DNA of 64,000 nt from an uncultured Planctomycetota bacterium (GTDB lineage: Bacteria; Planctomycetota; Planctomycetia; Isosphaerales; Isosphaeraceae). The notes under the pieces were generated by a model. It searched no databases, was not told the origin of the DNA, and worked only from the letters and a program-made list of their open reading frames with translations. This document shows, in pieces, positions 1 to 64,000 of this stretch. The stretch's first letter is position 1, and each line of letters opens with the position of its first letter. The translations under genes and the position numbers were made by a program. Location of the stretch: positions 224,001 through 288,000 of the forward strand of contig CAWJTV010000005.1 in the NCBI GenBank assembly GCA_963845755.1. The letters are read 5' to 3'.

Positions 1-75
1 GTCAAGCCGGAAATCTTTCAGGCCGTCCTGGAGGAACCGCAGGTCGACGGTTGCTTCGCCTTCGATGTCGTCTGA
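1..75 (+). CDS. Possible 3' end of an upstream gene (partial; ...VKPEIFQAVLEEPQVDGCFAFDVV*)
   Basis: Frame 1 is open from the window edge to TGA at 73-75 with protein-like composition. No family recognised. Confidence 0.25.
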   Translation, partial: VKPEIFQAVLEEPQVDGCFAFDVV

Positions 76-245
76 CTCGTCGCGGAGCGTGATTCGGAAC
101 GCATAGTGCAGGGCATCGATCCCGGCCTGGCGCGGATAGGTGTCGGCAGGGCAAGGTGGCGCGAGGAGAGCGATGCCGAGGAGTATGGGCAGTCCTGGGA
201 CCAACGTGGCCCGCACCAGGAAAACCGATCGTGAGGAGTCTGGAC

Positions 246-1713
246 TCATGGACGCTGTGCCTCGATTCCATCGGGCTCAGACTTCGGCGGGAATGCCTGG
301 AGCATCCCTCCCTTGCCGACGAGCTTCTCGATCTCATCGAGCTCGCTGGGCAGGAAGTCGGTGAAGTTCTCATAGCCCTTGTCGGTTATCACAATCACGT
401 CTTCATATCGGAGGTAGATCTGCTCCTCAGGGACGCGGAGTTGGGGGTCGATCGAGAAGACATGGCCCGGTTTCAGGACACCGCGCGAGTAGCTACCATC
501 GTCGTGAACGGCCATGCCGACGGGGTGGGAAAAGACGCCGCCTCCCGTGTCGACCAGCCGGTGCGCCGCGCGCTCGTAGATCGGCTTCGAGAACCGCGTA
601 CGGCCGAAGACGTCGACCATGGCGGCTTTGGCCTCGTCGCGGATCGTTCGCGGCGTGACACCAGGGCGAATCCGCGTCATGACGGCGTTGCGGTAGTCCA
701 GCACGAACTGGAGAAGCTCTCGTTGCGGCGCACTGTACTTGCCGTTGACCGGCCAGACGCGCGCGATGTCGCTGGTATAATAGCGGTACTCGGGTGCGAA
801 ATCCATCAGGACGAGGTCGCCGTCTTTCAACTGCGCCGTGTTCCGGTAATAGTGCATGTTCCAGATGTTGTCCGTGCCCGAGGCGGTGATCGAGCGATAA
901 CCTTCGAGACGTGCCCCGCCCGCGAGGAAGACATAGCGCGCCGCAGGCGTCGAGCTGGTATTCGAAGACGCCCGGCCGGGTGCTCTTCATGGCCTCGATG
1001 AGGCCCCGACCGGCAAGCTGCGAGGCGCGACGGATCAGTGCGATTTCTCGGGGACTCTTCACCGCGCGGATTTCATCCAGGATCGGAGTGAGGTCGCGGA
1101 CCGCGTCCTTCGCGAATCGCGAGCGAAGCAATTGCACAAACTGAGTCTCGCGCGATGGCCGGCCGTCCCAGGGGTCCGCAGCGATCGCGGAATTGGCCGA
1201 ACGAAGCTCGCCCCGGCATTCGGCGTTGCGCTCGCCGGGCGCGAACGGAGTATAAAGTACGACGTTGGATGTCCCGAGCCACTTCTGCAATCCTTCCCCC
1301 GCCAGCTCCCGAGTGCTAGCGACCGACGCGACTCCGGTCAACTGTTTCACAAGGTCGGCGTCATTGGCAGAAAGGACCTTCCCCTCCGCACTCTCGAGGC
1401 GAGCGTTGCGCGGGGGCAAGAAGAGGCTGGCCTTACGTGTCCGGCTGTCGAGGATGAGATAAGCGTGCGGGGTCTCGATCCCGCAGAGGTGGTAGAACTC
1501 GTTCGTTTGCCGGGGGACCAGGAAGCCCGTCGTGCTCGATGCCCCCACAACGATCGCGACGCCCTGATCGCCGATCCGGTCGAAGACCGTGTTCCAGCGC
1601 GCCCGAAATTCCTCGGGCGGAAAATCCGTCTGATACGGCGTCGGCGCCTGAGCGAACAGGGTCGCCGGGAAGGCGACGATCAGGATGGCCGGCCAGAATG
1701 AACGCAGATTCAT
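246..1713 (-). CDS. Secreted Xaa-Pro aminopeptidase (M24B family); frameshift at ~946
   Basis: Signal-peptide-like N-terminus MNLRSFWPAILIVAFPATLFA; AMP_N-like RQTNEFYHLCG; RAVKSPREI; C-terminal frame (246..857) has MDFAPE..YTSDIAR, FSHPVG..HD and RYED. One extra C at ~946 joins the two ORFs. Confidence 0.85.
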
Positions 1714-1787
1714 CTCGGGCTCCTCAATGGGTCAATTCGCGAGATCGACACACCTGATCGAACAGCGATTCCGCGGTCCAGGCGCCC

Positions 1788-2450
1788 TCAGGGGACCCAG
1801 TAGAGACAGATTACCACGATAAGGGCCGCGCCGAGGAGGCTCACGATCACGCCAGGCTTGCGTCGGAGCTTCAAGTAGAAGAGAAGCGTCAGGCCGGTCA
1901 GCGAGATGACCGTCAAGACGACGGCGGAGATGTCGATGACCGCCGACCAGACGGGACCGGTATCGCGGCCCTTGTGCAGGTCGTTGATCACGGCGATGAA
2001 GCCGTGTTCGGTCTGGGTCAGATTGTAGTGGCCCGACTCGCGGTCGATGAACGCGTCGGCGGCGTAGCCGGCACCCTTGAAGCTGACCATGCACTCGCGT
2101 TCGTCGACGCGAAAGTCCGCGAGCGCTCCGCGGACCCCGTGAGTTTTCCGCAGATGCTCGACGATATCGAGCTTCGCGACCTGCCCGGCGGGGTCGGGCG
2201 GGTTGGCGGGGTCCGACGAGGGGGTGGCCGCTTTCAGCCATTTCTGGTCGATCTGACCCTCGGCCTGGACCTGGCGCTCGGAATCACCGAAGAACCAATC
2301 CGGGTGATTCAGCGTGATCCCCGTCACGCTGAAGAACAGCACGGCCGCCAGCCCGAACATCGAGACGTAGATGTGCAGCCAGAGGATGAGCTTGGCGAAC
2401 CGAATATTGAGCCTGCGCCGCCAGGAACGGCCGCGCACCGAGGGATGCAT
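1788..2450 (-). CDS. PepSY-associated TM helix (PepSY-like) membrane protein
   Basis: WLHIYVSM..FFSVTGITLNHPDWF and INDLHKGRDTG..W motifs with several TM helices. Start chosen at ATG 2450, 10 nt after the apbE stop. Confidence 0.85.
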   Translation of the reverse strand: MHPSVRGRSWRRRLNIRFAKLILWLHIYVSMFGLAAVLFFSVTGITLNHPDWFFGDSERQVQAEGQIDQKWLKAATPSSDPANPPDPAGQVAKLDIVEHLRKTHGVRGALADFRVDERECMVSFKGAGYAADAFIDRESGHYNLTQTEHGFIAVINDLHKGRDTGPVWSAVIDISAVVLTVISLTGLTLLFYLKLRRKPGVIVSLLGAALIVVICLYWVP

Positions 2451-2460
2451 CGCCGGCGGG

Positions 2461-4065
2461 CTACTTCTTCTGAGCCTTTCGACGATACTCGATCGAGGCG
2501 GATCGGATCTCGACATTGCCCTTGAGTTCCTCGGTGAACGGCTTGTCGGAAAGAGTCACTTGCTTGCGGATGTTCTGATAAGTTCCGTGCTCGCGCGCGG
2601 CCTCGATGGAGATGCTGTATTCTCCCGATGGGAGCTGCTTGCCGCGGTCGTCCGTGCCGTCCCAGATGATCTTGTACTTGCCCGCCTGGCGGGTTGGTCG
2701 CGCGACGGTGAAGAGGAGCTCCTTCTTGTCGTGGCGTTTCCGGTCGATATCCGCGGCATACCAGCGCTTCAGGTCGGGCAGCCACTGAAACGGCCCGGCG
2801 CCGCCCATCGAGACCCACAATGAAAGTGTCCGCACCGAATTGCCGTCCTTGTCCTCGACCCAGACCGCGACATAAGGGCGCCGGTAGCGGCCCGCCTGGG
2901 CATCGGGGTGGTTGATTTCGAGATTGACGACGACCTCGAACTCCTTGTTCCAGGGTGTCGAGGCTTTGCCCTTCGCCTCGGCCTTCGACTTGTCACTGGT
3001 GCCACTCCTGGATTCCGGGTCGGCAGGTTTGGGATCGTCCGCGAAGGCTAGCCATTCAGGTCGAGGAAACTCGTAGCGGCGCCAGCCGTCGCTCCGCGTC
3101 GTCCGCCCATCCTTCGTGATGATCAGGCATTCGACGCCCGGCAACGATCGGGCCATCCGGACGCTCTCCTCGGGATCGAGTACGTTGCAGACCTTGGCAA
3201 ACGCGTCGGCGTCAACCGACCGCTCGGCGATGACCGTCGCGGCGACGATTCGATCGACCGGCGAGCTCGACCGGGGGTCGAAGATGTGCGAATACCACCG
3301 GCCACCGATCTGAAACCCGCGCTGAGAATTGCCGCTGGTGGCGACCGAGCGATCCTTGACCGCGATGAACGCGAGCGGTTCGGACGATTCCGAATCGGCC
3401 CATGGGGCGGCGATCCCAATCGTGCCCTCGATCTCTCCGCGAACGCGGAGGTCGCCGCCGACATTGAGCATGACCCCGGTCACCCCCAATCCCGAATCCA
3501 GCGCGACTTCACAAGCCCGTTCGACGATGAACCCCTTGGCGATACCATTGAGACTCAGCGGACACGCCGACATCCTCTCCGCCGTACGGAGCGTGGAATC
3601 CAACCGCCACGCGGTCCGGCCCATCAGAGCCTTCGCGCCGGCGGACTCCTCGACGGTTGGCAATCGAGTCCGACGGGCACAGTCCGACCAGAGCCGCGAA
3701 AGGACCTCGACTCGTGGATCGAAAGCACCTCCGCTCCGCGTATGCCACGCGTCGGACGCCTGGAGGACCTCGAACAGCTCAGGGGAAACCTTCGCGGGTG
3801 TCCCGGTATGGGCTTGCCATCGGCTGAACTCGCTAGCCGCGTCGTAGCCGCTGAAGATCGCGCTCAGGCGATCGATCTCGGCGAGCACGCGATCCTCGGC
3901 CCGTCTGGCGGCGTTCTCGTTCACCGCCCGGACCCGTAGCTCCAACGACGTGCCCATCACGTTCTCTTGGTAGAACGCGTAATCCTCGGCGAGACCCAGT
4001 CGCGGACATAGGCCCCAGAGGAGCGCACTCACGAGGTAAACCGCGATCCTTGAGGAAGAGGTCAT
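2461..4065 (-). CDS. apbE: FAD:protein FMN transferase (ApbE) fused to a C-terminal DUF2271 domain
   Basis: ApbE motifs VMGT, SGGAFDP, LNGIAKG, NVGGD, VATSG, SHIFDP and ADAFA. C-terminal RRPYVAVWVED..W..WDG..EAAREHG is typical of DUF2271. N-terminal signal peptide. Confidence 0.9.
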   Translation of the reverse strand: MTSSSRIAVYLVSALLWGLCPRLGLAEDYAFYQENVMGTSLELRVRAVNENAARRAEDRVLAEIDRLSAIFSGYDAASEFSRWQAHTGTPAKVSPELFEVLQASDAWHTRSGGAFDPRVEVLSRLWSDCARRTRLPTVEESAGAKALMGRTAWRLDSTLRTAERMSACPLSLNGIAKGFIVERACEVALDSGLGVTGVMLNVGGDLRVRGEIEGTIGIAAPWADSESSEPLAFIAVKDRSVATSGNSQRGFQIGGRWYSHIFDPRSSSPVDRIVAATVIAERSVDADAFAKVCNVLDPEESVRMARSLPGVECLIITKDGRTTRSDGWRRYEFPRPEWLAFADDPKPADPESRSGTSDKSKAEAKGKASTPWNKEFEVVVNLEINHPDAQAGRYRRPYVAVWVEDKDGNSVRTLSLWVSMGGAGPFQWLPDLKRWYAADIDRKRHDKKELLFTVARPTRQAGKYKIIWDGTDDRGKQLPSGEYSISIEAAREHGTYQNIRKQVTLSDKPFTEELKGNVEIRSASIEYRRKAQKK

Positions 4066-4640
4066 GATGGATCTTGGATCTCCCGGATAGAGTCTGATCG
4101 GCGGTCCCAGCGATCGGATCGGAGCAGCCCGGCGCGGAGGGTGGGGTGGGAGAAGTCCGTCCGGCGGTCGCCGATCGCTCAGAGCGTATTATGCCGTAAC
4201 GGAGTGCAGGGCGGGAAGACACGGGCGAGACTTGAGTGTTCACGAAGTCGATGATGGGAGAAACTTGTTTCGGGTCGATCTCGGGGCGTTGCGACGGAGC
4301 CGGATGTTGATCGGGGGCCGCACGTTGAAGTTCGTTGGATTCTTGCAGGAAGTGCCTGGGCCGACCTCTTTTGGGAGAATGGGTCATACCCTTGGGATGA
4401 TCCAAACGGAAAAAGGAGGATGATGCGTCCAGAGCATAGGCGATTCTTGAAGGCCGGCTGAGAGAGGAGACCAACGGTGCCAATGGCCGAGCAGATCCAT
4501 AGTCCAGCCCCTCGAGACCTCCGGTTTCTGGCGACTATCCGGAAAACCAGAACCGCCGACACTCCTCGTAACATTATGCTGAGGAGGCCGATAACTGATC
4601 GGCGAGGGATCAAGAGCCTCTCGGCTGAAGGGCGGATAGC

Positions 4641-7197
4641 ATGGTGGTCAAACGACCGGGTGATGCCGTCCTGCGGCAAATCGGGACCATCTTCAATCTG
4701 GGGACGATCGGGGACTTAACCGACGGTCAGCTCCTCGAGCGATTCGCTACCGAACCGGATGAGGTGGCCGAGCTGGCGTTCTCGGCGCTCGTCGAACGTC
4801 ACGGTACCCTCGTCTGGCGCGTCTGCCTGGCGATCCTCCGCGACGAGCACGATGCTCAGGATGCCTTCCAGGCGACGTTTCTCGTGCTGGTCCGCAAGGC
4901 ACGGTCGCTCTGGGTGCGCGATTCGCTGGGACCCTGGCTCCATCAGGTCGCCTGCCGGACGGCGTCCTGTTGCCGAGCCAGTCTCATCCGTCGTCGCAGG
5001 CTCGAGCAGCGTTACGGGGAGTTGTCTTCAACACGCTCGGTCGACACCGGCACTCCACGAGATCCCGATCGCGATTCCGTGATTCATGAGGAACTGAACG
5101 GTCTCCCCGCCAAGTACCGCCTGCCGGTCGTGCTGTGCGACCTGGAGGGACATACGCACCAGGAGGCGGCGAGGTTCCTCGGCTGGCCGATCGGGACGGT
5201 CAAGAGCCGGCAGTCGCAGGGACGGACACGGCTCCGCGAGCGTTTGTCGCGCCGTGGGTTGGGACTCACGGTCATCGGGGGCGCCGTCGAATCTCTGAAC
5301 CAGACCGCCATCGCGGGGATGCCGATTGAGCTCGCGCGGATGACCGTCGATGCTGCGATGAAGCAGGCGGGCCGGCTGCTGACGGGATCAGTGGTTTCGA
5401 CGTCCGTCCTGACACTGACTCGAGGAGTCCTCAAGGCCATGTTCTGGGTCCGGTTCCGATTCCTCGCGGTGGTTTTTCTCGGAGTTGGGATCGCCTCCGG
5501 CGGGGCGATGATGTCCGTGCCCGGCTCTCAAGATCCGTCGAAGAACGACCGGCCGATCGCGAATCGGCCCTCGACCGTCATAGCCCAGGCCCCGACCGGG
5601 CCCTCCTCGAAAACGGTAGCATCCGACGACGTTCCGCTCCGGCTCACTCTGGAGGAGGCCGTGAAGGCCGCCGAGGCGATCGAGGATCCCTCGGCCAGAC
5701 GATCCGTCCTGGTCCGGATTGCCAACGCCCAGGCATACCTGAACGACGTCGCTGCGGCCCGGGCCACCGCCAGGCTGGCGCAGCAGAGCGCCGGACAGAT
5801 CGCGTCGGAGATGCAACGCCACTTCGGCCTCCGGCGCGTGGCCAAGCTCCAGGCGAAGTTGGGAGATCTCGAGCCGGCCCGGAAGACCTTCGATCAGCTC
5901 ATTCGTGACGCCGCGGCGAAGGGGCCCTGGGATCGGATCTCCCTACTCGGAGACGTCGCAATCGATCAGGACGGAGGCGGCCTGCGCGGACGCACTCGAG
6001 ACGTTGAAGCGGGCCACCGACGAGGCCAAGGAGATCGTCGCCAAGACCGCCAAGGGCGACATCTATTATCGCATCGTGTTCGCGGAGTGTCAGATCGGCG
6101 AATTCGACGGCGTGCTCCGGATCGTCGAGAGCCTTCAAGGGAAGCTGGCGAACGACCGGCAAAGATACCTCCAGTATCTCGCCCGGGATTGCGATAAGTC
6201 AGGCCCCGCCGAGGCTCGGAGAATCCTGGCGACGGCGCTGGAGCTCTCGAAGGCGATCCCACACGTCTATCCGCGCGGTCTCACGCAGAAGATGATCGCC
6301 CAGGCCATGGCGCGGAACGGCGACGTCCCCGGCGCTCTGGCGGCCTCGAAATTGATCGGCCAAATCGATGAGGCCCCGGAACCGAAAGGCATCTTCTCCA
6401 TCTTCGAAAGCCGCCAGGCAAGGGCAAATCGGATGGGTGAGCAGATGAACGCACAGATGACGCGTCACGAGGCTGCAGACGTACTCATTGCGGTCGCCTC
6501 AGCGCAGGCCAAGGCGGGCGACCGCGCCGCGGCCAAGAAGTCATTTCGCGAGGCAATGGAGAGGGTCCAGGAGGAGGAGGATGGGGTCATCAAGACCCAG
6601 CGATTACGAGGGTTCGTCGAGGCACTCACAGCCGTTGGTGAGCTCGACGCGTCCAAGGTGGCGATCGAGGCGATCGAGCGCGACGAGCACAACAAGGCCC
6701 TCGCCCTGGTGGCACTGGCCAACGCCCAGGCCAAGGCCGGAGATAAGACCGGAGCCAGGGCGAGCTTGCTTGCGGCCTTCGATGCATCCAAGGGGATCAA
6801 GCCGCTTCCGAACATGATCAACGACAACGTTGACCATCGGAAGAACGAAGCCTTCCGCGCGATCGCCAGGGTCCAGGTCGCGGTAGGCGACATCCCAGCG
6901 GCGCTGGCGACCGTTTCCGTTCATAACAACGCTGATCTCAAGGCAGAGATCCAGGCTGAGGTTGCGGGATTTCAGGCTCGTCACGGCGATATCGCTGAGG
7001 CGTTGAAGTTGGCGGAGAGCATCGCGAACTCCGGGTCGAAGTCCGAGGCCCTGTTGCGAATCGCCCATTTCCAGTCGAATCGCGGTCGGCGCGACGTCGC
7101 GCATGACTGGGCCGCCAAGCGCGGAGCGCCCCAGGAACGTGCGATGGCATTGCTCGGAGTGGTAGAGGGCGTGTTCGCCCATCGGAGGGGCGAGTAG
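4641..7197 (+). CDS. ECF RNA polymerase sigma factor with TM segment and long helical-repeat C-terminal extension; frameshift at ~5985
   Basis: Sigma2 DAQDAFQATFLVL and sigma4 LCDLEG.T..EAA..LGWPIGTVKSR, then a TM helix FLAVVFLGVGIASGG. Ala-rich TPR-like repeats (AQAKAGD) continue in ORF 5905..7197. Confidence 0.85.
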
Positions 7198-7374
7198 GAG
7201 TCGGGGACGACATCAGGCGATCGAAGTCTCGCCCAGGGCGACTCACCACTTGGGCGATCACCGATGACCGCACGACCGCGGGCATTGCCTACCGGCATGT
7301 GGGGAGATTATCCTGTCACGGACCTGGTTGCCGTGACCGCTTCCTCCTCACCCGCCCGGAAAGGATCGCATCTG

Positions 7375-8238
7375 ATGGAGGTCTTGGCGTGTCTCAATGG
7401 GGAGACGATGCCCGTCGAGCATGCCCGGGTCCCGGTCTGGGACCGCGGGTTCCTCTTCGGCGACTCGGTCTATGAGGTCTTCCGTATGTACCAGGGGCGA
7501 TGCTGGCTCGAGACCGAGCATTTCGCCCGGTTGCGCCGGAGCCTCAAGGAGCTCGATTTCCCGCCCTACGATCTTGACGCGCTGGCCAGCAGGATTTATC
7601 GCACGATCGCGGCGAGCGGCATCCTGGAGGGGACTGTCTATGTCCAGATCACGAGGGGCGTCGTGCCGAGGTCGCATGCCTTCCCGGATCCGCCGGTGAC
7701 TCCGACCGAGCTCATCGTTGTCCGTCCTTACGACGACGGTCCGACGGCCCGGCTTCGCGAGGCCGGCGTCAAGGTGATCAGCCATCCCGATCTGCGATGG
7801 AAGCGCTGCGATATCAAGTCGACCAACCTGCTGGCCAACTGCATGGCGACGGAGGCAGCCCGTTGCGCAGGAGGGTATGAAGCGATCCTGGTCGACTCCG
7901 CGGGATTTGTGACCGAGGCGACGCATACTTCGGTCCTCTGGGTCCGACAGGGCCGGCTCGAAGGGACTCCCGACGGGAACGAGATTCTACCCGGGATGAC
8001 GCGCCAGTTAATCCTTCGCCTGGTGAAGTTGTTGGCGATCCCCTTCGTCGGCACGCACGTCACCCTGCCGGAATTGAAGGCAGCCGACGAGGTCATCCTG
8101 GTCGGGACGACGACCGAGGTCGTCCCGATCGTCCAGATCGACGAGGAACGGATCGGCACCGGCTCTCCTGGCCCGGTGGCGCAGCGGCTGTGGGATGCCT
8201 ATCGTCAAGAGGTCGAGCGCCGGCTGGCTGCGCGGTAG
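7375..8238 (+). CDS. Class IV PLP aminotransferase (D-amino-acid aminotransferase-like)
   Basis: DRGFLFGDSVYEV, YVQITRG, DIKSTNLL (PLP Lys), ILPGMTR and ADEVILVGTT. Confidence 0.9.
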   Translation: MEVLACLNGETMPVEHARVPVWDRGFLFGDSVYEVFRMYQGRCWLETEHFARLRRSLKELDFPPYDLDALASRIYRTIAASGILEGTVYVQITRGVVPRSHAFPDPPVTPTELIVVRPYDDGPTARLREAGVKVISHPDLRWKRCDIKSTNLLANCMATEAARCAGGYEAILVDSAGFVTEATHTSVLWVRQGRLEGTPDGNEILPGMTRQLILRLVKLLAIPFVGTHVTLPELKAADEVILVGTTTEVVPIVQIDEERIGTGSPGPVAQRLWDAYRQEVERRLAAR

Positions 8239-8384
8239 GCAGTGGGCAGCAGATAGTGAAGTCAAGACCCAGATCGCGGCCGGGCGCAATCGGCAGTAAG
8301 TGGAGGGCTGTGGGAAGTACGCCGAGGAGAAGGGGTAGTGGCGTCCAGGGCGTACGCCTGACGCGTTGGTCATACGTCTGACCG

Positions 8385-8415
<31 letters not shown>

Positions 8416-8423
8416 GAGTGAGA

Positions 8424-9664
8424 ATGAGCACGACCGAGGAGATCGACGACCCCTACCTCCAGCATTTCCATCGCGACCCGCTCCCCGATGCGGGGATTCG
8501 CATCATCCTGCTCACCGAGTTGCCACTCGAGCGTGCCGAGGCGATTATCGCGCCGTTGGCCGGTCAGATCGAGGTGATGGGGCGGCCCGTGGAATCTCGA
8601 GTCGTTCCGATCGCCGGGTTGGACCTGGGCTGCGCACTCTCCCTTGGCCTGGAGGGGCGCACCTCCCGCTCGTGCTGGTGACTACCGCCGAGGAGCCGTG
8701 GAGCCAGGCCCATCTGGAGCCGCTTCTGAAGGCGATCGTTCACTGCGACCATGTCGTGGGGTGCCGTCCAGCCCTTCCCCGCGAGAGCTGGAAGCGATGG
8801 CTTGCGACGATACCTCGACGCCTCGTCTTCGCGGTACCCTTGCGAGATGTTTATTCACCGTGCCATCTCCATCGGTTGGAGAAGCTGGCGACGATCCCCG
8901 TGCAGTCGACCTCGTCGTTCCTGGACGTCGAGATCCTCGCCAAGGCGACGTTTTTCGGCCACCTTATCGACGAGGTGGAAATCCCGCCGCTGAAGGGCCT
9001 AGTCCGCTCGCGGGGTCGCTGGAGTGACTGTCGACAGATTCTTAGCGACCCGCGATTCGAGTCCACATCAGCTCCAGCGGAAGAACCTCAGCGCGAGGGA
9101 AAATGTGAGGATGGCCCAGGCGACGAGGATCACCAGCGCGGGGGCGACGTCGATCAGGCCGGCCCCCTCGAGCAGGACGCGCCTCAACGCACCGACCAGT
9201 TGGGTCAGCGGGAGGGCCTGGATGAACCACTGGGCGGAATCCCCGAAACGATCCGAGGAGAAGAACACTCCCGAGAACAGCCACTGCGGCAACATCACCA
9301 GGTTCATGAGCCCCTGGACGGCCTCGGTGGTGGTGGCTCGACAGGCGACCAGCAGGCCGATCCCGGCAAATGCCAGGGCACCGAGGACGTTGACCAGGAT
9401 GACCACGCCCAGGTTGCCCCGGATCGGCATATGGAACACCAGGGTCCCCATCAACAACAACACGGTCAGGTCGGGGATGAGGAACGTCAGGCGGGCGCCG
9501 AGGATCGCCAGGAGGAAGTCGCGCCGCGGCATCGGCGTGGCGATCAATCGCTTGAGCAGCTTGGCAATGCGGAAGTTCACGAGCAGGAAGCCGATGCCCC
9601 AGAGCCCACCGCCCATGGCATTGAGCCCGATCAGACCGGGGATGAAGAAGTCAATATAACGTGA
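8424..9664 (+). CDS. Degenerate GT2 glycosyltransferase-like protein; frameshift at ~8658; 3' end uncertain (runs antisense into the ABC permease)
   Basis: MSTTEEIDD..ALSLGLEG joins ..PLVLVTT..DHVVGCR..VPLRDV..FLDVEILAKA..IDEV, which resembles a GT2 C-terminal half. No obvious DxD motif. Confidence 0.55.
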
Positions 9665-10150
9665 TCCAGGCTCTGTGATGTAGGCATCCCTTGCGTCCCG
9701 CGGATCCGTGCGTCCGGCGGCCCGCTGCAAGATGTCGTCGATCGCCTGGTGCGCCGCGACCGCCTCGGGACGCGTCGGATCGTAGCGATAGACCCATGCC
9801 TCCGAATTCTGGGGCTCGATAACCAGCGGCGTCTTCCCGGTATTGAGCCGCTTCAGGGCTTCGTCTCGCTCGCCGAGGTGCACCATGACGGCCGGGATGT
9901 AAACCCGGGCCTGGCTGGCGGCCGTCTCGTGCTCGAGGGTCGTGTTGTGAGCCGCCAAAGCCGCCTGGATCGTGGGAGAGTCGGACCCACGGATCAGGTC
10001 CACGAGGATCGGCGCCGGTGGGCGGTTCTGGAAGGCCAGTCCCAGGACAATGGCGAGTAACGTCGGGAATCCGTAGACCCAGAAGATCCGGGCCGGCTTT
10101 CGGTAGAAGTCGCGTAGCCGCGTGAGGTAGAGCTGGAAGAGGGGATTCAT
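9068..10150 (-). CDS. ABC-2 type exporter permease
   Basis: FWVYGFP, SRYIDFFIPGLIG, LKRLIATP, FSGVFF and LPLT motifs with multiple TM helices. Confidence 0.92.
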   Translation of the reverse strand: MNPLFQLYLTRLRDFYRKPARIFWVYGFPTLLAIVLGLAFQNRPPAPILVDLIRGSDSPTIQAALAAHNTTLEHETAASQARVYIPAVMVHLGERDEALKRLNTGKTPLVIEPQNSEAWVYRYDPTRPEAVAAHQAIDDILQRAAGRTDPRDARDAYITEPGSRYIDFFIPGLIGLNAMGGGLWGIGFLLVNFRIAKLLKRLIATPMPRRDFLLAILGARLTFLIPDLTVLLLMGTLVFHMPIRGNLGVVILVNVLGALAFAGIGLLVACRATTTEAVQGLMNLVMLPQWLFSGVFFSSDRFGDSAQWFIQALPLTQLVGALRRVLLEGAGLIDVAPALVILVAWAILTFSLALRFFRWS

Positions 10151-10205
10151 CGATCTTTCAGTGTTCGGTGTTCGGTGTTCGGTATCCCGCGGCCGGGGGG
10201 TCGCT

Positions 10206-11213
10206 TCATCGACGCCAACGATTCCTTCGTCCCCGATCCGGGGCGGCTGCATCGTGGTTCTCGTCGTCGCGTAGATAGCGTCCTGTGAGCGATACGAAGA
10301 CATCCTCCAGGCTGACATGCCGGGTCGTTAGCCGAGCCAGTGGCTGTCCGAGTCGCTCCAGCTCGTCGAGTAGAGCCGGGATGGCGCGGTGAGGTTCGGC
10401 GACGGTCAGCGAATACCCGTCGCCATCGGCCCGCGCAGCGAGGACCGAGGCGATCCCGGCGAACGAATCCGCCGCGATCGGCGGATCGTTCGCCTCCAGG
10501 GCAAACTCGACAACATGATCGCCGCCCAACCGGGCGATCAGCTCGCTCGGCGATCCCATAGCGATGATCTTGCCCTGATCGATGATGGCGACACGGTCGC
10601 AGAGCCGCTCGGCCTCGTCCATGTAATGGGTCGTGAGCACCACGGTGCGCCCGCGCTCGCCGAGGTCGCGGATCACGTCCCAGAGCTGGCGACGGGATTG
10701 CGGGTCCAGTCCGGTCGTGGGCTCGTCGAGGAACAAAAGCTCGGGGTCGCCGACCAGGGATAGCGCGACCGCCAATCGCTGCTGCTGGCCCCCGGAGAGC
10801 TGCTCGACATACGAGTTCGTCTTACTTTCCAGCGCAACTCGGGCGATCACGTCCTCGGGATTCACACCATGCTTGTAGAAGCTCCGGAAGACCGTGACGA
10901 TCTCGTGAACCGTCTCCTTGTCGGGCAGTCGTGTCTCCTGGAGGGTCACCCCGATCCGTTCGCGGATCGCCCGCTCGTCGGTCTTCCACTGCAGTCCTAG
11001 GACCTCCACTTCGCCCGACGTTGGTTGATTCAACCCTTCCAGGATCTCCACAGTCGTCGTTTTTCCCGCCCCATTGGGGCCGAGCAATCCAAAACACTCT
11101 CCGTGTTGGATTTCCAGGTCGATCCCATTGACCGCATGCACGGGACCACTGCGCCCCCGATACTCCTTCCGGAGGTCCCTCACGCGAATCGCCCATTCCT
11201 GATCATTAGTCAT
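10206..11213 (-). CDS. ABC transporter ATP-binding protein
   Basis: Walker A GPNGAGKT, signature LSGGQ, Walker B LFLDEPT and H-loop TTH. Confidence 0.95.
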   Translation of the reverse strand: MTNDQEWAIRVRDLRKEYRGRSGPVHAVNGIDLEIQHGECFGLLGPNGAGKTTTVEILEGLNQPTSGEVEVLGLQWKTDERAIRERIGVTLQETRLPDKETVHEIVTVFRSFYKHGVNPEDVIARVALESKTNSYVEQLSGGQQQRLAVALSLVGDPELLFLDEPTTGLDPQSRRQLWDVIRDLGERGRTVVLTTHYMDEAERLCDRVAIIDQGKIIAMGSPSELIARLGGDHVVEFALEANDPPIAADSFAGIASVLAARADGDGYSLTVAEPHRAIPALLDELERLGQPLARLTTRHVSLEDVFVSLTGRYLRDDENHDAAAPDRGRRNRWRR

Positions 11214-11394
11214 TGTTCATTATTGCAGTAATATCCCCGTTGAGTTCGCGTCGAGCCGGCATGATCTGCCCGACGAACGGATCCCGGCGCTCGATTTTAG
11301 GCCGCCGTGCTCGAGAATACCAGGCCGGTAGCTCGCCCTGTAGCCGGTGCCGGCTCAACCCGCCCATGACGAACGCCCAACCGCTCATGACGAA

Positions 11395-12684
11395 TCAGAT
11401 CGCCGTGCCGTCCGGCAAGGTGATGTTCTTGTGGGTCACGACGATACCATCACGGATCACGTGGGTCGCCGATTCTTCCGTGCTGTCGGCGTCCCCTTTA
11501 CTGATGATCCTCACGTTCCGGCCGACGCGCACGTTCTTGTCGATGATGGCCCGTTCGATGACGGAGTTCGCCCCGATTCCCAATGCTGGTCGGTTGAGCC
11601 GGTGGTTCTCGGTATGATGCTTGGGAAACTCGGGGAAATCGATGCCCATGATGTACGTATCGCGGATCGTGACATTCTCGCCGATCCGGGATCGAACCCC
11701 GATCACCGAGTTCTCGATCACGGTTCCGTGGCCGATGACCGAGCCGTCGCAGATCAGGCTGTTCTTGACCGTTGCGCCCTGGATTCTCGAGCAGGGGAGG
11801 AACCGGGTCCTGGTGAAGATCGGCCCTTCCTCCGCGGCGAAGTCGAACGGAGGCTGTTCGCGCGTCAGCTCGATATTGGCGTTGTGGAAGGCACCGACGG
11901 TGCCGATGTCCTCCCAGTAACCATCGAACAGATGGGCCTGGACGCGGTGAGCGGGGATCGCGCTAGGGAGCACCTCGTGGCCGAAATCGGCCGCGCCGCT
12001 CGAGCGAAGCAGGTCGACGAGGGTCGTCCGGTTGAACAGGTAGATCCCCATGCTCGCCAGGTAGGGTTGACCGGACGCGTTCAGGCCGAGCTTCTCCAGC
12101 CAGGCCGGATCGGTCCGGACCCGTTCCAGCTTCTCGGTTGTCTTGGGCTTCTCCTCGAACTCGATGACGCGCCCGTCGGCCTGGATCTTCATGATCCCGC
12201 AGGACCTGGCCTCCTGTTCGGCCACCGGAAGCGCCGCGATCGTGACCGCCGCCTTGTTCTCCAGATGGGTGCGGATCATGTCCTGGAAATCCATCCGGTA
12301 GAGCTGGTCGCCGGACAGGATCAGCACCAGATCATACGTGCTCTCCGTGAAGTAGGGGATGTTGCGTCGGACGGCGTCGGCGGTCCCCTGATACCAGGAC
12401 TCGTGCTCCATGGTCTGCTGCGCGGCCAGGATCTCGACGAATCCGCCTCCGTAAGGATCGAATTTATATGTGTTATAAATGTGTCGGTGCAAGCTTACTG
12501 AATTGAACTGGGTCAGGACGAAGATCCGGTTCAATCGCGAGTTGATGCAGTTCGACACGGGAATGTCGATCAGCCGATACTTGCCGGCGATCGGGACCGC
12601 CGGCTTGCTCCGCGACTTGGTCAGCGGGAACAGCCGGGTGCCTCGACCTCCACCCAGAATCAGCGAGATCACCCGAGGCGTCAT
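11395..12684 (-). CDS. glgC: Glucose-1-phosphate adenylyltransferase
   Basis: GGGRGTRLFPLT..RSKPAVP, WYQGTADAV, FEEKP, ASMGIY, DFG and YWEDIGT, plus a hexapeptide-repeat C-terminus. Confidence 0.97.
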   Translation of the reverse strand: MTPRVISLILGGGRGTRLFPLTKSRSKPAVPIAGKYRLIDIPVSNCINSRLNRIFVLTQFNSVSLHRHIYNTYKFDPYGGGFVEILAAQQTMEHESWYQGTADAVRRNIPYFTESTYDLVLILSGDQLYRMDFQDMIRTHLENKAAVTIAALPVAEQEARSCGIMKIQADGRVIEFEEKPKTTEKLERVRTDPAWLEKLGLNASGQPYLASMGIYLFNRTTLVDLLRSSGAADFGHEVLPSAIPAHRVQAHLFDGYWEDIGTVGAFHNANIELTREQPPFDFAAEEGPIFTRTRFLPCSRIQGATVKNSLICDGSVIGHGTVIENSVIGVRSRIGENVTIRDTYIMGIDFPEFPKHHTENHRLNRPALGIGANSVIERAIIDKNVRVGRNVRIISKGDADSTEESATHVIRDGIVVTHKNITLPDGTAI

Positions 12685-12833
12685 AACGCTCCCTCCTGCT
12701 CGTGGTGCGGACTCTCTTCAGGCAGTCGTCATGAGACGGCGGACGGCCGGCACGATCGGAGTGAGACCTTCGAATCTGGGATCGTCTCACGAACCAGCCG
12801 TCCCTCGGTCTCGCCCTATCGGACCACCGACGA

Positions 12834-13157
12834 CTACCACCCGCGGACCATGTTCGATTCGATGACCTTCCGAGCGCCGTCGAGGTCTGTCCCCGTCGCT
12901 TGCATGTACAGGCGGACTGCATGCAGCTTGTCCCCCTGGGCCTTCGACAGGCAGTCGCGGGCGACCGCACAGGGGTCGGCCTCGGTCGCGATCCCGAGCA
13001 ACCGCTTTGAGATCACCCAGGCATCCCGCGGACGGTGGCTGACCCGGATGATCTCCTCACTCGGATAATGCGACACCGCGAACGCGCGCGCGGATTCATC
13101 GTCTTCCACGCACGCAATCATGATATGTGACGTTGTCTCGACCTCGAACAGGGGCAT
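12834..13157 (-). CDS. Small hypothetical protein (resembles the planctomycete DUF6793 family)
   Basis: 107-aa ORF MPLFEVET..RPRDAWVISK..ARDCL..GDKLHA. Family recalled from memory, not searched. Confidence 0.7.
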   Translation of the reverse strand: MPLFEVETTSHIMIACVEDDESARAFAVSHYPSEEIIRVSHRPRDAWVISKRLLGIATEADPCAVARDCLSKAQGDKLHAVRLYMQATGTDLDGARKVIESNMVRGW

Positions 13158-13538
13158 GGGCGATCCCTTTCCGGAAATGGAGGGTTTCCCGTGAGACAGG
13201 TGTGTCGGGAACAATTCTGGTCAAGGAGAGCTCCGATACAAGGGATGGTAACCGTCGGAATGCGTCGGGTCAAACCTCTGGCTGCGTTCGTCTCGGTCTC
13301 GATTCGGATCGTTATGAGGGTAACGACCGTCGGCGTGGACCTTGCCGGCGGGCGGCCGGCTTGCGACAATCCAAATGTAAGGACGAGAGGAGAGGTTCGC
13401 GGGGCGAGGGAAGTTGAGACGCGACTCGGTGCACTCCCGAGGCAGCGATCGGACCCAAGAGCGTCGAGCGCAACCTCGAAATGTACATCGCACCTCTCGC
13501 CAGTATCACGTAACCCCTCGCAAGAGGTCGATTGAAAG

Positions 13539-14942
13539 ATGCCAGAGACCTTGTTCGATAAGGTCTGGGATCGCCATGTGGTGGTCGCGACGGAGGAGGC
13601 GACGCTCCTTTACATCGACCGGCACCTGGTCCATGAGGTGACCAGTCCGCAGGCATTCGATGGACTCAGGCTGGCCAGGCGCGGGGTGCGCCGAGTGGAC
13701 CTGACGTACGCCACGGTCGATCACAACGTCCCGACCGATAACCAGTTCGACATCCGCGACCCCTTGTCGCGCCGGCAGGTCGAAACGCTAAGGACCAACT
13801 GCCGGGAGTTCGGCATCACGCTCTACGACATCCAGAGCGGTCACCAGGGGATCGTTCACGTGATCGGCCCGGAACTGGGCCTGACGCTCCCCGGAGCGAC
13901 GATCGTTTGCGGCGACAGCCATACAAGCACGCATGGTGCCTTCGGTGCCCTGGCTTTCGGGATCGGGACGAGCGAGGTCGAGCACGTCCTGGCCACCCAG
14001 ACGCTCTGGCAGGGCGTGCGGCCTCACTCGCTGGGGGTGGAAGTGACCGGCCAACTCGACACCGGGCTGGAGCCGAAGGATATCATCCTGGCCATTATCC
14101 GTAAAATCGGCACGGGAGGGGCGACCGGCCACGTGATCGAATATTACGGACCGGCGATCACGGCACTGTCGATGGAAGGCAGGATGACGATCTGCAACAT
14201 GTCGATCGAAGGCGGAGCTCGGGCCGGAATGATTGCGCCGGACGATGTGACGATGGAATACATCGCGCGCGGAGAGCGTCGTTTCGCGCCGAAGGGCGCC
14301 GCGCTCGACGCAGCGATCCGGGACTGGCGAGGGCTTCGGACCGACGACCCCTCGGCGTTCGATCGCCACGTTTCGATCGATGCCTCAGCGCTGGTTCCTC
14401 AGGTCACCTGGGGCACCAACCCGGCGATGACGGTCGATGTCACGGGTGTGGTCCCTCAACCCGAGGAGGTCCCCTTCACCGCCCCCGACGACGCCCGACG
14501 CGCCCTGTCTTACATGGGCCTGTCGCCCGGTACCCCGATCAGCCAGATCCCGATCGACGTCGTCTTCATCGGATCCTGCACCAATGGAAGGATCGAGGAT
14601 CTCCGCGCCGCGGCACGCGTCTTTCGCGGCCGAAAGACGGCCCCTGGCGTCCGAGCGTTGGTGGTCCCCGGCAGTGAAGAAGTCCGTTATCAGGCCGAAG
14701 CCGAGGGTCTCGACCGCATCTTCCGGGACGCAGGCGCCGAATGGCGACAATCAGGTTGCAGCATGTGCCTGGCCATGAACCCCGATAAGCTCACGCCGGG
14801 TCAGCGCTCCGCCAGCACCAGCAACCGGAATTTCGAAGGCCGCCAGGGACCCGGGGGACGAACCCATCTCGTCAGCCCAGCGATGGCGGCCGCCGCGGCC
14901 GTCACCGGGCGTTTCGCGGATGTACGGGAGCTTCTGGCGTGA
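13539..14942 (+). CDS. leuC: 3-isopropylmalate dehydratase large subunit
   Basis: [30 protein letters not shown] and [12 protein letters not shown]. Confidence 0.98.
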
Positions 14943-15033
14943 GGGTGGTGGGCGACAGGAGCGAAGGACACGGAGGGCGCAGAGCACTCGATGCCCTGGG
15001 CAGACCCTCGATCTCGAATCGGGAATCTCAAGC

Positions 15034-15726
15034 ATGCAGCCTTTCGTAACGCATCGAGGCCGACTGGCCCTACTCGACTGGACCGACGTCAACACGGATC
15101 TGATCATCCCCGCGCGATACTTGAAGCGGATCGAGCGGACGGGGTTCGGCCCGCTACTATTCGCCGACAAGCGATATGTCCCAGGCGGCGCCCCCGAGAT
15201 CGATGACCCCGATCGGCATGGTCTGGAGAATCCTGATTTTCCCCTCAACAACCCCGCACTGCGGGGAGCAACCGTTCTCGTGGTCGGGCGGAACTTCGGC
15301 TGCGGCTCCAGTCGGGAACATGCCGTCTGGGCCGTCATGCAAGGCGGTTACCGGGCGATCATCGCCCCGGTCAAGGGGGAAGGGTTTGCCGACATCTTCG
15401 AATCGAATGCCCTCCATAACGGATTGCTCGTCATCGAGTTAGGTCTGGACGCATGGCAGTCGATCGCCACGGCCGTGCGCGAACGTCCGGAGTCCACCGA
15501 AGTAACCATCGACCTCCGCGATCAGTCGGTCATTCTTCATCGCGTCGCGAACGATCCTGCCAGCGAAAGGCAACTGCGCTTCGCCTTCGAGATTCCCGAA
15601 TCCCACCGCAAGCGATTGCTCAAGGGACTGGACGCGATTGCCGAAACTCTGCTCCACGATGCTGAGATTCGACGACACGAGCAGCACGCCCCCGCCTGGC
15701 TCTCGAGTCCAGCACGTTCTTCGTAG
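15034..15726 (+). CDS. leuD: 3-isopropylmalate dehydratase small subunit
   Basis: VNTDLIIPARYL, NFGCGSSREHA, FADIF..N and GLD.I; follows leuC. Confidence 0.96.
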   Translation: MQPFVTHRGRLALLDWTDVNTDLIIPARYLKRIERTGFGPLLFADKRYVPGGAPEIDDPDRHGLENPDFPLNNPALRGATVLVVGRNFGCGSSREHAVWAVMQGGYRAIIAPVKGEGFADIFESNALHNGLLVIELGLDAWQSIATAVRERPESTEVTIDLRDQSVILHRVANDPASERQLRFAFEIPESHRKRLLKGLDAIAETLLHDAEIRRHEQHAPAWLSSPARSS

Positions 15727-15954
15727 CAATGCCTTTCTCGGAAAGAGCTTGTAACTTCCATGGGCTGAGGATGCGCCCATGCCTTATCGACATACCATGA
15801 GACTCAGTATTCGCGTAAGGTCTCGCTGTTGCCGAGAGCAAATTCATCTTTCGGCTCGTCGTACGAGACCGATCCAGGCGAAGCAGGACTCGTCGAAGCG
15901 ACGACACCTCGCGAGACTCGGATCCCTTAACTCGACCGCGCACCCATCGCCCGA

Positions 15955-15986
15955 ATCTTGACCTTGATCAGCAAGATACGTAAGAT
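15955..15986 (+). promoter_or_regulatory. Sigma70-like promoter of the cysH operon with an overlapping inverted repeat
   Basis: TTGACC (15958-63), 17-nt spacer, TAAGAT (15981-86). ATCTTG-N11-CAAGAT (15955-77) covers the -35 box. Confidence 0.5.
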
Positions 15987-16060
15987 TGGCGATGTCCACG
16001 GCAGATCGCCGGAATTATGTCGGCGATCGATGGTTCCTGCGCGAGAGGAGAACCCACATC

Positions 16061-16782
16061 ATGTCAGCTATCGAAATGCTGGCTCAGGAGGAATGGACAG
16101 AGGTCAATGCAGCAACTGGCAGGGGCGACGCCGCATGATATCATCCAGTGGGCAGTCGATCGGTTCTACCCGCGTCTGACGATGGCGACGGCGTTCGGGG
16201 CGGAAGGGTGTATCCTGTTGCACCTCCTGGCGGAGATCGAGCCGAAGGTGCGGGTGTTCAACCTGGACACGGGTTACCAGTTCCCGGAGACGCTGGACCT
16301 GCGGGATCGGCTGGCGGAACGCTATGGGATCGAGGTGGAGCTGATCCGTGCGGAGACGACGGTCGCCGAGTACGAACGGCAGCACGGCGGCCCCTTGTAT
16401 GTATCCCATTCGGATCAATGTTGCTATGATCGAAAGATCGTTCCGTTGCGGCGGGCACTGGTTGGCTACGATGCATGGATCACGGCGATCCGAGCCGAGC
16501 AGTCCTCACACCGCGCGGCGGCCCAGATCGTGGGACCAGATCCGAAGTTCGGCCTGGTCAAGATCAACCCGCTCCTGAACTGGACGCGACGGGATGTCTG
16601 GGCCTTCGTCGTCACGCACAATGTGCCATATAACCCATTGTACGACCGGGGTTATTCTTCGATCGGCTGCTGGCCGTGCACGCGCGCCGTATCCGCGGGG
16701 CAGGATGAGAGGGCCGGCCGGTGGGCTGGCCAGGCCAAGACCGAGTGTGGCCTTGCACTCGCTAGATAGCAGCCAGCTCTGA
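16061..16782 (+). CDS. cysH: (Phospho)adenylyl-sulfate reductase; two indels (~16109, ~16751)
   Basis: TAFG, LDTGYQFPET, CC..RK, GY.SIGC.PCT and ERAGRW. Removing one base restores the terminal ECGLH. The CC/CxxC pair suggests the Fe-S APS-reductase type. Confidence 0.92.
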
Positions 16783-16819
16783 GACGGGGACGGTCAACCG
16801 GCCGGGAGGCCGCGACTCG

Positions 16820-17239
16820 ATGAAGATCTCGGCGAAGGCGGAATATGCGTGTCTGGCCGTCCTGGCCCTGGCTCGGCACGGTCCCGCCGGGCCGCCGATG
16901 CGGATTCGCGAAATCTCCGAGTCGTCGGCGATCCCGGAGCGCTACCTCGTGCAGATCCTGCTTCAACTGAAGGCGGCCGGTCTGGTCGTGAGCACGCGCG
17001 GGGCGTCGGGCGGTTACCACCTGGCACGCCCCGCCTCGGCCATCTCGCTCAGCGAGGTCCTCACGGCGATCGAGGGCCCCGATGTGTCGTCCCACGAGCA
17101 GGCAGGGTCGAGGCGAACGACGTCGAGGGTGCTCGACCTCGTCTGGGAGAGCGTTCGAGCCGCCGAGCGGGCCGTTCTCGACCGCACCACGATCGCCCAG
17201 CTTGCCGAACAATCCTCTCCCCGCGAATGGATCATCTAG
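16820..17239 (+). CDS. Rrf2 family transcriptional regulator (CymR-like, no Fe-S cysteine triad)
   Basis: MKISAKAEYA..YLVQIL..LK.AGLV.S.RG..GGY.LAR; located within the sulfate assimilation genes. Confidence 0.92.
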   Translation: MKISAKAEYACLAVLALARHGPAGPPMRIREISESSAIPERYLVQILLQLKAAGLVVSTRGASGGYHLARPASAISLSEVLTAIEGPDVSSHEQAGSRRTTSRVLDLVWESVRAAERAVLDRTTIAQLAEQSSPREWII

Positions 17240-17244
17240 TCAAG

Positions 17245-17274
17245 TTAACCCACGTGGACCAAAGTTGGTACAAT
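17245..17274 (+). promoter_or_regulatory. Putative extended -10 promoter for sat-cysC
   Basis: TG-g-TACAAT at 17266-17274; weak -35 TTAACC at 17245-17250. Confidence 0.35.
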
Positions 17275-17425
17275 GAACTCTCGTGCCGGCGGCGGAGAAC
17301 CGATCGGGAATCCGAGCCGGCACATTGTGTTTTTGTCGTATGGTAAACAGGGATGATCGCCTCGTCCGTGGGCGTGCGATTCTTTCGGGATATCGACGGC
17401 ATCTTTGAGAGAAAGGAGCCTGGCC

Positions 17426-19199
17426 ATTTCAGCCTCGACATCGACAGCAAGCTCCGCCGCTACGAACGGCAAGCTGAATCCACCTTACGCCGGCTCGCTG
17501 ACCGACCTGATCGTCGGGAATGAGCGTGCGGCCGAAATGAAAGCGACTTCCAAGGACCATGCCAGTGTGACCCTCAACGAGCGCGGGCTCTGCGACCTGG
17601 AGCTGCTGGCCGTCGGCGGGTTCTCGCCACTGAAAAGCTTCCTGGGGAAGGCCGACTACGAGCGGGTCGTCGGCGAGATGCGGTTGGCCAACGGGACGCT
17701 CTGGCCGTTGCCGGTCGTCCTGCCGGTCACGCCGGGAGATGGCGTTGCCGAGGGGAAGCCGCTGGCCCTGCGGGACGTCTACGGCAACCTGCTGGCGTTC
17801 CTCCATGTCGAGGAAATCTACGCGTACGACAAGTCCAACGAGGCGCGCCACGCCTATGGTTCGCTCGACGAGAAACACCCAGCGGTCGCCCACCTGAACC
17901 GGCAGCCCGGGCATAACGCCTCGGGGCGGCTGGAGGTGATTCGCGTCCCGCCACATTATGACTTCGTCGAGCTCCGCCGCACTCCGACCGAGCTGCGCCG
18001 CGCACTTCCAATCGCTGGGATGGAGCAAGATCGTCGCCTTCCAGACACGCAACCCCTTGCATCGGGCCCACGAGGAGCTGACCAAGCGCGCCGCGCAGCA
18101 GATCGGTGGCGGCCTGCTGATCCATCCGGTCGTCGGCGTGACCAAGCCCGGCGACGTGGATCATTACACCCGGGTGCGCTGCTACCGTGCCCTGGTCGAT
18201 AACTACTACGAGCCGGGGACCGTCGTGCTCAGCCTCCTGCCCCTGGCGATGCGCATGGGCGGCCCGCGCGAGGTGCTTCTGCACGCGATCATCCGCCGCA
18301 ACTACGGCTGCACCCACTTCATCGTCGGCCGCGACCACGCCGGACCAGGCAACGACTCGACCGGCAAGCCATTCTATTCGCCCTATGCCGCGCAGGAATC
18401 GATGGGCAAACATGCTGCCGAGATCGGCATGCAAATGGTTGACTTCAAGCAAATGGTCTTCTTGCCGGACGAGAACCGTTACAGCCCCGTTGACGAGGTC
18501 CCGACCGGGGTCAAGACGGCGGATATCTCCGGCACCCAGGTCCGCGATAACTACCTGGCCAAGGGCCTTCAGCTCCCCGAGTGGTTCAGCCGGCCGGCTG
18601 TGGCCGAGATTCTCGGCGAGATGAATCCGCCCAGGTTCCGCCAGGGTGTGACGCTCTGGTTCACCGGTCTCTCGGGCTCGGGCAAGAGCACCATCGCCCA
18701 CGCGACCATCGAGCGGATGGCCGAGTACGGCCGGAACTGCTCGCTCCTCGACGGCGACGAGATTCGTACCCATCTCTCCAAGGGACTGGGTTTCAGCAAG
18801 GAAGACCGAGACACCAACATCCGCCGCGTCGGCTACGTCGCCGGCATGGTCACTCAGCACGGCGGGACGACGCTCTGCTCGGTGATCAGCCCCTATCGCG
18901 CCATCCGGGACGAGGCCCGGAAGATGTCCAAGGGCAACTTTGTCGAGGTCTACTGCGACACACCGATCGAGGTCTGCGAGCAGCGCGACGTCAAGGGCAT
19001 GTACTCCAAGGCCCGCGCAGCCGTCGCCGAGGGCAAGCCCATGGGCTTCACCGGCGTCGATGATCCCTATGAGCCCCCGATCAATCCCGAGGTCACCCTC
19101 GACACCAGCAAGCTCTCGGTCCAGGAGTGCGTTGACACCATCATCGACAAGCTCCTGGAGCTAGGGTACGTCCTGCCCCACGGGCATATCGTCGAGTAA
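17426..19199 (+). CDS. sat: Bifunctional sulfate adenylyltransferase / adenylylsulfate kinase; frameshift at ~18000; start codon uncertain
   Basis: DLELLAVGGFSPL, AFQTRNPLHRAH, GRDHAG, then an APS kinase domain WFTGLSGSGKST, LDGD..R, RDVKG.Y and FTGVDDPYE. Confidence 0.93.
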
Positions 19200-19235
19200 C
19201 GAATCTTTCGATTTTCTGCGAGTCGAATGCAACTT

Positions 19236-19286
19236 CAAGCAGTCCGGCCGCTAGGAACCTTTCCAAGCAGCCGGACTGCTTGTTTC
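19236..19286 (+). terminator. Long stem-loop after sat-cysC, probable intrinsic terminator
   Basis: CAAGCAGTCCGGC...GCCGGACTGCTTG inverted repeat followed by TTTC. Confidence 0.6.
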
Positions 19287-19454
19287 TAGGGATAGACGAT
19301 ACATCCTGCTAAACAGCCAACTCATCCCAGCACGAGGATTGACGAACTGCGAAGACGACCGTCCGACAACTTTCCATGTCGTCTTGTGCCTCGAATCCGA
19401 GGGCGAGCCGATCGCCTCCTATCTCGCCGCGGTTGATTCGCTACAATAGTCCGC

Positions 19455-20951
19455 ATGAACGTCATCGTCGTGGTTTGCAACAGCTTGCACCTGGGCTTTC
19501 TGGGTGCTTACGGAAATGCCTGGATCGAGACGCCCAGCCTGGACCGGCTCGCGTCCGAGGGGATCGTCTTCGACCATCATTTTCCCGAGAACCTGACCAC
19601 CCTGCCGACCCGTCGGAGCTGGTGGACCGGCCGTTATGGGTTCGCCGATCCGGATCAGGGCTGGACTCCGCTGCGCCCGGACGAGCGCATCCTGCCCGAC
19701 CTGCTCTGGAACCAGGGAGTCCGCACGGCTTTCATCTCCGACGTCCCCCTGCTCCGCGAGACCGGCATGGGCTACGGCCGCGGGTTCGACGAGGTGATCT
19801 GGGTGCGTGGGCAGGGTTACGACCCGCTCGTCCATCCCTCGGATCCCCGCGCCCGGCACGTGCGGCTCGAGGATGAACCGGGTCTGAGGCTCCCTCCGGA
19901 AGATGACCCGGATTTCGCTCTCTGGAAATCCCGATGGGAGCAGTACTTACGCAACCGGGCCGTCTTGCGGACCGACATCGATGAGAACACGGGCGTCGCG
20001 CGGATGGTAAAGACGGCCATCGACTGGCTCGAACGTCGCGGAGGCGAGAAGGCGCCCTTCCTTCTCTGGCTCGACATCTTCAGTCCGCACGGGCCGTGGG
20101 ACCCGCCCCAGCCGTATCGCGACCAGTACGTGATGGCCGAGCCCGACGAGTTCGAGGCTGGTGAGGAAGGAGACCTCGTCGAGGATGTCGGCGAGGCTGA
20201 GGATCTGGATTTCGATATCCAGGAGGTCGCGGCCCTGATCGACGTACCGGGAGGGGCGGTCGGCGACGTGCTCAGTGAGGCCGAACTCTTCCGATTGAGG
20301 CGGACTTACGCCGGCACCGTGACCCTGGTCAACCGCTGGCTAGGCGTCCTCTTCGAGTCTTTGGGCCGCATGGGCCGGCTGGATGATACCGTCGTGATCT
20401 TCACCAGCGATCAGGGCGAGCCGCTCGGCGAACATGGCTTCGTCCGCCGGTTCCGTCCCTGGCTGCACGAGGAGCTGATCCACACGCCCTTGATCGTGAG
20501 GATGCCACGCGGGAGGCACGGCGGGATTCGGCACCGGGGCCTCGTGCAGACCGTCAACCTGCTGCCGACGGTCGTCTCGGCCCTGGGCCTTCCTCCGCTG
20601 GACGACCAGGCCGCCCCGATCCACGGTCACGACCTGCTTCCCTTGATCCGCGGCGAGCAGACCAAGGTCCGAGACTACGCCTGTCTCGGGATGGATGTCG
20701 CGGAGTTCGCCATCCGGACGCATCTCTGGCACCTGATCGTCCCAATGGAGAACGACCCGGAGGAGCCGCGGTCCCCGGAACTCTTTCGCAAGCCCGAGGA
20801 CCGCTGGGACCAGAACAACGTAATCGAGCAGCATCCCGAAGTTGCCGATCACCTGGAGCTCACACTCCGCCGGTTTATCGACGTCATCGGCCGAGACAGC
20901 CTGGACGAGCTTCCGTCTCTGCGCGAGATTGCCCGATTCGGCAGCGGCTGA
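19455..20951 (+). CDS. Sulfatase-like hydrolase (alkaline phosphatase superfamily) with a non-canonical active site
   Basis: ETPSLDRLASEG, TLPTRRSWWTG (in place of CxPxR), PHGPWDPP, FTSDQG.PLGEHG and HTPLIVR. Confidence 0.88.
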   Translation: MNVIVVVCNSLHLGFLGAYGNAWIETPSLDRLASEGIVFDHHFPENLTTLPTRRSWWTGRYGFADPDQGWTPLRPDERILPDLLWNQGVRTAFISDVPLLRETGMGYGRGFDEVIWVRGQGYDPLVHPSDPRARHVRLEDEPGLRLPPEDDPDFALWKSRWEQYLRNRAVLRTDIDENTGVARMVKTAIDWLERRGGEKAPFLLWLDIFSPHGPWDPPQPYRDQYVMAEPDEFEAGEEGDLVEDVGEAEDLDFDIQEVAALIDVPGGAVGDVLSEAELFRLRRTYAGTVTLVNRWLGVLFESLGRMGRLDDTVVIFTSDQGEPLGEHGFVRRFRPWLHEELIHTPLIVRMPRGRHGGIRHRGLVQTVNLLPTVVSALGLPPLDDQAAPIHGHDLLPLIRGEQTKVRDYACLGMDVAEFAIRTHLWHLIVPMENDPEEPRSPELFRKPEDRWDQNNVIEQHPEVADHLELTLRRFIDVIGRDSLDELPSLREIARFGSG

Positions 20952-21007
20952 GCGTGAACAGGACAGGCCTGGTGGGTCTACCACCCGAACGAACGTTCCA
21001 AACAAAC

Positions 21008-21047
21008 AGGGGGACTGGCACCTCGAAGATTCGGAGCCAGTCCCCTT
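21008..21047. repeat. REP-like palindrome family B (GGGGACTGGCACC...GGAGCCAGTCCCC) between convergent genes
   Basis: Near-perfect inverted repeat; a related copy lies at ~61070-61107. Confidence 0.7.
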
Positions 21048-21064
21048 CGGATTCGAGGCTCGGA

Positions 21065-22259
21065 TCAGTGGGACACGGTCACGATGTCCTGGGGACTCGC
21101 GATCGCGCCATGCGTGTCGCAGCCGCCTGCCACGCATCCGCAGCCATTGCCCGGGCAGGTCTTCTTGTGGAGGAAAGTCTTCAGGAAGCAGGGCTTCTTC
21201 ACCTTGGCCGGGACCGTGCTTCCGCAGGACTCATAGGTGACCGCGCACTGTGCCGACGGCAGCGGAGAGTGCTTCTTGAATGGGCAGAGTTTGTTCAGAA
21301 GGTTGCACTTCTTGCCGCCGCTTTCCACCATCATCGGGGAGGCATAGCCTACCTGCTCGGACGTGGTGACGATCACCTGGGCGGAGCCGAGGGATGAGGG
21401 CGACGTCGTGCTCCAGCCGTTCTGAGTCGCGGGTTTCGGAAGGCTCGAGGTCGTCCCGCCTTCCTGGCCGACCACGGCAGCGGTCGGTCGTTCCGATTCT
21501 GACGTCATCGATGGCAGACTCGGCCGGGGTGGCGACGTGGCCGGAGCAGTCAGTCCAGAGCCAGCGGGACTACTCGTAGGTGGGCTCGGAGGGGTCAGGG
21601 CGTCCTGATCGGCCGCTGGGGCCGTCGCGGGACTTGCGTCCGGCGGAGGCTGACTCGCGGGATCCGGCGCCATCGTGGCCGGAGCCGGTTCCTCGGACTC
21701 GCCGGGAGGGTCGGCTGTCGTGTCCCGATTCCGAGCCGGGATGGTATCCGTGTCGACCTGCGGCGATCTGGGCTGCAGGTTCAGCGCGACCTCACTCGTG
21801 GGGGCCTGCGCCGGCTTGAACCACGTCGCTTTCGCACTAGATGCCGGTGCGGCGAATGCCGTAGCTCCGGCGCTGGAAATGGGCGTTGAGGGCTTCCATT
21901 CCGTGCGATCGTTGTCGATGCTCCCGGAGCGTGCCGGATTGTTCCACAGCCGGCCCAGCAACGGGAAGTGGCGTAACAACTTCGGCCTGTCGCTCGAAGC
22001 CTCCGACGGCGAGGCCGTCTCGCCGGCCAACAACTCGGACCGGCTCGAATTCGGGGGCAACGGCGCGGCGGCTGGGGATGCCTCGGCATCGACCTTGGGC
22101 CGGCGCCACCACGCAAGCCGGGAGAGCGGACGCTCCTCCGTTCCGAAGGCACTGACCGCCTCGGGCGAAGCCAAGCTCCCCTTCTGCTGAATGCTGGCGG
22201 CACCCGGATAGGCCCACCAGCAACATCACGACAATCCCTGTCTCCCGCGGCCGTCTCAT
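21065..22259 (-). CDS. Pro/Ser-rich lipoprotein with Cys/Lys-rich C-terminus; frameshift at ~22199
   Basis: MRRPRETGIVVMLLVGLSGC lipobox with a GGAGG RBS. Removing one C joins it to ORF 21065..22174. Confidence 0.65.
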
Positions 22260-22592
22260 GGCGGTTCCTCCCACCAGATCTTCGCCAGTCACGCGGATCC
22301 GAGAAGCTCGAGCTCCTCTCGATCCGCCTCGTCGGTCTTTCCATCGGCAGGCCAGGCATCGCCAACCGACCCATTCGACGGCTTCTCCCGCCGTGACCTC
22401 GACAGGACTCCCCAGTTCAAAAAACACTCCCTAATTGCCGCCCTCGACACAATGTGAACAATAAGGACAACGGCTATGGGATGTCCCTCTCCACCTATCG
22501 GGTCATTCGGACCGGAGCGCCTCGGGTCGATCGTTCGATCGAGACGTCGCACGGAAACGGGTGGCTTGCTCGACGGTTAGCGAGGTTGCCTG

Positions 22593-23126
22593 ATGATCGA
22601 TGTCGAAGTCACTGAACGCTTTATGTCCGCGCCCTGGCTGCAGGAAGTCGATCCGGACACCAAGATGACGATCCTGGGCGCCCTGGTCGAGGCGCGGGCG
22701 CCGGACGGAGCGACCTTGCTCGAACAGGATCAACCCAACGATCACCTCTCGTTCCTGATCGAAGGGAGTGCCCGGATCGAGCGATCCTTCGGCAACGGCC
22801 GTCGTGAGATCATCACGACAATCGCGGCTCCCTCGGTTTTCGGTACGACATCATTCTTCAGGCCGGAACCTCCGGCCGTTGCCGTCCGCGCCACGTCTGA
22901 TGTCTGGATGCTCTCGTTGTATCATCCCGCTCATGAGGCACTGCGTGTCGCGAATCCCCGGGCCGCCGAGGCGCTGGCACTGGCGGTCCTCCGCGCGTTG
23001 TCCGAGCGGTTCGATCTGATGGACAGGCTCTTTTCCGAGTACATGGCCCGTCATCCCCACGAATCCTCGAGGATGTCCGAATGGGCGGGGTTCCGCTCCC
23101 GGCTCTTCGATGAGAGCGGAGTGTAG
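22593..23126 (+). CDS. Stand-alone cyclic-nucleotide-binding domain protein (no HTH)
   Basis: LLEQDQPND.L.FLIEG..FG..SFF...AVRA matches the cNMP-binding fold pattern; 177 aa. Confidence 0.8.
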   Translation: MIDVEVTERFMSAPWLQEVDPDTKMTILGALVEARAPDGATLLEQDQPNDHLSFLIEGSARIERSFGNGRREIITTIAAPSVFGTTSFFRPEPPAVAVRATSDVWMLSLYHPAHEALRVANPRAAEALALAVLRALSERFDLMDRLFSEYMARHPHESSRMSEWAGFRSRLFDESGV

Positions 23127-23192
23127 AGCGGTTGGTTCTCGACGAACACCCCACCCCAAGCACCTGGCCAGGATTATCCTGCACTGGGTCCC

Positions 23193-23258
23193 AGGCGAGC
23201 GGGGGCGTCAGCCCCCTATCAGGTCGATCGGACAGGGGGCTGACGCCCCCGCTCGCCT
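23193..23258. repeat. REP-like palindrome family A (25-bp perfect inverted repeat)
   Basis: AGGCGAGCGGGGGCGTCAGCCCCCT (23193-217) / AGGGGGCTGACGCCCCCGCTCGCCT (23234-258). Confidence 0.9.
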
Positions 23259-23798
23259 CTCGGAACCGCCTCCGAACCCCAAAGTGTGCAAGGAATCCAC
23301 GGCCGGCTGCTTAGACGAGGCGCGATGCCTTTTCCGGGGCGGGCGAGGTGCCGGGCCAACCGGCAGCGATGGCGCATGGCCTCGCTTCCGAGGAACGGAT
23401 CCACTTTGTCCCTCGTGATGGATAATCCGGACTGACCAACCTTTCGGAACGGCACCGATCGTCTCGGGAGTTGACTCTCGCGAAATTGCATCGGACAATG
23501 ACGCTGGGGATTGCGAGTTGACCTTCAGCAACTTTGCGCACCAACCGGATTCTTCGCGGACGACGCGGGGGCGGGATCGTTGCACCACTCGGAGCCATCG
23601 TTTTGGCGAACGAGCCCCGTCAAGTAGCAATTCTGTCTAGGAACGCGATGCGGAGCGATTCCCACCTGGTTGCCAGCGTGGGACGACGGGCCTTTCAGAG
23701 GAAGGGCAAGCTTCACGCGCTCCAGCCGGTCCCGATTCTCGTCAGGGCCAGCTCGGGCTGTCGCATCCTGCACCCCTACCGGCGAGATCGCTAACTCC

Positions 23799-24788
23799 AT
23801 GAATACAACACCGTTAACAACGGTCCTCCACCGCAGACCGCGTGCGTTCGATGAACTCCTGGCGACGGTGAGAGACTGCGGACCGCATGGACACCTCGTG
23901 GACGTCCGCGAGTCGCTCCGCTACCTCCTGAGCCCGACTCGTCCGCTCGTGATGCTCTGCCCCCACGCCGACGACGGCGCGATCACTGCGGCCTGCCTGC
24001 TCCATGAGTACGCTGTCCGGCGCGGTCTGCCCGTCATCGAGGTGCTGGTCTTTGCCGGAGAACGGAATGTGGCCGCACCCTGGCTCAATGATGAGAAGAA
24101 GGTCACCGTGCGCGAGGGGGAGTTCCGGCTGGAATGCAATGTCCTCGGTGCGGAAGGGATCTGCTGGAACCTGGAAGGCTACAATCGGCCCGGATACCAG
24201 CCGACCGACTCGGACATTGGCAAAGTCGTCAACTGGTTCATCAAGCGACGCCCCGGCGCGGTGATCGTCCCGCCGGCCAACGACGCCCATGTGGCCCATC
24301 GCGTGACCCGCGCCCTGGCCGCCATCGGCTTGGTGGGCGCCGAGCTGTCCGATACCCTGGTGCTCAGCGGCTGGACTCCCTGGGGCCCACTACCTCAGCC
24401 CAATGCCTATTTTACGTATGATGGTGAAGCCGAACGCACCAAGGAGTGGGCCATTCATTGCCATGCCTCGCAAGTCCTCTTGACCGATTACACGCAGTAC
24501 TGCTCCCACCTCGGACGCGCCTACGCCGCACTGACGCGCGAGTGGGCCGAGGGGCACAGCCTGGCCGGCCGGGCGCACCGGACGGACGATCGGTTCGTGG
24601 GTGTTGAGCTCTTCCAGATCGAATCGTACGATTCCTCGCGGTGCAATGCTTATCCTCCCGACCCGATCCAGCTCGCACTCGGCCTTTTGTGCGGTAAGAT
24701 CGCCGCGGATCCCGACGACCGCGCGGAGCACGACACCGGCCTTGAGCCGATCTCGTCCGTCAAGCCGCCCGCCGTTGCACCCTACTGA
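23799..24788 (+). CDS. PIG-L/LmbE family N-acetyl-sugar deacetylase-like protein
   Basis: CPHADD, R..E, DAHVAH and K..AI..HASQ motifs; adjacent to nagB. Confidence 0.8.
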   Translation: MNTTPLTTVLHRRPRAFDELLATVRDCGPHGHLVDVRESLRYLLSPTRPLVMLCPHADDGAITAACLLHEYAVRRGLPVIEVLVFAGERNVAAPWLNDEKKVTVREGEFRLECNVLGAEGICWNLEGYNRPGYQPTDSDIGKVVNWFIKRRPGAVIVPPANDAHVAHRVTRALAAIGLVGAELSDTLVLSGWTPWGPLPQPNAYFTYDGEAERTKEWAIHCHASQVLLTDYTQYCSHLGRAYAALTREWAEGHSLAGRAHRTDDRFVGVELFQIESYDSSRCNAYPPDPIQLALGLLCGKIAADPDDRAEHDTGLEPISSVKPPAVAPY

Positions 24789-24817
24789 CCCGCCGCCCGA
24801 GCCGATCGAGGAGCCTC

Positions 24818-25639
24818 GTGCCGATGCTAGTTCAGGCTCGTCCTCTGCAAGTCTCCGGCATGGCCGTCCTGATCTGGCCCGATGCGGAACGGGCTTGCCT
24901 GATGGCGGCCGAGTCCATCGCCAGGACCGTGCAAGAGGCCGTGACCGCGCGTGGACGTGCGGTCGTGGGGCTGGCTACGGGTTCGACACCCGAGCGGGTC
25001 TATGCTCATTTGGTGGATCAATACAGATCGGGCAACCTTTCCTTCCGCAGCGTGACAACGTACAACCTGGACGAGTATTACCCGATCAGCCCCCTCGACC
25101 CCAACAGCTATCGGGCCTACATGCATCAGCACCTTTTTGGCCGGGTGGATCTTGCTCCAAACCGCGGCCACATGCTCGACGGGACTGTGCCGGAGGCGTT
25201 CGCGGCCGCCCATGCCGCGGATTACGACCGATGGATCGAGGCGGACGGTGGATTGGATCTGCAACTCCTGGGCATCGGCCGGAACGGACACATCGGATTC
25301 AACGAGCCGAGTGATCTCAGCGTTGCCGAGGCACTCCGGCTCCCCACCCGAATGGTCGAGCTGCACCCGGTCACCCGCGTGGACGCGGCTCGGGACTTCG
25401 GCGGAGTGGAACGGGTCATTCCCCGCGCCCTGACCATGGGTATCGCCCCGATCCTGGCCTCACGCACGATCCTGATCGTGGCCACCGGTGCGCACAAGGC
25501 CGAGCCTGTCGCCGACGCCCTGACCGGCCCGATCACTGCGACCCTCCCCGCCTCGCTCCTTCAAACGGTCGCCGCCAAGGTCACCTGGCTGCTCGACGAG
25601 CCTGCGGCTCGCGGGCTCGGTGATCGGCAGGCGAAGTGA
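24818..25639 (+). CDS. nagB: Glucosamine-6-phosphate deaminase
   Basis: GLATGSTP, NLDEY, GGLDLQLLGIG.NGHIGFNEP, ALTMGI and PASLLQ. Confidence 0.95.
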   Translation: MPMLVQARPLQVSGMAVLIWPDAERACLMAAESIARTVQEAVTARGRAVVGLATGSTPERVYAHLVDQYRSGNLSFRSVTTYNLDEYYPISPLDPNSYRAYMHQHLFGRVDLAPNRGHMLDGTVPEAFAAAHAADYDRWIEADGGLDLQLLGIGRNGHIGFNEPSDLSVAEALRLPTRMVELHPVTRVDAARDFGGVERVIPRALTMGIAPILASRTILIVATGAHKAEPVADALTGPITATLPASLLQTVAAKVTWLLDEPAARGLGDRQAK

Positions 25640-25751
25640 GCAGTCGATCCCCATTTCTGTCCGACCTGACGCGGCCATTCAAGAGCGCGCACGGGGCAGG
25701 GATCTGCGCGAAGAAATCACTGACGCGGCCCTTGGCCGCGACTCAGGAGGC

Positions 25752-25836
25752 ATTCCCGATTCGCGATTCAGGATTCCACAAGTACAGAATCGTCTCCCCG
25801 AATGGAATCGGAAATCGGGAATTCGGAATCCAGGGA
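25752..25836. repeat. Inverted pair of degenerate heptamer arrays (GATTCnn / nGGAATC)
   Basis: ttcccgattcgcgattcaggattcca ... tggaatcggaaatcgggaattcggaatcc in intergenic DNA. Confidence 0.6.
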
Positions 25837-26014
25837 TCCCCCAGATGCGCGCATTGCGCAGGCATCGTACGGAGAAAGACTTCTGACGGCCCGTCGGCCA
25901 CTGAGCTTGATTCGGCGGCCCCTGTCTGATCGAATGATTTGGCCAGGGTCGCCGGAGAATCCAGGGTTCGACCGGGACCGGCATCTCCAACCATAATGTT
26001 CTGAGGTCAGGCGG

Positions 26015-27162
26015 ATGATTGTCGGGGTGCCGCGGGAGATCAAATCGGACGAGTATCGCGTGGCGATGCTGCCGGTCGGCGTGGAGGAATTGAGCCAGGC
26101 TGGTCATCGGGTCCTCGTCGAGGCCGGCGCCGGTCAGGGTAGCGGTATCGCCGACGGACAGTATGAAGCGGCTGGCGGTTCGATCGTGGCAGAGGCCGGC
26201 GAGATTTGGGCCGAGGCCGAGCTGGTGGTGAAAGTCAAGGAGCCTCAGGAGTCGGAGTGGCTCGCCTTGCGGCCCGGTCAGACGGTGTTCACTTACTTTC
26301 ATTTCGCCGCCGACGAACGGTTGACGAGGGCGATCCTCGACAGCGGGGTCACGGCGATCGCTTACGAGACGCTCCGCGACGCGCGTGGGGGCCTACCGCT
26401 ACTGACGCCGATGAGCGAGGTTGCCGGGCGGATGAGTATCCAGGAAGGAGCGAAATACCTGGAGCGCCCCCAAGAGGGCGCGGGATCTTGCTCTCCGGCG
26501 TGCCGGGAGTCGCACCGGCTGACATCGTCATCGTGGGCGGCGGCGTCGTCGGCTCGAATGCGGCCAAGGTCGCCGCCGGACTGGGTGCCAACGTCCGGAT
26601 CCTCGACATCAATCACGACCGTTTGCGATACCTCGATGATATCATGCCCCCGAACGTCACAACGCTCTATTCGGACCGGCACACGATACTCGAGTCGATC
26701 GAACGGGCCGACCTCGTCATCGGCGCTGTCTTGATCACCGGGGCACGTGCACCCCACCTCCTACGCCTCGAGGACCTGGGGCGGATGAAGAACGGGGCCG
26801 TGATCGTGGATGTTGCCATCGATCAAGGGGGATGTGTGGCGACCAGCCGTCCCACGACCCACCGCCAGCCCACCTATGTGGTCGAGGGCGTGGTTCATTA
26901 CTGCGTTACGAACATGCCCGGCGCAGTCGGGCGCACCAGCACTTATGCCCTGTGCAACGTCACATTGACTTATGTCCTTCAACTGGCCAAGCTGGGCTGG
27001 CAGGGTCTGGCCGCGGCCGATCCCGGCGTCGCTGAAGGCGTGAACATCTCCCGCGGGCGGGTGACGAATCGGGCCGTCGCCCAGACGTTTGGACTGCCCC
27101 TTCACCCGCTCGACGCCAAGCTGGCCAGCGTGTCCATCACCGCGCCGGCGGCACCGTCCTGA
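26015..27162 (+). CDS. ald: Alanine dehydrogenase; frameshift at ~26478
   Basis: GVPREIK..EYRV, VKVKEP, LPLLTPMSEVAGR, GGGVVG, DVAIDQGG and HYCVTNMPGAV. Confidence 0.95.
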
Positions 27163-27304
27163 TCGAGAAACCAACCTCACCGCGCGCCGGATTCCTACCT
27201 CGTTTGCGGAACCCGGCCGCGCAGGTCCAGAACGGGCGTGGCCACCCCCGAACTCCGGGATCCGCCACGCGAAACACTCCTCGCTCATCCCAAGGACACC
27301 TCCC

Positions 27305-27637
27305 ATGGACCCAAACGACTTTGACGAAGACCAGGGCCACAACGATCATCATGATCACAACCACGGCCATGAGCACGAACACGAAGCGGAGGAAGTTCTC
27401 GAGCAAGCCCTCGAGCTCGATACGCAAAGCCAGATCTTCCTGGAGATGCGTTGACAGAATCTCGACCTGCTCCGACTGGCCACCGAGGTCGCGGGATTCG
27501 GCGAACACCATCCGGTTCTGAAAGCGGATGACCTCAAGAGCGCCCTGGGGACCATCTGGGAGGTCTTCTCCGAGTTCTATACCTGGATCGATCCCGAAGA
27601 GGCGGAGGACGACGATGACGAGGATCTTGAAGATTAG
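27305..27637 (+). CDS. Small acidic His-rich protein interrupted by an in-frame TGA (27452-27454)
   Basis: MDPNDFDEDQGHNDHHDHNHGHEHEHE..FLEMR*QNLDLLRL..IWEVFSEFYTWIDPEEAEDDDDEDLED*. The frame stays protein-like after the TGA. Confidence 0.65.
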
Positions 27638-28111
27638 GGCGCTTCACCGTTGATTTGCGCCACTCCGCCGGCGCTGTCTGCCATATCCATGCGACGCGCC
27701 AGCGAGGGCGAGTGGTCGGAGGAACTTCGCTAATCCGTCGCGTTGGTTGGATTCGTGCGCAACCCGAGTCTGAAGTGCAGCAGCGATCGGCGATGCACTT
27801 GAGATTCGGAAAGGATCGAAAGGTCGTCCTGGTCGCGACTCTGGCCGCAGCGAGTGAATCGGGTGCTTCGTGAGCGATGGGACGGTGTTCCGACGACGTC
27901 GCCCGGTTGGTGGCCGTCACGATTCAACGAGCGTCTTGTTGAAGGTTTCCTCAAAAGCTGCCTGACCCATCCTCGCCTCTGACTCTCCATTTTGTCTTTC
28001 GATTTTCTATCGAATCCGGGTTGCGGACGTCCTGAAGGATTTACTAAGCTATTAATTCGAGGGTGGATTGGAGCACGCGGTCGTCCCGGCTACTTGGTTA
28101 CGATCGACATT

Positions 28112-28879
28112 ATGAGCCCGCAACGCGAGGTGACGGGTTATCCGGCGGAACCTGTCACGCGAGGAACACTGCGACAGCAGGTGACCTCGCGGCTGATGAC
28201 GGGGATCTTTCTCGGTCACTTCCGATCGGGCCAGCGTCTCGTCGTGCAGAATCTGTCGGAATATTATCAGGCGAGCCCCACTCCGGTGCGCGAGGCGCTG
28301 GTGGAGCTGGCGAGCTTCGGTTTGGTCGAGCTGATGCCGAACCGCGGCGCCGTCGTGCAACCGTTCGGTCCTCAGGAGATCCGCGAGATCAGCCAGGTCC
28401 GGCGATTGTTGGAGGCGGAGGCGACCCGATGCGCATGTGGGCGTCTGCCATCCGCCGACCTGTCGGCCGTGGAAGAGCAATTACGACGACTGGAGGTGCT
28501 GCCCCGAGACCAAGCATGGGACCAGAGTGCTCGGGCCGTCGACACCCAACTTCACGGCCTGATCGCCGATCATTGCGGGAGCCGACGACTGGCGGCCGAG
28601 ATCGGCCGCTACCTCCTCTTGTTCCGGGCCCTACGCGACGTTTCCCACCAGCGCGATGCCTGGACCAACTACTCCCGTTCTAATGACGTTCCGGAACATT
28701 TGGCGATCGTCTTGCCGCTCGGGCAGTGCGACCCCGATGCGGCCGTCCTGGCGATGGAGCGCCATGTCCGATCGGCCGCGATGACGCTGGAGGAAATCAT
28801 CTTCTCCGGCTCTGTCCAACCCGACGGCGATCCACAATCGAAGAAATCGCCAGAGTCACCCCGGAGTGCTACAGAATGA
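28112..28879 (+). CDS. GntR family (FCD-type) transcriptional regulator
   Basis: HTH L....ASPTPVREAL..L...GLV..PNRGA; FCD domain EISQVR.LLE, D..LH and EH..I. Confidence 0.93.
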   Translation: MSPQREVTGYPAEPVTRGTLRQQVTSRLMTGIFLGHFRSGQRLVVQNLSEYYQASPTPVREALVELASFGLVELMPNRGAVVQPFGPQEIREISQVRRLLEAEATRCACGRLPSADLSAVEEQLRRLEVLPRDQAWDQSARAVDTQLHGLIADHCGSRRLAAEIGRYLLLFRALRDVSHQRDAWTNYSRSNDVPEHLAIVLPLGQCDPDAAVLAMERHVRSAAMTLEEIIFSGSVQPDGDPQSKKSPESPRSATE

Positions 28880-29124
28880 CCGGGTGCCCCCCGAATTCGT
28901 GAGGAGAGGTCGTGTCCGCCTTGTGTGCCAGCCCGGTCGATCCGAATCGATTCCTCTGTGAGCTTGACGATGGCGTCGGCCCGTACGATGGTCGTCGCCT
29001 GGCGTGAGGTCCATCGGAGTCCTCCAGCCGCTGGACCAGTGATTCTCCAACCTTTGTCCGCGCGTTCCCACGAAACTCCCATTACCATTCTTCATCCTCG
29101 GTACCCCGAGAGGGGGTCGTCTCC

Positions 29125-30252
29125 ATGCGTAATCGTCGTGCGTTCACTCTGATCGAGCTCCTCGTCGTGATCGCCATCATCGCGGTCCTCATCGCCTTGT
29201 TATTACCCGCGGTCCAGGCCGCTCGCGAGGCGGCCCGCCGGGCACAGTGCACCAACAATCTCAAGCAGTTGGGCTTGGCCGTCCATAACTATCATCAGGT
29301 CAACAACGCGTTTCCGCCGCTCTTCGGCAACTTCGGGAACCCCAGTCCTCCGAGTGGTCCCAGTTCTCCCCTCGGAGAATGGCCACTTGGCTGGGGCGTG
29401 GCCATCTTGCCGTTCATCGAACAGCAACCCATGTTCAACGCGTCGAACTACTCCGGTGGCGCCACGAGCGTGCTGAACCAGTCCACGGTGAGCTCCATGA
29501 AGATCTCGGCCTATGTCTGCCCATCGGAGAGCGTCAAGGTCGGGCCGTGGATCGGCCAGACGTGGATCAATTATCATGCGAACATCGGCGGTCCGGAATG
29601 CATCTCAGCCTGGACAGGTCCCATCGTCCCCTTCCTGGGCGATCCCAGCACATTCCCGGGCATTTCCAACGTCTATCCCTATGGCGTCGGGAATCTCGGC
29701 GCAATTGGCATGGAGTCGGTCACGGACGGCACGAGCAACTCGGCCCTGTTCAGCGAGGCCCTGATGGGCTACAACGGCAATATCACGATCTTGCCGGGCC
29801 AGATTCCCAACTCCTGGCGGGTCGCCTACCCGACGAGTTTCACGACGGACGTCACCGGGTCCCCTTCAACTCCACCGGGTACCGGCGGCTACGCCATGGC
29901 CCTGGCGTTCCTCAAGACCTGTCAGTCCATCCCCGGAACGACCGTACCCACGTTCCCGACCCAATGGTCGGGGGCCTGCTGGAACGGCAGTCATGCCGGA
30001 ACCTTGCACTTCAACGCGTACAACCACTGGAATACGCCCAACCAGCTCTCGTGCGTCGCCGGGAATTCGTGGGGCGGGGCCCCGGGCGGGTTCAACGACA
30101 TCATCACGGCGAATAGTGCCCATCCCGGCGGTGTGAATGTGTGCTTCCTTGACGGCTCGGTCCATTTCCTCAAGAACAGTATCACGCCCAATATCTGGTG
30201 GGCGATCGGCAGCCGGAACCAAGGGGAGACCATCAGCTCCGATTCGTATTGA
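29125..30252 (+). CDS. DUF1559 prepilin-type N-terminal cleavage/methylation protein
   Basis: [44 protein letters not shown]-terminal S.HPGGVNV.FLDGSV (H-X9-DG). Confidence 0.97.
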
Positions 30253-30260
30253 TTGCTCCC

Positions 30261-30298
30261 GCCCGCGCCCCCTACCGAGGGCGCGGGCCTCCTTTTCT
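30261..30298 (+). terminator. Intrinsic terminator-like hairpin after the DUF1559 gene
   Basis: GCCCGCGCCC-N8-GGGCGCGGGC followed by CTCCTTTTCT. Confidence 0.6.
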
Positions 30299-30432
30299 CG
30301 CCCATTACGTTGACTGACTCGAAACCGACGGCTGCGAGAGGCAGGCGTTTGTCCTCGGGCTCGCCGGGTGGATGGACGATCCATCACCCCGCTATGCACC
30401 TTTCTTACTGGATCCGGATGGAGGCGATTTCC

Positions 30433-30636
30433 ATGAAGCGATTCCGATTTGTCGTGTTCACCGCATTCCTGGCAGGAATCCTCTCCGGTTGCGGCGAAGA
30501 CCAGCCGAATCAACCGGCCAAACCCTCGGATCTCGGGGCGGATTTTGGAAACAGCGCCCAGGATCAGATGAAGGCCGCCAATGCCGGGATGGACCTCAAG
30601 GCGCAAAAAGCCCGGCGAAATGAAGCGGCACGGTGA
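30433..30636 (+). CDS. Small lipoprotein
   Basis: GGAGG RBS; MKRFRFVVFTAFLAGILSGC lipobox; typical position downstream of DUF1559 genes. Confidence 0.75.
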   Translation: MKRFRFVVFTAFLAGILSGCGEDQPNQPAKPSDLGADFGNSAQDQMKAANAGMDLKAQKARRNEAAR

Positions 30637-30757
30637 CGGGCCGACTCGGGTCATTCCGCTCGTCTTCGGCCGACGCGTGGGTGACGGAGAACGAGCGTTT
30701 GGGGATCGCGTCGTCGTGCATGCAACGACCGGGCATCAAGTACCTACCACTCGTCCC

Positions 30758-33721
30758 GTGACCTCGAGCACTCCATCGAGCCGGCGTTGGCCGATGTTGA
30801 TCTGCCTGGGCATTACGGTCGGCCTGCTGGGCTGGGGCGGATGGTTCGTCTTCCGGGAACAACGATTCGCCTCCCGGCTGACGCAGGTCCGGCGGCTGAT
30901 GGACGCCGACCGTTTCCAAGAGGCGCGGCCCTTGCTCATCAGCCTGTTGTCTCGAGGGGCTAACGGCGCCGAAGTTGCCTATCGTCTAGGAGTTTGTGCT
31001 CACGCTGGCGGGGACATCCCGGCGGCGTTGGCGGCCTGGTCGCGCGTCGCCCCTCGGACCGAGTGGAGCGTACGTGCCGGGCTGGCTCGTGCCCGGACGC
31101 TCGTCGGCGATCTGGGTCGCTTCCGCGAGGCCGAAGAGGTCCTCGAAGGCTTGCGTCTCCAGGGTGGCCGTTCGCGCGATGAAGTCCGCCACACGCTGGC
31201 CGAGCTGCTCTTCTGGGAAGGGCGTCGCGATGAGGTCTGCCGTCTCATCGAGCAGGACTGGCCGGACGTGACGGATCCGATCATCGAGCTGCGCGATCAT
31301 TGGCGTGCTACGAGTTCGCCGACCTTGATCGAACAGGTTCGATGGGAGGTCGACCAGGCCGGTCAGCGGGCGCCGGACGACGATCGCGTCTGGTTGGCGA
31401 AAGCCAGCCTCGCCATGCAAACCGGCCGGATGGATGAAGCGGCCTCCTGGCTGGACCGTTGTTTGCAACGGTTCCCGGAGGATTCCGCTGTCTGGCGCGC
31501 ACGACTCGCGCACGCGCGGAGCGTCGGCAACGTGGCCGAAGCGCGACGCGCGCTGGCTCATCTTGCGGCCGACGGATTCACCGAGGCGGAACAACTCTCG
31601 CTCCGCGCGTGGCTCGCATCGCGGCGGGGAGACTCCGCGTCGGAATACCGCACTCTGGAACACCTCATCGCGATTGTGCCCGGTGAGACAGAAGCTCTCG
31701 AACGGCTGGCGTCGCTGGACTGGGAATCCGGTCAGCAGGATCGCGCCCGGGAGTACCGCCGCCGCAAGGCTCAACACGATGCCGCCAAGGATCGTTATCG
31801 GCTCTTGCTGGATGGCACGATCACCCCGGAACTGTTCGTCAACCTTGGAAGTCTGGCCGAATCCTTGGGCCGCCGGTTCGAAGCCAAGGGGTGGTGGATG
31901 CTCCGGGCTCGTTTCGCGCCGTCGGATCGTTCCGCCGAGGAGGCCCGGACCCGGGTCAAGGAGCCAGCCATCCCGCGGACCTCGTCGCGCGATCTCACCC
32001 TAGCCGACCGGCTTGCGGATACGGATCCTGAGCTCCGGGCCGCTGCGAAGGGGAACGGGTTGTCCCGACCCGTGGCGGTGGAGCGGATCCCTCGCTTCAC
32101 CGACCGCGCCGAGGCCAGCGGTCTCCATTTCGTGTTCGAGAATGGCCGTTCTCCGCTTCGTCAGATCCCCGAGACCACATCCGGCGGGGTCGGGCTGCTC
32201 GATTACGATGGAGACGGTTGGCTCGACGTCTATGTCGTTCAGGGCGGAGTCTTTCCTCCCGATCCCGCCCTGCCCTCCGGCGGCGATCGACTCTACCGCA
32301 ACCGAGGGGATGGGACCTTCGAGGACGTCTCCGGCCCCTCGGGTATCGCCAGGCTGTCGCGGGGCTACGGCCACGGCGTCGCCGTCGGCGACATCGACAA
32401 CGATGGTGATCCGGACCTGTTCCTCACCCGATGGCACCGGTATGCGCTCTACCGCAATCGCGGTGATGGGACCTTCGAGGACATCACGGAGCCCACGGGC
32501 TTCGGCGGCGACCGCGACTGGCCCACTTCGGCCGCCTTCGCCGACCTGGACAACGACGGGGACCTCGACCTGTATGTATGCCACTACCTGGTCTGGGACG
32601 CCCAGCATCCGATGCTCTGCAAGCGGGTCACCGTGGCCGCGCCGAGCGAGCGCGTCGAGCCCGGCCAGGAATACAACTATTGTACACCCCGCCCGATTCC
32701 CGCCCTGGCCGATCACCTCTTCCGCAACGACGGAGGCCGATTCGTGGATGTGACCGCGAAGGCGGGGATCATCGATCAGAATGGACGCGGGCTGGGAATC
32801 GTCGCGGCGGACGTCGATGAAGATGGGCAAACCGACCTCTTCGTCGCCAACGACACGACGGCCAACTATCTCTGGCACAACCAGGGCGGCCTGCGGTTCG
32901 AGGAGGTCGCGCTCACCGCCGGCGTCGCTTGCAACGCGAGCGGCGCGTTCCAGGCGGGCATGGGGACCGCTCTGGGTGATCTCGATGGTGACGGGCACCC
33001 CGACCTGTTCGTCACGAATTTCTATGGCGAGTCGACGACGTACTTCCGGAACCTGGGCACCGGGATGTTCAGCGACCAGACGGGTTCGATCGGCCTGGCC
33101 GGCCCGACCCGCTTCCTCCTGGGATTCGGGATCGCGACGCTGGATGCCAACAACGATGGGCGGCTCGATCTGGCCACGGCCAACGGCCACGTCAATGATG
33201 ATCGCCCCGACTACCCCTATGCGATGCCTACCCTGCTCATGATCGGCGGCACGGACGGACGCCTGACCGACGCGACCCAGACCGCCGGCGATCCCTGGGG
33301 CGTCCCGCGCGTCGGCCGTGGGCTCGCCGTCGGCGATCTCGATAACGACGGCCGAGTCGATGCCCTGATCCTTTCCCAGCAAAATCCGCTCGCCTACCTC
33401 CACAATGAGACGACGGGCGGCCACGCGTTGACGATCCTCCTGGAGGGAGTCCGATCCAATCGCGACGCTATCGGCGCGGTCGTCACCGTCACGGCCGGGG
33501 GTCGCCGCCGTCATGCCTGGCGTTACGGAGGAGGCAGCTACCAGTCTGCTTCCGACCCTCGCGTGCATTTCGGCCTGGAGTTGGACCGGATCGAGGACAT
33601 CGAGGTGCGCTGGCCTTCGGGCCACGTCGAACGCTTCGGCCCGGCGGAGGTCGACCACGGTTACCGGCTTCGAGAAGGCGACCCAGCCCCAACGCCACTG
33701 GCCGGCTTCCGCCGTCGCTGA
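30758..33721 (+). CDS. TPR + FG-GAP repeat + ASPIC/UnbV protein (CRTAC1-like); start uncertain
   Basis: N-terminal TM helix, TPR-like region, several DxDxDG.DL repeats, and C-terminal SNRDAIGA..GGGSYQS..HFGL..EVRWPSG. Confidence 0.92.
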   Translation: MTSSTPSSRRWPMLICLGITVGLLGWGGWFVFREQRFASRLTQVRRLMDADRFQEARPLLISLLSRGANGAEVAYRLGVCAHAGGDIPAALAAWSRVAPRTEWSVRAGLARARTLVGDLGRFREAEEVLEGLRLQGGRSRDEVRHTLAELLFWEGRRDEVCRLIEQDWPDVTDPIIELRDHWRATSSPTLIEQVRWEVDQAGQRAPDDDRVWLAKASLAMQTGRMDEAASWLDRCLQRFPEDSAVWRARLAHARSVGNVAEARRALAHLAADGFTEAEQLSLRAWLASRRGDSASEYRTLEHLIAIVPGETEALERLASLDWESGQQDRAREYRRRKAQHDAAKDRYRLLLDGTITPELFVNLGSLAESLGRRFEAKGWWMLRARFAPSDRSAEEARTRVKEPAIPRTSSRDLTLADRLADTDPELRAAAKGNGLSRPVAVERIPRFTDRAEASGLHFVFENGRSPLRQIPETTSGGVGLLDYDGDGWLDVYVVQGGVFPPDPALPSGGDRLYRNRGDGTFEDVSGPSGIARLSRGYGHGVAVGDIDNDGDPDLFLTRWHRYALYRNRGDGTFEDITEPTGFGGDRDWPTSAAFADLDNDGDLDLYVCHYLVWDAQHPMLCKRVTVAAPSERVEPGQEYNYCTPRPIPALADHLFRNDGGRFVDVTAKAGIIDQNGRGLGIVAADVDEDGQTDLFVANDTTANYLWHNQGGLRFEEVALTAGVACNASGAFQAGMGTALGDLDGDGHPDLFVTNFYGESTTYFRNLGTGMFSDQTGSIGLAGPTRFLLGFGIATLDANNDGRLDLATANGHVNDDRPDYPYAMPTLLMIGGTDGRLTDATQTAGDPWGVPRVGRGLAVGDLDNDGRVDALILSQQNPLAYLHNETTGGHALTILLEGVRSNRDAIGAVVTVTAGGRRRHAWRYGGGSYQSASDPRVHFGLELDRIEDIEVRWPSGHVERFGPAEVDHGYRLREGDPAPTPLAGFRRR

Positions 33722-33752
33722 CGCTCGGGAGATCCGAGAAGGAGGATTTGCC

Positions 33753-34588
33753 GTGAGTTCCCTCGAACCCAAATCGGCCCCGGAGAATCCCGCCATTGGA
33801 CAGCCTCCGCTCGCAGGGCCGGAGCCGATGGCCGTCGCGCCTCGCACGCGTTCGGCCGCCTCCGAGTCCACGGGGTTCTGGCAGGCGTGGTCGCCGGCCT
33901 GGCCTCCTTCGGACTCGGCGAAGCGACTTACAAGTTCATCCCTCCCGAACGGGTCATGCTCAACACCATGGGCACGATCGCGCCGGCCGTCACGGGGGCG
34001 ACCCAGCTCGTAGCAAACGCGCGGAACGCGGCCCTGGCCTTCGGGCTCCTCGGCGCATGCCTGGCCGGCTGCCTGGGGATTGCTGGCGGCCTGGCACGGC
34101 GGTCCCGATTTGGGATCCTTGCGGCCGGATTGCTGGGCGCAACGATCGGCGCTGCGTTGCCCGCCTCCGTTTCCCTGATTTCGATCAAGTACCTCCCCTA
34201 CGCACAATTCCATTATCCGGATTATGAACTTATAATTTCTATGCTGATGCATGGATCGATCTGGGGCCTGGCGGGAGCGGCGGCCGGGATGGCCTTCGCG
34301 GTGGGACTGGGCCAGCCTCGTCTCCTCATTCGGAGCACCCTCGCCGGCCTCGCCGGAGCGATTTTCGGGGCGATCGTTTTCGACCTGATCGGCGGGATTC
34401 TCTTCCCGCTCGCCGAAACCGGAGAGGCGATCTCGACGAACTGGCCATCCCGGCTGACGGCCCGGGTCCTGGTCTGCATCGCGACCGCCGCCCTCGTCGT
34501 CCTCAGCCTTCCCACGCCGCGCCCCTCTGGAGCCCAGGGACAATCCTCTCCGACCAGCGCGGGCGAAACCAATCCGACGACCTCGTGA
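33753..34588 (+). CDS. Gly/Ala-rich multi-pass membrane protein; probable frameshift at ~33845-33875
   Basis: GGAGGA RBS before GTG 33753. ORF 33887..34588 has about 6-7 hydrophobic helices. Confidence 0.75.
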
Positions 34589-34597
34589 TTGGGCTCC

Positions 34598-35991
34598 CAG
34601 GGCTTACGCACCAGCCTGGGATATCTGAGTGTTCTGGGAAAGAGCATCTCGCCTCGATCCTACAGTCCGGCTGGTCGGGAAACGGACGTCTTTTGTACCA
34701 TCGATCGCCAGGATAACTCGATCTTTTCAGGGACGTCCACACCATGACCGTCAGCTCGGATTCGGCCTCCGCTACTCCCGCCCAAGACCCGATCTCACTC
34801 CTCGATCATTTCGCCGACTTGCCCGATCCCCGCCGCGAACAGGGGCGAATCCACCGACTCGATGAGATCATTTTCATCGCCACCTGCGCCGTGTTCTGCG
34901 GCGCCGACAACTGGGTGCAGATCGCCGATTATGCCCACTCCAAGAGCGACTGGCTCGAGACCTTCCTCGAATTGCCCGGCGGCATCCCCTCGCACGACAC
35001 CTTTCGACGGGTCTTCTGCCTGCTCGACCCGCTGGCCTTTCAGAAGGGCTTCTCCTCCTGGATGACGGCGCTGATGGAGCGAACGGGATTGACCCCCGTC
35101 GCCACCGATTCGCCCGAGCTGACGCCGATCGCCATCGACGGTAAGGCCCAACGCGGCGCGGCGCGGCGCACCGTCGGCCGCTCGGCCCTGCATGTCGTCA
35201 GCGCCTGGGCGGTCGTGAACCATTTGACCTTGGGGCAAGTGGCCACCGACGCCAAATCCAACGAAATTACGGCCATTCCCGACTTGCTCGCGATGCTGGA
35301 CCTCAACGGGGCCGTGGTGACCATCGACGCCATGGGTTGTCAGAAAGACATCGCCGCCAAGATCATCGACGGGGGTGGCCATTACGAGCTCGCGGTCAAG
35401 GAGAACCAGCCGCACCTCTACGAGGACATCGCGCGGGCGTTCGACGAGGCATTGGATCAGGGCGAGCCCGGGGTGGACTTCACTGAATGTCAGACGGAAG
35501 AGATCCGCAGCGGTCGCCAGGAGACCCGGAGTTGCTGTGTGATCACCGAGCCGAAGGGGATCCGCAACCTGGGCCTTTGGGCCGGGCTGACGGCGATCGT
35601 GATGGTGATCAGCCATCGGGTGATCCATGGTGAGGCCAGCAGTGAGACCCGCTACTTCATCAGCAGCGCGTCCCAGCCGGCGACAGAGCACCTGCGTTGG
35701 GTGCGGGGTCATTGGGGGATCGAGAACTCGCTGCACTGGGTTCTGGACGTCTGTTTCTCTGAGGATGATCAACGGCACTGGGCCGGGAACAGCGCGGAGA
35801 ACTTGGGATGGCTCCGCAAGATGGCTTTGTGCTTGCTCAAGGCGGAGAAGAACAGCAAGGGCAAGAGTATCGCGACGCGCCGCCTGGTTGCGGGCTGGAA
35901 GAATGACTATCTCTTGGATGTACTGGCCCAAATCCCCGAGAAATCAACTGTACTGGCCGAAAACCCCGAGAAATCTGGTGCGTAAGCCCTG
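34598..35991 (+). mobile_element. Complete ISAs1-family insertion sequence (1394 bp)
   Basis: Perfect 17-bp terminal IRs CAGGGCTTACGCACCAG (34598-614) / CTGGTGCGTAAGCCCTG (35975-991). 10-bp direct repeat ATTGGGCTCC at 34588-97 and 35992-36001. Confidence 0.96.
34744..35985 (+). CDS. ISAs1 family DDE transposase
   Basis: DPR, GIPSHDTF.RVF, IAIDGK, KSNEITAIP, TIDAMGCQ, VKENQ and HWGIENSLHWVLDV.F.ED. Confidence 0.97.
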   Translation: MTVSSDSASATPAQDPISLLDHFADLPDPRREQGRIHRLDEIIFIATCAVFCGADNWVQIADYAHSKSDWLETFLELPGGIPSHDTFRRVFCLLDPLAFQKGFSSWMTALMERTGLTPVATDSPELTPIAIDGKAQRGAARRTVGRSALHVVSAWAVVNHLTLGQVATDAKSNEITAIPDLLAMLDLNGAVVTIDAMGCQKDIAAKIIDGGGHYELAVKENQPHLYEDIARAFDEALDQGEPGVDFTECQTEEIRSGRQETRSCCVITEPKGIRNLGLWAGLTAIVMVISHRVIHGEASSETRYFISSASQPATEHLRWVRGHWGIENSLHWVLDVCFSEDDQRHWAGNSAENLGWLRKMALCLLKAEKNSKGKSIATRRLVAGWKNDYLLDVLAQIPEKSTVLAENPEKSGA

Positions 35992-36149
35992 ATTGGGCTC
36001 CCCGTCGCAGTACGGTAAGCCGGAGTCCAAGGCCCTTTCGTTGGCAGGTCGCGCCGGTTACGATGAAAACGCCTGATAGACGGCCATGATCCATCTGAGG
36101 AGTGGTCAGAGGCTTGTTCTTCAGTCAGGAGAGATTCGGTCCGATCCGG

Positions 36150-36172
36150 GGCGAGGTCGGGAGACCCGCGCC
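36150..36172. repeat. REP-like hairpin family C (core AGGTCGGGAGACC)
   Basis: GGTC-GGGA-GACC hairpin; the same core occurs at ~62832-62844. Confidence 0.5.
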
Positions 36173-36207
36173 CCACGTCGCGTTTTCACCAGGGAGTTGC
36201 TCTTGCC

Positions 36208-38623
36208 ATGTCACGGTCACGATGTTTCCCGTTCCGGCTAGCGTTCGTGATGGTCGCGACCTTCGGCATTGCGTCGGTCGTTTCTTCGTCGTTGGCCCAG
36301 ACGGGGGCCACTCGCATCGAGGATGGCCGGGTGATTCGTGCCGTCAAGTTCAAGGAGCCACTGGCCTCGCGGGTCTATCAGCGCGACGTCAACGGGCGGG
36401 CCGAGATCCCGATCGTCCTGGAAGAAACGTCGAAGGACGTCAAGCTCATCGACGCGCGGCTCAATGGTCCGAACCCCGGCTTGATGGGAGTCAAGTTCGT
36501 GGACGAGAAGCTGGTCGGCGTTCCGGTCGGTGGCCCGTACATGATCAGTTGCCGGATCGAGGTTGACAAGCACATCATCATCAACGCGATCGCCGGCCCG
36601 GTCTTCGTCGGCGATCTCTGGGTGCTGGCCGGTCAGTCCAACATGGAGGGGGTTGGCGACCTTGTGGACGTGACTCCGCCGCATCCCCAGATCCTGCTGC
36701 TCGGCATGGACGGCAAGTGGGGGCAGGCCGAGGAACCACTCCATTGGCTGGTGGATTCGCCCGACCCGGTCCATTCGGGCGACCCCAAGACGCGCGTGGA
36801 GCGTTCGGCTCTGACCCACAGGAACCGGAACAAAGGTGCAGGCCTGGGACTGCCGTTCGCCGCGGCGATGGTTGAGGCGACGAAAGTGCCTATCGGCCTG
36901 CTCGCCACCGCCCACGGCGGCACGAGCATGGAGCAGTGGAATCCCGACAAGAAGAAAGAGGGCGGAAACAGCCTCTATGGCTCGATGCTCCGACAATTCC
37001 AGCTCGCCGGGGGCAAGGTGAAAGGCGTGCTCTGGTATCAGGGCGAGAGCGATGCCATGGGTGGAGACGCCTGGAAATCGTACTCGCAGGTATTTTCCCG
37101 CTTCATCACGTCGGTCCGCTCCGACTTCGGCCAGCCCGAGCTGCCATTCTACTTCGTCCAGATCGGCCGGTTCATCTCCTCCAGCGATCCCAAAGGATGG
37201 AACGCGGTCCAGGAAGCGCAGCGATTGATTCCCGAACGAGTCCCTAACACGGCCGTAATCTCAGTCATCGACCTGGAGCTGGACGACCTCATTCATGTCG
37301 GCACGCAGGGACTGAAGCGGGCCGGCCATCGTCTGGCCCGGATCGCCCAGCGCGAGCTCTTCGGCGACGTCGGGGCGACCACGCCGACGCTCGACCGCGT
37401 CAGCAAAGGGCCGCACAACACGCTCGTCGTCCGATTCAAGGGTGTCAACATGGGGACGCCAGGCCCCAATTCGTCTCGGCCCATGATGAGCATGTCCGGA
37501 GGCATGAGTGGTGGCGGGATGCGAGGGACTTTGAACCCCGGTGCCTCCTTCAGCCTAGGAGAGCCGACCGGCATCGGCCTGAAGCCGGACCGCCACATCG
37601 CCGGGTTCTCGATCCGCAAGGAAGACGGCACCGCGATACCGCTGATCTTCGAGACCTGCGTCGGCAGGGCTCGTGACACGGTCATCCTCAAACTCGCCGG
37701 CGCAGTTCCCGCAAAATCGGTTCTCTGGTATGGCTACGGCATGGACCCCTACTGCAACCTGGTCGATGGCATGGACATGGCCGTACCGGTCTTCGGGCCC
37801 GTCGCGCTCGACGACATTGCCGGCAACGAACCCGCGACGCCGGTAACTACCGCACCCGGAAAGCCTCGGAACGGGCCGCAAGGTAATCCGCAAGCGAGTG
37901 GACCGGCGAGCCAGCCTGGTCCGATCCAGGCCCTCATCATCACCGGCGACAACGTCGGGGCACACAAGTGGAAGGAAACCAGCCAGGCGCTGAAAGACCT
38001 GCTCGAGAAAGATGGCCGAATCAAAGTTGACATCACCAGCGCCACCTTCCAAGGACCTGAACTCCGAGAAGCTTACTCGATACAATGTACTCATCCTGAA
38101 CTATCGGGATACGCCCGGTGGCCCTCCTGAGAGCCGGTGGTCGGATGCCAACAAGGAGGCGTTCCTCAAGGCTGTGCAGGACGGCAAGGGTCTGGTCTCC
38201 TACCATTTCGGTTCGGCCGCATTCGTCAAGCCGAACTGGGAAGAGTTTGAGAAAGCCGTTGCCGGCGGCTGGAGGACCCAGGGCTTCCACGGGCCCGCAC
38301 ACGCCTTCACGGTGAAGAAGAAGGCCGACGCCAAGCACCCGATCTCCGAGGGGCTGCCGGCGCAGTTCGACCACGTCACCGATGAGCTCTATCAGAACTC
38401 GATGCTAACTCCCGGCAGCGAAGTCCTGGCGACGGCCTATTCCGATCCCAAGAAGCCCCGGGGCACGGGCAAGGATGAGCCGGTCATCTGGGTGAATCAC
38501 TATGGGAAAGGGCGGGTCTACGAGAACGTGCTAGGACACGATACCAGCGCGATGGCCGACCCCAACTACCAGGAGTGGATGCGCCGAGGCGTGATCTGGG
38601 CGGCGACCGGGAACGCAAACTGA
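36208..38623 (+). CDS. Secreted SASA/DUF303 carbohydrate acetylesterase fused to a ThuA-like domain; frameshift at ~38045
   Basis: AGQSNM (catalytic Ser), GGTS, WYQGESD and DDLIH (DxxH). ThuA-like ITG..HKW begins before the shift and continues as DELY..YGKGRV...LGH in ORF 38012..38623. Confidence 0.85.
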
Positions 38624-38641
38624 GCGGAGAGACGCACTGCG

Positions 38642-38995
38642 GTGACACCTCCCGGACAGCGCGATTACAGCAGTGTCCGGCTCTCTCGGCACGCCGTTGA
38701 GCGCTTCGTCGAACGGTTCGAGGTCCAGCCCGAACTGGCGTCTGAAGAGCTCCGCCAGGTGCTAACCCGGACGCGACGCCTGGGCCGCAACTCCGAGACC
38801 GGCGCCATCGCCGTACTGGCGATACACCGAGGGCGGACGCTTGTGGCCATCCTCCAGGGGGACACCTGCCTGACCGTACTGACCTGGAACCAGTTCGTCC
38901 CCCGCCTCGCGGAGTTCGGCCGCAAGAAACTCCCGCGCAAGTGGGGACGCACCCTCCGCCGGCTCACGGACAATTTGAACCACCAGGAGGAGTAG
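38642..38995 (+). CDS. Hypothetical protein
   Basis: 117-aa ORF LSRHAVERFVERF..CLTVLTW, directly downstream and on the same strand, with a GGAG RBS. Confidence 0.75.
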   Translation: MTPPGQRDYSSVRLSRHAVERFVERFEVQPELASEELRQVLTRTRRLGRNSETGAIAVLAIHRGRTLVAILQGDTCLTVLTWNQFVPRLAEFGRKKLPRKWGRTLRRLTDNLNHQEE

Positions 38996-39153
38996 TTCTA
39001 CGGAATAGGGGGTCGGCAGTCTCACCGGTTCTTCCAACAGTTCCGAGGTGCTCGGCTCTCCGGTAATTCGGGCTCAAATCGTGCACGCACCACGCCGACG
39101 CCGCGGGGGGCGCAACGGATTCGTGAAGCGTCCTCTCTTCGGCGTACCGCCGA

Positions 39154-41850
39154 TCAGGATCCATTGGCCTGGCCGTTGGGTGCCGATGTGGGGATGGACT
39201 TGGGCGCGAAGCCGAGGATGACGCGGCAGGGCGCGTTCTCCAGGACGTATCGGGTGTTGGAGGCGAAGGCCGTGGTATCGCCGCGCCGATAGACGCCGCG
39301 GAGGCTCATGAAGATCGCGTCGAACTTGCCGTCCACGGCGGCGCGGACGATCTCGGGACCGGCCTCTCCATGCGTGACGCGCCACTCGACGATCCGTCCG
39401 AGCTCGCGGGCGCGCTCGAGTCCCCGCTCGACGATCTGCTTGGCCTCCTCGGTGGTATCGGTCCCGCCCTCGGATTCTCCCTCCTCGACGACATCGATCA
39501 GCGTCACCGCGATGGCCGGGTCGAGGAAGCTCATGACGGTGTCGAGGAAGTCGGCGCTCAACGGGCTGCCGTCGTAGGCCAGGAGCAGGCGCTCGACGCC
39601 GTGCCAGCTCTTGCGGAGTTCGGCGAGCATTCGCGCCGATTCGGCGGCGGCGGCACCGGGCTTGGGAATCTGGCTTCCGCCGGCGATGTCCAGCCGCGCG
39701 TCGCGGTCCTTCCCGAGCACGCGGATCGACAGCGGCTCCGGTTTGGCGCCGCAGAGGTTGAACCAGTAGAGCGCCGCCAGGTCGAGCTGGTCCTCGGGGC
39801 GATACTTGTTCGACTGCCCCATGATCAATTCCTGGGCGCCAATGGTCTTTGCCGTCTGGGCCAGCGCGAAGAATGGCTCATTGGTCGGCACGATGACCGG
39901 CTTGACCGGCTTACCGGCATGCTCGGCCAGGTTGACCACGGCGGTAAGGAGCTGCCGGTCCTGCTCGGTGATGACCGGCTCGAGATCTCCGGAACCCTGC
40001 GGCAGCACGCTGGCGGTCATCACCACGACCTCGGTCGTCTCCGGATCCGTCTCGGCCAGGCAGCGCTCGAGCATGCCCAGATTGTAAGGCGAGCGGATCG
40101 CCACCAACTTGCGATAAGGCTTGCTGAGGTTCAGCGATTGGACGCTGAGCTGGTCGGTCTGCTTCTGGTTGAATTGCTCCAGATGCTCGTGGTGCTCCAT
40201 CGCGGCGCCTCTGCGACGGCGATGAGTGTGCTCACTGAGCCAGAAGACCAGATAGAATCCCGCAGTGAACGCGACGCCCGTGATCGTCGCCACCTCCTTG
40301 GTGAGCAAATTGCAGATGGCGGCCAGGGCCAGGACGAGGAAAATCAGGCCCATGCCGATCGGCCAGTCGACCTGGCCGACGCGGATATTCAGCGGCACCT
40401 CGTACTCGCGCGGCTGACGACGCGTGAAGCGCAGGACCAGCATCGACAGCGACATGAAGACGAAGCTCCAGACGACGCCGAAAGCATACGCCTCGCCCAG
40501 GGTCAACACATTGCCGCGGCTGGCCACGATCGTGACGATCTGGAGGATGACCACCAGGTTGATCAGCCGGGACGACGTCCCGAACCGCGGATGCGGCCTG
40601 AGGAACCAATCGGGGAGGACGCCGTCCTCCGAGACTCGGTTGAGCACGCCGTTGGAGCCGACGATCGCCGTGTTGACGGCGCCGGAGAGGATGAGAAAGC
40701 CGACGACCACGACGACTCCATTGAGGATCAGACGCGCCCATTGCGGACCCACCACGCTCATCGCCAGGCCGCCGATGAGGTTACCGCTGTACTGCGACAT
40801 CCGGATATTGTCCGGGATGATCATCACCGCGAAGAAGCTGATCATCGAGGTGAACAGCAAGCTGTAGAGGAACACGACGAGCGCGGCACGTTTGAAATTC
40901 TTGAGCTTCGGACTTTCCACCTCGCGATAGACTTGCGCCAGGGTTTCCTCCCCACTCATGGCCAGGATCGAGTGTCCGAAAGCCATGAGCAGTCCCACCA
41001 CGCCGATCAAATTCCACCAGTGGCCGGTAGTCGGCTTCACCCGCAGTGCCTCGCCGACTCGGGTCTCGCCGAGGAAGCCGAGCGGATCGACCTGCTTACC
41101 GAACGGGTCGAGCATCGGCTTGCCTCCGGCGTCCACTTTCTTGCTAAGGTCGGGCATCGGCGAGGGGAGGTTATGCAGGGTCTCGGGCCGGACCGCGAGC
41201 GTTACCAGGCACCAGACCACCATGATGACCCCCATGATCGTCGTGGCCATCATGATCTTCAGCGCCCGATCGCTCGACTCGTGGATCCCCTGAATGTTGA
41301 CTCGCCAGAAGTAGACGGTCACTCCGATGGCGATCGCCGCCGACAGCGCATTCTGATGCTGGAGCATGAAACTGTCAGGACCGAGCGCGAACACTTCGTT
41401 GAGCAACCCGATGATGTATTGTCCGGCTGTGACTGAGCTGCAAGGGCCGGTCAGGATGTAATCGAACAACAATGCCGAGACCGCCAGCCGCGCGAACTGA
41501 CTTCCCATGGCCTCCTTGACGATGCGGTACACCCCGCCGCGGACGAACATCGAGCAGCTCTCGATGTAGACACTCCGCACGGCATAGCTGAATACCATCA
41601 CCGCCAGGATGAACCACGGGGCCGCCTTGCCGATTTGCGACTCGACGATGCCGCCGATGTAATACGCCGTGCTCGCCAGGTCGCAGAGGACGATTGCCGC
41701 GGTTCGCCAGTAGGAGATGAACGTGAACATCACGCTCGTGACGACCAGCACCTGGCCGGACGTCGGTCCGCGCCGTTTGGGACGCGGCACGGTGGTTGTC
41801 GTGGATGATAAAGGGTCCGATGGGTTCGAGGAGGGGTCGCCGTCAGCCAT
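39154..41850 (-). CDS. APC-superfamily permease (KimA/YdaO-like) with C-terminal universal-stress-protein-like domains
   Basis: About 12 TM helices, DLASTAYY, SGEE and YAFGV. C-terminal LLAYDGS..G.AGPEIV..A..D.I.M..NAPC.V is a USP pattern. Confidence 0.9.
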   Translation of the reverse strand: MADGDPSSNPSDPLSSTTTTVPRPKRRGPTSGQVLVVTSVMFTFISYWRTAAIVLCDLASTAYYIGGIVESQIGKAAPWFILAVMVFSYAVRSVYIESCSMFVRGGVYRIVKEAMGSQFARLAVSALLFDYILTGPCSSVTAGQYIIGLLNEVFALGPDSFMLQHQNALSAAIAIGVTVYFWRVNIQGIHESSDRALKIMMATTIMGVIMVVWCLVTLAVRPETLHNLPSPMPDLSKKVDAGGKPMLDPFGKQVDPLGFLGETRVGEALRVKPTTGHWWNLIGVVGLLMAFGHSILAMSGEETLAQVYREVESPKLKNFKRAALVVFLYSLLFTSMISFFAVMIIPDNIRMSQYSGNLIGGLAMSVVGPQWARLILNGVVVVVGFLILSGAVNTAIVGSNGVLNRVSEDGVLPDWFLRPHPRFGTSSRLINLVVILQIVTIVASRGNVLTLGEAYAFGVVWSFVFMSLSMLVLRFTRRQPREYEVPLNIRVGQVDWPIGMGLIFLVLALAAICNLLTKEVATITGVAFTAGFYLVFWLSEHTHRRRRGAAMEHHEHLEQFNQKQTDQLSVQSLNLSKPYRKLVAIRSPYNLGMLERCLAETDPETTEVVVMTASVLPQGSGDLEPVITEQDRQLLTAVVNLAEHAGKPVKPVIVPTNEPFFALAQTAKTIGAQELIMGQSNKYRPEDQLDLAALYWFNLCGAKPEPLSIRVLGKDRDARLDIAGGSQIPKPGAAAAESARMLAELRKSWHGVERLLLAYDGSPLSADFLDTVMSFLDPAIAVTLIDVVEEGESEGGTDTTEEAKQIVERGLERARELGRIVEWRVTHGEAGPEIVRAAVDGKFDAIFMSLRGVYRRGDTTAFASNTRYVLENAPCRVILGFAPKSIPTSAPNGQANGS

Positions 41851-41901
41851 CAGGATTGCGTTCCGGGAGACTCGATCGGATTGAATCGAACAAGTGGCTG
41901 A

Positions 41902-42465
41902 TTACAGCGGAGTTGCAGCGCGATCGTCAAGAGGAAGGGGAGCCTCGGGCGTTTCCCGACGTCGGGAGCTTGCCTGCAAGATCCGCGCCGCGCCGCCACA
42001 GGCGGCGATCGCGATCAGACCGAGTGCATCGCTCACGCCGTAGCCCAGCCAGTACAACCAGTCAACCGGGACCTTGAGAGGCCCGCTCGCGTAAATCTGG
42101 GCCGGCAGGGCCTCGAGCGCCGGATTGATGGCGGATTCAACCAGGAAGAGACCGACCCTGCCGAATGGGCCCCAATAGTATAATCCGGCATCCCCGAACC
42201 CCGAGGCGTCCATGCCGGTGTACTTGAGGATCGCCAGAGTGGCGGTGAGCCCGCCCAGCATCATCCCGATCAGTGTCTTATTCAAGGTTCCGGAATACAC
42301 CATGACCGCGTAAAGACCCAGGTTGAGCGTGACGATGTTCAGAAACACAAACGGATGGAGCACGAAATCCCGGCCGCCGAGCAGCCTGTACAACAGCAAG
42401 TTAAGCGATGCCAGGATGGTCAACCGCATCATCGCGGCCGTGGAGAGTTTGTTGAAGAAGTGCAT
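41902..42465 (-). CDS. Hypothetical membrane protein
   Basis: MHFFNKLSTAAMMRLTILASLNLL.. with a GAGGG RBS and about 4 hydrophobic segments; 3' part of ORF 41902..42930. Confidence 0.7.
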   Translation of the reverse strand: MHFFNKLSTAAMMRLTILASLNLLLYRLLGGRDFVLHPFVFLNIVTLNLGLYAVMVYSGTLNKTLIGMMLGGLTATLAILKYTGMDASGFGDAGLYYWGPFGRVGLFLVESAINPALEALPAQIYASGPLKVPVDWLYWLGYGVSDALGLIAIAACGGAARILQASSRRRETPEAPLPLDDRAATPL

Positions 42466-42484
42466 GGTCAAGTCCCTCGATGAG

Positions 42485-43550
42485 TCAAGGCGGGTTTCGC
42501 GGCGGCGGCTCCAGTCGTCGAGAGACTTCCGTCGCCACGACTTCCGTGAAACTGTCGGTCGATTCCTCTCCGCCCAGGTCGCGGGTGCGGACTCCCTGGC
42601 GCAAGAGGTCCAACGTCGCGTTCTTGACGGCCTGCCCGGCGCTGATCTCGCCGAGCTGGTAGAGCAACAGCGACAGGGCCAGGAAGATCGCCGTGGGGTT
42701 GGCCAGGTTCTTGCCGGCGATGTCGGGAGCCGTGCCATGGGCGGCGTCGAAGAGGGCGACACGGACGACGGTGGCCGCGTCGAAGCCGAGATTGGCGCGG
42801 CGCCAATGCCCAGCGAGCCGGCCAGTCCGCAGGCCATATCCGAGAGGAAATCGCCGTACTCGTTCAGCACGAGGACGATCTGGAACTTCTCGGGCGCCAT
42901 GATCACCTTGCCGAGCAGGGCGTCGAACAACTCGACCGAGTGCGGTACCTCGTGGAACTGCTCGGCAACTTCCCGGGTGACGCGTTCGAACAGGCCGTCG
43001 GTCGCCTTCTGGATGGTGTATTTCGACGAGCTGGTGACTTTCTTGCCGGTCTTGCGCGCAGGTTGAAGGCATAGCGGGCCGCCTCGCTGACCGGTCGCCG
43101 CTCGACGATTCGAAGGCTGACCGCCCCATCCTCGCCGATCATCCGCCCGGGATCGTCGTAGGTGCCACCGGTGGCGATCCGGACGATGTCCAGGTCAAGC
43201 TCCCGACGGAAGTTGGTCGGTACCCCGGGGATCGTGTATACCGGCCGGTGGATGACCGAGAGGTCCAACCGGCGCCTGAGGATCGCATTCGGGCTCTCCT
43301 CGGCGGTGGTTGTCGGATGCTTCAGCGCCACTCGCGTGGATGTGATGGCTTCGACGGCCTCGTCGTAGACGGCCTTGCCGCGAGCCCGGCGATTCTCGAG
43401 ACGAAAATCCACGGGGATGAACTCGAGCCGAATCGGTAGCACTTCGGCCAGCCGGTGGATTGCTCGGGACAGCTCCGCGCCGATGCCATCGCCCAGGAGC
43501 TCCGTGACGGGGTAGGTCGGACGCATCAGTCGGCAGGTCTCCATGGCCAT
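42485..43550 (-). CDS. Isocitrate/isopropylmalate dehydrogenase family protein; two frameshifts (~43060, ~42800)
   Basis: GDGIG.E, SPN..LRR.LDL, NEYGDFLSD, HGTAPDIAGKNLANP and TRDLGG, spread across three frames. Confidence 0.88.
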
Positions 43551-43626
43551 CGCAGCGCCGCGGACGCGTCCCGGCACCGTTGGGAGACACCCATGAGCCC
43601 AGGTCTTAGAGTCGGTCCCAGAAGGG

Positions 43627-43698
43627 CGAGCGGGGGCGTCAGCCCCCTGTCCGGTGAGCGACGGACCTCCAAGACAGGGGGCTGACGCCCCCCGCTCG
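43627..43698. repeat. REP-like palindrome family A, second copy
   Basis: CGAGCGGGGGCGTCAGCCCCCTGTC ... GACAGGGGGCTGACGCCCCCCGCTCG. Confidence 0.9.
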
Positions 43699-44004
43699 AC
43701 CGGACCGGCCCCTTCTGGCACAGACTCTTACCGCGACCGCGACTTCCGATTGTATGAGCCGGTCGGCAAAAGCGTCAAATCCGACTCCGGCCGCCGCGAA
43801 CTTGGCCGGTCCACTTGGCAGCACCTCTCGGCGGGGGGTATATTAAGAGTGAAGGGGTCGTCCCGGGCTCCGCGGAACGACTTCCTGAGTTCTTCGTCGG
43901 TTTCCCCTCGTCTCTTATCAGCTCGGCGAGTGGATCGAAGAGGCTGGCGCCGAATTCCTGCGGCGAGGATGGCGAGGTCTCCGACCACGGGCGGGAGAGG
44001 TCTG

Positions 44005-44532
44005 ATGTCCACCGCGGGTAAGGTTCTTGTCGTCTTCGTCATGTTGACCACGATGCTCTGGATGATCCTGGCAGGCGGGGTCGCCCAGCTCAATCGCAAT
44101 GGCAACGCGGCCCTGCAGAAACTCGCGGACGATATCGAAAAAATGGATGCGGAACTGATAAGCGCCAAGCACGAGATCCTGGACCTTCGAGATCAGACGG
44201 CCTTCAGCCAGGAATCCATCGACCGAGAGGTTGCGGTCCTGCGATCCCGGCAGGCGGACCTGGAGGATGCGCACTCCCAGATTTCGGAGAGCCTCTCGCG
44301 ATTGCGATATCAACAGGCGACCGTGGAAGAGACGATCAAGACCGCACAAACCTCGCTCCAGAACCGCAATAAAGAACACCAGGACGAAGAGAAAGCAATC
44401 GACGATCTGAGGACGGAAGTCCGGGGCCTCAAGACCGACAACACTCAACTCATGGCCCGACTCCAGTCGCTACGCGACAAGTTCCAGGAGACGTACGGCT
44501 CCAACCTAAAGATGCTCAACCAGCGACAGTGA
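44005..44532 (+). CDS. Membrane-anchored coiled-coil protein
   Basis: MSTAGKVLVVFVMLTTMLWMIL TM segment followed by a heptad-rich helix. Confidence 0.8.
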   Translation: MSTAGKVLVVFVMLTTMLWMILAGGVAQLNRNGNAALQKLADDIEKMDAELISAKHEILDLRDQTAFSQESIDREVAVLRSRQADLEDAHSQISESLSRLRYQQATVEETIKTAQTSLQNRNKEHQDEEKAIDDLRTEVRGLKTDNTQLMARLQSLRDKFQETYGSNLKMLNQRQ

Positions 44533-45692
44533 CCGGATCACACGACGGCGAGAGGATGGACAGCGGCCGGCGCTCCGAGGTGTGCCATCATTCGGACTTC
44601 AGGGCCGTGGAGGTCGGATCGGCTGTCTCAACGGCGAGCGATCGGGGTGCCCTCTCCGCGGACTGGGTCGGAATCGTGGCGAATCGGGGTTCGGGGCTGG
44701 GACGGGGTCGCCGGCTGGTCGAGGAGCTAATCTCACAGTTACGACGATTAGGGCTGCGGGCAGAAGTCGCCTGGACCCCCGAAGAACGTTCGTCCCTGGT
44801 CAGCCAGGCGACGCGCGACGGCACATGCCGATGCCTCGTGGCCGTTGGAGGCGATGGGACCGTCTCGGCCCTCTTGAACGAACGGCCACACCGGCCGGTT
44901 ACGGTGCTGCCGGCGGGTACGGAGAACCTCGTTGCCCGCCATTTCGGCCTCCCGCGGAACCCCCGAATCCTGGCCAGGACGATCGCTGCCGGGCGGTCCC
45001 TTTCGGTTGACGTCGGCCAGTCGGACGACCGCCGCTTTCTCCTGATGGCCGGCTTCGGGTTCGACGCCGACGTCGTGACCCGGCATCATCGAGGACGGCT
45101 CTCACGATCGGGCCGCATTCGGCCCACTCATCGGATGGCCTACGTCGAGCCGATCCTGCGGTCAAGCTTTTCTTATCGGTTCCCCAGGATCTCGGTCCGA
45201 ATCGCCGACCCGGGTCTCGAGGAAGTCTTGCGCGGAACGACCGTGTTCGTGTTCAACCTGCCCCGGTACGCGCTGGGGCTGCCGTTCGTCCCCGTCGCTC
45301 GCGAGGACGATGGTTGGCTCGATCTGGTCGTCTTCCGGGAGCCGGGACCGTTCCAGGCCCTCTTCTACTTGTGGAAAGTCTTCTGCGGTATCCACCTCGG
45401 TGATCCCGGCGTCTTCCATCGCCGGATCCGGAAAGTGATTGTGACCGCAGAGGAACCGATCCCGGTCCAGCTCGATGGCGATCCCGGCGGCTACCTGCTA
45501 CCTCACGGCGCTGAATCTCCGGACGCAGGCCACCGACCTGTCCCTCATGCCGAAAACCTACCGGCGAATGGTCGCGACCACCTCGCCGAGTGGACCATCG
45601 AGATCCTCCCCTCCGCGCTGAAGGTCCTCGTTCCCCCCGGGCGCTTCAAACGGGCGGAACGGCCTCCGCTCGCCCTCGATGGCGCCTCGTGA
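44529..45692 (+). CDS. Diacylglycerol/lipid kinase family protein
   Basis: [30 protein letters not shown] and QLDGD. Confidence 0.92.
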
Positions 45693-45786
45693 TATCCTCA
45701 ACGGCTGTTGGCGGGTCCCTCGTCGACTTTCCTGGAACGGACGGCCCGCCCAGGTCAACATGGCTGGAAGGATCAAGGAGGCAAGG

Positions 45787-46620
45787 ATGGCGACTTCCAA
45801 CCCCGTTCGAATCGGACCGGTCGAGATCGGCACGGACCGCCCACTGGCCTTGATCGCCGGCCCGTGTGTCATGGAGCCAGGCGGTATGACACTGCGAATC
45901 GCGCGGTTCCTGAGCGAACTGTGCGATTCCTTGAGGATTCCTCTCGTCTTCAAAGCCTCGTTCGACAAGGCAAATCGGACGTCCGGGTCGAGTTTTCGCG
46001 GTCCGGGCCTCGACGAAGGCATGAAGGTCTTTGAACGCGTCAAGGCCGAGACGGGCTTGCCGGTGACGACCGACGTGCACGAGACGATCCAGGCCGGGCC
46101 GATCGCCGAGGTGGTGGATTTGCTCCAGGTGCCCGCATTCCTCGCGCGGCAGACCGACTTGCTGGAAGCGGTGGCGGCCACCGGCCGGCCGGTCAACGTC
46201 AAGAAGGGGCAATTCATGGCCCCGTGGGACATGACTCAGGTCGCGATCAAGTTGACAGCCGCGGGGGCCGCGGGTGTGCTCTTGACGGAGCGAGGGACGA
46301 CCTTCGGCTACGGCCGGCTGGTCAACGACTTCCGCGCCATACCGCAGATGCAAACGACCGGCGCACCCGTCGTCTTCGACGCCACGCATTCGGTCCAACT
46401 CCCCGGCGCGGGTCCTGGCGGGACGGCTTCGGCCGGCCAGCGCGAGATGATTCCCACGCTGGCTAAGGCGGCCGTCGCCGCCGGTTGCGACGCCCTGTTC
46501 CTGGAGGTCCACCCCGACCCGGACCACGCCCTATCCGACGGACCGAACTCCTTGCAGATAGATGATTTACGAAGCCTGCTCCAGACCTGCCTCCGGATCC
46601 GAGCCGCACTGGCGGGCTAA
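45787..46620 (+). CDS. kdsA: 3-deoxy-8-phosphooctulonate (KDO8P) synthase
   Basis: [36 protein letters not shown] and DATHSVQ.P. Confidence 0.97.
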
Positions 46621-47022
46621 CCGCGTGGTCCCGACGGATGGGTCTTCCAAAGCTCCCGAACCCCGGAACATGCCCGGGCTCGATGAACCTTCTCTCTCGT
46701 TTGTGCGTAGAGTGAGAAAATGACGACGCGATGAGCGGGGTCTCGCCGTGCGCGGTGAGATATCGGACAATCGGATGGGTCGGAGATCGCATGCGACTCT
46801 GGATCGATCCGAACCTCGTCGCGATCCCGAAGGATCCGGCCGAGCCAGGCCGGAGTGCACTTGATAGTCCGCTTGGATCGATCATCCAGCAACCCCAGAC
46901 ACAACAAGCCGTTTTCGCCGGGACCGTCCCCGTACGGCCAGCCAGTCTGCCCCAACCGGAGCGGTCGGTTCGGCTCGTGCAGGAAACTGGCGACGACGAT
47001 AATTCACAGGAGTCTTCCGGCC

Positions 47023-48807
47023 TTGAATCGTCGTAATGGTCTCCGAAATCGGATGTTGACCGCCGGACTCGTACTGATCCTAATGGCCGGATGCGATTAC
47101 TCCTCTCCGGCGCCCGTGACACGAAGCGGTGGCATCTATCGGGAGGGGGCGGTTCCCAAATCCCCCAGTACTTTCGATGGGAACGTCGCCAGGAATAGCG
47201 CGGTCCGCCGGTCGCCGGAGGAGCGCAAGGCAATCCTCGATAGCGCGATTACTCTGATCAAAGGTGCAGCACTCCAGCCCGGTGGCCCGCACTTCGAGCA
47301 GGCGGTGAAGAAGCTCAATCAGTACTTCGAGGGGACGGATCCCACTGAATATCAACTCGACTCCGCCGCTCGGGAGTATCTCGGAACGCAATTGCCGCCG
47401 GCATTCATGAAGAATCTCCAGAGCCGGGAATGGGACTTCCGCAAGGACACGCGCCATATCGAAGATTGCATGATGTATTACCGGATCGCCAACCGAGTGG
47501 CAGGAACCGGTCACAACCTGGATCGGGTACGAAGGGTCTTCGATTGGGTCGTGCGACAGGTCCAGCTCGTGCCGCCCGGTGCGCTCGGTGCTGGCCAGTT
47601 GGGACAGGCCTACGCCCGCCCTTATGACGTGCTGCTCCGAGGGATGGCCACGGAGGCTGACGGAGCCTGGGCCGAGCGCGCCTGGTTGTTCATGGCGATG
47701 TGCCGCCAACTGGAGATCGATTCCGGCCTGCTCACCTACACCAGGGGTAACGCGATCGAGCCGATCGTGGCGACCGTCGGTGTCGAAGGCGACGCGAGTA
47801 GCCTTGCACCGAGTTCGCGCCGGAGTCAAAAGCCGGTCGTCATCTGGATCTGTGCGGTCCTGATCGACGATCGGGCTTATCTGTTCGACGCCCGTCTGGG
47901 TGTGGAGATCCCCGGACCCGGCGGTCAGGGCGTGGCGACCCTCGCCGATGTGCTGGCCGACCCCAGCCTCCTCGAGCGGATGAATCTCCCCGGTAAGGTC
48001 CCCTACTCGACCAGCCGGGCCTCGCTCCTGACCAGCCCGAGCAAGATCGGCGTCCTGCTCGACTCCAGCTCCAGCTACTTCGCGCCGAAGATGAGTATGC
48101 TCCAACGTGAGCTGGCCGGTGAGAACCGGACGATCCTTTATCGCCACCCCGCCGAGCAGCGCGACCACTTCACGCGCGTGCTGGCCCCATATAACGGGAA
48201 TGTGACCCTCTGGCCACTCCCGCTGGAGGTCGAGAACCGCCTCTTCACGGACTCTCGTTTCGTCGAGTCGGTCCAATATTCACTCGGCTTCTTCAGCGCC
48301 GACTATCCACTGGTCTATGCCCGTGTCAAGCAACTCCGGGGCGACCTGGATGTAGCGATCGACGAATATGGCAAATTCCGGTTAAGGGAGAACATACCCC
48401 TGGTCACCGACAAGACGAAGAAGAAGCTGATCGCCCCGGAGGTCCAGGAGGGACTCGATATCTACGCGACGTATTATATGGGACTTGCCCAACTCGAGCG
48501 GAACAATCTCGAACTGGCCGAGCTGATGTTTCGCAAGACGCTCGACCTCCTGCCCGCGCCGGCTCCGATGCAGCCCTATTACAGCATGTTCCGCTGGGGT
48601 GCCAACGCTAACCTGGGCCGCATTCTAGAGGCCCGGAATAGCCTACGCGAGGCGGTCGCCTACTACACTCAGGACGACCCGACGTTCCAGCACGCCGGCA
48701 ACCTGCTCCGCGCCCGGGATCTGGTGTGGACCGATCCCATGGTCCCGGTCCCCGACCCGCTCCCCCCTGCGCCCGAGCCGAAAAGCCATCGTGTGCACCG
48801 TCCGTGA
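47023..48807 (+). CDS. Lipoprotein with a transglutaminase-like core and C-terminal TPR; start uncertain
   Basis: LILMAGC lipobox; VFDWVVRQVQL..LLRG..ERAWLF..CRQ..YLFD; TPR-like ATYYMGLAQLE and ANLGRILE. Confidence 0.75.
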   Translation: MNRRNGLRNRMLTAGLVLILMAGCDYSSPAPVTRSGGIYREGAVPKSPSTFDGNVARNSAVRRSPEERKAILDSAITLIKGAALQPGGPHFEQAVKKLNQYFEGTDPTEYQLDSAAREYLGTQLPPAFMKNLQSREWDFRKDTRHIEDCMMYYRIANRVAGTGHNLDRVRRVFDWVVRQVQLVPPGALGAGQLGQAYARPYDVLLRGMATEADGAWAERAWLFMAMCRQLEIDSGLLTYTRGNAIEPIVATVGVEGDASSLAPSSRRSQKPVVIWICAVLIDDRAYLFDARLGVEIPGPGGQGVATLADVLADPSLLERMNLPGKVPYSTSRASLLTSPSKIGVLLDSSSSYFAPKMSMLQRELAGENRTILYRHPAEQRDHFTRVLAPYNGNVTLWPLPLEVENRLFTDSRFVESVQYSLGFFSADYPLVYARVKQLRGDLDVAIDEYGKFRLRENIPLVTDKTKKKLIAPEVQEGLDIYATYYMGLAQLERNNLELAELMFRKTLDLLPAPAPMQPYYSMFRWGANANLGRILEARNSLREAVAYYTQDDPTFQHAGNLLRARDLVWTDPMVPVPDPLPPAPEPKSHRVHRP

Positions 48808-49390
48808 TCCGAGAGTACGTGGCGCCGTCCCGGCCGGCCCTCCAGACCTCGCCGTTCGGAGAGTGCCGGCAATGCGCCGCAACCATCGCGGCGCCATCGT
48901 TCCGTCGTCGATCCGCGCCCACCTCGACCGATGAGTGCCTCTCCATGAAGAGGGACCGGTAATATCGCGTCCCGAAAATAATCTGCAAGTCTTTAAATCA
49001 TCAATAGTTCGGTGGCGTTCCTCCCTGTCTGCAGCCGACGCAGATCTCAGGTAGGACGCCTCCCCTGTCGCCTCTCGCGGAAGAAAAGGGCGGTAATTCG
49101 GATTCACGTCTGATTCAGGTCACTTCATCTGATTCATGCACGTCCTGGATCGTCCGCTGCGCCCGTCCTACGACGCGATCGAAGGACGTTCCGCTGCTTA
49201 GCAGGACGATTCTTTGGGAATTACCGGATTTGAGGAGATTACCGAATCCATTGATGGAACCGAAAGAACTTGTTGAGAAGGCTAGACAAGGACGCCATTT
49301 TTTCTTATGAAGTAGGGGCGGAATCCCGTTGCAATTGTCCGGCGACAGCGGCAAACTGAAAATCTTGTTCATCCTTCGTAATCAGATGGT

Positions 49391-49779
49391 CTGTCAGGGG
49401 TCGTGTGACGGTGGGAGCGTCTTTGCGACCTCTGAGCGTTCTTCCGAAGGAGGAAGGCGGTACTGGTAGAGGCTACCCGGGACGCGGAGTTGCTGATGTG
49501 CGGAGACGTATGTTCCGGGAGAGGTGACCTCTGACACCCAATCCACCGCCTGCTGACAGGCGGCCGTAGTCGAGGATCCAGGGCAGCCCACGGGCGTTTG
49601 TCCTAGGCTGTAGACGAGCTTCTGACGGATCGGGACGCCCCGTCCGTCGGGTGACACCCATGCAGGGTGGAGGCAACTGATCGAGCAACCGCCCGACCGC
49701 TGAACCGGTCGAACGGGACGATAGATGCGCGGAACTTTGCCGATGCGGGTGGCGGCGTCACGGCACGCCCGACTCGGCC
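49391..49779 (+). ncRNA. Candidate structured RNA (unknown class) in the leader of the giant gene
   Basis: Two multi-branched domains closed by long-range helices, with several G-U-compatible pairs on the + strand. No convincing CDS. Details under findings. Confidence 0.5.
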
Positions 49780-49879
49780 CGGGAACAGAGAGCCAAGTTA
49801 CCACCATACGCTAACGGGAATTCGGGTCCACGTCTGATCCAGGATCCGTCGTCTGATTCATACAACACGGAGAATCCTC

Positions 49880-52800
49880 ATGTCCACTCGCAAGCGGTCC
49901 CTGCGCGTCCCGGTTGCCGCTGAGACGATCGGCGCGACCGATCCTGGAAGGCCTGGAAATCCGATTGACGCTCTCGACACTACCGGTCCCCGTCGGCGCA
50001 AACCCCTCGCCAGTAGGGCCGGTGGGTACTCCATCGCCCAATCCTGGCACCTCCACGCTCACCCCCAATCCGAATCAGACGGACGCCATCAAGCCGACGG
50101 TCTTGGTGTACCATGCGCCGGGGTCTTATCCCGCGGGGGACGTTCCGGGCCCCGCCGGAATCTTGCCCTACGATAACGGCGACGCAACGCCGGCCGGGGT
50201 CGGCTACTCACCCCAGCAGATTCGTGCCGCCTACGGGGTCAACAATATCTTCTTCGGATCGACGCAGGGTGAAGGTCAGGGAATGACCATCGCCATTGTT
50301 GACGCGTTCGACAACCCCGACATTGTGAACACGGGTTCAGCGACATTCGCTACTAGCGATCTGGGCGTCTACGATTCGACGTTCGGGTTGCCGGATCCGC
50401 CCAGCCTCACCAAGGTGGGCCAGACCGGCGGGGCACCGCCGACTGCGACCGATCCGACGGGCAGTTGGGAGGTCGAGGAGGCGCTGGACGTGGAGATGGT
50501 GCACACCATCGCGCCGCTGGCCAATATCGTCCTGGTCGAGGCGAATGACTCGACCCAATTATACACGGCGGATGCGTATGCGGCGACGATCGCCCCGGTG
50601 GTTTCCAATAGTTGGGGCGGCGGTGAATTCACGGGCGAACAGACGAACGATGCGACCTTCACCGTCCCGAATGTGACGTTCCTCTTCTCGACGGGCGATA
50701 GCGGTGCTCCGGGCGGATACCCGGCCTATTCGCCCGACGTGGTCGCTGTCGGCGGCACCAGCCTGTACGAGAACGCGTCCAACAACGTGACGTACGAATC
50801 GGCTTGGTCGTCGTTCGCCGCTCTGGGCGGGACCATTGGGGGCGCCGGCGGCGGTGGAACCAGCCAGCTCGAACCCGAGCCGTCGTTCCAGCAGGGTGTC
50901 CAGAACACAGGATCCCGTCAGATCCCCGACGTTTCATCGAACGCCGACCCGGCCACAGGCGTCGCGGAGTACGACCTCTATAACGGCGGCTGGTTCCAGG
51001 TCGGCGGCACCAGCGAGGCTTGTCCGGTGTGGGCGGGCTACGTTGCGATCGCCGACCAGGGACGAGCGTTGATGGGTGGTTCTCCGCTCACCGGCTACAC
51101 CCAGACCTTGCCGGCCCTGTACAGTCTACCGTATTCCGATTTCAACGACGTCACGGTCGGTGACGACCAATCCACGAACTACTCGTTCGACCAGTTCGCA
51201 TTCGGCGTAGACGCCCCGAACCCTCCGGCCAAGCCGGGTTACGATTTGGACACCGGCCTGGGTACGGCGAGAGCCGATCTGCTCGTGCCCGACCTGGCGG
51301 CGTTCGGTCTGGCCACGAAGATCGCCGTGACCACGCAGGCCCCCGCCAACGTCATCTCCGGCGACAGCTTCGGCCTGACCGCGACCGTGGAGGATCAAGA
51401 TGGACAGGTCGACTCGAACTTCAACGGCAACGTGACGTTGTCCCTCGCGGCCAATCCCGGCGGCACGACTTTCAACCCCGTCACCGTCGCGGCCGTCAAT
51501 GGTGTGGCCGTTTTCGACGGCCTGACCTTGAACCCGACCGACTCGGGTTACCAGTTCAAAGTCAGCGCGACCGTCAATGGTTCCGCGACCTCGGCGTCCT
51601 CGAGCCTGTTCGCGGTCGTATCGAACCCGACGATGTCGGCCGGCTCGTACTATCCGGCGACGAGCGACGCGAGTCTGCGCAGCGCCATCAGTCAGCGCCG
51701 ACAGCGACAACTTCTCAAGCAGCACCATCTACCTGGAGGCGGGGACGTATGGGCTGACCAACTCCGTGCTGGGGCAGTTGATCCTCCAGGATACGTCGGG
51801 GAGTGAAGCGAGTAAGACGATCACGATCGTCGGCCAGGGGGCGGGCGTGACGGTCATCGAACCATCCACCGACAAGGGATTTGGCGAACGCGTCTTCGAG
51901 ATCATCAGCCAGTCGGGGGCGAGCCTGACGGTGAACTTCCAGAACTTGACGATCGCCGGGGGCTACGCTGCCAACGGCGGCATCCTCGGCGGCAACACCG
52001 CTCTGGGTGGCGGCCTGTTGATCGATGGCGGCACGGTCTCGATGACGAATGTGGATCTCGTTCGACAACCGCGCCTCAAGGCACCCTTGGAGCAGCCGGC
52101 GCTAAGGGTCAAAAGGGCCAACCCGGTCCAACGGGCCAAGCGGGAGGCGCCGCGGCCGGTGGCGCGTTCTACCTGGCCGGTGGTACGCTGCACCTGAACA
52201 ACACGGTGATCAGCCAGAATATCGCCTGGGGAGGCCACGGCGGCACCGGCGGCTTCGGGGGAGCTGGCTTCCAGCGCGGCGGCAACGGAGGTGCGGGCGG
52301 AAACGCATCCGGCGGCGCCGGTTATGTGCTCAGTGGCTCGGTTTCCGGCAGTAGCAACCAGTTCGTTTCGAATGCCGTCCTCGGAGGCCGCGGCGGTTCG
52401 GGCGGGACCGGAGGGACTGGTGCTCCGTCGATTCCGGGCGGCCGCGGCGGTAGCGGTGGGACGGGAGGATTGGCCTATGGCGCCGGACTGTTCGTTTCCG
52501 GCGGCAGCGTCGACCTGGGGACCACCAGTTTCAAGGGCAGCGTGGCCCTCGGAGGAGCGGGTGGATATGGGGCCGTCGAAGGTCACAGCAAGGCCCTGAC
52601 TTCCAACGTGCGCAGTGTCCTGGTCTTCCTCACCAGCGGCGGGGCCGGTGGGAATGGTGGCGACGCTGCCGGTGGTGGTGTCTATCTCTCCAGTGGCACC
52701 GTGAACGTGACCGGCGGCAACGCGGGTTCGGATATGGCCCAGGGCGGGTCGTTCGGGTACAGCGGTAATCTTGCATGGTATTACCTGGGCTTCACCTCCG

Positions 52801-55800
52801 GAGTCGGGCGTGGCGTGGCCGGCATCGCCGACGGTGGCGGCATGTTCGTCAACAGTGGATCGTTGACGTTGGGGAGCTATTCCTTGTCGGGTGACGTCGC
52901 GACTTTTGGCGGCGCGATCGCCAATGCGGCGGGTGGATCGGTAAAGGGCAGTTCCGTCCAACTCTCCGGCAACGTGGCCGATACCGGCGGAGCCGTGTTG
53001 AACTTCGGTACGTTTACTCTCAATGACGGAGACATCGGGGGCAATTCCGCCTCTGGCGGCGCTGGTGGCGTCTACAATGCCTCGAACGGCTCGCTCGATT
53101 TCACTTCAGTCGGCGTCTTCAACAACATTGCGAATTCGAGGTCCGGTGGCGGCATCGAGAACATTTCCGGGTCCGTGAAAATCAGCAATGGCGTCTTCTC
53201 GGGTAACACGGCGGAGCGGAGGGGCGGCGGCATCTACAGCTCCGGGGGCTCGTTGACCATCACCGGAGTCAACGAAGTCACCGACAACGCGGTGGAAGCG
53301 ACAGGGCCCGCTTCCTCGGTAACCGTCGGCTTCGGAGGTGGTATCGATGTGCAGGCCGGCAATGCCACGATCAGCGGCGCCACCATCTCCGGCAACTCTT
53401 CCGAGCTTGGCGGCGGCATTTACATCTCAGACGGTTCGGTGACGATCAGCAATGACACGATCTCGAGCAACAGCGCGCTCCTCGGCGGCGGCATCCAAAA
53501 CCTGGGGACGCTGACGATCAGCAATGTGACCATCACGGGAAACTCGGCGGGCACCATTGGCGGCGGGATCAACAATCCCGGACAGCTTACGATCAACGGC
53601 TCGACGATCTCGGACAACGTGGCGGGGTCCTCCGGCGGCGGTATCTACAATGCCGGCACGATCTCCGCCGATACCATTCAGGTCTCGGGCAACACCGCTG
53701 ATGATGGCGGCGGCGGCCTCTACAACGCGGGAACGGTCACGGTCAACACCGGCACGTTCTCGAACAACGTGTCACCCGGCGTCGGGACCGGCCGATCGGC
53801 TACGCCGGGACGAGGAGGCGGCATCCTCAACACGTCCACGCTCACCTTGGATGACGTCAACCTCACTCAGAACACCGCCGGCGCGGGCGGCGGCCTCTAT
53901 AATACCGGAGGCCAGGTGAAAGCCTCCAGGATCACCGTCTCCGACAATTCCGCGAATCTGGGCGACGGCGGCGGTATCTATTTCCACAACGGCACGCTCA
54001 CGTTCAAGCTGGGGCGTCTGGACGGCAACCAGGCCGCGGGGAGTGCCGTCAACGGATCGTACGGCCGCGGCGGTGGACTCTATCAGAACGGCGGCAAGAT
54101 CACGATCGCGGGGAGCACGTCCGCCGCGAGCAATACGTTGGGCGTTGGGAGCATCGTGGATAATTCCGCGGGGCAAGGCGGCGGCATCTACCTCTTCGGC
54201 GGCTCGCTGACGCTCAGCTTCGCACATCTCGCGAAGAACTCCGCAGTCCAGTCCGGCGGCGCCATCGACAACGGCGGCACCTTGCTGCTCGCGAACTCCT
54301 TTGTCTTCAGCAACACGGCGAGCATCGATGGCGGCGGCATCGAGAACGCGATCTCGCTGAGCGTGTTGACGATCAATAACTCGACACTCTGGAACAATGA
54401 CGCCGGTAGCGAAGGGGGTACTCTTCGCAACCTCGGCCAGGCCACAGCGACCATTAACACCAGCACGATCAAGGACAGCTCCGCGAGCTTGGGTGGCGCC
54501 ATCGCGAATACGGGGACGTTGACGGTCAGCGGCAGCACGATCGCCTCCAGTTCGGCGTCCCAGTTCGGCGGCGGCATCTACGACGACCTCACCGGAGTGA
54601 TGAATCTGACGAACTCCACCATCGCTGCGAATACCGCCCAGGCCGGCGGCGGCGGAGTCTACTCCCAGGGCACGTTGCAGGCCGTGAACGTCACGATCGC
54701 CGAGAACCTCATCAATGGAGGTGACGGAGGCGGGTTGAACGTCGCAGGTGGATCGGCCAAGGTCTACAACTCGATCATCGATTCCAACACATCTGGCGGG
54801 GGGACGGACCTCGCCGGCAATCTGGCCAACGCCAGCAGGAACAACCTGATCGGGGTCCCCAACGCGGACCTGGGTCCCCTGGCGAATAACGGTGGCCCGA
54901 CTCAGACGATCGCCCTGCTGGCAGGCAGTCCGGCCATCGACGGGGGATCGAGCTCCATCGCCGGTGTGATCGTGCCGACTAGCGACCAGCGTGGTGCCGT
55001 CCGTGGAGGACAGGCCAATGCCGTCAACGCCGGGTCGATTGTGGACATCGGTGCCTACGAGGCCAGCTCGGCCTTCTTGATCACCTCCGCAGCCGATTCG
55101 TTCCAGATTTCCGGCACGCTACGCCTGGGCATGAACTGGGCGGCGATCAGCGACAACTTCAATCCCGAGAACCTGTCCCCGTCTCCGACCGCCAACGCTC
55201 CCAATACCCTCGTTTTCGCCACCAACGGGACGTTCTCCACAGCCCAGACGATCACGCTGACGCTCGGTACTCTGACAATCCCCACGACTCACGCGGTGGC
55301 GATCGATGGCCCCGGTAGCGGTCTGGTCACGATCAGCGGCGGGTGGGCGGTCCAGGTCGTCAACGTTCCCACGGGAGCGACGGCCACACTCGAAGGTATC
55401 ACCATCACGGGCGGGAACGCGACCGCCGGCGGTGGCGTCGGGAATGCCGGCACCTTGACCCTGATCAACACGAATCTTCAGGGCAACTCGGCCAGCGAGT
55501 CCGGCGGCGGGGTGGACAGCGTCGGCACCATCCACATCACCGGTGGCACGATCTCAGGCAACTCGGCGGGGACCGGTGGCGGCGTGCATAGCGTCGGCAG
55601 CCTCTACCTCGTCAACGCGAACATGAACAACAACTCGGCCTCTCTCGACGGCGGTGGCGTCGCGTATTCGGCCAGCAGCAGTGGCAGCGGAAGCCTGGTG
55701 ATGTCGGGCACGACATTCTCGGACAACATGGCCAATGAGGGCGGCGGGCTTTACATAGGCTCTGGTGCGGTAACGATCGCCGGAGGCACCCTCACCGGCA

Positions 55801-58800
55801 ACTCAGCCACCTTCTCGGATGGCGGCGCTGTGTATGTCTTTGGGGGCAACCTGGCGATCACGGGTGTAACCTTCTCGTCTAACGCGGCCGTGAATGGATC
55901 CGGCGGGGCGATCTACAATGCCGGTGGATCGCTGATCGCAACGAACCTCATCCTCGAGAACAACTCGGCAGGGGCCGGCGGGGCGTTAGCCAACACGGCA
56001 CAGGTCACGCTCGCCACCAGCACCATTGCCTCGAACTCGGCGAGCGTCAACGGTGGCGGCATCCTGAATACGGGATCGCTCCAAGTCTCCACGGTGAGCA
56101 TTTCTCAGAACACGGCCAGCGGTGGACCAGGCGGTGGCATCGACAACTTCGGGACCCTCTCGGTCGAAGACAGCACGATCGCCTACAATTCGGCCAGCAC
56201 GATTGGTGGTGGCATCTCCGACATCGGCACGGCCGTGGACAACTTGAGCAACTCCACGATCGCGGGCAATTTCGGCCAGGGCGGCGGCGGCGGCATCTAT
56301 ACACAGGGCACGCTGACGTCAGTCAACGTTACGATCGCCAACAATACGATCAACCAGGGTCAGGGCGGCGGGGTCTATGTTGACCCGAGCGCCACGGCCG
56401 CACTCTACAACACGATCGTCGATTCGAACACGCCCAGTGGGTCCGACCTCTCCGGCACGTTGTCAGGCACGAGCTCGAACAACCTGATCGGCGACCCCAA
56501 TGCGGACCTCGGTCCCTTGACGAACAACGGCGGCACGACCCTGACCATCGCCCTCGGGCAAGGCAGCGACGCCATTGACACGGGAGCCAACACGATCGCC
56601 GGCGTGACCGTGCCGACTACCGACCAGCGCGGCGCCCTGCGCGGCGCGTTGGGGATCAACGCCGGATCGTTGGTAGACATCGGAGCCTATGAGGCCAGCT
56701 CTTCTTACCAGGTCGCCACCGCGGCCGACACCACCGAAACCGGGACCCTGCGTACCGGCGTCGGCTGGGCCAATGTCAGCTTCAACGACAATCCCGAGAA
56801 CATCGCCAGCCCGGCCCCCAACACAGTCCAGATCATCACGAGCCTACCGATCACCCTGTCGCCGGCCCTCGGCACTCTGCAGTTCTCGAATACCGGTACG
56901 GCGGAGGAGATCGACAACGTGGGTAGGGGCCTGGCCGTGATCAGCGGCAATGGCGCGGTCGGGGTCTTGCAGGTGAACCAGGGTGTGACCGTGACCCTCA
57001 CCGACCTGGAGATTACAGCCGGCATGGCCACTACGGGCGGCGGGATCGAGAATGACGGCTCGCTCACGCTCAACTCGACGACTGTCACCGGCAACTCGGC
57101 CACCGAGGGTGGTGGCGGGGTGAACAACACGGGCTCGCTCACCCTCACCGGGGCGACGATCTCGGGGAATACGGCCACGTCGGGCGGAGGTGTCAACAAC
57201 ACGGGCACGCTGATGCTCAGTGACTCCGCCGCGATCACGGGCAATTCGGCCAGCGGAGCCGGCGGCGGCGTCCTCGACAACGGTACGCTCACCATTGACG
57301 GCTCTACGATCTCGCAGAACTCCGCCGGCTCAGGGGGTGGAGTCGACGTCGGCGGTTCCTTGACCGCGACCAACTCGACCATCTCGGGTAACTCGGCCGC
57401 CCTCAGTGGTGGCGGGGTGGGCGTCGCATTTACGGGCACGTTCATCGTTTCCAATTCGACCATTTCGGGCAATTCCGCCGCAGCCGACGGCGGCGGGATC
57501 GATAGCGCGGGTCTTGTGACACTGGGACACTCGACCGCGATCACGAACAATTCAGCCGGCGGAGTCGGTGGCGGCCTGAACATCGAGCCGGGCGGTTCGG
57601 GTACGGCGTCCTACTCGACCCTGTCAGGGAATACCGCGACGACAGGCGGCGGAATCGACAACAGCGGCGGGCTCACGATCTCGATCTCGAATATTCAATC
57701 GAATGTGGCCACGGGCTCCGGTGGTGGCCTCAATGTTGAGGTTGGCGGCACGGTGACGCTCACCGATTTGACCGTGAGCGGGAATCAGGCGGGCGGTTCC
57801 GGCGGCGGGCTCTCCAACGCCGGCACTGCGACCGTTACCAATGCAACCATCGCCGGCAATTCGGGCAGCAGCGCGGGCGGGATCCTCAACACAGGAACGC
57901 TCACGGCGATCAACGCGACGATCGCCGAGAATACCATTTCGAGCAGCGGCACCGGCGGTGGCCTCTATGCCCAACTGGGGACTGCCACCTTGTACAACAC
58001 GATCGTCGCCACGAACACCGCCGGCACCAGCACGGCCAGTAATGCCGCCGGCTCGCTGTCGCAAATCAGTGCAGACAACTTGTTCGGCAAGGGAGGCGCC
58101 GGCGGGCTGACGACATTCGATAACAATCAAATCAATGTCGCGAACCCGCTCCTGGGTACGCTGTCGAATAACGGCGGGCCATCTCCTCTCGCAGGACAGC
58201 CGATCCTGAGCCTCGCTCTACTCGCCGGAAGCCCCGCGATCGACGCCGGAAGCAGCACCATCCCCGGAGTGAGCATCCCGAATACGGACCAGCGCGGGGC
58301 GCTGCGCGGCCCGGCAGGGCTCGACGCCGGGTCGGCGGTCGACATCGGGGCGTACGAGGCCAGTTCCTCATACCTCGTCACCACCACCAGCGACTCGACC
58401 GATATGGGGACCATCCGCGCGGGTCTTGGTGGATGGGCCGGCGCCAGTACCAACAACAATCCGGAGGCGCTCGCGGCCGCCCAGGCCAACAATGGGATCG
58501 CCCCGGCGAACACGATGGTCTTCGACGAAACTGGAGCCTTCGCGACACCTCAGACGATCACGCTCTCATCCACTCTCGGCCCTCTCATTCTGTCGAATTC
58601 CGCTACGCCGGAAGCGATCGACGGCACGGCCTCGAACGGTCTGACGATCAGTGGTGGTGGAGCGGTCGGCGTGATCACGGTCGACGCGAATACGACGGCG
58701 AACCTGATTGGCCTGACGATCACCGGCGGCAACTCGACGACCGGAGGCGCCATCAACAATCAGGGCCATTTGCTCACGATCATCAATTCGACCGTCAGCG

Positions 58801-61054
58801 GCAACTCGGCGACCATGGGCGGAGCCATCGATAATTCGGGCACATTAGCCCTCAGCAGCTCCACCTTCTATAACAATGCCGCCAATCAGGATGGTGGCGC
58901 CATCGACAATGAATCCACCGGCGTACTCACCGCCACGAATGTGACGATCGCCGACAATACGGCCTCCGAGGGTGGCGGCATCTTCAACAACCCCGGCGGT
59001 ACGATGACGGTTAACACCACGACGATCGCCATTAACAGCTCCGGTGACCGCGGGACTGGCGGCGGCCTGAATGCATCCGCGGGCGCTAGCACCACCTTGT
59101 ACAACACAATCGTCGCGCAGAACACCGATAGTGGCGGTTCGGCCGACGACGTGGCCGGCACGCTCAAGTCGAGCAGCTCAGGGAACATGTTCGGCACCGG
59201 CGGCAGCGGCGGGCTGACCGCCAGCGCGAATCTGATTAATGTTGCAAACCCCGGACTTAGTACATTGTCGAACAATGGCGGGGTGACCGAGACCATCCCG
59301 TTGATGACGGGCAGCCCAGCCATCGGCGCCGGCAGCTCGAGCCTTCCCGGAACACCCAACGTTGACCAGCGTGGGGCGGTCCGCGGAGTCGGCGATGTCT
59401 CACCCGTCACGGCCATCGATGCGGGGGCCTACGAGGTCAGCTCGTCCTATTTGGTCACGAGTCCTGCCGACTCTCTCGTTCCCGGGACGCTTCGAGCCGC
59501 CGTCGCCTGGGCCGATACCAACGCCGGAACGACGCCGATCAACATCCTCTTCGATACGGCAGGATTGTTCAGCCGGGCGCAGACCATCACTCTGACTCTC
59601 GGGACGTTGAGCCTGACCAACACCACGGCCGCGATCCACATCGACGGGACCGGCGTGAGCCTGTTGACCGTCAGCGGCAACGGCGCCTCCGGGATCTTCT
59701 CAATCGCGCCAGGTGTGACGGCCGATTTCACGGAGCTATCGATGATCGATGGCTCGGCCGCAGCCTCCGGCGGCGCCATCAGCAACGCGGGGAACCTGAC
59801 GGTCACCAACGCGACACTGGCGGACAACGTGGCCCTGGCGGGCTCCGGCGCCGGCATCTACAACACCGGGTCGCTCGTCGTCACCGACAGCGCGTTCTCG
59901 AAGAATGCCGCCGACTACTATGGCGGTGCGATCTACAACAATGGAGGCACGACATCCATCTCCGGATCGACCTTCGACGGGAATTCGACCCTCTACGGAC
60001 TGGGTGGCGCCCTCGATAACCAGGGCGGTGCGCTGGCGGTCACAGGATCGACGTTCCAGGACAATTCCAGCTTCGAGGGTGGGGCCATCTTCAATCGGTC
60101 CGGCACGACGTCGATCACCGACACGACCATCATGAGCAACTCGGCCTACCAGGGCGGGGGCTTATTCAACGACGGTTCCGGAACGACCCTCGGAAGTATG
60201 ACGGTCACGGACAGCACGCTTGCCGGGAACTCGGCGTTCCAGGGTGGCGCGATATCCAACAATTTCGGCGGCACGATGTTGCTGACCGACAGCACCCTGG
60301 CGAGTAACTTGGCCAACCAGTACGGCGGCGCCATCGATAATGTCGGCAACTTGACGATCATCAGCGCCACGATCGCCTACAACGTCGTGGCACCCGGCGG
60401 CATCGCCGGTGGGATCGATGTCTATGCCGGCTCGACGGCGATATACGACTCCATTGTCGTCCTCAACACCGTCGGCAGTGTTGCCAGCGCACCCGCCAGC
60501 GACATTGTCGGCTCCGTCGTCGCCACGAGCTCGTACAACCTGATCGGCAGCGGGGGTCTGACTAACAAGATCAACAACAATCTGGTCGGCGTTCTCCTCC
60601 CCGGTCTCGCTCCCAGCCTGGCCAATAACGGCGGACCCACGGAAACCCTCGCGCTGCTCCCGAGTAGCCCCGCCATCGGCGCCGGGAGTGCGACGATCCC
60701 CGGTGTGATCGTGCCGTCTACCGATCAACGTGGCCAGACCCTGGACTCTCCGCCCGACCTCGGGGCGTACCAGACCGTGCCGATCCCCATCTCTCTCCGG
60801 GTATCAACGAAGAGTCCGGCCAGCGGCGCTGCCCAGGTCCTCACGACCATCGTGGCAGCCAACACGACGCCTACCGCCGTATCGACCACCCCGATCGTGA
60901 GCTCCCCCAACCCGTTCACGGCGAGGAAGCTCGGCGGCGAGCCCGCCGCCACAAGGTGGCCGCCGCGCCGCACACGACCGTCCATAAGTCCGAACATGCC
61001 GTCCCGGTCGCCCGGAAGACGCCGAAGGTCCGCATCGCCAAGCATCATGGGTAA
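49880..61054 (+). CDS. Giant secreted protein (~3,700 aa): S53 (sedolisin) peptidase + Ig-like segment + five beta-helix/choice-of-anchor-Q modules; at least four indels
   Basis: GGAG RBS; RPILEGLEIRLTLS N-terminal motif; EEALDVE, STGDSG and GGTS; GGGI.N repeats; five NNGG..AI..DQRG..GAY motifs. Frames join at ~49910, ~51690, ~52060-75 and ~60940; the corrected frame ends ..KVRIAKHHG* at 61054. Confidence 0.85.
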
Positions 61055-61067
61055 GACCCGCGGACGG

Positions 61068-61108
61068 GAGGGGAACTGGCACCGCGCTATTCAGGTGCCT
61101 CTTTCCCC
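61068..61108. repeat. Hairpin related to REP family B; probable terminator between convergent genes
   Basis: GGGAACTGGCACC ... GGTGCCTCTTTCCC immediately after the corrected stop of the giant gene. Confidence 0.6.
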
Positions 61109-61290
61109 TCTCGTCGGCCGATCTTTGCGGCCGCACACACCGTTAATCGCACGAGCCCAACATTCCGCGTTCGTCGCGAGTTGGCTTGCCTCTCAGGACC
61201 AAAAACTCGACCTCGAACCGCGAGTCTTGAGATGCTGCGGCACCGATAATCCTCATCTCGATCCCGATCGCTTCCGTTCGAGGATTCTCA

Positions 61291-61608
61291 CTATCGGCCG
61301 GAACTGCCTGAGTAGAGACCTGCCTCGATATCGCGGACGGTTCGCGCATCGGGATCGTGCCCGAGGACAAAGCTCCAGAGGGTCGAACGCCAACCATTGC
61401 AACCGGTATAATCCGGAGAGTCCCCGTACGTGCCATAGCCGGCATTGCCTACCGGTCGGCTCCAGGACGTGAGTGCGCCCGAAGAATCGTGGGCTAAATA
61501 CTGGGCATGGGCTTGGGGCATCGACTGCGGGGCCGGGAACACGGTGCAACTTTTGTTATCACAGCCGACTCCGCTGAGGGCCATCAATATAATCACGGCT
61601 CCCTGCAT
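61291..61608 (-). CDS. Small secreted/lipoprotein-like hypothetical protein
   Basis: GGAGAG RBS; MQGAVIILMALSGVGC; C-terminal WRSTLWSFVLGHDPD. Confidence 0.7.
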   Translation of the reverse strand: MQGAVIILMALSGVGCDNKSCTVFPAPQSMPQAHAQYLAHDSSGALTSWSRPVGNAGYGTYGDSPDYTGCNGWRSTLWSFVLGHDPDARTVRDIEAGLYSGSSGR

Positions 61609-61913
61609 GGCATCTCTCCGCATCCGTATGAGATGAAGTCGGATTCCTCCGCGCCCGCCCCACGAAGCTGGGATACGCTGAATTCGTATCAAGATCATAC
61701 CCCATCTTTGACCCAGGATTTGCTAAACCTGTAAGCCGGCGGAGGAGGGCGTTCGCGCATTCTTGCATGTCTCGACGCGCGACGATCCGGGAGTCTAGCC
61801 CAGGATCGATGGGATCGAGCTTGTCCCGCACTTCTCGGTCGGCCACCCGAACCTTATGATTCGTCCCTTCGAGACCTCCCGCTCATCGAAGTGATCTGGA
61901 GAGCACATCCGAC

Positions 61914-62456
61914 ATGTCAATGACCTATCTGGCGCTCCTTCGCGGTATCAACGTCGGCGGCAAGAATAAACTACGGATGAAGGAGCTGGCCGAGCTGTTC
62001 GGCCTCGCGGGATGCGTCGATGTCCGGACGTATATCCAGAGCGGAAACGTGGTCTTCCGCGGCGAACCTCGCATCGTGGAACGAATCCCGGATCTGATCT
62101 CCGCAGAGATCGGGACGCGGTACGGCTATCAAATCCCTGTGGTCCTGCGCACGACCGAACAGATTCGCGACGTCATCGCGAATAATCCTTATCTCAAGGC
62201 AGGTGTCGCGGAAGACGAGCTGCATGTCCTGTTCCTTGCGAACCTACCGGCGCGGCATCGTATCGATGATCTCGATCCTGCTCGTTCTCCGTCGGATTCC
62301 TTCGCCGTGCAAGGTCAGGAGGTTTATTTGCGCCTACCCAACGGAGCCGCATCGAGCAAACTCACCAATCAATACTTCGACTCGAAATTGGCGACGATCA
62401 GCACAGGGAGAAACTGGTGGACAGTGCAGCAACTCTTGGAAATGATGAAGGCTTGA
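61914..62456 (+). CDS. DUF1697 family protein
   Basis: YLALLRGINVGGKN, VRTYIQSGNV and T.RNW.TV. Confidence 0.93.
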   Translation: MSMTYLALLRGINVGGKNKLRMKELAELFGLAGCVDVRTYIQSGNVVFRGEPRIVERIPDLISAEIGTRYGYQIPVVLRTTEQIRDVIANNPYLKAGVAEDELHVLFLANLPARHRIDDLDPARSPSDSFAVQGQEVYLRLPNGAASSKLTNQYFDSKLATISTGRNWWTVQQLLEMMKA

Positions 62457-63242
62457 CCTTGAGCGCTCGACTATTGTGTCGCGGATTCCCCAGGGTCACG
62501 CGAAGACCCCGCTAAACTACAGGCCAAAATTTATTTTGGATTTTTTATCTGCCGCTGAGGCTGAGAGTTGGGGCGACTCCCGGCCGAAATCCCCGCTAGG
62601 TGCATTAACGTTTTCCCAAAGTTGCGGCATCCTAAGAGTATGGCCCACGCACGATCACTCCCGAGACGGGCGCCTGGACCGCGCCGCCCGGTTCACGCCG
62701 TCGTCGCAACCGGATATCAGCCAAGGAGATCGGGGAGGGCGACTCGGGAAAAAGATGTCCCATTGTGCCACTTCATGACACCCGCATCGGTCAGTGAGTC
62801 CCGGAGGGGACCTGCGGTCGGCATGGTGGCCAGGTCGGGAGACCGTGCCACAGCCCGGGGCACGGGCCACACAAATGGGAGGCGCTCTAGCCCACGACCG
62901 CAATCGAAAACAGGCGAGAGCCAGTGGAATTGCTTGGTAATCCGCATGCTTGCTGGATTGACCTCCGGCAATAGACTCGGTGAGTGCGGACCGTGCGTGG
63001 TGGTGCGCGGAACTTGGCATTGAACTGGCAGAGATCCATCATGCCGTCTTGCATGGAGAGACGGACCAAGATCGTCTTCCCGGGCGAGACAGCAGATGCT
63101 AAACTGAGTGGTTCATCCCTGAAGCGAGCGGTTGATTTCGACAGAATTTGAGCGATGATGGTCGGCTGGTGATGATGCCACTCGCGGATGTCAAGGATGC
63201 CAATTATCATTGCCGACTATCGACTTCGATTGAGGACCCCGA

Positions 63243-64000
63243 ATGATCATTGTTCTGAAGCCGCATCCGGCGCCGGAGGTCGTCGAGCACGTCCTCGAGC
63301 GGATCGCGGCGCTGGGATTGACCCCTCACCTCAGCCAGGGAGTATCGCGGACGATCATCGGGGTCATCGGTGATGAGGAGAAGTTGCAAGTCGAGCCCTT
63401 GCAGGCGATACCCGGTGTAGAGCAGGTTGTGCCCATCCTCAAGCCGTTCAAGCTCGCCAGCCGGGAGTTCCATGCCGAGGCGTCGGTCTTCACGATCAAG
63501 GGGGTCAAGATTGGCGGAGGTCATCTCGCGGTGATCGCCGGACCGTGCGCGATCGAGGGGGAATCGCTGCTCTTCGAGGTTGCGGCCCGAGTGCGCCAGG
63601 CCGGGGCGAACATTCTCCGAGGGGGTGCATTCAAGCCGCGGACCAGTCCCTACAGCTTCCAGGGACTCGGCCAGGACGGCCTGAAGATCTTGCGGCTGGC
63701 CGGCGATCAGTTTGAAATGCCGGTCGTTACGGAAGTCATGGACCCACGGCAGGTTGAGATCGTCGAACGTTACGCGGACATCCTCCAGATCGGCGCAGCA
63801 ACATGCAGAACTTCGATCTGCTGAAGGAATGCGGTCGAACGCGAATTCCGGTCCTCTTGAAGCGAGGGCTCAGCGCAACGGTCAAGGACCTGCTTATGTC
63901 TGCCGAGTATGTCCTGGCGGAAGGAAACCGCCAGGTGATCCTCTGTGAGCGCGGGATCCGGACCTTTGAGGACTCGACTCGGAACACGCTCGACCTGTCG
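63243..64000 (+). CDS. aroF: 3-deoxy-7-phosphoheptulonate (DAHP) synthase, class I-beta with N-terminal regulatory domain; frameshift at ~63797; truncated by the window end
   Basis: [26 protein letters not shown] and QIGA, then in the next frame [30 protein letters not shown]. Confidence 0.95.

Follow-up and report, generated by a model that had tools for sequence, protein, structure and literature searches.

Several bacterial RNAs, among them OLE, GOLLD and ROOL, are hundreds of nucleotides long with many predicted helices. Ribosomal RNA (rrn) operons have tandem promoter-like elements, which are followed by a long untranslated boxB-boxA leader. The processive antiterminator EAR (eps-associated RNA) of Bacillus subtilis is a structured cis RNA that precedes a long, surface-related transcription unit and sits between the genes of an operon (PMC7858274), and in Lactobacillaceae the 5′UTRs of the S-layer gene slpA, which lie behind two promoters, keep the transcript stable and leave the ribosome site exposed (PMC10221546). 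A leader in front of an 11-kb gene of an uncultured Isosphaeraceae bacterium shares features with each of these systems. Like the slpA leaders, it belongs to a surface-protein gene and combines tandem promoter-like elements and predicted stem-loops with the lack of a terminator, but it is ~515 nt long and multi-hairpin, and its 11-kb gene encodes a protease/β-helix protein rather than an established S-layer or abundant protein. It resembles EAR in being a cis structure ahead of a long surface-related unit, but has no match in Rfam and is placed before one gene, as its 5′ leader. From the rrn leader it differs in having no boxA-like match to the genome’s own rrn leader, and from OLE, GOLLD and ROOL, which it approaches in length and number of predicted helices, in having no Rfam match, a weak folding z-score, modest covariation, no terminator of its own and a constant association with one gene.

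The element is a real, uncatalogued and lineage-restricted leader with a predicted fold, larger and otherwise folded than first drawn. Within the window, that is, the whole 64,000-nt stretch of DNA that was analysed, an earlier note had drawn two branched domains at 49391-49779 and proposed an undescribed cis-regulatory RNA. An undescribed, cis-linked structured RNA of the plus strand in the giant-gene leader is supported; the leader lacks an Rfam match, is single copy and has a predicted promoter upstream of 49391. The limits have to be redrawn: the conserved unit covers approximately 49364-49879 (+; ~515 nt), and 49391-49779 is its variable middle and its least conserved part. Between this genome and the sister species of the same genus (g1; G001), 49391-49779 is 65% identical (254/389), while the 27 nt on its 5′ side are 93% and the 100 nt on its 3′ side 91% identical; the gap further upstream, at 49% identity between the two g1 species, amounts to alignment noise. 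The end of the element 100 nt before the ATG at 49880 is as claimed. On sequence grounds, the region is likely the mRNA 5′ leader of the giant gene. The gene on the 5′ side of the gap is conserved as well, being present in 116 of 121 genomes of the family, and encodes a 650-aa product without a Pfam or NCBIfam match.

No known RNA family is matched, in line with the earlier note, which recognised none: Rfam 15, including the models for riboswitches, tRNA, tmRNA, RNase P, SRP, introns, OLE/GOLLD/ROOL and EAR, gives no match in the window with a covariance-model score at or above gathering level. With relaxed filters the element yields a single 21-bit match to mir-422 on the minus strand, and four homologue loci yield one 22-bit match within a coding region, both at chance level. 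A MITE-like repeated DNA element is contradicted by the single copy per genome. No coding signal was found in any frame of ten leaders (codon log-odds ≤7 in 60/60 frames, with a gene threshold of 10), and a leader-peptide attenuator was rejected, there being no conserved upstream ORF and no upstream ATGs common to all genera, although very short peptides could escape this test. The leader contains no terminator-like site; runs of five or more U occur in 3/10 leaders at differing positions, and none occurs in this genome. A transcription-attenuating riboswitch or leader was likewise rejected, as a stem plus U-run terminator is absent.

A sigma70-type promoter is predicted at 49329-49357 (+), with the −35 box TTGCAA at 49329-34 and the −10 box CAAACT at 49352-57, from which transcription is predicted to start near 49363-49365. 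The earlier note had named a start downstream of 49779 as an outcome that would refute it; the predicted promoter lies upstream of 49391. The arrangement TTGCMW, 17 nt, CAARCT recurs in 10/10 homologues, in which the spacer sequence varies and its length is fixed, and TTGCAA and TAAACT boxes recur in the best promoter-like match before the tRNA genes of this genome; a strict consensus promoter scan did not have 49329-57 among its matches. The tRNA genes themselves lie in an array of ~40 on contig C41 and a cluster on C20, with tRNA-SeC on C4. Further upstream, at 49283-49311 (+), TAGACA and TATSAA are separated by 17-18 nt in 10/10 homologues and may constitute a second promoter-like or a UP/activator element. 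The spacer measures 18 nt in nine homologues and 17 nt in this assembly, where one short-read contig has an extra G at 49292 and thus a spacer of 18 nt. A sigma54 promoter was rejected because its spacing, judged by eye, is a poor match.

Among 121 Isosphaeraceae genomes, searches by DNA, by pattern and by covariance model agree on ten carriers, with one copy each, in three genera: both genomes of g1 (this genome and its sister), four of four in g60 and four of eight in g68, which amounts to few independent samples. The carriers score 110-175 bits with the leader model, and the next best match reaches 27 bits, at and below which matches were taken as chance. The model searches scored 20-26 candidates per genome, so that distant homologues can be missed, and one of the covariance models (R2) carries a 5′-half helix out of register. 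In a class-wide sample, model R1 detected the leader in 0/150 other genomes. A scan of metagenomes with the promoter motif gave no further homologue, and a second pattern gave 12 metagenomic matches, all in DNA of 28-42% GC and none with a model match; eight matches in GTDB contigs comprised seven known loci and one Cytophagales contig without a model match. All ten homologues span 507-530 nt from the predicted sigma70-type promoter to the start of the same giant gene. The length is thus kept although the sequence falls to ~50% identity between genera, and the middle of the leader can be aligned across genera while the upstream gap cannot. The earlier note had asked whether homologues precede giant secreted-protein genes; each of the ten copies stands directly before the ATG of the giant gene, whose product is likely secreted. 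In one carrier, G103, leader and giant gene lie 120 kb away from the upstream neighbour gene, which indicates that the leader travels with the downstream giant gene.

This linkage bears on another suggestion of the earlier note, an independent ncRNA that merely lies upstream of the gene, which is highly improbable. Its own predicted promoter and the multi-hairpin fold are what such an RNA would have, but no terminator separates it from the ATG and, in the nine genomes measured, the promoter motif stands at a constant 525-542 nt from the start codon, both of which argue against independence; moreover, the conservation continues unbroken into the ribosome site (91%), and the leader is never found away from the giant gene, with which it moved in G103.

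The giant gene (49880-61472, +) encodes an N-terminal motif that we take to be a planctomycete-type export motif, a sedolisin-like protease domain (E 1e-11), a β-helix (Beta_helix, matched in the window’s copy) and choice-of-anchor-Q repeats (E 1e-80), and from the N-terminal motif the protein is likely secreted. The 11-kb gene of the earlier note is therefore real; in this assembly it is split over three frames, as three collinear pieces with 55-67% identity to the homologue of G084, which is intact, its homologous ATG opening a single frame of 3623 aa. A short-read contig lacks the break at 51693, which thus looks like an assembly error, and together the single-base indels at 49292 and 51693 relative to short-read contigs imply that other frame breaks in the window may be errors as well. 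The same 2 nt are missing behind the ninth codon (49895-49915) in both g1 species, at a site beyond the reach of the short-read contigs, and this places the ATG out of frame, although the gene retains an open frame of 3088 codons. The frame around the ninth codon is kept in 6/8 other homologues, and G086 and G104 have other breaks nearby. The shared loss could be a long-read error common to both genomes, could reflect a TTG start at 49914, or could be overcome by a +1 frameshift; a motif-specific assembly error was rejected, as no 8-mer depletion was seen. Over 49880-51800, the protease domain is 54% identical to that of G084 in the sister species and 71% in this genome, and the two g1 species share 90% identity over the leader end with the first codons. 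The divergence of the one and the conservation of the other hint, at the level of sequence comparison, at an exchange of passengers behind a fixed leader. This genome contains at least 12 related protease-domain genes. In one 2100-aa paralogue (G000:C11 76600-78800, −), what looks by eye like a sigma70 promoter lies ~480 nt ahead of the ATG and the leader is unrelated to this one; of 46 genes that share the N-terminal motif, 19 follow upstream gaps of at least 500 nt in a crude gene map.

A processive antiterminator, or a loading site for a NusG paralogue or a Nus complex, would enable completion of so long a transcript, and the six non-G084 homologues with enough sequence all head genes of ~11 kb, as do those of G084 and of this genome. 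EAR provides a precedent for such a cis RNA (PMC7858274). The genome encodes Rho and one UpxY/RfaH-like NusG paralogue, but the latter lies on another contig (C38) and scores 72 bits against an UpxY cut-off of 100. Furthermore, no boxA is found, with 3-4 mismatches of 11 to the genome’s own rrn boxA-like 11-mer in 10/10 leaders, and ribosomes already protect the message of any single gene that is being translated. The leader model has no match upstream of 26 paralogues and 20 further related loci, among which are three genes with open frames of 3500-3900 codons, the start being locatable in one of the three, and in G015 the homologue at this locus is not preceded by such a leader. That related, equally long genes do without the RNA weakens antitermination, which we regard as doubtful. 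Neither the riboswitch nor the processive antiterminator envisaged in the earlier note is established by these data: there is no terminator or U-run and no boxA match, and the RNA is missing before genes that are homologous or of equal length.

The helices listed in that note are accurate as pairings (6/6 pairs checked have correct coordinates and 14/14 helices tested form at full length here). As a test of the fold, comparison of the single sequence with shuffles is barely beyond chance: the RNAfold z is −2.00 on the plus strand (3/100 shuffles as good) and −2.34 on the minus strand (2/100), no 120-nt window within 49391-49779 falls below −2.3 on either strand, and the ten leaders range from +0.1 to −2.3. 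The least biased test used RNAalifold on a sequence-only alignment with 61% mean identity and conservation-preserving column shuffles as controls. Here the plus strand reaches −40.7 compared with −22.5 ± 4.5 for the shuffles (0/40 as good), in contrast to −15.9 compared with −17.3 (22/40 as good) for the minus strand. Plus-strand windows 49416-49521, 49469-49581 and 49751-49864 beat 100/100 shuffles, whereas the other five on this strand and 8/8 on the minus strand do not. The assignment to the plus strand by the earlier note is hence corroborated, as the consensus fold beats shuffles on this strand only and uses G-U pairs.

Covariation at the level of pairs is only modest. The 5′ half has 81% of its cells paired, and 6/29 pairs there are changed on both sides, which is above shuffles (3/500), but the covariation score is not significant (reached by 80/500 shuffles). 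In the 3′ part, 89% of cells pair (0/500 shuffles), with two-sided pairs at chance level (2 observed, 2.1 in shuffles). A duplex scan across genera ranked the expected hairpins first, with seven high pairs, a number reached in 3/35 shuffles; its top pair, 49696/49711, lies in the variable middle. Six soil DNA runs gave short contigs of low depth. One contig of a close strain (depth 2, by eye) breaks the domain-1 closing helix of the earlier note at 49392 and its AGAGG/CCTCT at 49530, and that of another close strain (depth 2, by eye) has three stem changes, at 49672, 49767 and 49793, that retain pairing; as weak evidence, the two agree with the comparative fold.

These results also address the view that only the promoter, DNA operators and the ribosome site are selected and that the hairpins are chance pairing in GC-rich DNA. 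The weak single-sequence z-scores, the low conservation of 49391-49779 and the presence of the 3′ box also upstream of the promoter, where it is conserved and may act as DNA, speak for it, but the consensus fold appears on one strand only and makes use of G-U pairs, two-sided changes occur in helices P2, P4 and P5, and the middle of the leader, with its fixed spacing, is alignable across genera in a way that the upstream gap is not. Chance pairing is therefore improbable.

The two-domain architecture is not supported by the comparison, its closing helices being no better than random arms of the same span, and a chain of local hairpins is supported instead. RNAfold forms neither closing helix. 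That of domain 1 retains 4/7 pairs in the sister species and is near-full in 4/8 other-genus genomes (P 0.11); for domain 2, the inner part is found in 3/8 (random mean 4.8) and the outer part in 8/8 (random mean 4.9, P 0.13). Among the nested helices of the earlier note, 49456-61/49545-50 is found in 4/8 other-genus genomes (P 0.32), and 49476-83/49512-19 is full length in both g1 species and near-full in 0/8 others. The strands of these closing and nested helices are taken by the local helices 49418-23/49454-59 and 49546-52/49557-63.

The first element of the chain is P1, a predicted 5′-terminal hairpin (49371-49401, +), both base strands of which are nearly invariant and which RNAalifold forms by pairing 33-38/59-64. 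Its energy is −10 to −15 kcal/mol in the four g68 genomes and −1.5 to −7.4 in the other six, and in g1 its 3′ strand can pair alternatively with 49426-34. P2 (49418-49459, +) encloses hairpin P3 (49440-49453) and pairs in 58/60 cells, with two-sided changes in 2/6 columns in a hand-set register; it is present in 8/8 other-genus genomes (P 0.017, uncorrected). The P4 arm (49471-49525, +) ends in the tip hairpin P4b (49499-49510) with a GAGA loop, 47/50 cells pairing in the tip and 61/70 in the outer stem, and forms a rod in g1 and a branched structure in the other two genera. In place of the domain-1 closing helix, P5 (49546-49563, +) pairs in 64/70 cells with 5/7 columns two-sided, again in a hand-set register, and is formed by RNAfold. 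Altogether, 230/250 cells of P2, P4, P4b and P5 pair and 9/25 columns are two-sided, numbers for which the hand-set registers favour the model. Compared with random arms of the same span, P2, P5 and the 49398-404/49425-31 helix of the earlier note give P 0.02-0.03, uncorrected for 21 tests. The variable middle (49578-49730, +) contains about four hairpins (49580-605, a junction at 49618-674, and 49681-728), which recur as similar hairpins of differing sequence in most homologues and are not significant in the alignment-based test (13/100 and 20/100 shuffles as good). It is followed by the bulged hairpin P10 (49739-49778, +) and the small P11 (49780-96; broken in g1), with 82-90% of cells paired.

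The 3′ box (49822-49863, +) can be read as hairpins P12 and P13, in which 98% and 94% of cells pair, or alternatively as direct repeats spaced by 10-11 nt, and occurs in 12 instances. Behind it, the ribosome-binding site GGAG (49869-72) and the ATG (49880) lie within 49867-49882 (+), where A-N-GGAG is invariant in 10/10 leaders. The last 50 nt of the leader (49815-49864) are duplicated as a direct repeat at 49091-49140 (+), 80% identical and 724 nt apart, only in this genome and the sister species, so that the two copies flank promoter and leader and the upstream copy is outside the predicted transcript. The upstream copies of the two species are identical at 41/50 positions, compared with 46-49% identity in the flanks (P ~1e-6), and are closer to each other (37/42) than to the downstream copies (32-34/42), which suggests that they are under selection, perhaps as a DNA operator. 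From these comparisons, the upstream copy looks like a duplication relic still under selection, and the duplicated box suggests an added layer of DNA-level or protein-binding control. In the sister species, the upstream copy runs on into a decayed ribosome site and start codon. A wider 3′-box regulon was rejected, as no convincing third site exists in the genome (next PWM score 17, compared with 57 and 62). On C11, C24 and C35, intergenic short tandem repeats based on TTCATCC resemble part of the 5′ motif of the leader, which is probably a coincidence.

At both ends, motifs that are single-stranded or bulged hardly vary, which hints at a specific binding partner, something a passive stabiliser could do without. 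The leader may be a regulated switch, whose invariant motifs would be bound by a protein (e.g. a CsrA homologue), an sRNA or a metabolite so as to turn translation initiation or Rho-dependent termination on and off, a realistic possibility if not a probable one. The 5′ motif, the central GGUCGUG strand, which has two possible partners in g1, and the ANGGAG of the ribosome site are all invariant, and the last is found in 10/10 leaders when only 283 of 1000 other starts have an A two bases before GGAG. The genome has 14 CsrA-family genes, all above the Pfam cut-off, but ANGGA motifs are only mildly above shuffles (2-4 compared with 1.2-2.8). Good pairing between the 5′ end and the ribosome site is predicted in the four g68 genomes (top 3-5% of windows), but it is weak in the other six and lacks covariation (native −4.9, cross-species −5.4). 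Moreover, no conserved helix sequestering the ribosome site was found among the ten leaders, the leaders show no aptamer-like core whose junction nucleotides are conserved, and most riboswitches differ from the narrow range and variable middle of this leader. A bolder version, which we put forward tentatively and consider rather unlikely, is a new class of control RNA, in which a dedicated factor would recognise the invariant bulged hairpin at the 5′ end and the repeated 3′ box, and full-length expression of the 11 kb would be switched without an intrinsic terminator; a CsrA paralogue, a metabolite or the UpxY-like NusG paralogue could play this part, and the protease/adhesin passenger would be diverging faster.

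The best explanation, to which we give about an even chance, is a ligand-independent leader that, by analogy with the slpA leaders, would stabilise the 11-kb message and set its translation. It is directly supported by the homologues, the fixed position and length, the non-coding state and the consensus fold of the plus strand, and, as expected of a stabilising leader, the RNA combines a 5′UTR position with conserved sense-strand structure, the start site being predicted. Transcription would initiate at the sigma70-type promoter at 49329-57, and the RNA would fold co-transcriptionally into the 5′-terminal hairpin and the chain of local hairpins. P1 may protect the 5′ end of the mRNA, while the hairpins may hide Rho loading sites and thereby shield the untranslated RNA from decay and Rho, which is encoded in this genome. 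The nearly unpaired A/C-rich approach to GGAG, behind the 3′ box, would then set the use of the ribosome site. Given the lack of a terminator, control would act through decay, Rho or initiation. Against a passive leader, P1 is weak in 6/10 genomes; in addition, folding of the whole leader leaves GGAG mostly paired rather than exposed, with partners that differ between genomes.

Among listings and abstract openings that include few subscription papers, no paper on leader-based control in Isosphaeraceae was found, nor one linking Planctomycetes with boxA/antitermination or a NusG paralog. The main text of a 2026 preprint on intergenic clusters (10.64898/2026.10.21.760802) contains neither ‘Planctomyc’ nor ‘Isosphaer’, and its supplementary cluster tables may contain the motif. 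The locus now offers a delimited leader of 515 nt that can be aligned, together with a predicted promoter and helices open to testing, and its study would reveal by what means a cell governs a surface-protein gene of 11 kb. If a switch or an antiterminator is true, the leader would represent a new regulatory RNA class; if the passive stabiliser is true, it would be a lineage-restricted example of a known strategy.
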